The notes under the pieces: model-generated
Told to the model about the DNA's origin: nothing
The model's input: only the letters and a program-made list of their open reading frames with translations
Database searches by the model: none
Shown here: positions 1 through 35,365 of the stretch, one piece after another
How the letters are laid out: each line of letters starts with the position of its first letter
Numbering within the stretch: position 1 is the stretch's first letter
Position numbers and translations under genes: made by a program
Assembly (NCBI GenBank): GCA_052386995.1
Contig: JBQTJP010000109.1
Coordinates: forward strand, 1-35,365
DNA: 35,365 nucleotides
Source: Armatimonadota bacterium
Lineage (GTDB): Bacteria; Sysuimicrobiota; Sysuimicrobiia; Sysuimicrobiales; Humicultoraceae
Direction of reading: 5' to 3'

Positions 1-624
1 TGCGCGGTCGGCCTGACGGCAGGCGTGGTCAGCGCCACGAAACCACGTTCTCTGTTCGACCGTCTAACGATGGTCTTGGCCCTCTTCGCAAACAGTATGC
101 CGGCATTCTGGCTGGGGCTCGTCCTCATCCTGGCCTTTTCCCTCGGGCTGGGCTGGTTTCCGGTCAGCGGCATGTACTCGGTTCGTGGGGACGGCGGATT
201 TTTCGATCTCTTGCGTCACCTGATCTTGCCCGCGATTACCCTGGGCGGGGCCACGACGGCGATCGTCGCCAGGTTGACCCGGTCCAGCATGCTGGAAGTG
301 ATCCGGCAGGACTATGTGCGGACAGCCCGCGCGAAGGGCCTCTACGAGCGGCGCGTGGTTCTGGGGCACGCTCTGCGGAACGCGCTGCTGCCGGTGGTGA
401 CCGTGGTGGGCCTACAGGTTGGATTTCTGCTGGGCGGGGCCGTGCTGACCGAGACCGTGTTCTCGTGGCCTGGGGTGGGGCTGCAGGTGTTTCGGGCGAT
501 TTCCACCCGCGACATCCCGCTCATCCAGGGCAGCGTGCTGCTCATCGCGGTAAGTTTCGTCTTCATCAACCTGCTCGTCGACGTGCTCTACGCGTACTTC
601 GATCCGCGGATCAAGTATTCCTGA
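1..624 (+). CDS. ABC peptide/nickel transporter permease, DppB/OppB type (5'-truncated by window edge)
   Basis: Frame open from base 1; multiple TM segments; EAA-type loop RSSMLEVIRQDYVRTARAKG; ETVFSWPGVG; C-terminal DPRI. Confidence 0.93.
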   Translation, partial: CAVGLTAGVVSATKPRSLFDRLTMVLALFANSMPAFWLGLVLILAFSLGLGWFPVSGMYSVRGDGGFFDLLRHLILPAITLGGATTAIVARLTRSSMLEVIRQDYVRTARAKGLYERRVVLGHALRNALLPVVTVVGLQVGFLLGGAVLTETVFSWPGVGLQVFRAISTRDIPLIQGSVLLIAVSFVFINLLVDVLYAYFDPRIKYS

Positions 625-1534
625 GGCGCGGATCCAAGGCGTCGCGCAGGCCGTCGCCGAACAGATTAAACCCGAGCGTCACGAGGAAGATCAACACGCC
701 GGGCACGGTCGCCACGTGGGGGGCGACCGCGAGCACCTGCCGGCCCGCGGCCAGCATGGCTCCCCAGTCCGCCGCGGGCGGCTGCACCCCGAGTCCGAGG
801 AAGCTCAACCCGGCTGCAAAGATGACGACGCGCCCGGTCTCCAGAGTCGCGTAGACGATGACCGGCGGCAGCACGTTGGGCAGGACGTGCAGCAGCATGA
901 TGCGCGCCTGGCTCGCGCCCAGGCAGCGCGCGGCCTCAACGTATTCTCTCTCGCGAATAGACAGCGTCAGGCCACGCACGAGGCGAGAGAAGACCGGGAT
1001 CGAGACGACGACGACGGCCATGATCACGTTGCGCAACCCAGGCCCCAGCGCCGCGGCGATGCCGATGGCGAGCAGGATGGAGGGAAACGCCAGCACGATA
1101 TCCAGGATCCGCATCGATACCTGGTCAAGCCACCCGCGATAGTAGCCGGAGATCAGACCCAGGGAGAGCCCAATCAGCCCGGAGATCAGCACCGGGAAGA
1201 ACGCCACCCATAGCGAAATCCGGCCGCCCCACAGGAGGCGGCTCAGGATATCGCGACCGATATCGTCGGTGCCCAGGATATGGCCGGGAGTCCCGGGGGG
1301 CAGCAGCCGGGTGCTGGAACTCACGCGGTACGGATCGTGCGGAGCAAGATAGGGCGCAAAGACCGCGCAGAGGATGGCCAGCATCACAATTAGAAGGCCC
1401 AGCAGCGCGAACCCATCACGTCGCAGTCTCCGCCACACCATGGCCAGCCGCGATGTGGTGGGTTGTATCCGCTGACCGATGCCCGGTTCGGCGATAGGGC
1501 CCTGGACCGAAGGTGGAATGGCTCGCTCTCGCAT
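611..1534 (-). CDS. ABC peptide/nickel transporter permease, DppC/OppC type
   Basis: HILGTDDIGRDILSR, REYVEAARCLGAS, LSFLGLG, GDGLRDALDPR motifs. Confidence 0.93.
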   Translation of the reverse strand: MRERAIPPSVQGPIAEPGIGQRIQPTTSRLAMVWRRLRRDGFALLGLLIVMLAILCAVFAPYLAPHDPYRVSSSTRLLPPGTPGHILGTDDIGRDILSRLLWGGRISLWVAFFPVLISGLIGLSLGLISGYYRGWLDQVSMRILDIVLAFPSILLAIGIAAALGPGLRNVIMAVVVVSIPVFSRLVRGLTLSIREREYVEAARCLGASQARIMLLHVLPNVLPPVIVYATLETGRVVIFAAGLSFLGLGVQPPAADWGAMLAAGRQVLAVAPHVATVPGVLIFLVTLGFNLFGDGLRDALDPRLRNT

Positions 1535-1539
1535 CGGGC

Positions 1540-2964
1540 CTATGGGTGCATCCGCGCGCGCAGGGCCGCAAGGGCCGGACTCAGCGTAACGGGATAGACC
1601 ATCGGGTCATCCAGCTGACACAGTTCCTCTGGGAGTGCGGCCAGGTGCTCGGTCGAGCGCTGTCTGAGGTCGGCCAAAGGTTCGATGACGATCCGACGGC
1701 CTCCCTGCATGACCGGCACGAGCAGCGGACTCCATCCCGCCGGCCCGGACTCGTCGTGGAGAGCGAGCAGATCCCCGATCGGCTGTCCATCGGCGTCGGT
1801 GCGGCGCCACACCTGCTTGCGGCCCGGCACTGTCGCCTTGCCCGTGCTGAGCTTGATGCGATACCCTTTTTCGTCTTCCACGAGTTTGTAGACTCCGCCG
1901 ATGTTCGGCGCGTCCGCCGACGTGCCCATCTCGGTGCCGACCCCGAAGGCGTCCACGGCGGCGCCCTGGTCGAGGAGCTCGGCGATGCGGTATTCGTTCA
2001 GATCGCCGCTCAGAAGAATCTGCACCCCGCCGAGACCGGCTTCATCGAGCGCGGCGCGCACGGCCCGGCTCTGGGTGAGCAGATCGCCGCTGTCGATGCG
2101 CACGGCCCGCAGCCGCCCGCCGGCGGCGGCCATCTCGCGCGCGACTGTGATCGCGTGGGCAATCCCCTGGGCCGTGTCGTAGGTGTCGATCAAGAGCACG
2201 GTATTGTTGGGAAAGTCACGCGCGAACGTACGGAAGGCCTCCAGTTCGTCGGCGAAGGACATCACGTAGGAGTGGGCCATGGTGCCGACGACGGGGATGC
2301 CGTAGAGCATGCCGGCAAGCACGTTCGATGTGCCGGTGCAGCCGGCGAGATACGCCGCCCGGGCGACCTTCAGGGCCGCGTCGCTGCCGTGGTCGCGCCG
2401 GGGCGACATGTCCACGACGCCGCGCCCACGCGCCGCCAGCACCACCCGCGCCGCTTTGCTGGCCACCATAACCTGAAAGTTCATCGTGTTGAGCAGCAGC
2501 GTCTCGACGAGCTGCGCCTCGATGCGCGGGGCGCTGACTTCCAGAAGAGGCTCCGGTGGGAAGAACACCTCGCCCTCCGGAATGGCCCGCACGTTGCCGG
2601 TGAACCGGAACCGGCGCAGATAGTCGAGGAATCCATCGCTGAACAGCCGCAGGCTCCCCAGGTAGCGGATCGCCTCGTCACCAAAGCGGAGCCCCTCCAG
2701 CGTGGCCAGCGCGGTGTCGAGACCCGCGCTGAGGAGGAAGGCCCGGCCGGGCGGCAGCGTCCGTACGAAGAGCGCGAAGGTGGCCGGCTCGTTCATCCCA
2801 TGCCGGAAGTAGCTGTCGGACATGGTGAGCTCGTACAGGTCGGTGAGGAGCGCGACGTTCGACGGCGTCACGTAGCCGGGATCCGCGGCGGCAGGCGCGG
2901 CCGTCGGGGCGGAAGCGGGCGAGGGTCGCTCCCGGGCTCCGCCCTGAGGGTCGGGCGCGGTCAT
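1540..2964 (-). CDS. pncB: Nicotinate phosphoribosyltransferase
   Basis: LLTDLYELTM, GTMAHS (phospho-His), LIDTYD, VRIDSGD, GVYKLVE; start placed at ATG 2964, overlapping the corA stop (ATGA). Confidence 0.92.
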   Translation of the reverse strand: MTAPDPQGGARERPSPASAPTAAPAAADPGYVTPSNVALLTDLYELTMSDSYFRHGMNEPATFALFVRTLPPGRAFLLSAGLDTALATLEGLRFGDEAIRYLGSLRLFSDGFLDYLRRFRFTGNVRAIPEGEVFFPPEPLLEVSAPRIEAQLVETLLLNTMNFQVMVASKAARVVLAARGRGVVDMSPRRDHGSDAALKVARAAYLAGCTGTSNVLAGMLYGIPVVGTMAHSYVMSFADELEAFRTFARDFPNNTVLLIDTYDTAQGIAHAITVAREMAAAGGRLRAVRIDSGDLLTQSRAVRAALDEAGLGGVQILLSGDLNEYRIAELLDQGAAVDAFGVGTEMGTSADAPNIGGVYKLVEDEKGYRIKLSTGKATVPGRKQVWRRTDADGQPIGDLLALHDESGPAGWSPLLVPVMQGGRRIVIEPLADLRQRSTEHLAALPEELCQLDDPMVYPVTLSPALAALRARMHP

Positions 2965-3935
2965 AGCCAGCGCAGTCGCCTGAAGATCGCGAACATGACG
3001 AGCACGCTTGCGGCCATGATCCCGGTCGCGGCGATCACCCCGTACCGCCATTCGAACGGCGGAAACGTGCGCTCGAAGTTCATGCCGTAGAAGCCGGTAA
3101 TGACGGCCAGCGACGCGAAGATCGAGGTGACGATCGTCAGAACCTTCACGATCTCATTGAGGCGGTTGCTCGTCAGGGTGAGGTAGATATCCAGCGCGCC
3201 GGACAGCAGGTCCCGGTGCGTGTCGATCTGGTCGGTAATGCGCAGCAAGTGGTCGTAGATGTCACGGAAGTAGGCGCGCAGCGGCGCGCCGATTGTCTGG
3301 GTCTCATGGCGCAGCATCAGGTTCATCATATCGCGCTGCGGGGCGGCGACGCGCCGCAGCCGCAGCAGCGACCGTTTCGCGGCAAAGAGCCGGTCCATGG
3401 TCTGCGGCGTTGGTTGCTTGAACAATGTGTCCTCGAGCCGTTCGACGTATTCGTCGAGCACGTCGAGGCACGGAAAGTAGGAATCCACGACCACGTCCAG
3501 CATCACGTAGAGGAGGTAGCCTTCGGATGATCGCAGCTCCGCGGGCGCCTGGGTCAGCCGGCGTCGGGCTTCATCCAGCGCCGGTGCCATCGTGTGCGTG
3601 GTGATCACGAAGCCGTGCCCCGCGAAGATATCGATCTCGTCCAGGATGATGTCGTGGCGCCCGTGGGCCCGGGCGGCGTGGGTGGTGATGAACAGGTAGC
3701 GATCGTATTCTTCCGCTTTCGGCCGTTGGCGGCGCTTCAACGCGTCTTCCACGGCAAGCGGGTGAAGGTCGAAGAGCCTGGCGAGCTCGGCCATCACGGC
3801 CGGTGTGGGGTTGAGGACGTCTACCCACAGGACCTGGCCGTCGCGCCCCCGCAGGGACTCGAGCGAGTCAGGAGGATCGACGATCATCTCTGATCCGCGC
3901 AGGACGAGCACGCGGGTCGCAGACGGCGCGGGCAT
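2961..3935 (-). CDS. corA: Magnesium/cobalt transporter CorA
   Basis: LHPLAVED...RPKAEEY, YFRDIYDHL, FYGMNF signature between two C-terminal TM helices; start ATG 3935 (TTG 3950 alternative). Confidence 0.93.
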   Translation of the reverse strand: MPAPSATRVLVLRGSEMIVDPPDSLESLRGRDGQVLWVDVLNPTPAVMAELARLFDLHPLAVEDALKRRQRPKAEEYDRYLFITTHAARAHGRHDIILDEIDIFAGHGFVITTHTMAPALDEARRRLTQAPAELRSSEGYLLYVMLDVVVDSYFPCLDVLDEYVERLEDTLFKQPTPQTMDRLFAAKRSLLRLRRVAAPQRDMMNLMLRHETQTIGAPLRAYFRDIYDHLLRITDQIDTHRDLLSGALDIYLTLTSNRLNEIVKVLTIVTSIFASLAVITGFYGMNFERTFPPFEWRYGVIAATGIMAASVLVMFAIFRRLRWL

Positions 3936-3997
3936 CGCAGAAGTTTTCAACTCGCCGCAGTCTTTTCCTGGGGTCGCCTAGGGCGCGGAGGCCTCGA

Positions 3998-4420
3998 TCA
4001 GACTAGTCCTTCTCCCTTCGCCGCCGCGGCCAGGTGGGTGTCGAATGACACCAGGCGGAGTTCGGGGAGCTCGACCTGCAGAGTCTTGGCTGCGGCCAGA
4101 TGCCACAGGTCGGGACCGCGCAATGCCCACTTCGTAGACATGTCCCGCACGAGCTTCCACTCGGGGGAGACATTTGTGCGGTGCCACGGCCCTCTTTCAA
4201 TGGCTTCTCGCGCGGCCCGGACGAGGACTGTGGCGATGACGCGTTCCCGCTCAATCCGTCCGATCACCGCATGGACTTCTGCCCACGCGAGCGAGGACAG
4301 CAGGTGCACGCCCGCCCGGCGTGCCCAGGTCGTCGCGTCTTTGCTGTGACGATCCTGAAAGACGGCGGAGAGGATGGCGGAAGTGTCCCAGTACACTACA
4401 ATCTGCTCGTCGGCGGTCAC
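3998..4420 (-). CDS. vapC: PIN-domain toxin, VapC family
   Basis: YWDTSA, WAEV, LRGPDLWHLAAA, VSFD acidic PIN motifs; GTG 4420 overlaps the antitoxin stop (GTGA). Confidence 0.85.
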   Translation of the reverse strand: MTADEQIVVYWDTSAILSAVFQDRHSKDATTWARRAGVHLLSSLAWAEVHAVIGRIERERVIATVLVRAAREAIERGPWHRTNVSPEWKLVRDMSTKWALRGPDLWHLAAAKTLQVELPELRLVSFDTHLAAAAKGEGLV

Positions 4421-4701
4421 GATCTGCGGTCCTCCCGGAGCCATTCTTGTGCGAGGTCCCGCTTGAGCGGGAGCGGCGGGGGGAGTTCTCGCGCGCCGCG
4501 TTCGGGCGGTTCGATCAGCCCGCTCTCGATCAGTCGGCGCATCCGATCGTCTAGGGGCAACACGCCTTCGGACGCGGGAACAAGCCGTGCGACGGCTTTT
4601 CCCCGATCTGTGATGATCCACTCCTGGCCCCCCTGAACGCCTCGGAGGAGCCTGCTCAGATGAGCCTTGGCCTCGCGCACGCCGGTCTTTCGTGGCTTCA
4701 T
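4417..4701 (-). CDS. Type II antitoxin, Phd/YefM family
   Basis: GVREAKAHLSRLL...IITDRGKAVARLVP; 94 aa; directly upstream of PIN toxin; AGGGAG RBS. Confidence 0.88.
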   Translation of the reverse strand: MKPRKTGVREAKAHLSRLLRGVQGGQEWIITDRGKAVARLVPASEGVLPLDDRMRRLIESGLIEPPERGARELPPPLPLKRDLAQEWLREDRRS

Positions 4702-4717
4702 ACCGCGTCTCCCTGGT

Positions 4718-4771
4718 ATGTAGTTCCTTAGCCTACATCACTATTGTGACCTTTATAACCACGTATGTCAA
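4718..4771 (-). promoter_or_regulatory. Putative sigma70 promoter and autoregulatory operators of the TA operon
   Basis: Minus strand TTGACA (4771-4766), 17 nt, CACAAT (4748-4743); inverted repeats TCAC-tatt-GTGA (4738-4749) and ATGTAG-N9-CTACAT (4718-4738) in an AT-rich spacer. Confidence 0.55.
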
Positions 4772-4819
4772 ACTTTCAGAGGGGGGAATACCTCGCGCGT
4801 ATGTGCGGTTACTGGCACC

Positions 4820-5296
4820 ATGGACCCGAAAGCCAAGAAACAGGCCCTCGAGCTCGTCACCTACGGTCTCTACGTGATCGGCACCCACCGCGGCGATCAG
4901 AAGCACGCCGTGATGGTCAACTGGCTCACCCAGGCTTCGTTCGACCCGCCGCTCGTCGTCCTGGCCCTCATGAAAGAGGCCCTATCTACCGAGATGGTCG
5001 CGGCGACCGGCGACTTCAGCGTGAACATCCCCGCGGCCGGTCAACTTGAGTTCGCGAAGACCTTCATCAAACGGCCCGCGTACGAAGGGAACCGCCTGGG
5101 TGGGTATGAATTCTACACCCAGACCACAGGGGCACCGATCTTCAAGAACGCGCTGGCGTTCGTCGAGTGCAAGGTTGTGGCGACCGTCGACCATGGGGAT
5201 CATCTGATCTTTGCGGCCGAGGTCGTGGACGCCGGAGTGCACCGCGAGGGCGAGCCGCTCGCCCTGCGCGGCACGAAGATGCATTACGCCGGGTGA
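4820..5296 (+). CDS. Flavin reductase family (FMN-binding split barrel) protein
   Basis: YGLYVIG, NWLTQASFDPPLV, ALAFVECKV, GDHLIF. Confidence 0.88.
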   Translation: MDPKAKKQALELVTYGLYVIGTHRGDQKHAVMVNWLTQASFDPPLVVLALMKEALSTEMVAATGDFSVNIPAAGQLEFAKTFIKRPAYEGNRLGGYEFYTQTTGAPIFKNALAFVECKVVATVDHGDHLIFAAEVVDAGVHREGEPLALRGTKMHYAG

Positions 5297-5327
5297 CGTC
5301 CAAAGCACCACCCCTGGAGGTGGATCT

Positions 5328-5801
5328 GTGGCTGCGGATGTGGGGCAGCGCGCCCCTGATGCGGCGCTCGTCAACTATGACCGCAAGGCGGTGAAAGTCA
5401 GCGAGCTGCGCGGCAAGCCGGCCGTGCTGGCGTTCTTTCCCGGCGCGTTCACGGGAGCGTGCACCAAGGAGATGTGCGCCTTCCGCGATAGCCTGGCGAA
5501 ATTCAACGCGCTGAACGCACAGGTGGTCGGCATCAGCGTCGACCAGCCATTCTCTCAGAAGGCCTTCGCCGACCAGAACGCCCTCAATTTTCCGCTCTGG
5601 TCCGACTTCAACCGTGAAGCCGTACGGGCGTTCGGCGTGCAGGATCAAAATTGGGCCGGCGGCCTCATGCCGGGCGTCGCGATGCGGTCGGTGTTCGTCC
5701 TCGACCGCGACGGTGTCGTCCGCTACAAGTGGGTAGCGCCGACGCAGGCGACCGAGCCGGATTACGCCGCGGTGGAGGCGGCCGTAAAGGCGCTGAACTA
5801 G
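5328..5801 (+). CDS. Peroxiredoxin (AhpC/TSA; BCP/AhpE-like)
   Basis: FFPGAFTGACTKEMC = PxxxTxxC with a second Cys; GISVD; RSVFVLD; GGAGG RBS before GTG 5328. Confidence 0.88.
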   Translation: MAADVGQRAPDAALVNYDRKAVKVSELRGKPAVLAFFPGAFTGACTKEMCAFRDSLAKFNALNAQVVGISVDQPFSQKAFADQNALNFPLWSDFNREAVRAFGVQDQNWAGGLMPGVAMRSVFVLDRDGVVRYKWVAPTQATEPDYAAVEAAVKALN

Positions 5802-6886
5802 GCTCCCGCGACTTCCTCTTCGCCCGCGGGCGCGGGTGGCGGCGCCTGCGCACGCGGTGACAGTTTGGCCGCCCGTACACCCAGCAGTCGTACGGGTCGG
5901 TCGACGCGCACGCGATCAAGTAGTCCCAATGCCGTCTGCGCCAGGGTCTCGCCGTCATCGATCGGCTCTCGGAGCGTGTGGGACCTCGTGAGTGTCTGGA
6001 ACGGGACGAGCCGAATCTTGAGTGTGATCGTCGCCGCCCGGTAACCTTCCTCACGCAGGTCACCCGCTACTTCGTGGGCGAGGCGCGCGATCATCGACTT
6101 GATCGTGGGCGTCCGCCGCAGATCGATCTGGAACGTCCGCTCGCGGCTGATGGATTTGGGTTCCCACTCGGTAACGATCGGGCTCTCATCGATTCCGCGC
6201 GCGACGCGATACAGGTGCTCGCCGTGGTTGGGTCCGAAGCCGTCCTGAAGCCGCTCGAGCGACACGGCCGCAAGATCCGCCACCGTGCGCACCTGGAAGC
6301 GCTCTGCGAGCGCCGCCGCGGTCTTGGGTCCCACGCCCCACAGCACGGTGGCCGGCAGTGGCGCCAGCCGGCGCTCGACCGCGGCCGCGTCGATCACGGT
6401 CAGGCCGTCGGGCTTGTTGAGGCCGGAAGCGATCTTGGCGATGAGCTTGTTTGGGCCGACCCCGACCGACGCGGTGAGGCCGAGCTCCTCGGCGATACGG
6501 CCCCGCACGGCTCGCGCGATCGCCTCGCCGGACTCTTCAAGCTCGCTGACATCGAGGAACGCCTCGTCCAGCCCCCACGACTCGACCTGAGCCCCGGTGT
6601 CGCGGAGGATCGCGTACATCCGCTGGGAAACTTCTCGGTAGGCCGCAAAGTCTACGGGCAGGAAGACCGCCTGCGGGCACCGCTTGTAGGCGGTGCGCAG
6701 CGGCATCGCGGAATGGATGCCGAACGCCCGCGCTTCGTAGGAGGCTGTGGAAACCACCCCGCGCTTGCGCGGATCGCCGTCACCGCCGACGACGACAGGG
6801 CGGCCGCGCAACTCAGGACGCCGCAGCTGCTCGACTGCCGCGAAGAAGGCATCCATGTCGATGTGCAGGATCGTGCGCGTGGTCAT
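5798..6886 (-). CDS. dinB: DNA polymerase IV (Y family)
   Basis: HIDMDAFFAAVEQ, ASYEARAFGIHSAMP, LDEAFLD, KLIAKIASGLNKPDG, little-finger KSISRERTF; start ATG 6886. Confidence 0.95.
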   Translation of the reverse strand: MTTRTILHIDMDAFFAAVEQLRRPELRGRPVVVGGDGDPRKRGVVSTASYEARAFGIHSAMPLRTAYKRCPQAVFLPVDFAAYREVSQRMYAILRDTGAQVESWGLDEAFLDVSELEESGEAIARAVRGRIAEELGLTASVGVGPNKLIAKIASGLNKPDGLTVIDAAAVERRLAPLPATVLWGVGPKTAAALAERFQVRTVADLAAVSLERLQDGFGPNHGEHLYRVARGIDESPIVTEWEPKSISRERTFQIDLRRTPTIKSMIARLAHEVAGDLREEGYRAATITLKIRLVPFQTLTRSHTLREPIDDGETLAQTALGLLDRVRVDRPVRLLGVRAAKLSPRAQAPPPAPAGEEEVAGA

Positions 6887-6952
6887 GATCGGGTCCGATG
6901 ATGCTCTTCGCCGTGTTCGGCGCCACCCTCCTATCGGAAGGGAGCTCGACGG

Positions 6953-7702
6953 ATGATCCGATTCGACGGCAAAGTAATGCTCATCACCGGCGGGGCGTCC
7001 GGCATCGGCCTGGCGACGGCTCGCCTGGCCTATAGACTTGGGGCACGGGTGGCGATCGCCGGCCGCCGCGCCGATCGCGGCCGCGAAGCCGCCGGCTCTG
7101 TGGGTCCCGATGCGCTGTTCGTACCCGCCGACGTGACCCGTGAGGACGACGTCCGGCGCATGATCGCCGCGGTGACTGAACGCTTCGGCCGCCTGGACGT
7201 CTTGATCAACAACGCCGGGTCGATCCACAGGGTGCCCGTGCACGAGGAAGACGCCGCCGGGTGGGACAGGGCGCTGGGGGTCAACCTGCGCGGCGTGTTC
7301 TTGTGCTGCAAGTACGCGCTGCCCGCGCTCAGCGCGACGAAGGGATGCATCGTCAACGTCGCGTCGATCCTGGCGCTCCGCGCGAACTACGGTCAGACCC
7401 CCGCCTACGATGCCGCGAAGGCCGGGGTCGTGGCCCTCACGCGGTCGATTGCCGTGCGCTACGGTCCCGAAGGCGTGCGGGCGAACGCCGTCTGCCCGGA
7501 CTTCGTGTCCACCGATCTGAATCGGGACGTGTGGGAAGCCTGGACTCCCGAAGAGCGAGCCAAAAGGATCGAAAACTATCCCCTGCGCCGCCTGGGCGAA
7601 CCCGAAGATGTCGCGCGCGCGATCCTCTTCCTGGCCTCCGATGCGGCGGCCTGGATCAGCGGCATTGCGCTCGTGATCGACGGGGGCCGGTCCGCCTCGT
7701 AA
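6953..7702 (+). CDS. SDR family NAD(P)-dependent oxidoreductase
   Basis: TGGASGIG, NNAG, YDAAK catalytic motif. Confidence 0.93.
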   Translation: MIRFDGKVMLITGGASGIGLATARLAYRLGARVAIAGRRADRGREAAGSVGPDALFVPADVTREDDVRRMIAAVTERFGRLDVLINNAGSIHRVPVHEEDAAGWDRALGVNLRGVFLCCKYALPALSATKGCIVNVASILALRANYGQTPAYDAAKAGVVALTRSIAVRYGPEGVRANAVCPDFVSTDLNRDVWEAWTPEERAKRIENYPLRRLGEPEDVARAILFLASDAAAWISGIALVIDGGRSAS

Positions 7703-7710
7703 GGGAGCGG

Positions 7711-8079
7711 CTACAAGATCCCGGTCGCCCGGAGCATCGCCAGATCGGGCGGGCAGGGGCCGCCGACGCTGACCATGCGCTCATCGGCGGTGACCGCGTG
7801 GTGAATGCCTTCGGGCACGTGAATCGCAGCCCCCGCGGCGACCGGCAGGATCACGTCGTTCGTGAAATCCCGCACCGTGCCGCGACCTTCGAGGACGAAG
7901 ATCGTGTCCTCCGAGTCTGCGTGTGTGTGCGGCACGTTGCCCTCGCCTGCCTCGAGCACCACGTGGTTCATGGACGCGACCCGGGCGCCCACACCCGGCC
8001 AGACGATCAGGCGCGCCTGCCTGGCGATCAGGGGCAGCGGCACGCCATCGCGTGCGGCATCGAAGATGTGCACCGGCAT
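7711..8079 (-). CDS. Cupin domain protein
   Basis: PHTHADSEDTIFVLEGRG ... VPEGIHH metal-binding cupin motifs. Confidence 0.85.
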   Translation of the reverse strand: MPVHIFDAARDGVPLPLIARQARLIVWPGVGARVASMNHVVLEAGEGNVPHTHADSEDTIFVLEGRGTVRDFTNDVILPVAAGAAIHVPEGIHHAVTADERMVSVGGPCPPDLAMLRATGIL

Positions 8080-8083
8080 CCCG

Positions 8084-8449
8084 TTACTCCTCGATCACGT
8101 AGTCCGTCGCCGACCGGCGTGCGGGCGCAACGACGCTCACGACCACCGCTCCGTCGCCCCCAGCGGTGGCTTCATGTTGAATGTCCGGAGGGATCACCAG
8201 CACCTGGTCGCGAGTAACCGTGACGGTCTGTGCCGGTGAGAAGAACGTGATGGATCCTTCGGCCACAACGACGACCTGTTCCTGTGGATGGCTGTGCCTG
8301 GGAAAGCGGCTGCCGGGCGCAAAGCGGTAGGTCGTCAAGGTCATGCGATCGGCATCGACAATTCGACACCGCACGCCAGGATAGACCTGCACCCAGGCCT
8401 GCGCCGCCAGCGGCACCAAACGCATCGCCGGTGTTTCGCCTTTAGACAT
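8084..8449 (-). CDS. Cupin domain protein
   Basis: PRHSHPQEQVVVVAEG ... IPPDIQH. Confidence 0.85.
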   Translation of the reverse strand: MSKGETPAMRLVPLAAQAWVQVYPGVRCRIVDADRMTLTTYRFAPGSRFPRHSHPQEQVVVVAEGSITFFSPAQTVTVTRDQVLVIPPDIQHEATAGGDGAVVVSVVAPARRSATDYVIEE

Positions 8450-9201
8450 CAGACATCGAGAAACGCCACCACCCGACAGAGGCTGGCCTCGCCGCCGACG
8501 AACCGCCAGGGGAAGCAGCCGATCACGCAGCGGCGATTCAAGACCCGCTCGATGTCACCGCCGACGTTCTCGACGTGCACGATGCCCGCGCCAAAGGGCA
8601 CGTGGTGCATCACGAAGAGATCCTGCTCCGGAAACTCTTCCTCAGGGTCTCGGCCTGTTCGCCGCTGGTACTCGCGCGCCAGATCTGGACGTTTGGAGCG
8701 GATGCTGGTGTTCATCGGATGATCGGCCGAGCCCGTATCAAAGCCCCACCATTTGAGCTTCATGGCGACGATCCACTCCGCGAGCTCCCTGCCGCCGCCC
8801 GGGTGCATGCAGAAGTAGCGGACCTCGTCCTCATGCGGGCAGCCATTGTAGTATCGCCACCAGCCGGTGTGGTAGATGAGGATGTCGCCCTCGCGGACCT
8901 GTATTTTGCGGGTGATGTCCTCCGGGCGGATCAGGCTCCAATCGCCGGCCACGTCGCTCAGGTCGACGATCACCCCCTCGCTGACCAGCCGGTCGAGCGG
9001 GATGCTGGCGATGTCCGCGCCGCCCGACTTGATATGCATCTCCGCGTCGAGATGGGTGCTGATGTGCAGCGGCATCTCGACGTACTGGCTGACGATACCG
9101 TGGGTGTGATGGCGTTGAAAGTAGGAGATCTTGGGCGAAGGATACCCGACCCAACCCGGCGTGTGCATGCTGAACGGCTGCGTCAGGTCGACGACCTTCA
9201 T
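8449..9201 (-). CDS. Cyclase family (kynurenine formamidase-like) metal-dependent hydrolase
   Basis: MKVVDLT, HISTHLDAEMH (variant of HxGTHxDAPxH), HVEN, GGEASLCRVVA; ATG 9201 overlaps the upstream stop. Confidence 0.85.
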   Translation of the reverse strand: MKVVDLTQPFSMHTPGWVGYPSPKISYFQRHHTHGIVSQYVEMPLHISTHLDAEMHIKSGGADIASIPLDRLVSEGVIVDLSDVAGDWSLIRPEDITRKIQVREGDILIYHTGWWRYYNGCPHEDEVRYFCMHPGGGRELAEWIVAMKLKWWGFDTGSADHPMNTSIRSKRPDLAREYQRRTGRDPEEEFPEQDLFVMHHVPFGAGIVHVENVGGDIERVLNRRCVIGCFPWRFVGGEASLCRVVAFLDV

Positions 9202-9587
9202 GCCTGGCCCTCCGTTGCCGCGCTCGCGTAGAGCGCAGGGTCCGGCGGGCACGGGCCGCCCACACATGTGAGGTCGGTGCGCGCGGCCGCCACGATGCGG
9301 TACGCGTTGCCGGGTGTGATCAGCGCGATCGATCCCGCATGCACCCGATGCAACGATCCCGCGTCGAGATCCTCGACCGCGCCCTCCCCACGGATCACGT
9401 AATATACCGCTTCAGACGCGGCGTGGCGGTGCGGCACCGTGCGGCCGCCCGCGGGCAGCGCGATGTAGTGCATGGACCGATGCCGCGCGCCGACTCCCGG
9501 CCACACGATGGCCCGCGCCTCTCCGCCCTCCTCGGTGAGCGGCAGCGCCACGCAGTCGCGATCTGCCCGCAGAACCTGAACCCTCAT
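9198..9587 (-). CDS. Cupin domain protein
   Basis: PHRHAASEAVYYVIRGEG; paralog of 7711-8079 (shared IVWPGVGAR and VGGPCPPD). Confidence 0.85.
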   Translation of the reverse strand: MRVQVLRADRDCVALPLTEEGGEARAIVWPGVGARHRSMHYIALPAGGRTVPHRHAASEAVYYVIRGEGAVEDLDAGSLHRVHAGSIALITPGNAYRIVAAARTDLTCVGGPCPPDPALYASAATEGQA

Positions 9588-10285
9588 CGCCGGACCCGGG
9601 CCGCCTGGCGCTCCCAGGTGGCCAGCAGCGCGGCCGAGTCCATGACCAAGCCCAGGTGCAGCGAGACGATGCGCAGCGCGGCGTCCTCGATCTCAGGTGA
9701 GAACCCGCGCACCAGGTCGCGCGGCACGACGACCCGATAGTCGCGGTTGGCGGCGTCGAAGGCTGCGTTGAGCACGCAGCAGTCCGTCATGCCGCCGGTC
9801 AGGACCACGGTCCGGCTGCGCAACTGCCGCAGCAGAAACTCCAGATCGGTCGCGTAGAAGATCGAGAGACGCTTCTTCGTATCCACGATCAGATCGCCGG
9901 CGGCAACCTCGGTCATCAGTTCGACCCAGCGTGTGCCCATCAGGCCGTGCCGGTCGATGCCGGGGATCGGGCCGACCGTCACCGGAAACGTCAGGCGCCA
10001 GGCGGAGAGGAAGCCTTTCGTGTCGTCGATCCCGCCGGGCCGCAGGCCAGTCTTCACGTGGATCACGGGTACGCCCAGGCGCCTGGCGGCCCGATGGAAC
10101 TCGTTGATCGGCTCGATGATCTCGCGGCCCCGGGGCGATGGACAGGGGCAGTCCGGGCTCTCGTCCAGGTGGCCACGGTGCATGTCGATGCTGACCGCGG
10201 CCGTGACGCGCGGATCGAGCCACTCTTCGAAGCCTTCTGGAATGGGCTTGCGCTCCCCGAAGAAGTACGCTTCCATTGCCTTCAC
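9584..10285 (-). CDS. Isochorismatase-family cysteine hydrolase
   Basis: Asp-Lys-Cys triad contexts SIDMH, TKKRLSIF, GGMTDCCV; start may be ATG 10276. Confidence 0.88.
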   Translation of the reverse strand: MKAMEAYFFGERKPIPEGFEEWLDPRVTAAVSIDMHRGHLDESPDCPCPSPRGREIIEPINEFHRAARRLGVPVIHVKTGLRPGGIDDTKGFLSAWRLTFPVTVGPIPGIDRHGLMGTRWVELMTEVAAGDLIVDTKKRLSIFYATDLEFLLRQLRSRTVVLTGGMTDCCVLNAAFDAANRDYRVVVPRDLVRGFSPEIEDAALRIVSLHLGLVMDSAALLATWERQAARVRR

Positions 10286-10312
10286 CTCGTCTCTGGAACT
10301 CCTCCGCGTGCG

Positions 10313-11236
10313 TCAGGCTTCCCGGAAGTAGTTCCGCCCCAGCGCCGCGGGCACGGAGGTCTGGCGCCGAAGTACGGTGATCAGCAGCAGCACCCCCAGC
10401 GTAAACACGTACGGCAGCATGCGCAAAAGAATCGACGACGTCTCCACGCCCAGGATCTGCACGCGGAAGCCGAGCGCGTCCACGGCTCCAAACAGGTAAG
10501 CTCCCGCCAGGAGTCGGAGCGGATTCCATGTCGCGAAAATGACGAGCGCAATCGCGATCCATCCCAGGCCGCCGGTCATATTCTCCGTCCAGGCCGGCGT
10601 GTAGGCCAGCGAGAGGTACCCGCCGGCCAGACCCGCAAGCGCTCCGCCGGCGGTCACGGCGGCATAGCGTGTCACCGTCACATTCACGCCCATCGCGTCG
10701 GCGGCCTCCGGGTTTTCTCCGCACGCGCGGAGGTGAAGCCCGGGCCGTGTCCGGGACAGCCACCACCATGCGGCCACGGCGAGCGCATACCCGGCGTAGA
10801 CCAGCAGATCCTGCGTAAAGAGCACGCGACCGACGATGGGAATCTCGCTCACGGCCGGGATCGCGACCGGCCGGAACGGCACCGGGTTGGGAATGCCGAT
10901 GAACGGCTTGCCGAGAAACGCGCTGAGCCCCGTGCCAAAGAGCGCGAGCGCAAGTCCGGTCGTCACCTGCTCGGAGCCCAACGTGACCGTGAGAAAAGCA
11001 TGGCCCGCCGCGAGGGCCGCGCCGGCAGCCAGCGCTACGACCACAGCCAACCAGGGGTTGCGGGTTACGGCCGCCACCGCAAACCCCGCCACGGCACCGG
11101 TCAGCATCATGCCTTCGACGCCGAGATTCAGCACGCCGCTGCGCTCGGCCAGGACCTCGCCGATGCCGGCAAAAATCAGCGGCGCGCCGGACGCAACCGC
11201 GGCAGCGAGCAGCAGGACGATCTGCTCTCCGCTCAT
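10313..11236 (-). CDS. ABC nucleoside/sugar transporter permease (YufQ/NupC-like)
   Basis: ERSGVLNLGVEGMML, LRACGENPEAADAMG, GWIAIALVIFATWNP; ATG 11236 overlaps the upstream stop. Confidence 0.9.
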   Translation of the reverse strand: MSGEQIVLLLAAAVASGAPLIFAGIGEVLAERSGVLNLGVEGMMLTGAVAGFAVAAVTRNPWLAVVVALAAGAALAAGHAFLTVTLGSEQVTTGLALALFGTGLSAFLGKPFIGIPNPVPFRPVAIPAVSEIPIVGRVLFTQDLLVYAGYALAVAAWWWLSRTRPGLHLRACGENPEAADAMGVNVTVTRYAAVTAGGALAGLAGGYLSLAYTPAWTENMTGGLGWIAIALVIFATWNPLRLLAGAYLFGAVDALGFRVQILGVETSSILLRMLPYVFTLGVLLLITVLRRQTSVPAALGRNYFREA

Positions 11237-12357
11237 GCCGCTCCACCCGCCAGCGGGTACCCGGCCGCGCGTGTCGCGGCGAGCGCGCGTTTCCGGCGAA
11301 TGTGCCGCAGCAGATATTCGCTCGCGAGCACGAACGTGAGGATCAGCGCCTGCAGCATGTACGCGATCGCGGCCGGCACGCCCGTCATCTGGATGACGAA
11401 GCCGCCGTTGAGGAGCGCGGCGAACAGCACACCGACGGCGACGACGGCCCACGGATTCAGCTGTGCGACCCAGGCGATGATGATGGCCGTGTATCCATAC
11501 CCGGGCGACAACCCCTGCTGGATGCGGTGAATCACGCCGGCCACTTCGCCGGCCCCGGCGAGCCCGGCGAGCGCGCCGCTGGTGGCCATGATCAGCAGGA
11601 TATTCCGGCGTATCGGCATGCCGGCGTACCGGGCCGCGGCCAGACTGGCGCCGATCGCGCGGATCTCGTAGCCCCAGCGCGTGCGACCGAGCACGATCGC
11701 CAGCCCGGCCGCCGCGGCGAGCGCGAAGAGCAGGCCCACGTGCACGCCGCCCCACAAGGCCGGGAACGCCGCTGCGTCGGCAAACCGGCGCGAGTACGGA
11801 AAACTGAACGCGGTGGGATCGGCCCACGATCCGAAGACGAGATAGTCCACCCAGAGCAACGCGACGTAGTTGAGCATCAGCGTCGAGATGATCTCGCTCA
11901 TGCCCAGCGCCGCCCGCAGCGCCCCCGGGATGAGCGCCCAGGCGGCTCCACCGGCAAGCCCGAGCACCACGAGCCCCGGAACCATCAGGACCGGCGGCAG
12001 CGGAACGGTGAGCGCCAGCCACGATGCCGCGATCGCGCCGACGGCCAACTGGCCTTCCGCGCCGATGTTCCATAGGCCCATGGTGAAGGCCAGCGACACC
12101 CCGAGCCCGGTCAGGATGAGCGGAATCGCCTTGATGAGGGTTTGCTCGATGCCAAACGTCGAGCCGAACGCGCCGACCAGCATCTCGCGATAGGCCCGCA
12201 CCGGATCGTGCCCGCTCGCGGCAAGGAAGACCGCACCCGCCGCCAGCGCGGCGAGAACCGACCCCACCCGGATGCCGAGCGCCTCGAGCCAGCCCGGCAC
12301 CTGCGGCCCGACGGCGGCCGCGGCCTCATTCAGCGGCTGCGCCGTCGCCCGCGCCAT
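11233..12357 (-). CDS. ABC nucleoside/sugar transporter permease (YufP/NupB-like)
   Basis: WNIGAEGQ, EIISTLMLNY, GYEIRAIG...AARYAG, GYGYTAIIIAW. Confidence 0.9.
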   Translation of the reverse strand: MARATAQPLNEAAAAVGPQVPGWLEALGIRVGSVLAALAAGAVFLAASGHDPVRAYREMLVGAFGSTFGIEQTLIKAIPLILTGLGVSLAFTMGLWNIGAEGQLAVGAIAASWLALTVPLPPVLMVPGLVVLGLAGGAAWALIPGALRAALGMSEIISTLMLNYVALLWVDYLVFGSWADPTAFSFPYSRRFADAAAFPALWGGVHVGLLFALAAAAGLAIVLGRTRWGYEIRAIGASLAAARYAGMPIRRNILLIMATSGALAGLAGAGEVAGVIHRIQQGLSPGYGYTAIIIAWVAQLNPWAVVAVGVLFAALLNGGFVIQMTGVPAAIAYMLQALILTFVLASEYLLRHIRRKRALAATRAAGYPLAGGAA

Positions 12358-13862
12358 CAGGCCGCGGTGCCTCCCGCCATCATCATGCCGATCTCTTCGC
12401 GCGTTGCCGCGGCGGTGGGGCGTTCGCCGGCGATCCGTCCGCGATGCAGAACCGCAATGCGATCGGAGACCGCAAAGAGCTCCTCCAGGCTTTCAGAGAC
12501 CAGCAGGACCGCGACCCCGGCGGCGCGCAGCTCCAGGAGCACCCGGTGGACGGCGGCGGTGGCCTCGATATCCAATCCGCGTGTGGGATGCATGGCGACC
12601 AGCACGCGCGGGCGCGCCCAGGTCTCGCGGCCCACCAGCAGCCGCTGCTGGTTGCCGCCCGAGAGATGGCGCACCGGCGTCTCCAGGTCGGCGGCGCGCA
12701 CCTGGAAGCGATCGACGATCGCGGCCGCTTTTGCGCGGGCCTCACGGCGTCTGAAGAAGGGGCCGCGGCTGATGGGCGGCGACCCGTAGTCGCGGAGCAC
12801 GGCGTTGTTGACGACGGAAAACGCCCCGATCAACCCTTCGCCGAGCCGATCTTCAGGAATGTAGGCGATGCCCTGCGCGAAGCGCAGGCGCGGGGCGAGG
12901 GACGTGATGTCCCGGCCTTCGAACCGGATGCGACCGGCGCTGGGCGCCCTGAGCCCGGTGATGACCTCCGCCAGTTCGCGCTGCCCATTTCCCGCTACGC
13001 CGGCCACGCCGACGATCTCTCCGGCCCGAACGTCGAGCGTCTCGATGTGCAGCGCGCGATGGCCGCGGTCGCCATAGGCCACGATGCCGTCGAGCGCGAG
13101 GACCCCGGCGCCGGGCGCACCCGGCGGCCGCGGCGCCGCGTCGATCTCGTGTCCGACCATCATCTGAGCCAGTGCCCGTGGCGTGGTCGCGTCCGGCCGG
13201 GTCCTGCCCGCGACACGGCCGCCGCGCAGTACCACGATCTGGTCGGCGATCCCCAGGACTTCGTCGAGTTTGTGGCTGATGAAGACAACGGCGCGCCCCT
13301 GACGGGCGATTCCCCGGATGGCGATGAAGAGCCGCCGCACCTCCTGTGGGGTGAGGACCGCGGTTGGCTCATCGAGGATCAGCACGCGCGCGTCGCGATA
13401 GAGCATCTTCGCGATCTCGACCCGCTGGCGCTCGCCCACCGAGAGCTGCCAGACGTAGGCGTGGGGGTCGATGCCCATGCCGTGCTCGGCGGCCATGCCC
13501 TGCGCGTGCGCCGCCTCGGCCCGGGTGTTCAACCGGAAGCGCGGCGTGTGCCAGCCGAGCAAGATGTTTTCGGTGACGGTGAAGGCCTCGACGAGACGGA
13601 AGTGCTGGTGGACCATCCCGATGCCGCGCGCGATGGCGTCGCGCGGCGACCGGAGCTCCACCGGCTCGCTCTGGAGGCGGATCGTCCCGGCATCCGGGCG
13701 GTAGAGGCCCGCCAGGATGCTCATGAGGGTGGACTTTCCCGCGCCGTTTTCGCCGAGCAGGGCCAGTACTTCCCCGGGGCCGATCGCAAGATCGATGCCC
13801 GCGTTCGCCACGACCCCGGGGAAGGTCTTCGTGATGCCCTGCAGTTCGACAAGCGGCCGCAT
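12357..13862 (-). CDS. ABC transporter ATP-binding protein with two ABC domains (YufO/NupA-like)
   Basis: GENGAGKST, LSVGERQR, LILDEPT, second domain GVAGNGQ and LSGGNQQR. Confidence 0.94.
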   Translation of the reverse strand: MRPLVELQGITKTFPGVVANAGIDLAIGPGEVLALLGENGAGKSTLMSILAGLYRPDAGTIRLQSEPVELRSPRDAIARGIGMVHQHFRLVEAFTVTENILLGWHTPRFRLNTRAEAAHAQGMAAEHGMGIDPHAYVWQLSVGERQRVEIAKMLYRDARVLILDEPTAVLTPQEVRRLFIAIRGIARQGRAVVFISHKLDEVLGIADQIVVLRGGRVAGRTRPDATTPRALAQMMVGHEIDAAPRPPGAPGAGVLALDGIVAYGDRGHRALHIETLDVRAGEIVGVAGVAGNGQRELAEVITGLRAPSAGRIRFEGRDITSLAPRLRFAQGIAYIPEDRLGEGLIGAFSVVNNAVLRDYGSPPISRGPFFRRREARAKAAAIVDRFQVRAADLETPVRHLSGGNQQRLLVGRETWARPRVLVAMHPTRGLDIEATAAVHRVLLELRAAGVAVLLVSESLEELFAVSDRIAVLHRGRIAGERPTAAATREEIGMMMAGGTAA

Positions 13863-13866
13863 CGTC

Positions 13867-14955
13867 TTATTTGGCCGGCGCCTGCCCTTCGATGCCCTTC
13901 AGCAGCCAGTTGAATTCCAGGATCTCTTTGAGCGTCATCGTCTTGCCGGCCGCCACGCGCTCCTTGCCGGTCTGGTCGGAGAGCGGACCTTTGAAGACCT
14001 GGAACGAGCCGTCCATGATGGCTTTCTTGCGCTGCTCGACCAGGTTGACGGCATCGGCCGGCACCTTCGGGCTCATGGGGCCGAGGCTCACCATCTTGTC
14101 CGAGAGGCCGCCGTAGTAGTCTTCGGATTTGAACTGCTTGTTGAGAATGCCCTTGACGATCGCGGCGTCGACCTCGCGCCAGTCCCAGATGGTGCCGGTG
14201 AGATACGCGTCGGGCGCAAAGCCCTTCATGTTGGATTCCGAGCCCACGCCGTATCGCTTGGCTTCGCCCGCGGCCTGGAGAGCGCTGGGGGTATCCTGGT
14301 GCTGGCCCACGACGTCCGCGCCGGCATCCAGCAGCGCTTTCGCGGCGGACTTCTCCTTCGGCGGGTCGTACCAGGTGTTGGTCCACACGACCTTGACCTT
14401 GGCCTTGGGATTCGTGGACCAGACGCCGAGCGCAAACGCGTTCACGCCCGCCACCACGGTCGTGATGGGATGAGCGGCGACGAAGCCGATGGTGTTCGAT
14501 TTCGTCATCCGGCCCGCCACGAGGCCGGTGAGGTAGCGGCCGTCCCAGATGCGGCCGTAGATCAACTTCATGTTGGGCGGCAGGTCCACCACCGCCGGGC
14601 CGATGCCGATGATGTGCGCGTCGGTGTGCTTCTTGGCGATGTCAACGGCGAAGTTCTGATAGCCGAATGCGGTGGCGAAGATGATCTTGTAGCCCTGCTG
14701 GATGAACTGCTCGAGCACCCTGGCGACCTCTGCGGTCTGCGGCACGTTCTCGACGAACTTGGTCTCGGCCCCCAACGTCTGCTCCAGATACTTGCGGGCC
14801 TGATCGTGCTGAAACGTCCAGCCGGCGTCGCCGACCGGGCCAACATAAATGAAGGCAACCTTGGGCTTCGTCTGCGCCACCGTCGGCCCCACGGGGCCGG
14901 CCAGCAGAGTCAGCACAACGACCGCAACGAGCACGCGAATTCCGTAGCCCATCAT
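13867..14955 (-). CDS. BMP family ABC transporter substrate-binding protein
   Basis: Signal peptide; AFIYVGPVGDAGWTFQH, WTNTWYDP, QHQDTP; GAGGAGG RBS. Confidence 0.9.
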   Translation of the reverse strand: MMGYGIRVLVAVVVLTLLAGPVGPTVAQTKPKVAFIYVGPVGDAGWTFQHDQARKYLEQTLGAETKFVENVPQTAEVARVLEQFIQQGYKIIFATAFGYQNFAVDIAKKHTDAHIIGIGPAVVDLPPNMKLIYGRIWDGRYLTGLVAGRMTKSNTIGFVAAHPITTVVAGVNAFALGVWSTNPKAKVKVVWTNTWYDPPKEKSAAKALLDAGADVVGQHQDTPSALQAAGEAKRYGVGSESNMKGFAPDAYLTGTIWDWREVDAAIVKGILNKQFKSEDYYGGLSDKMVSLGPMSPKVPADAVNLVEQRKKAIMDGSFQVFKGPLSDQTGKERVAAGKTMTLKEILEFNWLLKGIEGQAPAK

Positions 14956-14995
14956 TCCCCCTCCTCAGGATGCGACCAGTGCTCGCCCTGCACGT

Positions 14996-15811
14996 TCACC
15001 CCTCGCGCCGCCACCTCCTTTGGCCGACTACCCACACCTCGCGGCCGTCGAGCAGTGCCCGGTCGAGCCCGGCCGACGTCGCGGCCGCGCGGACCAGGGG
15101 GGAGCTCCAGCCGAGCGTGCCCTCGATCTCGGCGGGCGCCGCCGCGCCTATGATGCCGATGTAGCGCGTCAGGACGGCCGCCGCCGCGGCCTCGGTGGTC
15201 AGGTCCCCCGCCGCGCGGACGACGTCGGGCATCCACCGGTGGAACGCATCCCAGACGAACCCGTAGCGCCACTCTTCTTCCTCGCCGACCTTCGCCACCA
15301 GGAACCTCTCCTGCAAATCGTCGAGCGCCCGGTGGAACCGCGCGCCGCTCTCCCCGCGCGCCACGAACTGCCGGCGCAGCGTCCAGGTCGAGACCGGTCC
15401 GGAAGCCAGAATGTGTTCATACAGGGCTTTCGAAAGCGCGCTCAGGCGGCCTTCACGGTATGCCTGCAGGTAGTCATCGGCCTCACCGAGGTTGCCGGAG
15501 AGGGCGTAGAACGCCGGCAGCATCGCGAGCGAGATGTAGGAAGGTTTGCGGCGGATGACCTTGCCGTAGTGCACCCGGCGCGAGGTCGCCAGGTCATCTT
15601 TCCACTGCCAGGCCCACGACCACATGCGATCGATGCTGCGCGTGGCGAGCACATCGAACAGCCCCGGCAGCCCACCGGGTCCGCCGGTGAAGGCGTAGCA
15701 GAACCCCAGCCTCTCAATGAAGCGGAGCGCACTCCGTCGGTTGCGGACCCTGTGCCGACGCAGCAACAGGCGGCGATACCGCGAGAGTGCCGCAGCCGTG
15801 AGGGTGAGCAC
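14996..15811 (-). CDS. AlkZ/YcaQ-related winged-helix protein (putative DNA-repair associated)
   Basis: FIERLGFC, WQWKDDL, HYGKVIRRKPSYISL...FYAL and a wHTH-like C-half resemble AlkZ-related proteins, from family recall only. Confidence 0.5.
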   Translation of the reverse strand: MLTLTAAALSRYRRLLLRRHRVRNRRSALRFIERLGFCYAFTGGPGGLPGLFDVLATRSIDRMWSWAWQWKDDLATSRRVHYGKVIRRKPSYISLAMLPAFYALSGNLGEADDYLQAYREGRLSALSKALYEHILASGPVSTWTLRRQFVARGESGARFHRALDDLQERFLVAKVGEEEEWRYGFVWDAFHRWMPDVVRAAGDLTTEAAAAAVLTRYIGIIGAAAPAEIEGTLGWSSPLVRAAATSAGLDRALLDGREVWVVGQRRWRREG

Positions 15812-15928
15812 GTTGGTCGAATACGCGGCGGGCGAGCGCGGTTCCTTGAAGGGGTCGGTTCTGCGAGACTCGAACTGTTGCCCCCGCGTCTCCTACCACT
15901 TCAGCCACCGCGCCCCGGGAGTGATCGC

Positions 15929-17224
15929 ATGCAGGACGTCCGTGTCTCCACGCTGCCAAACGGCCTCACCGTTCTCATCCAGGAAGTGCACGACGCCCCG
16001 GTGGCGACGTTTTGGGTCTGGTACCGCGTAGGCAGCCGCAACGAGGCGCCGGGACTGACCGGTATCTCGCACTGGGTCGAGCACATGCTGTTCAAGGGGA
16101 CGCTGAACCATCCGCCGGGGACCCTCACGCGCCTCGTCGACCGGTTGGGTGGGCGCTGGAACGCCTTCACATGGAAGGATTACACGGCGTACTTCGAGCT
16201 GCTGCCCGCCGAGCACCTCAAGGTCGCGATCGGCCTGGAGGCCGACCGGATGCAGAACACGATCTTCGACGCCGAGGTGGTCGCGAGCGAGCGGACGGTG
16301 ATCATCTCCGAGCGAGAGGGAGCCGAGAACTTCCCCGGGCACTACCTGGTCGAGGAAGTGGATGCCCTGGCGTTCAAAGCGCATCCGTACCGGCAGCCGG
16401 TGATCGGGTGGAAGTCCGACCTGCGCGCCATCACGCGCGACGATCTGTATCGACACTACCGCACGTTCTACCATCCGTCGAATGCCGTTGCCGTAGCCGT
16501 CGGCGATCTCGACGCCGCCGAGGCAACCGATGCAGTCGCCGGAGCCTTCGGATCCATCCCCGCCGGCGGACCCTCGCCTGAAGTCCGGCCGGTGGAGCCT
16601 CTCCAAGAGGGAGAGCGCCGGGTTGCGCTGCGGCGTCCCGGGGGCGCCACCGCCTACCTTCTCATGGCGTTCCACGTGCCGGCCGCGGGCCATCCGGATC
16701 TGCCCGCTCTGATGGTGCTGGCCGGCGTCCTCTCCGGATTCGCACTGTTACAGTTCGACACCGGGGCGGGAGGGCGGAGCAGCCGGCTGTACCGCGCGCT
16801 GGTCGACGCCGGCCTGGCCACCGACATCGATGCAAACTTCCGGCCGAGCATCGATCCGACGCTGTTTCATGTCTACGCGACGGTGCGCAGCGGGGTTGAG
16901 GTCGCCGCCGTTGAGGCGGTAGTCAACCGCGAACTGGCCCGCCTGCGCAACGAACCCGTGGAGCCCGTGGAGTTGGAGCGTGTCAAACGTCAGGCGAAGG
17001 CGCAGTTCGTGTATATGCGAGACGGCGTGTTCCGGCGGGCACTGGCCCTCGGAGCGTTTACGGTTGTGGGTTGGGCGGAGGCGCCGTCCCGGCTGCTCGA
17101 GCTCGTTGATCGGGTCACGGCCGACGATGTCGTGAGGGTCGCGGGTACGTACCTGGTCGACCGGCGGCGGACGGTTGGCTGGTACGTCCCCGAGAACGGC
17201 GCGCATCCGGTCACGTCGCGATGA
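15929..17224 (+). CDS. M16 family zinc peptidase, catalytic subunit
   Basis: LPNGL, VGSRNE, inverted zincin HWVEHMLFKGT, NAFT, downstream ERE; start ATG 15929. Confidence 0.92.
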   Translation: MQDVRVSTLPNGLTVLIQEVHDAPVATFWVWYRVGSRNEAPGLTGISHWVEHMLFKGTLNHPPGTLTRLVDRLGGRWNAFTWKDYTAYFELLPAEHLKVAIGLEADRMQNTIFDAEVVASERTVIISEREGAENFPGHYLVEEVDALAFKAHPYRQPVIGWKSDLRAITRDDLYRHYRTFYHPSNAVAVAVGDLDAAEATDAVAGAFGSIPAGGPSPEVRPVEPLQEGERRVALRRPGGATAYLLMAFHVPAAGHPDLPALMVLAGVLSGFALLQFDTGAGGRSSRLYRALVDAGLATDIDANFRPSIDPTLFHVYATVRSGVEVAAVEAVVNRELARLRNEPVEPVELERVKRQAKAQFVYMRDGVFRRALALGAFTVVGWAEAPSRLLELVDRVTADDVVRVAGTYLVDRRRTVGWYVPENGAHPVTSR

Positions 17225-18483
17225 CATCCGTCGCGGTAGGCCAGGTGACGCGTACCGTTCTGGCCAATGGGCTGACCGCGGTCGTGAAGCCGACGCCGGG
17301 TACCGGCGCTGTCGCCCTGCACGGTCTCGTCAAGTGCGGCGCCATGTTCGACGACGCACGGCCGGGTATTGCCCGGTTTGTCGGGTCGATGCTGACGCAC
17401 GGGACGGCGCGGCGCACAGCACAACAACTGGCTGAAGACCTCGACGCGATGGGCGCCAACCTGACGGTAATCCCGGGCCTGGAGATCACGACGACAGCCG
17501 GGCGGGCGCTGCAAGACGACCTTCCTGCGCTGCTCGGTGCCGCGGCCGAGGTGCTGACGACGCCCGATTTCCCGGCCGACGAGGTCGAGAAGGTCCGCGG
17601 TCAACTGCTTACAGCGGTCCGGGTCAATTCCCTCGATACGCGGTACGCTGCCGAACGGCTCTTCAGACGCCTCGCCTATCCCGGCGGGCATCCACACAGC
17701 AGGCCTCCCGACGGCGACGAGGCTGTGCTCGCGGAACTCAGCCGTGCTGATCTTGGGGCGTTCCACCGCCGTCACTTTCGGCCAGAGGCCGCGGTCGTGG
17801 TCGTTGTTGGTGAGATTGAGTCCGGCCGCGCGGTCGATCTCATTCGCCAGGCGTTTGGGGAATGGCCGTCGTCGGGCACATGGGCGCTGCCGCGGTTCGC
17901 GGCGGACGGCGGGGTCGACGGTGTCCGGCGGGCCGAGACCCACCTTCCCGGCAAGACCCAGGCGGACCTCGCGCTGGGCGGCCCGGGGATCACCCGCACC
18001 GATCCAGACTACTATTCGTCGATGATGGCCAACCTGCTCCTCGGCCAGCTCGGAATGATGGGCCGCATCGGCGAGAGCGTGCGCGAGCGGCAGGGCATGG
18101 CCTACTATGCCTTCAGCGATCTGCGCGCGGGGCTGCTCGCGGGGCCGTGGTGGGTACGCGCCGGGGTCAACCCGGCTAACATCGACCGCGCGGTCGGCGC
18201 GATCCTGAACGAAATCCGTGCGCTGCAGCATGACGGGCCGGATGCCGATGAACTGGCCGACGCGCGCCGCTTCCTGGTGGGCTCGCTGGCCGTCCGCCTC
18301 GAGACGAGCCAGGGCGTGGCTCAGATCCTGGCCGACATCGAGCTCTACGGCCTCGGCCTCGACTATCTCCAACGGTATCCTTCAATTATCGAAGGCGTTC
18401 GACGGGACGACATCGTGGCCGCGATCCGACGGTTTCCGGTCGACGGACACACGCTCGCGATCGCCCGCCCCGAACGCTCATAG
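17221..18483 (+). CDS. M16 family peptidase, non-catalytic partner subunit
   Basis: LANGL, GIARFVGSML (HxxEH absent), VRERQGMAYY (R/Y pair); ATGA overlap with the upstream gene. Confidence 0.88.
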   Translation: MTSVAVGQVTRTVLANGLTAVVKPTPGTGAVALHGLVKCGAMFDDARPGIARFVGSMLTHGTARRTAQQLAEDLDAMGANLTVIPGLEITTTAGRALQDDLPALLGAAAEVLTTPDFPADEVEKVRGQLLTAVRVNSLDTRYAAERLFRRLAYPGGHPHSRPPDGDEAVLAELSRADLGAFHRRHFRPEAAVVVVVGEIESGRAVDLIRQAFGEWPSSGTWALPRFAADGGVDGVRRAETHLPGKTQADLALGGPGITRTDPDYYSSMMANLLLGQLGMMGRIGESVRERQGMAYYAFSDLRAGLLAGPWWVRAGVNPANIDRAVGAILNEIRALQHDGPDADELADARRFLVGSLAVRLETSQGVAQILADIELYGLGLDYLQRYPSIIEGVRRDDIVAAIRRFPVDGHTLAIARPERS

Positions 18484-19128
18484 ATGCGCATCGCTGTTCT
18501 CGGCGGCACAGGTGACCTGGGCCTGGGTCTCGTGGTGCGGTTGTCCGCTGCCGGCCATCACGTGGTGATCGGCTCGAGGGACCCCGAGCGAGGGAAAGCG
18601 GCTGCCGCGCGCCTCGGACTCCCCGACGTCCGGGGCGCGGGAAACGCCGAGGCGGCGCGCGGGGCTGATCTTGTCGTGCTGACCATCCCGTCCGAGGGAC
18701 ACGCGGAGTTCGTCCGGGCGTTGTCCGCTCCGCTGGCAGACAAGATCGTGGTGGACGCGACCGTGTCGATGGGGCCCAAGCGCGCGTTCGTGCCGCCGGC
18801 GGCCGGGTCGGCCGCCGCTGAGACCAAGGCGTTGGTGCCCGGCGCCCGCGTCGTCGCGGCCTTTCACACACTCTCCGCGCATCTGCTATCCGACACCACG
18901 CGCCCACTCGACCAGGATGTCCTGGTGTGCGGCGATGGCGCGGCAAGACCGGCCGTGATCGATCTGGTAAGCAGCATCGGGGCGCGCGGAGTCGATGCCG
19001 GCGGGCTCGGCGCGGCCGCGACGCTGGAGGTCCTGGCGATCCTTCTCATCGATCTCAACATCAGGTATCGCTGGCGCGACCTCGGGATCCGCATCGCTCA
19101 TCTGCCGGCCGATGCGCGGCCGCGATGA
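18484..19128 (+). CDS. npdG: NADPH-dependent F420 reductase (F420H2:NADP+ oxidoreductase)
   Basis: MRIAVLGGTGDLG, IGSRD, GSAA, VVAAFHTLSA, DVLVCGD, INxRY-like C-terminus; adjacent to cofE. Confidence 0.85.
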   Translation: MRIAVLGGTGDLGLGLVVRLSAAGHHVVIGSRDPERGKAAAARLGLPDVRGAGNAEAARGADLVVLTIPSEGHAEFVRALSAPLADKIVVDATVSMGPKRAFVPPAAGSAAAETKALVPGARVVAAFHTLSAHLLSDTTRPLDQDVLVCGDGAARPAVIDLVSSIGARGVDAGGLGAAATLEVLAILLIDLNIRYRWRDLGIRIAHLPADARPR

Positions 19129-19880
19129 AAGCGGTGCAGGCATGGGCGCCCGAACCGTTCCCTGAGATCCTCCCGGGCGACGACCTGGTGGGTGCGGTCG
19201 CGGAGGCCCTAAGAAGCACCGGGCTCAGTCCCCAGCCCAAAGACATCGTGGTGCTGGCGCACAAGGTGGTGTCCAAATCTGAAGGGCACGTGGTCGATCT
19301 GCGAGACGTGGCGCCGAGCCCCGCGGCGCTCCGGCTGGCCGATGAGGTCGGGAAGGACCCTCGCCTGGTGGAGGTTATCCTTCGAGAGTCGAAGGCGATC
19401 CGCCGGGTGCGCCCGGGACTGATTATCGCCGAGCACCGCCTCGGATTCATCTGCGCGAACGCGGGGGTGGACCACTCGAACGTCGGCCTGGGGGATGATG
19501 TAGTGGCGCTGCTCCCGAAAGATCCCGATGCGTCCGCGGCGCGAATTCGCGCCGGCCTGCGGCGGGCGTTCGGGATCGAGGTGGCGGTCATCGTCAACGA
19601 CAGCCACGGCCGTCCGTTCAGGCAGGGGACGACCGGCGCCGCGATCGGCGCGGCGGGGCTGCGGGTGCTGCGTTCGTACGTGGGGGAGGAAGACCGGTAC
19701 GGCTACGTGCTGCGGGTGTCGGTCGAGGCGGTCGCGGACGAGTGCGCGGCGCTCGCGAATCTCCTGCAGGGCCAGGCCGCCGAGGGCACGCCGCTCGTCT
19801 TGATCCGGGGGCTCGACCACCCCGGAGCCGAGCGGGCCGCCGACCTGGTGCGCCCCGAAGAGGACGATCTGTTCCGATAG
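19125..19880 (+). CDS. cofE: Coenzyme F420-0:L-glutamate ligase
   Basis: PGDDL, HKVVSKSEG, CANAGVDHSN, DPDASA, DSHGRPFR, DLFR; start ATG 19125 (ATGA overlap). Confidence 0.92.
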   Translation: MKAVQAWAPEPFPEILPGDDLVGAVAEALRSTGLSPQPKDIVVLAHKVVSKSEGHVVDLRDVAPSPAALRLADEVGKDPRLVEVILRESKAIRRVRPGLIIAEHRLGFICANAGVDHSNVGLGDDVVALLPKDPDASAARIRAGLRRAFGIEVAVIVNDSHGRPFRQGTTGAAIGAAGLRVLRSYVGEEDRYGYVLRVSVEAVADECAALANLLQGQAAEGTPLVLIRGLDHPGAERAADLVRPEEDDLFR

Positions 19881-19909
19881 AGCACAACCGCTGCAACGAG
19901 GAGGGCCTG

Positions 19910-21037
19910 GTGAAGATCGCATCGGTCAAGACGCATACGCTCGCGGGGTCGCTGGACAAGCCGCTGTTTTTTGGCGGCGGTCCGTTCGGCACGTTCTATG
20001 CCTCCGTCGTCGAAATCCGCACGGATGACGGCCACGTCGGACTCGGCGAGTGCATCGCGCGCCGCGCCCCCGAGGTGACCTCGATGATCGTCGACGCGAT
20101 GTTGGCTCCCGTGGTCATCGGCCGCGACCCGCGCGACATCGAAGGCCTGTGGGATGATATGTTCACGCAGCTGCGGCGCTGGGGTCACTCGCGCGGGTTC
20201 GTGCTGGAGGCCATCAGCGGCGTCGACGTCGCCCTGCACGATCTGCTGGCGCGGGCCGCGGGGCTGCCCCTGTACAAGTTTCTGGGTGGATATGGCCGTG
20301 AGCGGGTGAAGTGCTACGCCTCGTCCGTGTACATCGCGGGCATCAAAGAGATGACGGAAGAGGCCGCCGGCCAGATCGCGCTGGGGCATACCGCGATCAA
20401 GGTCAAGATCGGCCGGCCGGCCTCCATGGGCGGTCTCCGCGCCGACGTCGAGTCCGTGCGGGCGATCCGGGCGGCCGTGGGGCCGCAGGTGGAGATCATG
20501 CTCGATGTCAACGGCGCATATGACGCGGCTACGGCGATCCGTGTCGCGCGTCGGCTCGAGCCGCTGGACATCGCCTGGCTGGAGGAGCCGGTGTATCCCG
20601 ATGACGTCTCTGGCTATGAGCTGATCCGCAAGGGCGCCGCCATTCCGCTTGCGGCCGGGGAGGCCGAGTTCGGCGTGTTCGGGTTTCGCGACTTGATCGA
20701 GCGCAGAGCCGTCGACGTCCTGCAGCCCGATATCGCGCGCGTGGGCGGATTCACCGCGGCGCGCCGGGTGGCCGCGCTGGCGCACGCGTACAATCTGGCC
20801 TACGCTCCGCACACCGGATTTTCGGGCGGGATCGCGCATCTGGCGTCGCTGCACCTGGCTGCCAGCGTTCCGAACTTCATGACGTACGAGTACTTCTACG
20901 CGCCGAACGCGCTGCGCGATCTCTTCACCGCGCCGTTTCCGCAGCCCAAAGACGGCACGGTACCGTTGCCCACCGGGCCGGGCCTGGGCCTCGACCTGGA
21001 CTGGGACCTGGTGCGGCGTTATGAGGTGAAGCGATGA
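19910..21037 (+). CDS. Mandelate racemase/muconate lactonizing enzyme family protein
   Basis: KVKIG, metal ligands LDVN/WLEEP/AAGE, QPD, APH; GAGGAGG RBS before GTG 19910. Confidence 0.92.
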   Translation: MKIASVKTHTLAGSLDKPLFFGGGPFGTFYASVVEIRTDDGHVGLGECIARRAPEVTSMIVDAMLAPVVIGRDPRDIEGLWDDMFTQLRRWGHSRGFVLEAISGVDVALHDLLARAAGLPLYKFLGGYGRERVKCYASSVYIAGIKEMTEEAAGQIALGHTAIKVKIGRPASMGGLRADVESVRAIRAAVGPQVEIMLDVNGAYDAATAIRVARRLEPLDIAWLEEPVYPDDVSGYELIRKGAAIPLAAGEAEFGVFGFRDLIERRAVDVLQPDIARVGGFTAARRVAALAHAYNLAYAPHTGFSGGIAHLASLHLAASVPNFMTYEYFYAPNALRDLFTAPFPQPKDGTVPLPTGPGLGLDLDWDLVRRYEVKR

Positions 21038-22383
21038 TCGTCATTACAACGGGCATCTCCGGGAGCGGCAAGCTGCACGAGGTCGATGGGGCCCCCGGGT
21101 ACGTGGTGCGCGTGGTGAATGAGGGCAACCGTCGCATCGCCGAGGAGATTCGCGACGGACGGTGGACATCGCCGATCCGGCGCCTGCGATATCTCGATAT
21201 GGGCAGCCTGATGCTCGAGCGAGCGCGCGACCTTGGCCTGGTCGTGCGCACCGAGACCATCCTGGACATGGCGCCCGAGGCGCTCCAGGAGCTCCGCGCG
21301 ATCGCTTTCACCGAGGTGGTCAACGACGATGCCCTGTGGGAGCCCGATCTCTGCACGGTGCTGGTGACGCACGCGTGCTTCTGGTGGAAGGGCCATCTCA
21401 TTCCCGGGTTGGACACGCATTACCTGAAGCTGCTCTTCGACGAGACGCGGCGCCGGATGCCGCTACCGGACCAGACCGTCGTTCAGGAGACGCTTCCCGG
21501 TCTGCGCCTGGCTCCGCCGGTTCGGCCGGAGGGCATCTTCTACGCGACGATCGTAGACAGCGTCTACCAGATCCAGCGCCGCCTCGATACGACCGAGCAG
21601 TGGAGGCGCAAAGTCACCGCCGACGACGTGATCGCCTGGCAGGAGCAGGAGGTCTTCACGTCCATGATGCTGGCCGCCTACGAACGGGTCCCGCACTATC
21701 TGATCGCACACGACGAGCCCGTCCAGACGCTCTTCGATCTCATCTGCTTTAAAAGGCCCAAGATCTACCTAGGCTATCCCATCACCAACCTGCGCCGGGA
21801 AGGGCAGGCGCACCTGATCGCGATGGCGCGTGAGTTCGGAAAACGCTTGCGTGGCCACTTCGTCGTGTTTGACCCGCTGTCGGTCAAAGACGAGGAGGCC
21901 GCGGCCTTTGCCCGGCTCTCAGATCGACAGTTCGAGGAGCAATTCTCGGCGGCCGAGCGCGAGGCCATTCTTCAATGGGCCGGGTCGCTCGATCAGGTAC
22001 GTGCGTGGGCACGCGCGCTGAACGACCGTACGCGCCTCCAGCTGGGCCGCGCGACGGTCGTGCGCGACCTGCGTCTGATCGATCAGTCCGATATGAACGT
22101 TGTCTTCTACCCGACCAGCCAGATGTCGTTCGGTGTGCTCGCAGAGGTCACCCACGCGCACACGACCGGCAAGAAAGTCTACATCCTCTATCCATATAAA
22201 AGCATCTCACCGTTCCTCGAGTACTATGCGACCGGCGTCCGCACCCCCCGAGCGGACGAGCCCGACCCGCAGACACCCGAGCAGATCGCGGCGTTCATGC
22301 AGCGAGCGGCGGAGGCGCTGCTGCAGGAGCTCACCCGCGATCACCCCAGCGTGGTGCCCCAGCGCCTCGAATCCACTCGCTGA
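21034..22383 (+). CDS. Uncharacterised fusion: P-loop nucleotide-kinase-like domain plus nucleoside 2-deoxyribosyltransferase-like domain
   Basis: N-terminal IVITTGISGSGK and VTHACF...PGLD (archaeal adenylate-kinase-like); C-terminal IYLGYP, RDLRLIDQSD, SFGVLAE...GKKVY (NDT/DNPH1-like). Confidence 0.6.
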   Translation: MIVITTGISGSGKLHEVDGAPGYVVRVVNEGNRRIAEEIRDGRWTSPIRRLRYLDMGSLMLERARDLGLVVRTETILDMAPEALQELRAIAFTEVVNDDALWEPDLCTVLVTHACFWWKGHLIPGLDTHYLKLLFDETRRRMPLPDQTVVQETLPGLRLAPPVRPEGIFYATIVDSVYQIQRRLDTTEQWRRKVTADDVIAWQEQEVFTSMMLAAYERVPHYLIAHDEPVQTLFDLICFKRPKIYLGYPITNLRREGQAHLIAMAREFGKRLRGHFVVFDPLSVKDEEAAAFARLSDRQFEEQFSAAEREAILQWAGSLDQVRAWARALNDRTRLQLGRATVVRDLRLIDQSDMNVVFYPTSQMSFGVLAEVTHAHTTGKKVYILYPYKSISPFLEYYATGVRTPRADEPDPQTPEQIAAFMQRAAEALLQELTRDHPSVVPQRLESTR

Positions 22384-22428
22384 GAGGCCCTCTTTACGGG
22401 AACGAATCTCCGTTGTCGGCGTCTAATT

Positions 22429-23619
22429 TTGCGCGGGAAACGGCATGACATTGAAAGGGAACATCGTGTCGGAGGGTCACCGACGACAAACACTGCAAGC
22501 TCTGCGATAGCCATTCTCACGGTGTTGGCGATCGGAGCCGTGGCCGCGAACGCATCGGCGGCGTCAGAGGCGGGCGCTCCGCTGCGACTGTGCGTGCGCG
22601 ATGCGGTGGGGGAACGCTATCTCGACTTTCGAATCTTCAAAGCTTTGCGCGACCTGGTTCCCGAGCTCGGACCGGTGCGTTTCGCAGGATTGACGGAGGC
22701 AGGGCTCGAGCTTTGGGAACAGGGCCAGATGCGGGTACCGATTGCGGGGAACTTTCTCAAGGAAGATGTGAACCGCGACGGCAAGGTGGATTGCGCCATC
22801 TTATTCGAGGCCCGTGCGGGCAGCACCGTCGACTTTTACATCGTTCTTGCCAGTCCAAGCCTGCGGGAATTGACCCGGCTGTTTCTTCTGCGTCTGGAAG
22901 GACCGGCGGGCATGGGATGGGACAAACGGCGCCAGGCCATCGAGATCGACACGGGCGTGCGGAGGCGGGTGACGTCGTCGGCCACAATGCGGTCGGAAGG
23001 CGGGCGGATCGTCGGGGGGAGCTACGGATATGCCGTCGACATTCGGCTCCCGGCGTACTTGCGATGGAACCCGGAGGCTGCGCGGTTCGACTATGCTCGC
23101 CCCGCTGAAGCGCCGTTTCGCCCGTGGAACGTCACGGCAAGCCTGGCATCCTACAGCCTGGATTACGCCCCCGCTGATTTCGCCGGGGTGCATATTGCGT
23201 TCACTTCCATCGGGTGGCGTCGCTGGTCCGGTCCAAACTTGCAGGTGTTCCCCGCAGGCTATCTCCCTAACGCGGAGCTTTTCGCGCTGTTCCGGCGTCC
23301 AGGAGTCGCATACCGAAGCGATGGCGCGGGAGGATTTCGGTCCCTGGGCTTGGCACCGGAACAGACGCGCGCGGTGGTTCTGGCCATCGCGGGCGTGAAG
23401 AATCTGGACGCGCTCGCAGGGCGAACCGGTGGGGAATCGCCGGCCTATTCGGTTTCGGTCCTGGATGTTTTTTCCGACAAGGGCCCGAACTTCTCCGAGA
23501 TTCTCCTGACGGTGGAAGAGACACGATCTCTGCTATCAAGGATTTCACAGAGCCTGAGACGGCAGCGCCCCGACGCCGCTCGCGCTCTTGAGGACTACCA
23601 GAGGACTTTGAGTGATTAG
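22429..23619 (+). CDS. Hypothetical secreted protein
   Basis: Long ORF filling the intergenic space; hydrophobic signal-like segment ending ANASA; DVNRDGKVD Ca-loop-like motif; start uncertain. Confidence 0.6.
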   Translation: MRGKRHDIEREHRVGGSPTTNTASSAIAILTVLAIGAVAANASAASEAGAPLRLCVRDAVGERYLDFRIFKALRDLVPELGPVRFAGLTEAGLELWEQGQMRVPIAGNFLKEDVNRDGKVDCAILFEARAGSTVDFYIVLASPSLRELTRLFLLRLEGPAGMGWDKRRQAIEIDTGVRRRVTSSATMRSEGGRIVGGSYGYAVDIRLPAYLRWNPEAARFDYARPAEAPFRPWNVTASLASYSLDYAPADFAGVHIAFTSIGWRRWSGPNLQVFPAGYLPNAELFALFRRPGVAYRSDGAGGFRSLGLAPEQTRAVVLAIAGVKNLDALAGRTGGESPAYSVSVLDVFSDKGPNFSEILLTVEETRSLLSRISQSLRRQRPDAARALEDYQRTLSD

Positions 23620-23633
23620 AGGAAACCGCTGGA

Positions 23634-24758
23634 CTAGCGCGAGGCTCCAGAGCCTCGAATCCACGCGTTGATCGTCCGCAGCGCATCTTCGGACGCCGAA
23701 ACCTGCGATACAGGCTGATCCTTCAGGTAGCGATCGCCGAGCGTGTACTGCTGCTTCCGGCGTGACACTGAAGGGGAGTCCCATTGCCAGAACACAAGGC
23801 CCGCCAGCGGGTGCTCGTTCTGGTATTTCGTCTCGACCAGGTCGCTGAGCAGCCGGAAAAGGTCGTGCTGGCCTCCGCGTTCGCGAGGAAACCAGTAGCC
23901 CGGGGCGGGCCCGTACCCGGCACCCATCACCTGCACGGACGACCACAGCAGGATCTCGGGTGTCTTGTCGTGGATGACCCTTCTCGACCAGTAGTGGTTT
24001 TGATCGAGGAGCACGAACTGGTACTGCCGGTCCTGAAACTCCAGGGCGCTGATCTGGACGATCGCTCCCAGACCCTCTTCCCACGTGGTGTCGGGCCGCG
24101 GCGGGTCCTGCGTCTGGCTCCACAGCCCTCGGCTGAACTGGACGAACCATCTCACCCTGGCGGCGCCCGGGGATCGTGACTTCAAATAGTCGATCAGGCT
24201 CCTGAGCTCATCGGTCGTATAAAACGGCTGCTTTGAATGGTGCCACGGCTCCTCGACGACCTGAACGGCATGGAGGGCCGGGTGGGTCACGCACTTGGCG
24301 CACGCGGCGAAGGCGCCCAGACTCCCTGCCTTCCAGCCTCCATCCGCCCGGACCGGCCGGAAACCTGTGGACGCGCCCGCGTCATCCGTCGGCACCGCGA
24401 AGGCCATGGTCGCGCGGAAGCCCTGACCCCGAACGGCATCCAGCAGCGCGAGCCAGTCGGCTTCCGACGTGACGCCGTTCGCTACGACGAGGTGGACCAT
24501 GCTGACGGCCGGGATCGCTTTGCGGATGTGTCCGAGAGCCTCGCGCAGTCTGGGGACCCCGGATGCCTTGGCCGACGCAACGGGAATCGGCATGGCCACC
24601 GAATACCTCAGGCCGGCGTTCTTCGGCTGAGCGGCGCGCCCCGGCAGATAGCTGGCGCCCACCCAGAACCCTGTCAACGCGAGCAACGCCGCGGTCACCG
24701 GGACCGCGGCTCTTCGTACGATAATGTGCAGCATGATGGTCTCTGTAAGACGATGCAT
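23634..24758 (-). CDS. Hypothetical exported protein, possible glycoside-hydrolase-like TIM barrel
   Basis: Signal/TM segment VTAALLALTGFWVGA; HPALHAVQVVEEP and LAGLVFWQW resemble clan GH-A strands 4 and 8; start ATG 24758 or 24734. Confidence 0.55.
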   Translation of the reverse strand: MHRLTETIMLHIIVRRAAVPVTAALLALTGFWVGASYLPGRAAQPKNAGLRYSVAMPIPVASAKASGVPRLREALGHIRKAIPAVSMVHLVVANGVTSEADWLALLDAVRGQGFRATMAFAVPTDDAGASTGFRPVRADGGWKAGSLGAFAACAKCVTHPALHAVQVVEEPWHHSKQPFYTTDELRSLIDYLKSRSPGAARVRWFVQFSRGLWSQTQDPPRPDTTWEEGLGAIVQISALEFQDRQYQFVLLDQNHYWSRRVIHDKTPEILLWSSVQVMGAGYGPAPGYWFPRERGGQHDLFRLLSDLVETKYQNEHPLAGLVFWQWDSPSVSRRKQQYTLGDRYLKDQPVSQVSASEDALRTINAWIRGSGASR

Positions 24759-24885
24759 ACCCGCCCCAGGCCCGCGGTAGACCAAGGCAGTCTCCCAGAG
24801 TTCGACCCCGTGGTCAATCGGTGGACTTCCGTATGGTTCGACATTTCCGACGCGCCTTGGCAGAGCATTATCGCGGTGCGACAAT

Positions 24886-27369
24886 GTGCGTGTGCGGGAG
24901 CTCCCGAGGGGAACCGTCACTGTCCTCTTCACGGACATCGAAGGGTCGACGCGCCTGCTGCACGAGCTCGGCGAGCGGTATGCGGATGTGCTCGCGGAGC
25001 ACCGTCGCGTATTGCGCGACACCTTCTCGCGGCACGGCGGGGTGGAGGTGGACACGCAGGGCGACGCGTTCTTCGTCGCATTCACGCGCGCGCGCGACGC
25101 GATCGCCGCCGCGAGCGAAGCACAGGACGCGCTCGCCGATGGACCGGTGCGCGTGCGGATCGGCATTCACACTGGCGAGCCGGTCGTGACGGAGGAGGGG
25201 TATGTTGGCCTGGACGTGCACCGGGCGGCGCGGATCACGGGCGCCGGCCACGGGGGGCAGATACTCGTCTCGGAGACGACGCGGCGGCTGCTCGACTCAA
25301 CAGAACTGCGCGACCTCGGCGAGCACCGCCTCAAGGACCTGAGCGCGCCGCAGCACCTGTACCAGCTCGGCGACGGGCACTTCCCGCCGCTTCGGACGCT
25401 CCACCAGACGAACCTGCCGATCCAGCCGACGCCGCTCGTTGGCCGGGAGCGTGAGCTCGAAGAGGCGGGAGCGCTCGTGCGCTCGCATCGCCTGCTGACG
25501 CTGACCGGGCCCGGCGGGAGCGGCAAGACACGCCTCGCGCTTCAGCTCGCGGCCGAGGCGGTCGAGCAGTTCCCCGACGGTGTCTTCTGGGTTCCGCTGC
25601 AGGCGCTCCGCGACCCTACCCTCGTCGAGCGCGCGATCGGAGCCTCGGTCGGCGCCGACGACGGCCTGATCGCACACGTGGCGAACAAGCGGCTGCTCGT
25701 CCTCCTCGACAACTTCGAGCAGGTCGTCGCGGCCGCGCCGGTGGTCTCGTCCCTGCTCGCCGGCACACCCAACGCGAAGGTGCTCGTCACAAGCCGCGAG
25801 CCGCTGCACGTCGAGGCCGAGCAGCGCTACCCGGTCGAGCCGCTGCGCGAGGACGACGCCGCGATGCTCTTCGTGGAGCGCGCGCGAGCGGTCGCACCCG
25901 GGTTCCGCCCGACAGCAGCCGTAGCCGAGATCTGCCGACGGCTCGACGGCCTGCCGCTCGCTATCGAGCTCGCGGCCGCGCGCGTCGCGCTCTTGGATCC
26001 GGAGGAGCTCGCGCGTCGGCTGGACCGGCGCCTGCCACTTCTCGCAACGCGCTCGCGCGACGCTCCGGCGAGGCAGCGAACGCTGCGCGCAACGATCGAG
26101 TGGAGCTACGAGCTTCTCGAGCCGGACGAGCAGGAGCTCTTCCGTCGGCTGGCGGTGTTCGCCGGCAGCTTCTCGCTGGAGGCGGCGGAGGCCGTCTGCA
26201 ACGCCGACCTCGACGCGCTCGAGTCGCTCGTCGTCAAGAGTGTCGCCCGCCGATGGAGCAGTGGCCGCCTCGGCATGCTCGACACGATCCGCGAGTACGC
26301 GCTCGAACGATTCGATGAGTCGCCTGAGGCCGAGGATGTCCGCCGGCGGCACGCCGAGTTCTTCCTCGCCGTTGCCGAGAGCGCCAATCTCAACCCTGGG
26401 AGGCTCGCGAGCGGAGGACAGCGGCTCGATATCGCCGTCGCCGAGCAGGACAACCTTCGTGCCGCCCTCACCTGGGCGCTCGCGAGCGGATCGATCGAGT
26501 TCGGCCTCAGGCTCGCGGTTGCGATGGACATGTTCTGGACCACCCAGGACCCGCGCGAGGGCGTGCGCTGGTTCGCGGCCCTGCTCGAACATCCGGGTGC
26601 CGAAGACGTTGCGCCCGACCTGCGCGCCCATGCCCTCCGCGGATACGGCAGCAGCTGCGGGATCGCCGGCGACAATGACGCGGCCGAGCGGCTCTGGGAG
26701 CAAAGCCTCGCCCTCTTCGAGCAGCTCGGGGACGAGCATGGCCGCGCGGTGCTGCTCCATCGGCTGGGCGTCCTCGCAATGTGGAAGGGCGATCTCGACC
26801 GAGCGCGCGCCCTCGTCGAGGAGAGCCACGCGATCCACGAGCGGAGCGACGACCGATGGGAAAGGATCTTCGGGCTCGCGCAGACGATCGGGACGCTGGG
26901 CGCGATCGCCCGCGACGCCGGTGAAGGGCAACGCGCGTTGGAGCTAATCGAGCAGAGCGCGGCGATGGGCCGTAAAGTCGGCGTACCGTGGTGGGAGGGC
27001 GGGATGCTCGCGGAGCTGGCTTGCCTCTCGTTGAATGCGGGGCGCATCGACGAGGCGAAGACGCGCGCGCGTGAATCGCTCGCGCTGGCGGAACAGTTGC
27101 GCGACCGCGCCGGGCGCGTGTTCGGGGTCGGCCTGCTTGCATCTATCGCGGCCGCACGTGGCCAGTTCGAGCGCGCGGGCCGCCTCTGGGGCGCGATCGA
27201 GGACGAGGACGCGGTTGCGCCGCTTGGCGGCTGGCGACGCCACCGTCAGGCGTGTGAAGCGCGGATCCGCGAAGCCGCCGGTCCTGAATTCGAGCGCGGT
27301 TACGCCGAGGGCCGCGCGCTGACGCTCGACGACGCCGTCTCGCTAGCGCTGGAGTCCGCCGATGGGTGA
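24886..27369 (+). CDS. Class III nucleotidyl cyclase / STAND (NB-ARC-like) ATPase / TPR-like helical repeat protein
   Basis: FTDIEGST, QGDAFF, RIGIHTG; Walker A GPGGSGKT, Walker B VLLDNFE, GLPLA; helical repeat C-terminus. Confidence 0.9.
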   Translation: MRVRELPRGTVTVLFTDIEGSTRLLHELGERYADVLAEHRRVLRDTFSRHGGVEVDTQGDAFFVAFTRARDAIAAASEAQDALADGPVRVRIGIHTGEPVVTEEGYVGLDVHRAARITGAGHGGQILVSETTRRLLDSTELRDLGEHRLKDLSAPQHLYQLGDGHFPPLRTLHQTNLPIQPTPLVGRERELEEAGALVRSHRLLTLTGPGGSGKTRLALQLAAEAVEQFPDGVFWVPLQALRDPTLVERAIGASVGADDGLIAHVANKRLLVLLDNFEQVVAAAPVVSSLLAGTPNAKVLVTSREPLHVEAEQRYPVEPLREDDAAMLFVERARAVAPGFRPTAAVAEICRRLDGLPLAIELAAARVALLDPEELARRLDRRLPLLATRSRDAPARQRTLRATIEWSYELLEPDEQELFRRLAVFAGSFSLEAAEAVCNADLDALESLVVKSVARRWSSGRLGMLDTIREYALERFDESPEAEDVRRRHAEFFLAVAESANLNPGRLASGGQRLDIAVAEQDNLRAALTWALASGSIEFGLRLAVAMDMFWTTQDPREGVRWFAALLEHPGAEDVAPDLRAHALRGYGSSCGIAGDNDAAERLWEQSLALFEQLGDEHGRAVLLHRLGVLAMWKGDLDRARALVEESHAIHERSDDRWERIFGLAQTIGTLGAIARDAGEGQRALELIEQSAAMGRKVGVPWWEGGMLAELACLSLNAGRIDEAKTRARESLALAEQLRDRAGRVFGVGLLASIAAARGQFERAGRLWGAIEDEDAVAPLGGWRRHRQACEARIREAAGPEFERGYAEGRALTLDDAVSLALESADG

Positions 27370-27450
27370 GCTTCTGCGCACTTGCAGATACTCAGAAGGG
27401 GAGTGGAAGTCGATGCGGGCGGCAGTCAACCTTCGTCAGCTGCTCAGGCC

Positions 27451-28479
27451 ATGAATCTCGACCGACTGCCGCGAGTCTCGCTCGCGCGATTCCCCACACC
27501 CCTCGACGATGCGCCGCGGCTTGCGGATGCGCTCGGCGTGGCCCGGCTGCTCGTCAAGCGCGACGATTTGACCGATCTCTCGCTGGGCGGGAACAAAGTG
27601 CGCAAGCTCGAGTACCTCCTGGGAGAGGCGCTGGCGCAGGGCGCGGATACCGTGATCACCACCGCAGGCGCGCAGTCAAACTTCCTGAGGATTACCGCTG
27701 CGGCCGCGCGGCGCCTGGGGATGCAACCCGTGTTCGTCGTGCGCGGCCGGCCCGACGCGGTCCCCGAGGGGAACCTCCTGCTCATGCGTGTCTTCGGCGC
27801 GGATTTGAGGTTCATCCCCACCCAGGATCCCTACGATACCTCGACCGTCGGCGTGATGCGCGAGATCGAGGAGCAGGTCCGCCGCCGCGGCGGGCGCCCC
27901 TATGTCATGCATCTGGCTACCTTCTCAGGTGGGCTCGCCACTGTGGGCTATGTGTCGGCGGCACTTGAGCTGGCGGAGCAGTTACGATCGCGCGCCCTGC
28001 GGTGCGATCATCTCGCCCTCGCCGTCGGATCTGGGACAACCTACGCGGGGTTACTCCTTGGGCTTCGGCACGCCGGGGCGGGCTGCCACATCCTTGGGGC
28101 GTCGGTGAACACCGCTGCCGCGACGCTGCGCACGCACATTGAACGACACATGCGCGGGGCGGCGGCAATCCTGGGACTGCCGACGCCTGACTACGGAACG
28201 GAGATCGACATCACCGACGCGCACGTCGGGCCCGGCTATGGGATCCCGACCGACGACAGCGTCAAGGCCATCCGGCTCGCTGCGCAGACCGAGGGTCTAA
28301 TCTTCGATCCGATCTACACAGGGAAGGCGTGGGCCGCGCTGCGCCATGCGGTGCAGAGCGGCGCCATCGCGCGCAATGCGACGGTCGTCTTTCTGCACAG
28401 CGGCGGCGCGCCGCTCGTCTTTCAGCACGCGGCCAGTGTCACAGGAGGAGCGCATGTCGGTATCCGACATCCCGATTGA
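27451..28479 (+). CDS. D-cysteine desulfhydrase family PLP-dependent lyase
   Basis: PTPL, KRDD, GGNKVRKLEY, QSN, GSGTT, DPIYTGK, HSGG; start ATG 27451. Confidence 0.88.
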   Translation: MNLDRLPRVSLARFPTPLDDAPRLADALGVARLLVKRDDLTDLSLGGNKVRKLEYLLGEALAQGADTVITTAGAQSNFLRITAAAARRLGMQPVFVVRGRPDAVPEGNLLLMRVFGADLRFIPTQDPYDTSTVGVMREIEEQVRRRGGRPYVMHLATFSGGLATVGYVSAALELAEQLRSRALRCDHLALAVGSGTTYAGLLLGLRHAGAGCHILGASVNTAAATLRTHIERHMRGAAAILGLPTPDYGTEIDITDAHVGPGYGIPTDDSVKAIRLAAQTEGLIFDPIYTGKAWAALRHAVQSGAIARNATVVFLHSGGAPLVFQHAASVTGGAHVGIRHPD

Positions 28480-29119
28480 AGAGCTCTGCGCCAGATATGG
28501 TCGGCTGTACGTGGCCGCGGTGGCGGATGCCCTGGACGACAAGAATCAGTGGCACCAGATCGTCGACCGTCGCATTCAACCGCTGACGCTCGAGATGCGC
28601 GTGGCCGGGCCCGCATTCACTATGCTGGGACGTCCCGAGCGCAGCACCGACCGCGCCATCCGCAAGGGCGTCAAGGCCGTCGATGCGCTGCGGCCGCACA
28701 CGGTCGCGGTCATGGACTGCTCAGGGGAAGAGATCACCGGGCACTGGGGTGAGCTGCTCACCAACGGGGCGCTCGTGCGCGGCTGCACGGGCGCGGTGAT
28801 CGACGGCGGCACGCGCGACGTTGCGACGATCCTTCGGTCGAGCTTCCCCGTGTTCTGCAAGTATCGATCACCGGCCGATGCCAAAGGGCGCTGGAACGTG
28901 GTGGACTTCGATTGCCCGGTGACGATCGGCGGCGTGCCGGTGGCGCCGGGGGATTTCATCGTGGGCGACGCCGATGGTGTCGTGGTGGTCCCGCGCGATC
29001 TCGTCGTGGACGTCTTGCTCGAAGCCGAGGAAGTGGCCAAAACCGAAACGGAGATTCGCCAGCGCGTCCGCGACGGTCAGTCCGTGGCGAAGCTCTACAT
29101 GGAGTACAAACGGTTCTAG
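28454..29119 (+). CDS. RraA family / HMG-CHA aldolase-like protein
   Basis: VADALD, WGELL, IDGGTRD, PGDFIVGDADGVVVVP; AGGAGG RBS before ATG 28454. Confidence 0.88.
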   Translation: MSVSDIPIEELCARYGRLYVAAVADALDDKNQWHQIVDRRIQPLTLEMRVAGPAFTMLGRPERSTDRAIRKGVKAVDALRPHTVAVMDCSGEEITGHWGELLTNGALVRGCTGAVIDGGTRDVATILRSSFPVFCKYRSPADAKGRWNVVDFDCPVTIGGVPVAPGDFIVGDADGVVVVPRDLVVDVLLEAEEVAKTETEIRQRVRDGQSVAKLYMEYKRF

Positions 29120-29122
29120 CAC

Positions 29123-30247
29123 GTGCGCATCGAGTCTGTCCGCGGCATTCCCCTTTTGGCCGTCTTAGACGAACCGCAGCGTACTGGCGTCGCTACGTAC
29201 ACAAAGATAGGCATCGCCCTCGTCGAGATCAGGACCGACGAGGGCGTGCTTGGTTACGGCGAGTGTCTGGCGCGATACTCCCCGCGTATCTGGGCCGCGA
29301 TCGTCGACGACCTGCTGGCCCCGCTGGTGGTCGGCGAAGACCCGTTTGACACCGAGCGCCTGTGGACGCGCATGTTCCGCGACCTGCGTTCGTTCTCGGG
29401 ACACTCCCGCGGCATGCTTGTTGAGGCCATCGCGGGCGTGGACACGGCGCTCTGGGATATTAAAGGAAAGGCCGCGGCGCTGCCGTTGCACGTGTTGCTG
29501 GGCGGGGTCACGCGCACGCGTCTTGACGCCTATGCATCGTCGATCATGCACCGCGAGCGATCGGCGATGGAGGCGGAAGCGGCATCGCTGGTGGAGCGGG
29601 GATTCCGCGCGATCAAGATCAAGGTGGGCATCGGCGTGGAACAAGACGCCGGCACGGTGCGGGCCATCCGCCGGGCAGTCGGCGATCGCATCGACCTGAT
29701 GCTGGATGCCAACGGAGCCTATCGAGCGCCAGATGCGATCGCCCTGGCGCAGCGCGTCGAGGAGTTGCGCATCACGTGGTTTGAGGAGCCCGTGGTGGCC
29801 GACGACCTGGATGGCTACGAGCGGATCCGCGCCGCCACCGCGATCCCCCTGGCCGCCGGCGAAGCCGAGTTCACGCGCTTTGGCGCGCGCGACCTGCTCG
29901 CGCGCAAGGTCATCGATGTCATCCAGCCCGACGTCGCCCGCGCCGGAGGGGTCAGTGAGACCCGCAGGATCGTCGACCTGGCCGCGTCGCACCACGTCGC
30001 GTACGCGCCGCACGTCGGCTTTTCCGGTGCCGTGTGCGTGGCCGCAACGCTGCATCTAGCGGCGGCCGCTGCAAACTTCTTGACCTACGAATGTATCCAC
30101 ACCGCCAACCCTCTCCGCGAACGTCTGGCGACGTCGCCCATCGGCGGGCCAGACCAGATGATCGACGGTCAGATTCCCATTCCCACTGGTCCGGGACTTG
30201 GTATCGAGCTCGACCCGGACGTCATTCGACAATACACCGTAGTGTAG
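29123..30247 (+). CDS. Mandelate racemase/muconate lactonizing enzyme family protein
   Basis: KIKVG, LDAN, WFEEP, AAGE, QPD, APH; paralog of 19910-21037. Confidence 0.92.
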   Translation: MRIESVRGIPLLAVLDEPQRTGVATYTKIGIALVEIRTDEGVLGYGECLARYSPRIWAAIVDDLLAPLVVGEDPFDTERLWTRMFRDLRSFSGHSRGMLVEAIAGVDTALWDIKGKAAALPLHVLLGGVTRTRLDAYASSIMHRERSAMEAEAASLVERGFRAIKIKVGIGVEQDAGTVRAIRRAVGDRIDLMLDANGAYRAPDAIALAQRVEELRITWFEEPVVADDLDGYERIRAATAIPLAAGEAEFTRFGARDLLARKVIDVIQPDVARAGGVSETRRIVDLAASHHVAYAPHVGFSGAVCVAATLHLAAAAANFLTYECIHTANPLRERLATSPIGGPDQMIDGQIPIPTGPGLGIELDPDVIRQYTVV

Positions 30248-30295
30248 GCGGTCCTATTTCCTGGCGAACGTCGCGCAGGTGTCCGGGCGCTCAAT

Positions 30296-30829
30296 CTACT
30301 TCAAGCACAGCAGAACTGCCGTCAGCGTCAGCCCATCGGTAATCGCCCGGTCCCTGACCATTTGCCAGATCTCTTCCTTTGAGAATGCACGGACCTCGAG
30401 CACCTCGCCCGTATCGAACGCGCCCGAGTTCTCGGTTGCCCGGCAGCGGACAATGTGGAAGACCTGGTTGGCCATCCCGTTGACGGGGTGATAGGAGTAG
30501 ACATGCTCGCCCTCAGTGGAGTGGTAGCCTGTCTCTTCCAAGACTTCTCGCTGTGCGGCTTCGGTGATCGACTCACCGTCCTCAACATATCCGGCGGGCA
30601 GCTCCCATGACGTGGCGTCCGTCGCGTACCGGCAGATACGGGCGAAAAGCACGCGGCGATCGGCGGTCTCCGCTACGGCCGCGACGGCGGAGCGGTGGAA
30701 ATCCAACAGATGGTGCTGTTCCACGATGCTGCCATCGGGAAACCGCACTCTGTCCACGTAGAGATTCACCCACGGGCTCTGGTAGATGACAGTCCTGGAC
30801 AGTCGTTCGGGCTTCGCGTATGTCTCCAC
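30296..30829 (-). CDS. Nudix hydrolase (ADP-ribose pyrophosphatase-like)
   Basis: Complete Nudix box GYVEDGESITEAAQREVLEETGY, WELPAG, ITDGLT; GGAGG RBS before GTG 30829. Confidence 0.88.
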   Translation of the reverse strand: METYAKPERLSRTVIYQSPWVNLYVDRVRFPDGSIVEQHHLLDFHRSAVAAVAETADRRVLFARICRYATDATSWELPAGYVEDGESITEAAQREVLEETGYHSTEGEHVYSYHPVNGMANQVFHIVRCRATENSGAFDTGEVLEVRAFSKEEIWQMVRDRAITDGLTLTAVLLCLK

Positions 30830-30881
30830 GTGAGCCTCCGGTCGGGAGTTATTGTTCGTGTTTCGACTCGGTCTGATGTTA

Positions 30882-30897
30882 TGAAAGCGCCGCGCCT
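30882..30897 (+). repeat. Left sub-terminal inverted repeat of the IS
   Basis: TGAAAGCGCCGCGCCT is the exact reverse complement of 32178-32193. Confidence 0.95.
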
Positions 30898-30959
30898 CCA
30901 GACCGCGAAGATCTTGTCGGTTACCAGAACGGCAAGATCCGCAGAGAGGAGGCGCAGCG

Positions 30960-32003
30960 ATGCAATACATAGCCTTCGATGTGCACAAGCGCTACACCTG
31001 GGCGCGGGTGGAGCGCGCGGACGGAACGGTCGTGCGGGAGAAGAAGATCGTCCACGAGAGTGGAGCGCTACGGCAGTTCTTGGCCGGCTGTGAGCCGGGC
31101 TCACCCGTGGCCGTGGAGACGGTCGGCAACTGGTACTGGATCGTGGACGAAGTGGAGGCAGCCGGGTGTTGTCCCCAACTGGTACATGCTCGCAAGGCGA
31201 AGCTAATGCTGGGGACGGTGAACAAGACGGACCGCCTGGACGCTCGAGGACTGGTGCGGTTACAGCGGACGGGGACGCTCCCGGTGGTCTGGATTCCACC
31301 TCGCGAGCTGCGGGATGCGCGCGAGCTGCCACGCACCCGGATGGTGCTGGTGGCGCAGCGCACGCGGCTCAAGAATCGGATCCACGCCACGCTGAACAAG
31401 TACGGCCTCCTGCTGCCTGACGTCTCGGACCTCTTTGGACAGCGCGGTCGTCACGAACTGCGTGCGTGCTTGACTGAGCTCCCGCCCCAGACGGCCTTCG
31501 TGGTCTCGCGACTGCTCGAGCAGGTCGACGGACTGGATCGGGACATCGAGGCGCTGGAACAGCGGATGGGCGAGCTCTTCGAGGTGGACGACGCGACCCG
31601 GTTGCTGCTGACGCTCCCAGGGGTAGGGTTCATCCTGTCGATTGTGCTCCGCACGGAGATCGGGGACGTCCGGCGCTTTGCCAGCAACGAGCACCTGGCG
31701 GCGTATGCGGGCACGGTGCCGCGGGTGCACGACTCGGGTGGGCGCCAGCACTATGGGCCCGTGCGGGCGGATGTCAACCGGTACCTGAAGTGGGCCTTTG
31801 TCGAAGCGGCCAACGGCGTCTGCCGGAATCGTCGTCGCAAGCACGCTCAGCGGCACATCAGCCGGGTGTACGAACGGGTCACCACGCGCAAGGGACACCA
31901 GAAGGCAATCGTGGCGGTGGCCCGGCACCTGGCGGAGGCCACCTACTGGATGCTGACCAAAGGAGAGTCGTATCGCGAACCCGCGGCGTCCAGGGGAGCG
32001 TAA
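30960..32003 (+). CDS. IS110 family transposase/recombinase (DEDD RuvC-like plus Tnp domain)
   Basis: AFDVHK (D), VAVET (E), KTDRLDA (D,D), [21 protein letters not shown] (conserved Ser), AVARHL; AGGAGG RBS; 347 aa, uninterrupted. Confidence 0.96.
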
Positions 32004-32125
32004 GCGCGTACTCGGTCCTGAGCCCATTGAGGCTCGTCGGTCTGATTGCGACACGCTCCCAGGACATCCTCATGCCCTTGCTAAGGGCGAAGAGATGGAT
32101 CCGGCGAATCGGGTTGAGGGACGTC
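31988..32125 (+). ncRNA. Predicted bridge/seek RNA of the IS1111-type element (boundaries approximate)
   Basis: Nested stems enclose ACTCGGTCC (32010-32018) and TCGGTCTGAT (32037-32046), matching the two target flanks, and AGAGATG (32091-32097), matching the element end plus core. Confidence 0.75.
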
Positions 32126-32172
32126 GAGGGACATAGGAGGGACACACAAAGGAGAAGGTCGGTCAACGGGGG

Positions 32173-32178
32173 TTGACA
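32173..32178 (+). promoter_or_regulatory. Outward-facing -35 hexamer at IS right end (junction promoter half)
   Basis: Perfect TTGACA exactly 17 nt before the GATG core. Confidence 0.65.
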
Positions 32179-32193
32179 GGCGCGGCGCTTTCA
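32178..32193 (+). repeat. Right sub-terminal inverted repeat of the IS
   Basis: AGGCGCGGCGCTTTCA is the exact reverse complement of 30882-30897. Confidence 0.95.
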
Positions 32194-32236
32194 GAGATGG
32201 ACCGAGTTGCCGGCCCTTCTCCCTCGGCGAACAGCC

Positions 32237-32650
32237 TTATGGGGTCGCACCGGACTGATGCTCATAGTTCCGAATGATCATAGCGCTGGCTGGCTGCATG
32301 CCGAATATAGAGTAGAACCGCTGCAGCTGTGGATCGCAGACGGTATCAACCATGTAAAGCTTCCCCAGACGGCGCAGTATTCTTCGCATGAGTTCGCTAC
32401 CGATCCCTCGTCGCCGGTAGGCTGGCAAGACCTCTAGAAACGGGACGTAAGCGCTCAGGATTCCATCTGTAACGGCCGTAACAAATCCTACGACGTCACC
32501 AGACACGTCGTCGATAGCGAGCACAAAGACATCGCCGCTCGCCAAGAGTCTCCGATGCATGGCAGGCGTCGGCGGGTTTGGCCAACCCTCAAAGAAACCC
32601 CGAAGTCTCCATGCGTCAGTGCCCTCGAGCGTCTCAACGTATCTGATCAT
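32237..32650 (-). CDS. GNAT family N-acetyltransferase
   Basis: VVGFV, LEVLPAYRRRGIGSELM acetyl-CoA motif, RFYSIFG; GGGAGG RBS. Confidence 0.9.
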   Translation of the reverse strand: MIRYVETLEGTDAWRLRGFFEGWPNPPTPAMHRRLLASGDVFVLAIDDVSGDVVGFVTAVTDGILSAYVPFLEVLPAYRRRGIGSELMRRILRRLGKLYMVDTVCDPQLQRFYSIFGMQPASAMIIRNYEHQSGATP

Positions 32651-32726
32651 CTGTCAGCCTCCCGGTTGGCATGAGAAAGATCATACCTGGCGAGAGGGGA
32701 CAGCATCTCGCAGGGGCGACTTGCGT

Positions 32727-32755
32727 CGAGTTCGAACTCGTTCCGGAACGAGTTC
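32727..32755. repeat. Two overlapping perfect palindromes
   Basis: CGAGTTCGAACTCG (32727-32740) and GAACTCGTTCCGGAACGAGTTC (32734-32755). Confidence 0.8.
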
Positions 32756-33665
32756 ACCTGGACCGTCCTATGTATTGACTGAAGCGGGGATCGAGATAAT
32801 CGCGCACCGCGTCCCCGAACATGCCCACCGCCAGGACCGTCAAAGTCATTACCGCCCCCGGCATCGTGGCGATCCACCAGGCGTTCTGCAGATACTCGCG
32901 CCCCTGGCTGATCGTCACGCCCCATGAGGGCAGCGGGTGGGGGATGCCCAGGCCCAGGAACGAGAGCGCGGCCTCCGCGAGCATTTGCAGCGCAATCTGG
33001 AGGGTGGCCAGGATGACGATCGGTGTGAGGATATTGCGCAGGATGTGGCGCGTCATCACGCGGCCGCCAGTGGCCCCGAGCGCCCTGGCGGCCTCGACGA
33101 ACTCTTTCTCGCGCAGCGAGAGCACGGACCCCCGGGTCAGCCTGGCAAACACCGCCCATCGGATGACCGACAGGGTGAGGATGACGTTGCCGATCGACGG
33201 GCCGATCATCGCGGCAATCAGGATCGCGAGCAGCAGCGGAGGAAAGGCGAGCTGCAGATCGACCAGACCCATGAGAATCGTATCCGTCAGTCCGCCGTAA
33301 TAGCCGGCAACGAGTCCCAGGGCGGTTCCGCTGACCCCCGCGATCACGACTGTGCTGGCGGCGACGAGGATCGACACGCGCGCGCCGTGGATGACCTGTT
33401 GCAGCAGGTCGCGCCCCAACTGGTCTGTGCCGAACCAGGCGACCTGTCCGTCCGGCAGCCTCGCTCCGGGCGGAAGGAGACGGTGCTCCAGCCGATGGGC
33501 GAGCGGGTCGTACGGAACGACGACCGGCCCGAGGAGGCCGACGCACACAGCCACGGTGAGCACGACCGCGGTGACGGCGACCCTGCGGCCTTTCCGCGTG
33601 GACGTCAGCGATCGCGCGGGGGGCGTCCGGAGGGCCGCCGCCGCGGCTGCGGCGTCGCCGGTCAT
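32754..33665 (-). CDS. ABC peptide/nickel transporter permease, DppC/OppC type
   Basis: FGTDQLGRD, KEFVEAARALGA, LSFLGLG, GDAVRDYLDPR. Confidence 0.93.
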   Translation of the reverse strand: MTGDAAAAAAALRTPPARSLTSTRKGRRVAVTAVVLTVAVCVGLLGPVVVPYDPLAHRLEHRLLPPGARLPDGQVAWFGTDQLGRDLLQQVIHGARVSILVAASTVVIAGVSGTALGLVAGYYGGLTDTILMGLVDLQLAFPPLLLAILIAAMIGPSIGNVILTLSVIRWAVFARLTRGSVLSLREKEFVEAARALGATGGRVMTRHILRNILTPIVILATLQIALQMLAEAALSFLGLGIPHPLPSWGVTISQGREYLQNAWWIATMPGAVMTLTVLAVGMFGDAVRDYLDPRFSQYIGRSR

Positions 33666-34582
33666 GCGTATCGGATCCGCGGATCCAGGTAGGCGTAGGT
33701 GAGATCCACGGCCAGGTTGAGGACCACGACGGTCATCGCCACGAAGGTGACGGCGGCCTGCACCACCGGGTAGTCACGGTTGTTGATCGCCGTGACGATC
33801 AGCCGGCCCAGGCCCGGCCAGGCGAACACGGTTTCCAGCACGACGACGCCGCCGAGCAGCGCGCCGAGTTGCAGGCCCAGCATCGTGACCACCGGGATCA
33901 GCATGTTCCGGTACACGTGCCGCGTCAGCACCGCCGCCTCACCCAGGCCCTTGGCCCGCGCCGTGCGCACGAACTCCTGGCTCATGGTCTCGAGAATGCC
34001 CGCGCGGATCAACCGCGTCATGACGCCGATGAGCTGCGCCGATAGGGTGACCGTCGGCAGCACGAGGTGCCAGAGCGTCTCGCGGCCAAACGAGGGCAGC
34101 CAGTGCAGCTGGCGCGCGAACACGATGATGAGCACCAGACCCAGCCAGAAGTTGGGCACCGCCTGACCGACAAGCGAGAATGCCCCGATGGCGCGGTCGA
34201 GGAACGATTGGGCGCGCCGCGCGGCGAGCGAGCCGAGGACCAGGCTGACCAGCATGGTGAGCGCGATGGCGGCGAGCGCGAGCTCCGCGGTGGCCGGCAG
34301 CCGCTCGAGCACGAGCCCGAACGCGTCGCGGCCTTCATGATACGAGCGCCCCCAGTCGCCCGCGAGGCCCTGGCGCACGAACAAGCCGTACTGCACCAGG
34401 AGCGGCCGGTCGAGTCCCATCTTCGCGCGCTGCTCGGTGATCAGCTCCGCGGTCGCAAACGTGCCCAGGAGTACCGAGGCCGGATCGCCCGGAATGACCC
34501 GGACGACCAGGAAGATGATCGTGAGCACGCCCCAGACGACCAGGAGAGCGGCGAGGCTCCGGCGCAGGAGAAACTGACCCAT
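33662..34582 (-). CDS. ABC peptide/nickel transporter permease, DppB/OppB type
   Basis: PGDPA, GLDRPLLVQY, EFVRTARAKG, ETVFAWPGLG, DPRIR. Confidence 0.94.
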   Translation of the reverse strand: MGQFLLRRSLAALLVVWGVLTIIFLVVRVIPGDPASVLLGTFATAELITEQRAKMGLDRPLLVQYGLFVRQGLAGDWGRSYHEGRDAFGLVLERLPATAELALAAIALTMLVSLVLGSLAARRAQSFLDRAIGAFSLVGQAVPNFWLGLVLIIVFARQLHWLPSFGRETLWHLVLPTVTLSAQLIGVMTRLIRAGILETMSQEFVRTARAKGLGEAAVLTRHVYRNMLIPVVTMLGLQLGALLGGVVVLETVFAWPGLGRLIVTAINNRDYPVVQAAVTFVAMTVVVLNLAVDLTYAYLDPRIRYA

Positions 34583-34591
34583 GCGATCAGG

Positions 34592-35365
34592 TCAGGGCGA
34601 CGAAGACACCTCGTGGAGGGTGAAGATCTCGCTCGGAGGGAGTTTGAATCCCTGGACCCGCGCGCGATACGCGTAACTCTCCAGCGACTCGAACAAGAAA
34701 ATCACCGGCCCCTCCTGCCAGAGGATTTCCTGCACGCGTTTGTACATCTCGCAGCGCCGCCTCTCGTTGACCGTGGCCGCCGCCTGGTCGAGGAGGGTGT
34801 CGACCTCCGCGTTCGCATACCCCGTCCGCCGGGCGCGCGAATGATAGAGTCGCCCCAGCGTGTAATCCGCGTCACCGGTCACCGCGCCCGAGCCGAGCAA
34901 GTTCAGATCCCAGTTGAGCTTGAGCAGATCATCGAGCCAGATCGCCCGCGGCTGCAGCGTGTTCTTCACCCTGATCCCGACCAGGGCGAGCTGCCCCACG
35001 ATCGCGTCGGCGACCTCGCGCTCTTTGGGGAGGGCGTCGTTCCACTTGAGTTCGGCCTCGAAACCGCGCGGATACCCCGCCTCGGCGAGCGTCCGGCGCG
35101 CCAGAGGCGTGTTGAAGCCATACCCCGGATACTCCACAGCGCAGAGGACGTTGACGGCGATCGGTCCTTTGGCCGGCTTGGCGATCCCGGCGACCAGCGA
35201 CGACGTGATGGCATCGATGTTCAGCGCGTGTCGCGCGGCCTGGCGCACGCGCGGGTCGTCCCAGGGTTTGCGGGTGGGGTTGATCCAGAGGAACCGGGTG
35301 TAGAACGTCGGGCCGATGTCGATCTTGATCGCCGAGTTGCCGCGCAGCCGCCGGATCTCCTCGGG
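34592..35365 (-). CDS. ABC transporter substrate-binding protein, family 5 (DppA/OppA-like), 5'-truncated by window edge
   Basis: Frame open to window end; KPWDDPRVRQAARHALN, LAEAGYPRGF, YANAEVDTLL. Confidence 0.9.
   Translation of the reverse strand, partial: PEEIRRLRGNSAIKIDIGPTFYTRFLWINPTRKPWDDPRVRQAARHALNIDAITSSLVAGIAKPAKGPIAVNVLCAVEYPGYGFNTPLARRTLAEAGYPRGFEAELKWNDALPKEREVADAIVGQLALVGIRVKNTLQPRAIWLDDLLKLNWDLNLLGSGAVTGDADYTLGRLYHSRARRTGYANAEVDTLLDQAAATVNERRRCEMYKRVQEILWQEGPVIFLFESLESYAYRARVQGFKLPPSEIFTLHEVSSSP

Follow-up and report, generated by a model that had tools for sequence, protein, structure and literature searches.

An IS1111-group insertion sequence at the dyad centre of a dispersed 18-bp palindrome in an Armatimonadota genome, and its probable guide RNA

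In this paper we describe an intact insertion sequence (IS) of the IS1111 group (IS110 family), located in a 35,365-nt stretch of DNA from an Armatimonadota bacterium, which is called here the window. We consider it very probable that a DEDD recombinase guided by RNA inserted the element at the dyad centre of a dispersed 18-bp palindrome, ACTCGGTC-TG-GACCGAGT, with a 2-nt core, and that palindromes of this kind are chiefly the borders of units encoding an HNH nuclease. The element itself is of an established kind; what is new is its family of targets. The RNA-guided recombinases of IS110 and IS1111 elements are under development as genome-writing tools and the determinants of insertion direction are actively studied; in the clade of the window IS there are natural examples of a paired target that is perfectly palindromic, with the exchanged dinucleotide on the dyad.

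Results

Anatomy of the element and neighbouring genes

The element occupies positions 30876..32197 of the forward strand (1322 bp, beginning with ATGTTA and ending with GAGA), as delimited by its junctions, its inverted repeats and Pfam/NCBIfam matches. The left 6-nt extension ATGTTA (30876-81, +) precedes the left subterminal inverted repeat TGAAAGCGCCGCGCCT (30882..30897, +), all 16 nt of which are complementary (100%) to the right subterminal repeat (32178..32193, +), giving a perfect 16-bp pair; the right repeat is followed by the 4-nt extension GAGA (32194-97, +). An intact recombinase/transposase gene of the DEDD type (30960..32003, +; 347 aa) leaves non-coding ends of 84 nt on the left and 194 nt on the right, the longer one being downstream of tnp. 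Its product matches PF01548 (E 1.2e-14, 54.8 bits) and PF02371 (3.9e-20, 72.5 bits), both above the Pfam cut-off, and reaches 237 bits against NF033542, for which the cut-off is 140. The match to the IS621 protein is weak (E 9.5e-8) and lies in the C-terminal domain, while D7, E53, D91, D94 and S259 align to identical IS621 residues (8wt6). These five are presumably the catalytic residues.

Reading of the sequence also revealed a -35-like hexamer, TTGACA (32173..32178, +), which abuts the right inverted repeat and faces outward; its first five letters, TTGAC, are conserved in six relatives (L040, L056, L041, L042, L204 and L142). A circle junction would be expected to put this hexamer 17 nt before GATGAT, and in the integrated state it was not called by the promoter scan.

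The assembly from which the window comes, a metagenome-assembled genome of 326 contigs that is 93% complete and in which repeats may have been collapsed, holds one full copy of the IS and one weak 40-nt match. The search for more copies, proposed in the first-pass annotation, thus gave none further in the own genome and was productive elsewhere, where five related copies occupy the same palindrome family and not the unrelated flanks that would have spoken against a common target. When the 16-nt inverted repeat was searched in metagenomes, 77 of 80 loci among the matches listed were not ends of the window IS family, as judged by a signature test that covered left ends only; one right end was found by eye. 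As a separate observation, the flanks of six relatives resemble the T-arm of tRNA, and ARAGORN found 0 tRNA genes in these six; for this sub-branch a tRNA target is at most a candidate reading.

On the left of the IS lies a Nudix hydrolase gene (30296..30829, -; PF00293, 1.2e-17), with an inferred GTG start at 30829 and GGAGG at 30835-39. Since this start is only 36 nt away from the palindrome, the IS sits in the 5' leader of the Nudix gene. A GNAT acetyltransferase gene on the right (32237..32650, -; PF00583, 2.2e-11) is bracketed by two palindromes, the occupied one and an uninterrupted one. The latter is the symmetric variant ACTCGTTCCGGAACGAGT (32736..32753, unstranded), located 1 nt past the stop of an ABC permease open reading frame (32754-33665, -).

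Junctions and core

The left arm of the target palindrome, ACTCGGTC (30866..30873, +), and the right arm, GACCGAGT (32200..32207, +), of 8 bp each, were read from the sequence and can be extended by the pairs G30865/T32208 and C30864/G32209; the left arm recurs in 11 uninterrupted genomic 18-mers. The first-pass annotation had placed the element between these same arms, with the same extensions, which stands; its further assumption that the loop measures 5 nt and that GATG was duplicated does not. TGATG is indeed present at 30874-78 and GATG at 32196-99. However, the 2-nt centre of uninterrupted sites, together with the CG and TG junctions of relatives, assigns 30876-32197 to the IS, with TG as a duplicated 2-nt core (left copy 30874..30875, right copy 32198..32199, both +, covarying with each other in relatives) and ATG as the left end of the IS. 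The apparent GATG repeat is composed of the core G and the IS-left ATG on one side, and of the IS-right GA and the core TG on the other. ATG 3' of the left core and GAGA 5' of the right core are constant in related IS copies; ATG keeps this place even in elements whose targets are unrelated and is therefore part of the IS.

The five related copies in the same palindrome family have CG or TG, not GATG, beside the arms. Occupied sites read ACTCGGTC-CG-[ATGTTA..GAGA]-CG-GACCGAGT in L040, CTCGGCC-CG-[..]-CG-GGCCGAG in L056, CCTCGGTC-CG-[..]-CG-GACCGAGT in L204 and [..GAGA]-CG-GACCGAGTT in L142, so that with GAGA-CG at the right junction the repeat in these four is no longer than 2 nt. In L041 the core is TG/CG. 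Core pairs are CG/CG in L040, L056 and L204, and TG/TG in the window IS and in L042, whose site is unrelated, non-palindromic and has only TG...TG in common with the window. Of 39 anchored loci that were scored, 33 share one arrangement, YG + 6 nt + repeat ... repeat + 4 nt + YG. The core was presumably exchanged during insertion.

The reconstruction of the empty site as arm-TGATG-arm is off by 3 nt, uninterrupted copies having a 2-nt centre, and the empty allele between the Nudix and GNAT genes should read ACTCGGTCTGGACCGAGT. The nearest uninterrupted site, ACTCGGTC-TG-GACCGAGT at G001:C834:7434-7451 of an unpublished genome, is preceded by a 33-nt flank that is 91% identical to window positions 30843-75, and only this left flank is common to both. 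A true empty allele of the window locus was seen neither in relatives nor in public-run contigs; the assembled contigs of three public runs, all from one study and probably with the source sample among them, included none that skips the IS, which is evidence neither way. The GNAT-side flank had no DNA match in 60 relatives, and the congener G001 carries an HNH unit where the empty GNAT-Nudix allele was sought.

Palindrome repeat family

Uninterrupted copies are 18-bp palindromes of the form ACTCGGTC-YG-GACCGAGT, with the consensus AACTCGGTCCGGACCGAGTT; the family as a whole comprises symmetric palindromes of 18-20 bp. The exact 18-mer occurs 11 times in the genome, compared with 0 for the reversed pattern, and when any spacing from 0 to 8 nt was allowed, all 11 matches had 2 nt (CG) between the arms and the control again gave 0. 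At up to 0, 1, 2 and 3 mismatches the numbers of sites were 11, 15, 21 and 31, against 0, 0, 0 and 2 in the control, while the half-site alone was not enriched (143 seen, 133 expected). The 5-nt-spaced search suggested by the first-pass annotation gave no match in the window at up to two mismatches, and in the genome two sites at two mismatches against three for the reversed control. Among other genomes, 20 of 33 belonging to the same bacterial family contain such palindromes, as do 2 of 27 outside it. The palindrome is conserved exactly across genera, and where it varies the variants are symmetric (GTTC/GAAC, GTCC/GGAC, GGCC/GGCC, GCCG/CGGC). We did not find its sequence in the searchable literature, and the target appears to be an undescribed dispersed repeat family, as the first-pass annotation had suggested.

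As single-stranded DNA, a hairpin made of the 8-bp stem and a CCGG loop has a folding energy of -7.5 kcal/mol. The flanks of the two palindromes in the window have no T-run, and the terminator scan called neither as an intrinsic terminator. A RAYT / Y1 transposase gene (PF01797) gave 0 matches in the 93%-complete genome, while control genomes responded.

Association with HNH units

Most palindromes border multicopy units of about 1.35 kb with a DUF222-like HNH nuclease gene. Five palindrome pairs, 1.30-1.44 kb apart, each enclose an HNH open reading frame, and homology among the unit copies begins and ends at the palindromes; the HNH proteins are 58-76% identical, their palindromes 17-18 out of 18 positions. 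The 3' palindrome of the units overlaps the end of the reading frame. In one unit (C294) both borders are of the GTTC type, with additional mismatches in the upstream one. When G000:C74 was compared with G001:C861, the differing DNA was about 100 bp more than the distance from palindrome to palindrome, and the empty site was without a palindrome.

Fourteen of 24 sites lie no more than 600 bp from an HNH match; the remaining ten have no HNH match on the contig, and six of these ten are situated 0-34 nt past the stop of a GC3-rich frame. The window site itself has no HNH match either. In 60 relatives, whose kinship makes the counts not independent, palindrome and HNH gene occur together in 18, the palindrome only in 4, the HNH gene only in 4 and neither in 34. 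Concerning the occupied sites, L041 has an HNH gene at a distance of about 220 nt, with the palindrome on its upstream side, and no such gene was seen in four of five related loci within 0.1-1.5 kb of flank. The Pfam assignment of the HNH protein is marginal (PF01844, 21.6 bits with a cut-off of 21.4), DUF222 (PF02720) stays at 16.1 bits below its cut-off of 24.4, and NCBIfam gave no match for this protein. Palindrome and HNH protein are probably linked in function. The proposal of an operator family found no support: the repeat does not look operator-like, consisting mainly of the two ends of the ~1.35-kb HNH units, with most of the others abutting the stop codons of genes.

Guide RNA in the right end

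A guide RNA (seekRNA or bridge RNA) region is predicted at 32005..32115 (+), within the 194-nt right non-coding end, from an alignment of 25 relatives. Covariation supports its helices (32005-08/32047-50, 32019-23/32032-36 and 32074-77/32085-88, +): 97.2% of alignment cells are paired, versus 24-45% when the helices are slid, and six pairs carry compensatory changes; 0 of 500 shuffles scored as high. Rfam gave no match over 30700-32400 at E up to 1.

The right-target guide ACTCGGTCC (32010..32018, +) matches the site here at 9 of 9 positions and covaries with the site in L041 and L042 (by eye) as well as in L045, L059 and L077 (scored table). The left-target guide TCGGTCTGAT (32037..32046, +), composed of TCGGTC, the core TG and AT, reads like the left arm and core on the top strand and would pair with the bottom strand. 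At its core position L040, L056, L041 and L204 have CG, in agreement with the CG of their sites. As the first-pass annotation had correctly noticed, TCGGTC is contained in both target guides, and both read the same half-site. Sequence and covariation agree on the guide order, in which the top-strand complement is 5' of the bottom-strand complement and the two overlap at the insertion point.

A candidate donor guide, AGAGA followed by the core TG (+GA), is located at 32091..32099 (+) and matches the IS right end GAGA plus core; examined by eye, it reads AGAGA-CG in CG-core relatives. The candidate right-donor guide, also recognised by eye, ends in TCA (32070-72, +). The segment before TCA tracks the left-end sequence in L047, L049, L059, L061 and L069 (by eye), and CA is retained even in CG-core relatives.

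Guides and flanks were scored in 27 elements with distinct guide pairs. Cognate left guides had 6.85 matches out of 9, compared with 3.85 in 702 non-cognate pairs, and cognate right guides 5.30 out of 9, compared with 3.57; the observed total was reached in 0 of 5000 permutations. Nine of 42 loci were left out of the scoring: L096, L101 and L102 were without an anchor, and the junction offsets of L027, L037, L040, L051, L052 and L070 were not YG/YG. In L040 a 5-nt TGAAA duplication shifts the left end, for which reason this locus was dropped and read by eye. The right-target score is weak in many loci (2-3 of 9) because the fixed offsets misplace shorter guides. By homology with ISEc11, ISPa11 and IS621, the RNA is probably made and guides insertion.

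Discussion

In the mechanism that we propose, the DEDD recombinase and the guide RNA would insert the IS at the dyad centre of the palindrome, and the central dinucleotide would end up on both sides of it. The RNA would be encoded in the right end of the element, with one internal loop holding the two target guides and a second loop holding AGAGA and UG, which match the own right end of the IS and the core. The target would be one member of the dispersed symmetric palindromes, these being chiefly paired borders of HNH units and otherwise mostly placed just past stop codons.

A palindromic target makes the two target guides near-duplicates, and with a CG core the RNA-DNA pairing cannot define orientation. 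The first-pass annotation had assumed that orientation is set only by the asymmetric core. This is logically right for the TG copy, where one of 18 bp breaks the symmetry: the window IS and its guides carry TG where CG is found in the consensus and in the closest relatives, which leaves a single base pair that could set the orientation. The consensus CG site has no asymmetry whatsoever, and the RNA cannot specify orientation there.

The junctions could be divided in other ways. An 8-bp stem with the 5-nt loop TGATG and a duplicated GATG, by which the empty allele would read ACTCGGTCTGATGGACCGAGT, takes account of GATG at both junctions of the window copy, and the related element L028 likewise admits an 8 + 5 + 8 notation; however, no family member has 5-nt spacing, the right junction is GAGA-CG in L040, L056, L204 and L142, and ATG stands 3' of the left core at unrelated targets too, which leaves this reading very improbable. 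ISfinder-style boundaries at 30875-32196, with 7 + 3 extensions, no duplication and a 4-nt target centre (T + ATG), would conform to PMC11187229, where 7 + 3 or 6 + 3 are given as the correct IS1111 extensions and one copy of recorded adjacent duplications is counted within the IS. They are hardly likely to be right, as the centre of uninterrupted sites is 2 nt and not 4, and the two dinucleotides, one lying 8 nt upstream of the left repeat and the other 4 nt downstream of the right repeat, vary in step with each other (CG/CG vs TG/TG) and with the guides. If one core copy is counted as IS the result is 8 + 4 or 6 + 6, a convention and not a different event; likewise, the 6 + 4 nt of the window IS, with a 2-nt core on each side, have the same sum of 10 as 7 + 3, and the different split depends on convention.

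The nature of the palindrome itself has also to be weighed. That the arms arose by chance complementarity, or belong to the IS and not to a pre-existing target, would agree with the unenriched half-site, but can practically be dismissed given the 11 exact uninterrupted 18-mers against none in the control, the lack of the arms beside the IS in L042 and some 30 further relatives, and their match to guides that change with the target. It is possible, though doubtful, that the palindrome is a host element, such as a protein-binding site or a REP-like hairpin at the 3' end of mRNAs, with HNH genes merely lying between sites or caught there, and that it serves the IS as a repeated landing pad that does no harm, much as REPs serve IS621, ISPa11 and ISPpu9/10. 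The HNH-less sites shortly after stops, the overlap of the 3' palindrome with the HNH reading frame, the GNAT gene between two palindromes and the folding of the stem with its CCGG loop all fit such a role, whereas the low copy number (about 24-31), which tracks HNH genes within and between genomes, the exact conservation across genera, the symmetric variants common to both ends of one unit, the missing T-run and terminator call, and the lack of RAYT speak against it. Only tentatively do we suggest that the 18-bp palindrome may be the recognition or recombination site of uncharacterised mobile 'palindrome-HNH-palindrome' units in Armatimonadota-labelled genomes, of which the IS1111-type clade may be a specialised parasite, with both target guides set to one half-site. 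The same sites can then bracket other genes, like GNAT where the congener has an HNH unit, and the TG-core copy would represent natural core reprogramming to a site variant in which CpG has become TpG, with direction restored.

With RNA-guided insertion at the palindrome centre as the preferred reading, the CG and TG relatives, in which the left-target guide changes accordingly, as does the candidate left-donor guide, and the right-donor candidate keeps CA, are a ready comparison for core reprogramming. The target also marks the borders of multicopy HNH-nuclease units; mobile-element insertion at these borders suggests that the sites are conserved and tolerated, and offers a handle on the units.

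Comparison with known systems

An integron attC site was considered as the target and rejected, the window site being a perfect palindrome of 18-20 bp. Sites of the attC type are imperfect, 57-141 nt long, with paired R/L boxes, and stand next to an integron integrase. REP13E12 sequences are multicopy units of about 1.3-1.4 kb, selfish-looking and with one HNH-type ORF each; we know of no account of how they move. The ~1.35-kb units described here resemble them in being multicopy, in their single HNH-type ORF and in their selfish look, and differ in that DUF222 remains below the Pfam cut-off; bounding 18-bp palindromes were not found described for REP13E12 in the searchable literature. The DUF222-HNH genes of Mycobacterium tuberculosis are named REP13E12 or '13E12 repeat' in PMC10589994. 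As in REP/REPIN-RAYT systems, a short dispersed palindrome flanks a nuclease-type gene on both sides. An assignment to these systems was nevertheless rejected: there is no PF01797 gene, the flanked gene is multicopy, and the palindromes are perfect, only 18-20 bp long and number in the tens (11 exact sites, 31 at up to three mismatches), not many tens to hundreds.

The IS110-family elements ISPpu10 and ISPpu9 of Pseudomonas putida are confined to one repeated intergenic palindrome, according to 10.64898/2026.03.19.712850 and PMC12288879, and for ISPpu10 the target stem-loop is reported in the former to add specificity beyond base pairing. As described there, this stem-loop flanks the paired target, whereas in the window IS the palindrome arms themselves are the predicted paired target. 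IS621, with its bridge RNA, has a two-loop guide RNA and REPs as natural targets (Durrant et al. 2024, PMC11208160; structures 8wt6-9), and a sigma-70-type -35 box is reported in its natural RE-LE context (PMC11208160). The two-loop guide RNA, predicted in our case, and the identical aligned D, E, D, D and S residues are common to both elements. As far as these sources describe it, IS621 represents the IS110 group, with the RNA in the left end, subterminal repeats of 2-3 bp and the core CT, in all of which the window IS differs.

IS1111 elements with a 3' seekRNA include ISPa11, inserted in Pseudomonas aeruginosa REPs, ISEc11, and ISKpn4/ISPst6, inserted in attC (Siddiquee et al. 2024, PMC11187229). 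Subterminal inverted repeats are given as 7-17 bp in PMC11208160 and as usually 11-13 bp in PMC11187229, and the latter places the top-strand complement first in the seekRNA. The window IS agrees with these elements, so far as described there, in its DEDD recombinase of about 340 aa, its subterminal repeats and the extended non-coding stretch that follows tnp. It also agrees with them in the two short segments of its predicted RNA, which are complementary to one strand each, overlap in the target and have the complement of the top strand in front, and in a target that lies within a potentially folded repeat. Unlike the ISPa11/ISEc11 set in that account, it has 6 + 4 nt around a 2-nt core by our way of dividing its ends, where 7 + 3 are given for that set, a recombinase that is presumably only distantly related, and a target tied to HNH genes, not a classical REP or attC. 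Because it sits exactly on the dyad of a perfect 18-bp palindrome, both guides spell one half-site, in contrast to that set.

Insertion element and its ends

The letters at both junctions are those given in the first-pass annotation: the left arm ACTCGGTC (30866-73) is followed by TGATG, and GATG (32196-99) precedes the right arm GACCGAGT (32200-07). That annotation placed the element in the loop of a palindrome, with arm-TGATG-arm as the empty site and GATG duplicated. The sequences of related IS copies settled the junctions otherwise. In L040 (recombinase 79% identical, MAG labelled Armatimonadetes) they read ACTCGGTC-CG-[ATGTTA...GAGA]-CG-GACCGAGT, in L056 (74%) CTCGGCC-CG-[...]-CG-GGCCGAG and in L041 (73%) AACTCGCCG-TG-[...]-CG-CGGCGAGTT, while the matches listed also include the metagenome contig L204 (IS DNA 76% identical; CCTCGGTC-CG-[...]-CG-GACCGAGT) and the right junction only of L142 (GAGA-CG-GACCGAGTT). 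Just two bases are repeated, CG in four of these five relatives (the left copy of L041 being TG) and TG on both sides in the window, and ATG after the left core copy and GAGA before the right one are parts of the IS. Moreover L042 (73%), located in an unrelated non-palindromic site, has exactly TG...TG in common with the window and nothing beyond. The IS therefore occupies 30876-32197 (1322 bp, plus strand), and the pre-insertion site was ACTCGGTC-TG-GACCGAGT, which differs from the earlier reconstruction.

The sole ORF between the arms (30960-32003, plus strand) encodes a transposase of 347 aa with both IS110-family domains (PF01548 and PF02371), matching NCBIfam NF033542 'IS110 family RNA-guided transposase' at 237 bits (cut-off 140). 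Residues D7, E53, D91, D94 and S259, which we take to be the catalytic positions, are identical in the alignment with IS621 (8wt6). Perfect inverted repeats of 16 bp (30882-97 / 32178-93) lie 6 nt in from the left end and 4 nt in from the right end, and the non-coding ends are 84 nt (left) and 194 nt (right) long. No Rfam model matched the IS. On the criteria given in PMC11187229 and PMC11208160, the element is of the IS1111 group.

An uninterrupted ACTCGGTC-TG-GACCGAGT is present in the unpublished genome of a congener (G001, C834:7434-51), preceded by a 33-nt flank 91% identical to window 30843-75; its right flank is different, so it is not a strict orthologue of the window site. In the relatives and public runs no empty allele of the window locus was found: the GNAT-side flank had no DNA match among 60 relatives, and assembled contigs of three public runs containing the region (one study, probably including the source sample) gave no contig skipping the IS.

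Several junctions deserve separate mention. The junctions of L041 are TG (left) and CG (right), while CG stands in its guides; in L040 the left inverted repeat is preceded by a 5-nt duplication (TGAAA); and in L029 the left flank TCAGAGATG before ATGATA resembles a right end followed by the core, which would suit a tandem or a circle junction. One contig of public run X1 follows the window to 32208 and continues with 19 letters identical to a palindrome flank of the window's own genome (C302:111-128), where a TG-core site, CCTCGGTT-TG-GACCGAGT, lies on the other strand; this contig represents either a second IS insertion, carried by some members of the population, or a branch in the assembly graph.

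Guide RNA and orientation of insertion

Alignment of 25 right ends, with pairs counted on a hand-set structure, gave three helices paired at 97.2%, versus 24-45% when the 3' partners were slid; six pairs had changes on both sides, and none of 500 shuffles reached as high. Between helices 32005-08/32047-50 and 32019-23/32032-36 lies an internal loop, with ACTCGGTCC on its 5' side (32010-18) and TCGGTC-TG-AT, equal to the left arm top strand plus core, on its 3' side (32037-46). These segments vary with the target, being ACTCGCCGC and TCGCCGCG in L041, CGGCCCG in L056 and AGTGGGTC with AAATTG in L042, and the guide core position is CG in L040 and L204.

For the guide-flank comparison 88 loci were screened, of which 42 had both repeats and the anchor. 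Nine were left out of the scoring: three lacked the upstream anchor, and at six the junction at the fixed offset was other than YG/YG (L040 among the latter, because of the duplication in its left end). The 33 loci scored comprised 27 with distinct guide pairs. Left guides matched cognate flanks at 6.85 of 9 positions versus 3.85 for 702 non-cognate pairs, and right guides at 5.30 versus 3.57 of 9, the right score being low at many loci because fixed offsets misplace shorter guides. The observed total was reached in none of 5000 permutations.

Within the window's 18-mer the sole asymmetry is T:A versus C:G at the first core position, both 8-nt arms being symmetric; G30865 and T32208, the next pair out, are non-complementary and fall outside the segment read by the right guide. 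Since only the core pair is asymmetric, the proposal that the core alone would set the orientation of the window copy is logically sound. The paired target lacks any asymmetry at the CG sites of L040, L056 and L204.

Helix 32074-77/32085-88 closes a second loop. In it stands AGAGA-TG (32091-97), which by eye equals the IS right end plus core and is AGAGA-CG in CG-core relatives; the 5' side of this loop, also read by eye, holds a segment ending in TCA that tracks the left-end sequence in several relatives, the TCA being constant even in CG-core elements. These segments are candidate donor guides. A junction promoter is known for this IS family. The hexamer TTGACA (32173-78), conserved in relatives, faces outward and abuts the right inverted repeat; in the circular form it would precede GATGAT by 17 nt, an arrangement that would fit such a promoter. 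In the integrated state the promoter scan called none there.

Other branches of the family have other sites. At L046-L051, L059 and L144 (recombinases 66-69% identical, mostly MAGs labelled Rokubacteria) the flanks are, e.g., GGTTCGAATCCCGT-TG at the left and GAGCCACCA at the right; these copies appear to lie near the 3' end of a tRNA-like sequence (T-arm, then acceptor strand and CCA), with guides matching. ARAGORN called no tRNA at six of these loci, the outcome to be expected of a split gene. At L077, L078 and L083-L090 (MAGs labelled Acidobacteriota), with at least five copies in one MAG, the IS always stands right after a small variable-loop hairpin, CCC-N5-GGGG, then TG, then ACGTGTC; here the left guide reads only GGGG-TG and the right GACACGT.

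Target palindromes and HNH units

The first-pass annotation suggested that the target, as arm-N5-arm, may belong to a dispersed repeat family. With that spacing nothing was recovered: no match elsewhere in the window (up to 2 mismatches), and two sites at 2 mismatches versus three for the reversed control in the window's genome, a 326-contig MAG, 93% complete, in which the window forms contig C109. With free spacing of 0-8 nt the same genome gave 11 matches versus 0 for the control, all of them one perfect 18-mer, ACTCGGTCCGGACCGAGT, so that a dispersed family, with copies also in relatives, was borne out. At up to 1/2/3 mismatches the 18-mer has 15/21/31 sites versus 0/0/2 for the reversed pattern, while the half-site alone occurs at expectation (143 seen, 133 expected). 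The consensus is longer than the 18-mer, AACTCGGTCCGGACCGAGTT, and its variants are symmetric: ACTCGTTCCGGAACGAGT (about seven copies, one in the window at 32736-53), ACTCGTCCCGGGACGAGT (C11:17064), the GGCC arms of L056 and the GCCG arms of L041. Screening of 60 relatives for the 18-mer (up to 1 mismatch, Y centre) located it in 20 of the 33 genomes that belong to the same taxonomic family and in 2 of the 27 others, the reversed control matching once, in G001; TG-centre copies are a minority (e.g. G001, G005, G010, G016, G018). The string had no match in the searchable literature, which excludes supplements and non-CC papers.

Five palindrome pairs in the window's genome, 1.30-1.44 kb apart (C74:4741-6117, C155:20536-21855, C79:1346-2649, C220:7083-8467, C294:2028-3471), each enclose one ORF of about 350-400 aa, broken in C79. 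Its product scores 21.6 bits for HNH (cut-off 21.4) and 16.1 bits for DUF222 (cut-off 24.4), with no NCBIfam match, and is therefore named 'DUF222-like HNH' and not filed under REP13E12. When these units and the G001 one were aligned with 80-nt flanks, similarity ran from palindrome to palindrome, with a conserved CTTGACA...TAGAT stretch and leader between the upstream palindrome and the ORF. The proteins are just 58-76% identical to the C74 copy; the palindromes match at 18/18 in C74 and C155 and 17/18 in C220, and in the divergent C294 unit both ends carry a GTTC-type variant, with further mismatches in the upstream copy (3454-71). Allowing up to 2 mismatches with either of the consensus sequences gives 24 sites, of which 14 are within 600 bp of an HNH tblastn match; the other ten have none on their contig, two of them lying no more than 300 nt from a contig end. 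In G007, G010, G018 and G025, too, an HNH match lies between paired palindromes about 1.3 kb apart. Across the 60 relatives, which are not independent and include the unpublished G001 and G010 (as do the palindrome counts), palindrome and HNH occur together in 18, the palindrome alone in 4, HNH alone in 4 and neither in 34. The occupied palindrome of L041 is about 220 nt upstream of an HNH gene; none was found in the available flank of the other four related occupied loci.

Two further observations concern unit structure. In the window's genome, C74:4686-6166 (L120 1445-2925) is a filled counterpart of G001:C861 (L132; unpublished), where the two flanks are 11 nt apart with no palindrome; the surplus of 1481 bp consists of about 55 nt, palindrome, HNH, palindrome and about 49 nt, so the differing DNA exceeds palindrome-to-palindrome. 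Palindromes 0.6-0.8 kb apart in G018:C67 (7666, 8388, 9000) and the unpublished G010:C87 (23775, 24547), one of them inside the span of the HNH protein match, may be rearranged or nested units.

As DNA the palindrome forms an 8-bp stem with a CCGG loop (-7.5 kcal/mol). Six of the ten sites without HNH, the solo copies at C39:11365, C67:14283, C160:10913, C203:283, C324:4558 and window 32736, are 0-34 nt past the stop of a long GC3-rich stop-to-stop frame (a putative gene). This position could indicate a function at mRNA 3' ends, or else a favoured landing place. The terminator scan did not call the palindrome, which is without a T-run, and no RAYT was found in the 93% complete genome. Given these results, the HNH pairing and the gene-end solo copies, we take the family to consist of the borders of HNH units that look selfish, together with solo copies at the ends of genes; a REP-like host function is a less likely but live alternative.

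Surroundings of the IS

On the minus strand the order is ABC permease (stop 32754), palindrome 32736-53, GNAT (32650-32237), the IS-holding palindrome and Nudix, whose inferred start is the GTG at 30829, GGAGG standing at 30835-39. The IS, its transposase gene on the opposite strand, is 36 nt upstream of that start and probably cuts Nudix off from GNAT read-through. In unpublished G001:C834 (L008 1-1600) the same permease and Nudix genes flank an HNH unit in place of GNAT, which in the window stands between two palindrome-family members (32208-32753). The permease-side G001 palindrome matches the window on both sides: its outer flank corresponds to that of 32736-53, and its inner flank to the inner flank of the IS target (30843-65). 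In this one case two copies of one site seem to enclose a 528-bp GNAT segment at the position of the congener's HNH unit. This comparison, the uninterrupted TG site with its homologous left flank and the C74/C861 pair all rest on unpublished G001.

Comparison with known elements

According to PMC11187229 and PMC11208160, IS110/IS1111 insertions in REPs, attC and other palindromes, as well as guide RNAs, are established, ISPpu9 and ISPpu10 being further such cases; the window element belongs to this established kind. As described in PMC11187229, IS1111 seekRNAs carry the top-strand complement first and their matches overlap in the target; the window guides have the same order, and are also consistent with the LTG/RTG logic of PMC11208160. 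The extensions around the 2-nt core are 6 + 4 in the window versus the 7 + 3 stated for curated IS1111 members, a difference that may reflect clade or convention. Modestly new are the family of target sites with its connection to HNH units, the two core variants CG and TG along with the guides that match them, and insertion at the exact dyad, owing to which both target guides duplicate one half-site.

Follow-up and report, generated by a model that had tools for sequence, protein, structure and literature searches.

A probably complete IS1111-type element with a predicted two-loop bridge RNA at the centre of a REP-like palindrome in an Armatimonadota genome

RNA-guided recombinases of the IS110/IS1111 kind were described in 2024, and their engineering is already under way. 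Among the closest described systems are the IS1111 seekRNA elements, including ISEc11, ISPa11, ISKpn4 and ISPst6. Their transposases are 330–350 aa long and carry a GL-P----S(t)G motif, and in their seekRNAs the segment that complements the target's top strand lies 5′ of the segment that complements the bottom strand (PMC11187229). The only promoter that this account gives for IS1111 elements is one made at the circle junction (PMC11187229). Sub-terminal inverted repeats and the layout of the non-coding ends separate IS1111-type from IS110-type elements (PMC11187229, PMC11208160). In IS621, the RNA is encoded in the left end, pairing with the donor is discontiguous (PMC11208160), handshake guides lie next to the core, and catalytic roles are assigned to residues D11, E60, D102, D105 and S241 (PMC11208158). 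A third point of comparison is provided by ISPpu9 and ISPpu10 of Pseudomonas putida, which are described as inserting into a multicopy extragenic palindrome (PMC12288879, bioRxiv 10.64898/2026.03.19.712850).

The locus described here lies in a stretch of 35,365 nucleotides from an Armatimonadota bacterium (assembly GCA_052386995.1, contig JBQTJP010000109.1, positions 1 to 35,365 of the forward strand), which we call the window. It is very likely that the window carries a complete IS1111-type element with a two-loop bridge RNA, a junction promoter and guided insertion into a palindrome. The element, of the IS110 family, spans 30876-32199 and measures 1,324 bp, counting one copy of the core. The element and its insertion site are made up of the following parts.

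30866..30873, + strand: left half of the target palindrome, ACTCGGTC
30874..30875, + strand: core dinucleotide TG, left copy, common to both junctions and fitting the 18-bp palindrome
30876..30882, + strand: left-end terminal extension ATGTTAT, from base-by-base reading and comparison with relatives
30883..30896, + strand: left sub-terminal inverted repeat GAAAGCGCCGCGCC, 14/14 complementary to 32179-32192
30960..32003, + strand: transposase gene, 347 aa (D7, E53, D91, D94, S259), from Pfam, NCBIfam and alignment with IS621
32173..32178, + strand: TTGACA, candidate −35 box of a circle-junction promoter, by analogy to PMC11187229
32179..32192, + strand: right sub-terminal inverted repeat GGCGCGGCGCTTTC, 14/14, perfect
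32193..32199, + strand: right-end extension AGAGA and core TG (right copy)
32200..32207, + strand: right half of the target palindrome, GACCGAGT

The ends of the element have the features of the IS1111 subgroup. The sub-terminal inverted repeats are 14 bp long (∼7–17 bp in the subgroup) and are followed outwards by short terminal extensions of 7 nt on the left and 5 nt on the right, and the non-coding region downstream of the transposase gene is longer than the one upstream (196 versus 84 nt). Across the family, the left end has the consensus core + AT(N)nATGAAAGC. The class assignment is made from such sequence features, and by them the element is placed in the IS1111 group.

The transposase contains the N-terminal DEDD RuvC-like domain (PF01548, 54.8 bits) and the C-terminal transposase domain (PF02371, 72.5 bits) of Pfam. 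The 347-aa protein also scores 237.4 bits against the NCBIfam model NF033542, ‘IS110 family RNA-guided transposase’, for which the cut-off is 140 bits. Its best solved relative is the IS621 recombinase (8wt6); the similarity is marginal (E 9.5e-8 over 73 residues), and D7, E53, D91, D94 and S259 align on the five catalytic residues of IS621 in the order given above. Residues 251–260 fit the GL-P----S(t)G motif with T replacing L, and the length falls within the range of IS1111 transposases. Relatives in the plasmid collection share at most 34% identity with the protein.

The 3′ non-coding end is predicted from an alignment to encode an RNA of ∼132 nt (31981-32112) with two internal loops that are closed by one long-range helix. 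We collected 80 loci encoding relatives of the transposase (42–79% identity) and aligned 54 of their 3′ ends in an alignment called A1. This clade occurs widely, in many uncultivated lineages of soil and groundwater and in a few archaeal bins. The parts of the RNA are listed below in 5′ to 3′ order.

31981..31990, + strand: 5′ strand of the long-range closing helix P1, lying in the final part of the ORF and pairing with 32103-12
31994..32001 and 32053..32060, + strand: basal stem of loop 1, GGGAGCGT / ACGCTCCC, with compensatory changes in all 9 helix pairs
32005..32008 and 32047..32050, + strand: inner stem CGCG / TGCG, with one G-U pair
32010..32018, + strand: right-target guide ACTCGGTCC, complementary to GACCGAGT and the preceding core G, covarying with right flanks
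32020..32035, + strand: apical hairpin GAGCC-CATTGA-GGCTC (32020-24/32031-35), with compensatory changes in 4/4 modelled pairs and 90.7% of cells paired
32037..32046, + strand: left-target guide TCGGTC plus core TG plus handshake-like AT, covarying with left flanks
32062..32073, + strand: predicted 5′ strand of the donor-binding loop, GGACATCCTCAT, with weak, mismatch-interrupted pairing to the left end
32074..32088, + strand: loop 2 hairpin GCCC-TTGCTAA-GGGC (32074-77/32085-88), with 97.2% of cells paired and compensatory change in 3/4 pairs
32089..32102, + strand: 3′ strand of the donor-binding loop, containing AGAGATG (32091-97) and GA (32098-99)
32103..32112, + strand: P1 closing helix, 3′ strand, from alignment A1

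The fold is strongly supported by compensatory changes across the 54 homologous 3′ ends. The five-helix structure makes standard pairs in 87.2% of the cells of A1, as compared with 70.0% in shuffled alignments (0/500 shuffles reach 87.2%) and at most 38.7% when the pairing partners are slid by 1–3 columns. Both-sided changes occur in 25 of its 31 pairs. Folding the single sequence did no better than shuffles (z = −1.52) and paired both guide strands with each other; support for the structure is therefore taken from the alignment. A covariance model built from A1 has one match in the window's own genome, at 110.9 bits, and 77 matches over 83 sources, of which 76 are full-length and lie behind a transposase gene and one is cut by a contig end. 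The score of the window's full-length RNA falls within the range of its relatives. The RNA is compact, its 132 nt being closed by a single helix, and it is invisible to Rfam 15: a search of 30700-32400 at E up to 10 gave three chance-level matches only, none of them relevant.

The original prediction for this region described nested stems and an apical hairpin, and base-by-base reading finds these stems and loops where it had put them. Likewise, its statement that the 5′ stem of the RNA overlaps the transposase stop codon is borne out: the stop codon TAA occupies 32001-03, and the 5′ strand of the basal stem ends on its first base, T32001. The covariance analysis across homologous copies that it had called for also backs the structure (n=54). 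The inner stem forms three of its four pairs in 54/54 sequences without variation, the fourth being G-U in 53 and G-C in one; CGCG/TGCG is therefore conserved, but too nearly invariant for covariation to be informative about it. The outermost stem of the prediction, GTCC (31988-91) with GGAC (32062-65), is present in this sequence but not conserved in relatives. Counted over the 54 sequences, the four pairs of this stem are made in 31, 45, 17 and 28, with both-sided changes in 0, 0, 1 and 2, and we rejected it as a conserved stem. In the family it is replaced by P1, which competes for the same 5′ bases. P1 pairs columns 4–13 with columns 154–163 of A1, with both-sided changes in nine of ten pairs and 76.5% of cells paired; seven of the ten pairs form in the window.

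Loop 1 carries the sequence of the insertion site on both of its strands. ACTCGGTCC (32010-18) is the reverse complement of GGACCGAGT (32199-32207), and TCGGTCTGAT (32037-46) is identical to 30868-77, exactly as had been predicted. Neither match recurs elsewhere in the window: ACTCGGTCC occurs twice on the two strands of the window, in the loop and at the right junction only (0.48 expected), and TCGGTCTGAT also occurs twice, in the loop and at the left junction only (0.10 expected). Within the window the two matches are not independent, because the target is palindromic and both loop strands contain TCGGTC. The proposed right-then-left order of the guides holds as well, with 32010-18 complementing the top strand of the right flank and 32037-44 repeating the top strand from the left flank through the core. 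This is the order reported for IS1111 seekRNAs (PMC11187229). The proposed guide length of 9–10 nt needs qualification on the left, where the 10 nt really consist of 6 nt of flank, the 2-nt core and 2 nt identical to the start of the element.

Guides were also compared with flanks across relatives of many sequences. For this comparison, the strands of loop 1 were taken from the model-based alignment and element ends were called with sequence patterns of the terminal motifs. Of the 76 distinct records, the right flank could be used in 59 and the left flank in 60; those that run off the contig or have no recognisable end were excluded, as was one truncated guide, and one representative was counted per distinct guide. 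The 39 distinct right guides share a longest common stretch of 6.33 nt on average with their own flank and 3.17 with other flanks (95th percentile 5). Similarly, the 34 distinct left guides have 3.94 contiguous matches beyond the core with their own flank and 0.36 with others (95th percentile 2). In permutations, which ignore the relatedness of the sequences, 0/10,000 reach the observed mean on each side. Poor matches to the own flank are found in 7/39 right guides (3–4 nt) and 3/34 left guides (0–1 nt), and they come partly from the pattern-based calling of element ends.

Individual relatives illustrate the same relation. In locus L005, GCCG replaces GGTC in the two loop strands and the two flanks alike, and locus L004 has the same target as the element of the window except that its core positions read CG. 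Because these loops change along with flanks or core, the pattern that would have spoken against guiding, namely homologues at other targets keeping identical loops, is not what is found. The family of the transposase, the conserved fold and the covariation of guides with flanks together support the prediction that the loop of an IS1111-type 3′ RNA reads both sides of its own site. At the level of sequence, these are the properties of a bridge RNA: a conserved structured RNA in which the strands of an internal loop match both target strands, and guides that vary with the target across relatives. The loop of the original prediction is real, but it is only half of a predicted two-loop bridge RNA.

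The second loop, the predicted donor-binding one, matches the ends of the element. Its 3′ strand contains AGAGATG (32091-97), the same 7 nt with which the right end closes when the core is counted in (32193-99). This strand covaries with the right end across relatives: identities to right-end positions are 0.98, 0.88, 0.98 and 0.95, and the variable positions, compared in 43 distinct elements, have identities of 0.98 and 0.88 with mutual information (MI) of 1.00 and 1.18. The agreement is weaker on the 5′ strand, where C32068 covaries with left-end position +3 (MI 1.07), to which it is complementary in 70%, and CA 32071-72 faces the core. We looked in this strand for a contiguous complement of the left end and rejected it; what is supported is an interrupted match with one clearly covarying position and a recurrent mismatch. 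Such interrupted pairing would recall the discontiguous donor pairing of IS621.

In addition to the guides proper, each 3′ strand has two bases after its core that agree with the other DNA partner, in a handshake-like manner that may correspond to that of IS621. In loop 1, AT (32045-46) is also how the element begins, and the core and AT-position bases equal the head of the left end in 32/41 distinct cases. In loop 2, GA (32098-99) repeats the dinucleotide with which the right flank starts. The two bases agree in 20/49 distinct cases, as compared with 7.1 after shuffling, and 0/10,000 shuffles reach 20.

The element sits at the exact centre of a palindrome, in the layout ACTCGGTC - TG - [element] - TG - GACCGAGT. 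We take the core to be TG, and the element to be 30876-32199, because TG is the sole duplicated sequence that fits the palindrome. Elsewhere in the genome (326 contigs, 3.47 Mb, 66% GC), the 18-bp REP-like palindrome ACTCGGTCCGGACCGAGT occurs empty in 11 exact copies and four copies with one mismatch; 1.4e-4 copies would be expected by chance. A neighbouring acetyltransferase, sought in 40 relatives for an empty site at the same locus, was found in one (E <= 1e-20), with no usable synteny. The target palindrome also brackets a multicopy gene that resembles an HNH endonuclease.

All 11 exact copies of the palindrome have CG, not TG, at the centre. Since the element carries TG, most visible target copies mismatch at the first core base. 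T stands at this position in four places, namely both junctions and both RNA loops, and a TG-centred variant of the site, CCTCGGTT-TG-GACCGAGT, is present in the genome on contig C302. CG cores are found among the relatives: L020 (74% protein identity) has CG at both junctions and in both loop strands, and in L004 (79% protein identity) the two loop strands and the right junction read CG, as by eye does the left junction.

The mismatched core bears on whether the element still moves. It might be a fossil, once active and no longer mobile, in which the match between guides and flanks records a past event only. The assembly holds one full copy of the element, and the same genome contains decayed relatives, a solo right-end-like remnant on contig C81 and a ∼115-bp mini-element on contig C240, all of which, like the core, would suit such an end. 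No RNA run turned up among the public runs that contain this DNA, which would suit a fossil too. We nevertheless consider a fossil unlikely, given an uninterrupted ORF with all catalytic residues present, inverted repeats that match at 14/14 and a full-length RNA that scores in the range of its relatives. The original prediction had called the element intact, which holds as far as sequence goes. A 49-nt contig from run X1 (depth 3.35) points in the same direction: in it, the right end of the element (32179-32208) continues into sequence flanking the C302/C318 site, the second, TG-centred variant of the palindrome. That site is empty in the assembly, in which contig C318 begins inside its left half. 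The contig may stem from a second insertion that some of the population carries, or else from a solo end as on C81. We take it for a weak hint, since X1 may itself be the run from which the assembly was made and a solo end would also account for the piece. Contigs of four DNA runs, which cannot show absence, contained no join across the element and no circle junction.

It is far less probable that ACTCGGTC and GACCGAGT are the outermost inverted repeats of the element itself, so that loop 1 would read element ends and not a target. The halves are joined without an element at the 11 exact loci and in 11/24 genomes of the same family, and these empty sites mean that the halves are not the element's own terminal repeats. 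The junction regions are mutually inverted well beyond the sub-terminal repeats, as this reading would have it, and the right flank recurs beside the right-end-like remnants on C81 and C240; however, relatives with near-identical ends have unrelated flanks, the strands of loop 1 follow those flanks, and it is a separate loop (32062-32102) that follows the ends. Coincidence between short GC-rich sequences beside a transposase gene in a 66% GC genome has a negligible probability, for although each match is only 9–10 nt long and at least two copies of the 9-mer arise in 9/100 shuffles, the two matches coincide exactly with the junctions and lie in opposite strands of a single conserved loop, and the relation of guide to flank holds in dozens of relatives with other sequences.

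For the reading that we prefer, a complete element guided by its own RNA, a route of expression is suggested by the ends. A consensus scan of the + strand of the element found no sigma-70-like internal promoter. Near the right end, TTGACA is followed by a 17-nt spacer and the hexamer GATGAT (4/6), a combination formed only when the ends are joined, and a comparable −35 with a junction −10 occurs in 43/48 distinct elements. By analogy with IS1111 elements, we infer a circle-junction promoter. The element would be excised as a circle, the joined ends of which would create this promoter, and one transcript would then carry the transposase gene and the ∼132-nt RNA, which would begin within the last codons of that gene. 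Loop 1 would read the target and loop 2, in the same manner, the joined ends of the element, with the two post-core bases of each 3′ strand matching the other DNA partner like the handshake guides of IS621. The DEDD/Ser transposase would exchange strands at the TG core and so place the element in the centre of the 18-bp REP-like palindrome. Transcription, RNA–protein binding, strand exchange and programmability are borrowed in this proposal from the published mechanism of the family.

Judged by sequence, the element is like published IS1111-type seekRNA/bridge RNA systems in every tested respect and presents no new mechanism. It shares the 330–350-aa DEDD transposase, the G..P....SG motif and the sub-terminal repeats with ISEc11, ISPa11, ISKpn4 and ISPst6 (PMC11187229). 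As in the IS1111 seekRNA elements of the same account, the downstream non-coding region is the longer one, the candidate promoter is the junction one with none internal, and two short RNA segments match one target strand each, that for the top strand lying 5′ (PMC11187229). ISPa11 likewise targets a REP (PMC11187229). Unlike these elements, it has a distant protein (23.5% identity over 97% of its length to IS4321, a named IS1111 member) and a different palindrome as its target, and it is known here from its sequence alone. With IS621 it shares target and donor loops that each read both strands around a 2-nt core, covariation of guides with target and with donor, handshake dinucleotides beside the core that match the other DNA partner, pairing that is interrupted on one of the donor strands and a composite DEDD + Ser active site (PMC11208160, PMC11208158). 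It differs from IS621 in carrying its RNA 3′ of the gene and not in the left end, in having TG/CG and not CT as its core, in its long inverted repeats (14 bp) and in the order of the loop strands, which is turned round in each loop so that the complement of the top strand comes first. Insertion into a multicopy extragenic palindrome is shared with ISPpu9 and ISPpu10, from which, going by their descriptions, it is set apart by host lineage, target sequence and the element itself (PMC12288879, bioRxiv 10.64898/2026.03.19.712850).

Bridge RNAs are already predicted in 93.0% of the ISfinder IS1111-group elements (PMC11208160), and for this reason we regard the element as a further case of the known bridge RNA/seekRNA kind. 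The original prediction of a candidate new programmable tool therefore overstated its novelty. The A1 covariance model found nothing on the correct strand of the IS4321 3′ end; against a Natrinema plasmid relative it gave a 12.8-bit match upstream of the gene, which is too weak to use. The invariant motif GATTGCGA(C), written with T or with U, has no occurrence in the searchable supplements of PMC11208160 and PMC11187229, and the variant GAATGCGA has none in those of the seekRNA paper (PMC11187229). With ISfinder itself outside the search, this absence from the supplements is not proof of an undescribed clade. A bolder reading is possible but rather doubtful, in which the element belongs to a deep-branching, uncatalogued IS1111-like clade that perhaps still moves in the sampled population and perhaps homes on the borders of another selfish element.

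The locus provides a clean natural case of an IS1111-type system, in which one genome contains the element, target sites that are empty, a sister family of targets and sister elements that have decayed. Moreover, ∼40 naturally reprogrammed guide sets in its relatives mark the positions of the RNA that would be programmable in this clade: ∼8 nt on the right, 6 nt on the left, the 2-nt core and 2 + 2 handshake bases. This is groundwork for a compact IS1111-type recombinase remote from those of enterobacteria, and it has a bearing on the ways in which IS1111-type elements exploit the palindromic repeats of their hosts.

Target palindrome copies in the element's own genome are often paired, with a spacing of ∼1.3 kb, and between the two palindromes of each pair lies a gene whose 385–395-aa product has an HNH-like C-terminus. 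It is a multicopy gene, and its 14 matches in this genome share 56–100% identity. One copy of the protein scored 21.5 bits on PF01844, for which the cut-off is 21.4, and the other gave no match. The paired units, which include loci L089–L091, are as follows.

Units of paired target palindromes and HNH-like gene in the element's own genome (contig:positions)
C74:4741–6117
C155:20536–21855
C220:7083–8467
C79:1346–2649
C294:2028–3471

Among the related genomes (G001–G040), the exact 18-bp target palindrome is present in 1–13 copies in 11 of the 24 from the same family (including G010, which is marked unpublished) and in none of the 16 from other families of the same order. The reversed control pattern gave no copies in any genome searched.

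A sister palindrome, ACTCGTTCCGGAACGAGT, differs from the target palindrome by two symmetric changes and occurs in five exact copies, one of which lies on the right side of the element at a distance of 530 bp. The sister copies, and two remnants of related elements in the same genome, are listed here.

Sister palindrome copies and element remnants
window 32736–32753, sister palindrome
own-genome contigs C76, C229, C242 and C294, sister palindrome
C240, about 1484–1600, mini-element of ∼115 bp (L003), left end GATGTTATG, right end resembling that of the window element
C81:17743–17771, solo right-end-like remnant (L002), GGCGCGGCGCTTTCAGAGAcGGACCGAGT

The mini-element is flanked by a sister half-site, GGAACGAGT, and adjoins a further HNH-like gene copy. 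It resembles a sister element that targeted the sister palindrome and has since decayed. Beside the solo remnant on C81 there is neither a transposase gene nor a left end. Two further observations concern contigs of X1, a DNA sequencing run that is possibly the assembly's own source. Record 3, a low-depth contig (2.3), varies at 10 positions of the RNA region (window 31914–32063), and its changes include 32015 G>T and 32018 C>T, which convert the right guide, one of the two loop-1 strands of the RNA, from ACTCGGTCC to ACTCGTTCT. The altered guide fits the sister palindrome, and this record may represent a naturally retargeted sister copy within the same sample. In record 5, a contig of 49 nt, the right end of the element is followed directly by a degenerate palindrome with TG at its centre, CCTCGGTT-TG-GACCGAGT. 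The same palindrome is empty in the assembly (C302, 111–128, and the start of C318); C318 begins within it and shares a 127-nt overlap with the end of C302.

In the relative L005, the left junction core is TG and the right is CG, while both RNA loops carry CG; this arrangement would be consistent with a mismatched core at insertion that was resolved one way at the left junction and another way at the right. Sequences resembling tRNA T-arms (GGTTCGAATCC / GGATTTGAACC) adjoin relatives L010, L011, L013, L015 and L023, which suggests tRNA genes as putative targets in that branch. The closest plasmid-borne relative (L093, 34% identity) is on the Natrinema plasmid NZ_CP082247.1, from a haloarchaeon; its weak match to the RNA covariance model (715–863, 12.8 bits, E 0.009) is placed upstream of the transposase gene, not downstream.

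In the window, the element occupies the ∼90-bp spacer between two genes.

Genes flanking the element (window positions, strand)
32237–32650, minus, acetyltransferase gene
30296–30988, minus, NUDIX ORF as listed, with a TTG start inside the element

The first ∼50 residues of the listed NUDIX ORF come from element and junction DNA, and the true start is probably near 30831. The insertion may cut the NUDIX gene off from upstream transcription. At the level of the genome, the multicopy HNH-like gene is bracketed by palindrome pairs, and the element may therefore be homing to the edges of a second repeated and possibly selfish unit.

Follow-up and report, generated by a model that had tools for sequence, protein, structure and literature searches.

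The window analysed here, i.e., the whole stretch of 35,365 nucleotides, contains an insertion sequence whose transposase gene is followed by a long non-coding region with two predicted RNA domains, and the question raised by this locus is what the second of these domains does. A first-pass annotation, prepared from the sequence alone, had claimed that it carries, on an unpaired strand of a three-way junction, a guide to the right end and core of the element, that is, to the left half of the predicted circle junction, and had proposed a comparison of this strand with the element ends across homologs. Our analysis makes it likely that the element, which is intact and of the IS1111 type, encodes a two-domain bridge RNA, the second domain of which reads the joined ends of the element itself.

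In the proposed mechanism, the 3’ non-coding region would encode a two-domain bridge RNA (a ‘long seekRNA’), domain 1 (31993-32060) of which would read the target, while domain 2 (32066-32119), a three-way junction, would read the joined ends of the element. The single-stranded linker of domain 2 (32091-32098) would carry the sequence of the right end and core as a donor guide, and the segment 32066-32072 would pair with the top strand over the left junction, covering the TG of the target, the core, and the first two or three bases of the left end. What the sequences show is conservation, covariation between guide and end, and compensatory pairs; production of the RNA, its binding by the recombinase, and its pairing with DNA are inferred from them.

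The Insertion Sequence and Its Site

The insertion sequence is intact, has a length of approximately 1.32 kb, and extends from about 30876 to about 32198. The transposase (recombinase) gene occupies positions 30960-32003 of the plus strand, on which all other features of the element described below are also located, and forms an intact reading frame of 347 amino acids, a length within the 330-350 amino acids typical of the IS1111 group. The protein matches the Pfam families DEDD_Tnp_IS110 (PF01548, the RuvC-like N-terminal domain; E = 1.2e-14) and Transposase_20 (PF02371, the C-terminal domain; E = 3.9e-20), as well as NCBIfam NF033542, ‘IS110 family RNA-guided transposase’ (237 bits, cut-off 140). 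Candidate residues D7, E53, D91, D94, and S259-G260 were placed by motif; their roles are presumed to be those of the corresponding residues in the family. Residues 251-260 contain the C-terminal motif G-x-x-P-x4-S-G, in the form described for the IS1111 group (PMC11187229). A weak NCBIfam match of residues 124-265 to a TIGR-Tas RNA-guided endonuclease, at 23 bits with a cut-off of 100, is far below the threshold.

At the left junction (30876-30881), the core dinucleotide AT (30876-30877) is followed by GTTA (30878-30881), the left terminal extension of the element, which forms the right donor half in the circle; the preceding TG (30874-30875), including the G directly before the core (30875), belongs to the target. 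The left subterminal inverted repeat TGAAAGCGCCGCGCCT (30882-30897) is complementary at 16/16 positions to the right one, AGGCGCGGCGCTTTCA (32178-32193), which is within the range of 7-17 bp given for the IS1111 group. The right end (32194-32199) consists of the extension GAG (32194-32196), the core AT (32197-32198), and the first target base (G32199), directly after which the right flank GACCGAGT begins (32200-32207). Beyond the repeats, the left side reads GATGTTA (or ATGTTA) and the right side GAGATG, with only GATG common to both junctions. The terminal extensions are asymmetric (7 or 6 bp on the left, 3 bp on the right), and there is no target duplication beyond the shared core. Non-coding sequence amounts to 196 nt on the 3’ side (32004-32199) vs. 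84 nt on the 5’ side (30876-30959). As a long downstream non-coding region and long repeats define the IS1111 group in the relevant sections of PMC11208160 and PMC11187229, the element is assigned to this group, all sequence-level features of which it possesses.

The motif TTGACA (32173-32178), adjoining the right inverted repeat on its inner side, is the likely -35 box of a promoter that would be formed by end joining in the circle. Among the relatives described below, TTGAC(A) is present directly inside the right repeat in 57/64 cases, 15-22 nt from the outer end of the repeat (all 57 within 34 nt), a position that fits the -35 part of a promoter whose other half would be supplied by the left end in the circle. 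Junction promoters are known for IS1111/IS110 elements (PMC11187229, PMC12288879).

The insertion site is a small palindrome, ACTCGGTC-TGATG-GACCGAGT, with a NUDIX gene on one side and a GNAT gene on the other, each encoded by the minus strand. There is one full copy of the element in its own assembly (326 contigs, 93% complete), and the same palindrome is occupied by close relatives in other assemblies (L004, L094, L097, L098, L103; such numbers denote loci of relatives throughout). No empty target site was found by a pattern search of the genome (93% complete; the reversed control gave three), and no orthologous empty site among 40 relatives searched with the right flank, the matches being to the neighboring permease gene only. 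A search of sequencing runs for this stretch gave no RNA run, and the contigs of four DNA runs contained neither a joint across the element nor a circle junction. In the likely source run, X1, one contig (depth 17.2) continues through the element to 32208 and then has 19 letters unlike the window, and another (depth 11.4) begins at 32179 and then agrees with the window; this break at 32179-32208 may reflect another insertion site or variation between strains.

An isolated copy of the last 21 bp of the element (the right repeat plus GAGACG), followed by the same right target half, GACCGAGTAC, was found in G000 (contig C81, 17743-17771; L002, about 1486-1535). It is located just after a Fic/DOC-like open reading frame and has no transposase, but the sequence before it, GCGTAC-GGTCCTG, is similar to the part of the bridge RNA that contains the right-target guide. 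An internal deletion in a second copy of the element would leave such a remnant.

Relatives of the Element

A scan of one genome per species yielded 80 loci with 42-79% protein identity to the transposase (set 1, genome contigs). The relatives share a common layout, flank-TGA[T/A]-N3-4-TGAAAG on the left and TTGAC-repeat-TTTCA-NNN-ATG-flank on the right. Their ends were set by the inverted repeat, without use of the bases under test, and the positions were hand-picked from motif candidates. Both the loop and the end were found at 63 loci of set 1, of which 59 are non-identical; L022 was excluded due to a 1-nt insertion. For set 2 (metagenome contigs) 80 loci were fetched, 60 of them usable and 51 both new and non-identical, with one clade dominating.

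Two peculiarities concern the left ends and targets of the relatives. First, the left ends of L004 and L095 read GATGTTATGAAA-TGAAAGCG, in which eight bases (TTATGAAA) covering the extension and the beginning of the repeat are duplicated. Second, the clade including L013, L015, L023, and many metagenome loci inserts in a palindromic repeat resembling a tRNA T-arm (left flank GGTTCGAATCCCGTT); ARAGORN called no tRNA genes at these targets in the three named loci.

The Predicted Target-Binding Domain

Among the relatives, the 3’ region can be aligned well. Domain 1 (31993-32060) consists of an outer stem, an invariant inner CGCG/UGCG stem, and an apical hairpin (32019-32036). RNAalifold applied to 36 relatives predicted 22 pairs, 14 of them with compensatory changes on both sides. 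The predicted right-target guide ACTCGGTCC (32010-32018) is complementary to the flank 32199-32207, and the predicted left-target guide TCGGTCTGAT (32037-32046) is identical to 30868-30877. Both relations are also seen across 48 non-identical rows of relatives: the 3’ loop strand is identical to the left flank and core at a mean of 8.65 of 12 positions, vs. 5.09 in permuted pairings (maximum 5.60), while the 5’ loop strand, compared with the reverse complement of the right flank, gives exact runs with a mean of 5.0 nt, vs. 0.72 permuted (maximum 1.62), and runs of at least 6 nt in 24/48 rows. As the loop strands follow the flanks, domain 1 would read the target, and the donor would be left to domain 2.

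A natural retargeting was observed in L027 and L030, whose right-target guides (CGGCATCC and CCGCATCC, respectively) match their own flank GGATGCCG, while their sisters (L019, L029, L034, L036, L059, and L069) target G-AGC. Despite the retargeting, the donor-domain linker of L027 and L030 is unchanged (AG), its flank-matching bases (see below) not having followed.

The Fold of Domain 2

Domain 2 is composed of the 5’ strand of a closing stem (ATCCTCA, 32066-32072), hairpin 1 (32073-32089), the unpaired linker A-GAG-AT-G-G (32091-32098), hairpin 2 with a conserved GACGAA-like loop (32099-32114), and the 3’ strand of the closing stem (TGAGG, 32115-32119). The elements identified by the first-pass annotation, namely, the closing stem CCTCA/TGAGG (32068-32072 and 32115-32119), the hairpins GCCCTT-gct-AAGGGC (32074-32088) and ATCCGG-cgaa-TCGGGT (32099-32114), and the identity of AGAGATG at 32091-32097 with 32193-32199, were all exact, and its three-way junction coincides with the minimum-free-energy fold of 32063-32125. 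The energy of this fold is -20.7 kcal/mol (z = -0.75; 35/200 shuffles at least as stable), and the whole 196-nt 3’ region has z = +0.56. An Rfam scan of 30700-32400 gave no family matches, the best E-value, 1.1, being for an unrelated family.

On plain MAFFT alignments, RNAalifold recovered only hairpin 1 of domain 2, owing to the variable distance of the 3’ strand of the closing stem. We therefore derived a covariance model from four seed sequences folded as the three-way junction of the first-pass annotation. It matched domain 2 once in the window (32066-32120) and at 68 loci of relatives, 69 matches in all. The resulting alignment (A5) is fitted to the structure, which flatters its pairing figures: 91.9% of cells are paired vs. 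77.6% in shuffled alignments (reached by 0/500 shuffles), changes on both sides are seen in 11/14 pairs, and the covariation score is 0.324, vs. 0.107 for shuffled alignments and 0.015-0.043 for slid partners.

All three helices contain compensatory pairs. In hairpin 1, pair 12/21 is represented by GC (35 cases), CG (22), and UA (5), and pair 11/22 by CG (56), UA (4), and GC (2). In hairpin 2 (helices 3 and 4 of the model) the corresponding counts are CG 47, GC 5, UA 1 and CG 36, GC 5, UA 2, with, for example, a swap of CCG/CGG to GGG/CCC in L025, L026, L035, and L037. Both sides of the closing stem (helix 1) vary in 5/5 pairs, one of which has GC 23, CG 16, AU 7, and UA 4; variants of this stem include CCTCA/TGAGG, CATCA/TGATG, TATCA/TGATA, AATC/GATT, GCTCA/TGAGC, and ACTC/GAGT. 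A model-free stem script gave the closing stem a mean score of 4.56 vs. 3.93 (maximum 4.29) and 4.10 (maximum 4.40) in two kinds of controls with 300 replicates each.

The unremarkable fold z-score, together with the frequency of the 7-mer AGAGATG in the window, which is at chance level, would suit a conventional regulatory element in the 3’ UTR of the transposase mRNA (a terminator, stabiliser, or attenuator) that matches the right end by coincidence in this copy. However, no U-run follows the hairpins, the domain is retained down to 42% protein identity, and the guide covaries with the end in two data sets, as described in the next section; we give this explanation hardly any credence.

The Linker and the Right End

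After hairpin 1, all relatives have the sequence GCG-NA-NNN-RYG. In the element studied here, the linker begins with AGAG, corresponding to the right end (the left donor), which is followed by the core AT, an invariant G, and G32098. Identity with the right end exceeds the 7-mer of the first-pass annotation, as the same nine nucleotides, AGAGATGGA, are present at 32091-32099 and 32193-32201. Being of the same sense as the right end, the linker would pair with the bottom strand. AGAGATG occurs five times in the window, vs. 3.63 expected (31/100 shuffles reach five), and the 9-mer AGAGATGGA twice, vs. 0.21 expected (3/100 shuffles reach two). Judged from the window alone, neither the 7-mer match nor the fold energy stands out from chance, and of these figures only that of the nine-nucleotide identity is unusual; support for the guide in domain 2 is comparative.

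When the linker hexamer NNN-RYG was compared with the six bases after TTTCA in set 1, the match was exact at 46/59 loci, had one mismatch at nine, and more at four; in set 2, the two hexamers are identical at 50/51 loci. This comparison, the one proposed in the first-pass annotation, shows that the linker follows the right end and supports the earlier claim of an unpaired junction strand guiding to the right end and core. The agreement spans at least six kinds of hexamer over both sets. The variable linker columns of set 1 match the right end in 58/59, 51/59, and 54/58 cases (permuted means 29.6, 23.7, and 48.6), values reached by 0, 0, and 2 of 10000 permutations, respectively, although these counts are not probabilities, because the relatives are not independent. 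The pattern used to find the loop fixed R-Y-G at columns 6-8, so that only the choice between T and C (and between A and G) is informative there.

When mapped on a tree of 58 transposases, 14 changes fall on the right-end triplet and 13 on the loop triplet. The linker and the end agree in the states GAG, GAT, TAG, TAC, and TAT, as well as the replacement of ATG by ACG in L004, L020, and L005 and by GTG in L033. The misses in set 1 include L005 (CAG against TAG), one clade with TAT against TAC, L044-L046 (ATG in the loop, AAG at the end), and L010, which has an altered end. According to these data, the programmable bases are 32092-32098, and, for this subfamily at least, the covariation speaks for the extra domain as a working donor guide.

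Several loci deserve separate mention. In L044, L045, and L046 (right end TAC/TAT-AAG, left junction TGAAC) the core is AA at both junctions and the linker says AT, while the left-target guide says TGAA; the core thus agrees with the target guide and disagrees with the donor guide, which suggests that a core mismatch is tolerated or that insertion occurred at an off-core site. In L010 the terminal six bases of the right end (about 1726-1732) are GGGTCG instead of GATATG, which is kept by the sister L011 and by the loop; the right end of L010 is damaged or rearranged. The linker guide of L022 carries its 1-nt insertion at about 1850 (TAGcATG), and the copies in the same assembly, L019 and L076, are intact.

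These data bear on two further explanations. Domain 2 could be a scaffold, a protein-binding site, or a processing signal, the ends being read by the recombinase via the 16-bp repeats and the likeness of the linker having no pairing role. The short seekRNA of ISEc11, lacking domain 2, was sufficient (PMC11187229), the long inverted repeats defining IS1111 elements could be protein sites, and the loop of hairpin 2 and the GGCGAA motif are conserved in the manner of protein-contact elements. What a scaffold leaves unexplained is that the three variable linker bases and the T or C of the core follow the right end through the states GAG, GAT, TAG, TAC, TAT, ACG, and GTG, and we consider it improbable.

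Alternatively, the linker could act at the DNA level, as an internal pseudo-end (a second right terminus) for alternative circles or modular transposition, similar to the A’/B’ boxes of ISPpu9; the two copies would then stay alike because they are cut by the same enzyme. ISPpu9 indeed makes several circles from duplicated end boxes (PMC12288879), the identity is in the same sense and extends to flank-like bases, and the genome contains, at another place, an isolated 29-mer resembling the right end. However, no inverted repeat adjoins the linker, which is the single-stranded part of an RNA junction with three covarying helices, the shared identity is only 8-9 nt, and none of the contigs of the four DNA runs is joined across an alternative end (a weak point, since these are contigs only). 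Such a pseudo-end is therefore, in our opinion, highly improbable, and a donor guide in domain 2 is the preferred reading.

Linker Bases Beyond the Core

The agreement between the linker and the right junction continues past the core into the target. The linker base after ATG (G32098 here) is identical to the first flank base after ATG at 36/58 loci of set 1 (permuted mean 24.7; reached by 7/10000 permutations) and at 44/51 loci of set 2 (31.2; 0/10000). The next linker base (column 32099) equals the second flank base at 36/58 loci of set 1 (20.6; 0/10000), a signal that was not replicated in set 2, with 8/51 matches vs. 6.4 permuted (1540/10000). In this element, A32099 matches the flank. Perfect matches to the flank dinucleotide are found in several lineages (GA, AC, AT, AG, TA, GC, and CC), and in the nearest relatives with the same target (L094, L097, L098, and L103) the linker has AC opposite the flank ‘ga’. 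The first flank-matching position is supported by these comparisons as a likely feature of the guide, and the second, which tracks the flank in set 1 only, as no more than a possible one. Since its last one or two bases match the right target flank, the linker would be fully paired only on the junction of the right end with the flank, in a handshake-like manner.

The Closing Stem as a Candidate Right-Donor Guide

According to the first-pass annotation, a partner right-donor guide was not clearly visible, TCAT (32070-32073) and CATA (32132-32135) being named as the only hints. Our analysis yielded a candidate, 32066-32072, which overlaps the former, while CATA lies in an unconserved spacer. This strand, ATCCTCA, is antiparallel-complementary to TGATGTT on the top strand of the left junction (30874-30880). 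The pairs formed by the strand in the window are those of TCA with TGA, of C32068 with G30878, and of A32066 with T30880; C32069 and T32067, opposite T30877 and T30879, respectively, are mismatched, and five of eight positions pair. The TCA of the closing stem is opposite the invariant TGA of the left junction.

In 38/44 rows of relatives, the base that directly follows the core finds its complement in the fifth base of the strand as counted from the hairpin (permuted mean 12.1; 0/1000). Both sets were then pooled (89 loci), and the 65 loci in a common register, giving 27 distinct combinations, were analyzed, 24 in another register being omitted. Opposite the first base after the core there are 20 Watson-Crick and six G-U pairs (permuted mean 10.3; reached by 0/5000 permutations), opposite the second base 15 and three (8.6; 21/5000), and opposite the second core position 12 and none (7.6; 20/5000), this last position being mismatched in the remaining 15/27 combinations. 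In L119 and L139 of set 2, the closing-stem strand and the left junction pair over seven bases. The same strand is, besides its complementarity to the left junction, constrained by the closing stem of the RNA.

It is plausible that 32066-32072 serves as a right-donor guide (RDG) with handshake bases, and bases 32066-32069 are probably programmable. Such a layout corresponds to that of the RDG-core-handshake strand of IS621. The 16-bp inverted repeats may, as suggested in the first-pass annotation, contribute the rest of the donor recognition. As the candidate RDG is part of the closing stem, this stem would have to open on DNA binding. A further step would be to regard the donor domain as tuned to integrated junctions in addition to the circle junction, with a handshake on the other strand and an RDG locked in the closing stem as a conformational switch. 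We offer this only as a tentative and rather doubtful suggestion; if it is true, the ‘long seekRNA’ would be a genuine bridge RNA for two substrates and would have a control step that IS621 lacks.

Other segments of domain 2 were considered as guides and rejected. ATAAC/ACATC upstream of the closing stem (32064-32068, the complement of GATGT) is not a right-donor guide, because in the relatives it is a conserved GGGACAT-like motif independent of the left-end bases. The loop of hairpin 1 varies independently of the ends, and that of hairpin 2 is conserved.

Comparison with Known Systems

RNA-guided recombinases of the IS110/IS1111 type are under development as programmable tools for genome insertion, and nearly all mechanistic work concerns RNAs of the IS621 type. 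For the IS1111 group, a limited literature search yielded a single experimental study, which does not settle what the RNA does outside the target guides, and no paper testing an IS1111 donor-binding loop. In that study, Siddiquee et al. (2024; PMC11187229) described seekRNAs of ISEc11, ISPa11, ISKpn4, and ISPst6, with short forms of 70-100 nt and long forms of 145-170 nt. An 82-nt seekRNA of ISEc11 with target guides only was sufficient for transposition; what the long form does is, according to the authors, unknown. As the short form sufficed, certain IS1111 elements, at least, may be able to do without a donor domain.

Like these seekRNAs, the RNA predicted here originates from the 3’ non-coding region, and the top-strand target match in domain 1 lies 5’ of the bottom-strand match. 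Also shared are the terminal extensions, with a left one of about 7 bp and a right one of 3 bp, and a junction promoter (a candidate here). Domains 1 and 2, as predicted from the sequence, span about 128 nt, in comparison with 70-100 nt and 145-170 nt for the two seekRNA forms. The relevant sections of Siddiquee et al. (2024) give no function for the part beyond the short seekRNA, whereas here the guide in this extra part covaries with the end.

Durrant et al. (2024; PMC11208160, section 12) state that the donor-binding bases of many IS1111 bridge RNAs are located in a multi-loop, and name ISCARN28, ISAzs32, and ISPa11 among six such elements (Extended Data Fig. 10c). The element studied here resembles them, as judged from the published text description: the RNA is encoded after the recombinase gene, within the right end, the subterminal inverted repeats are long, and the donor-binding bases occupy a multi-loop rather than an internal loop. 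The IS1111 cases of that work came from manual inspection of six elements, whereas here the relation between guide and end was assessed on 59 + 51 relatives of one subfamily. The architecture of domain 2, non-standard according to the first-pass annotation, is so in comparison with IS621, but not with IS1111, for which the multi-loop had already been reported (Durrant et al., 2024; PMC11208160). Domain 2 is a new, well-supported example of the IS1111 bridge RNA described in 2024, not a new kind of system. Together with about 110 relatives, the element provides a clean comparative case of a programmable donor guide in a three-way junction, useful for annotating IS1111 elements and for picking an IS1111 system to test; the known picture is unchanged.

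Of the features of a bridge RNA, both a target-binding loop with guides to both target strands and a donor guide matching the left donor and core were found. A simple internal loop of the IS621 type, with guides on both sides, was not; instead, domain 2 has one unpaired guide strand in a three-way junction. In IS621, core-adjacent bases matching the other substrate are termed handshake guides and favor the forward reaction (PMC11208158, sections 11-12; PMC13626964). As in the IS621 donor-binding loop, one guide here has the sense of the left donor and core and another (a candidate) is complementary to the right donor, and core-adjacent bases match the target rather than the donor. The IS621 loop, a simple internal one with a CT core, is encoded upstream of its gene, whereas the domain described here is a three-way junction encoded downstream of the gene, with the core A[T/A]. 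In IS621 the bottom-strand guide lies 5’ of the top-strand guide; here the order is reversed, and the candidate top-strand guide, unlike that of IS621, is predicted to be base-paired in the free RNA. Moreover, in the cited sections the handshake guides of IS621 adjoin only the top-strand guides (RTG/RDG), whereas here the flank-matching base follows the bottom-strand guide. Thus, judging by its sequence, domain 2 would work like the IS621 loop without sharing its architecture.
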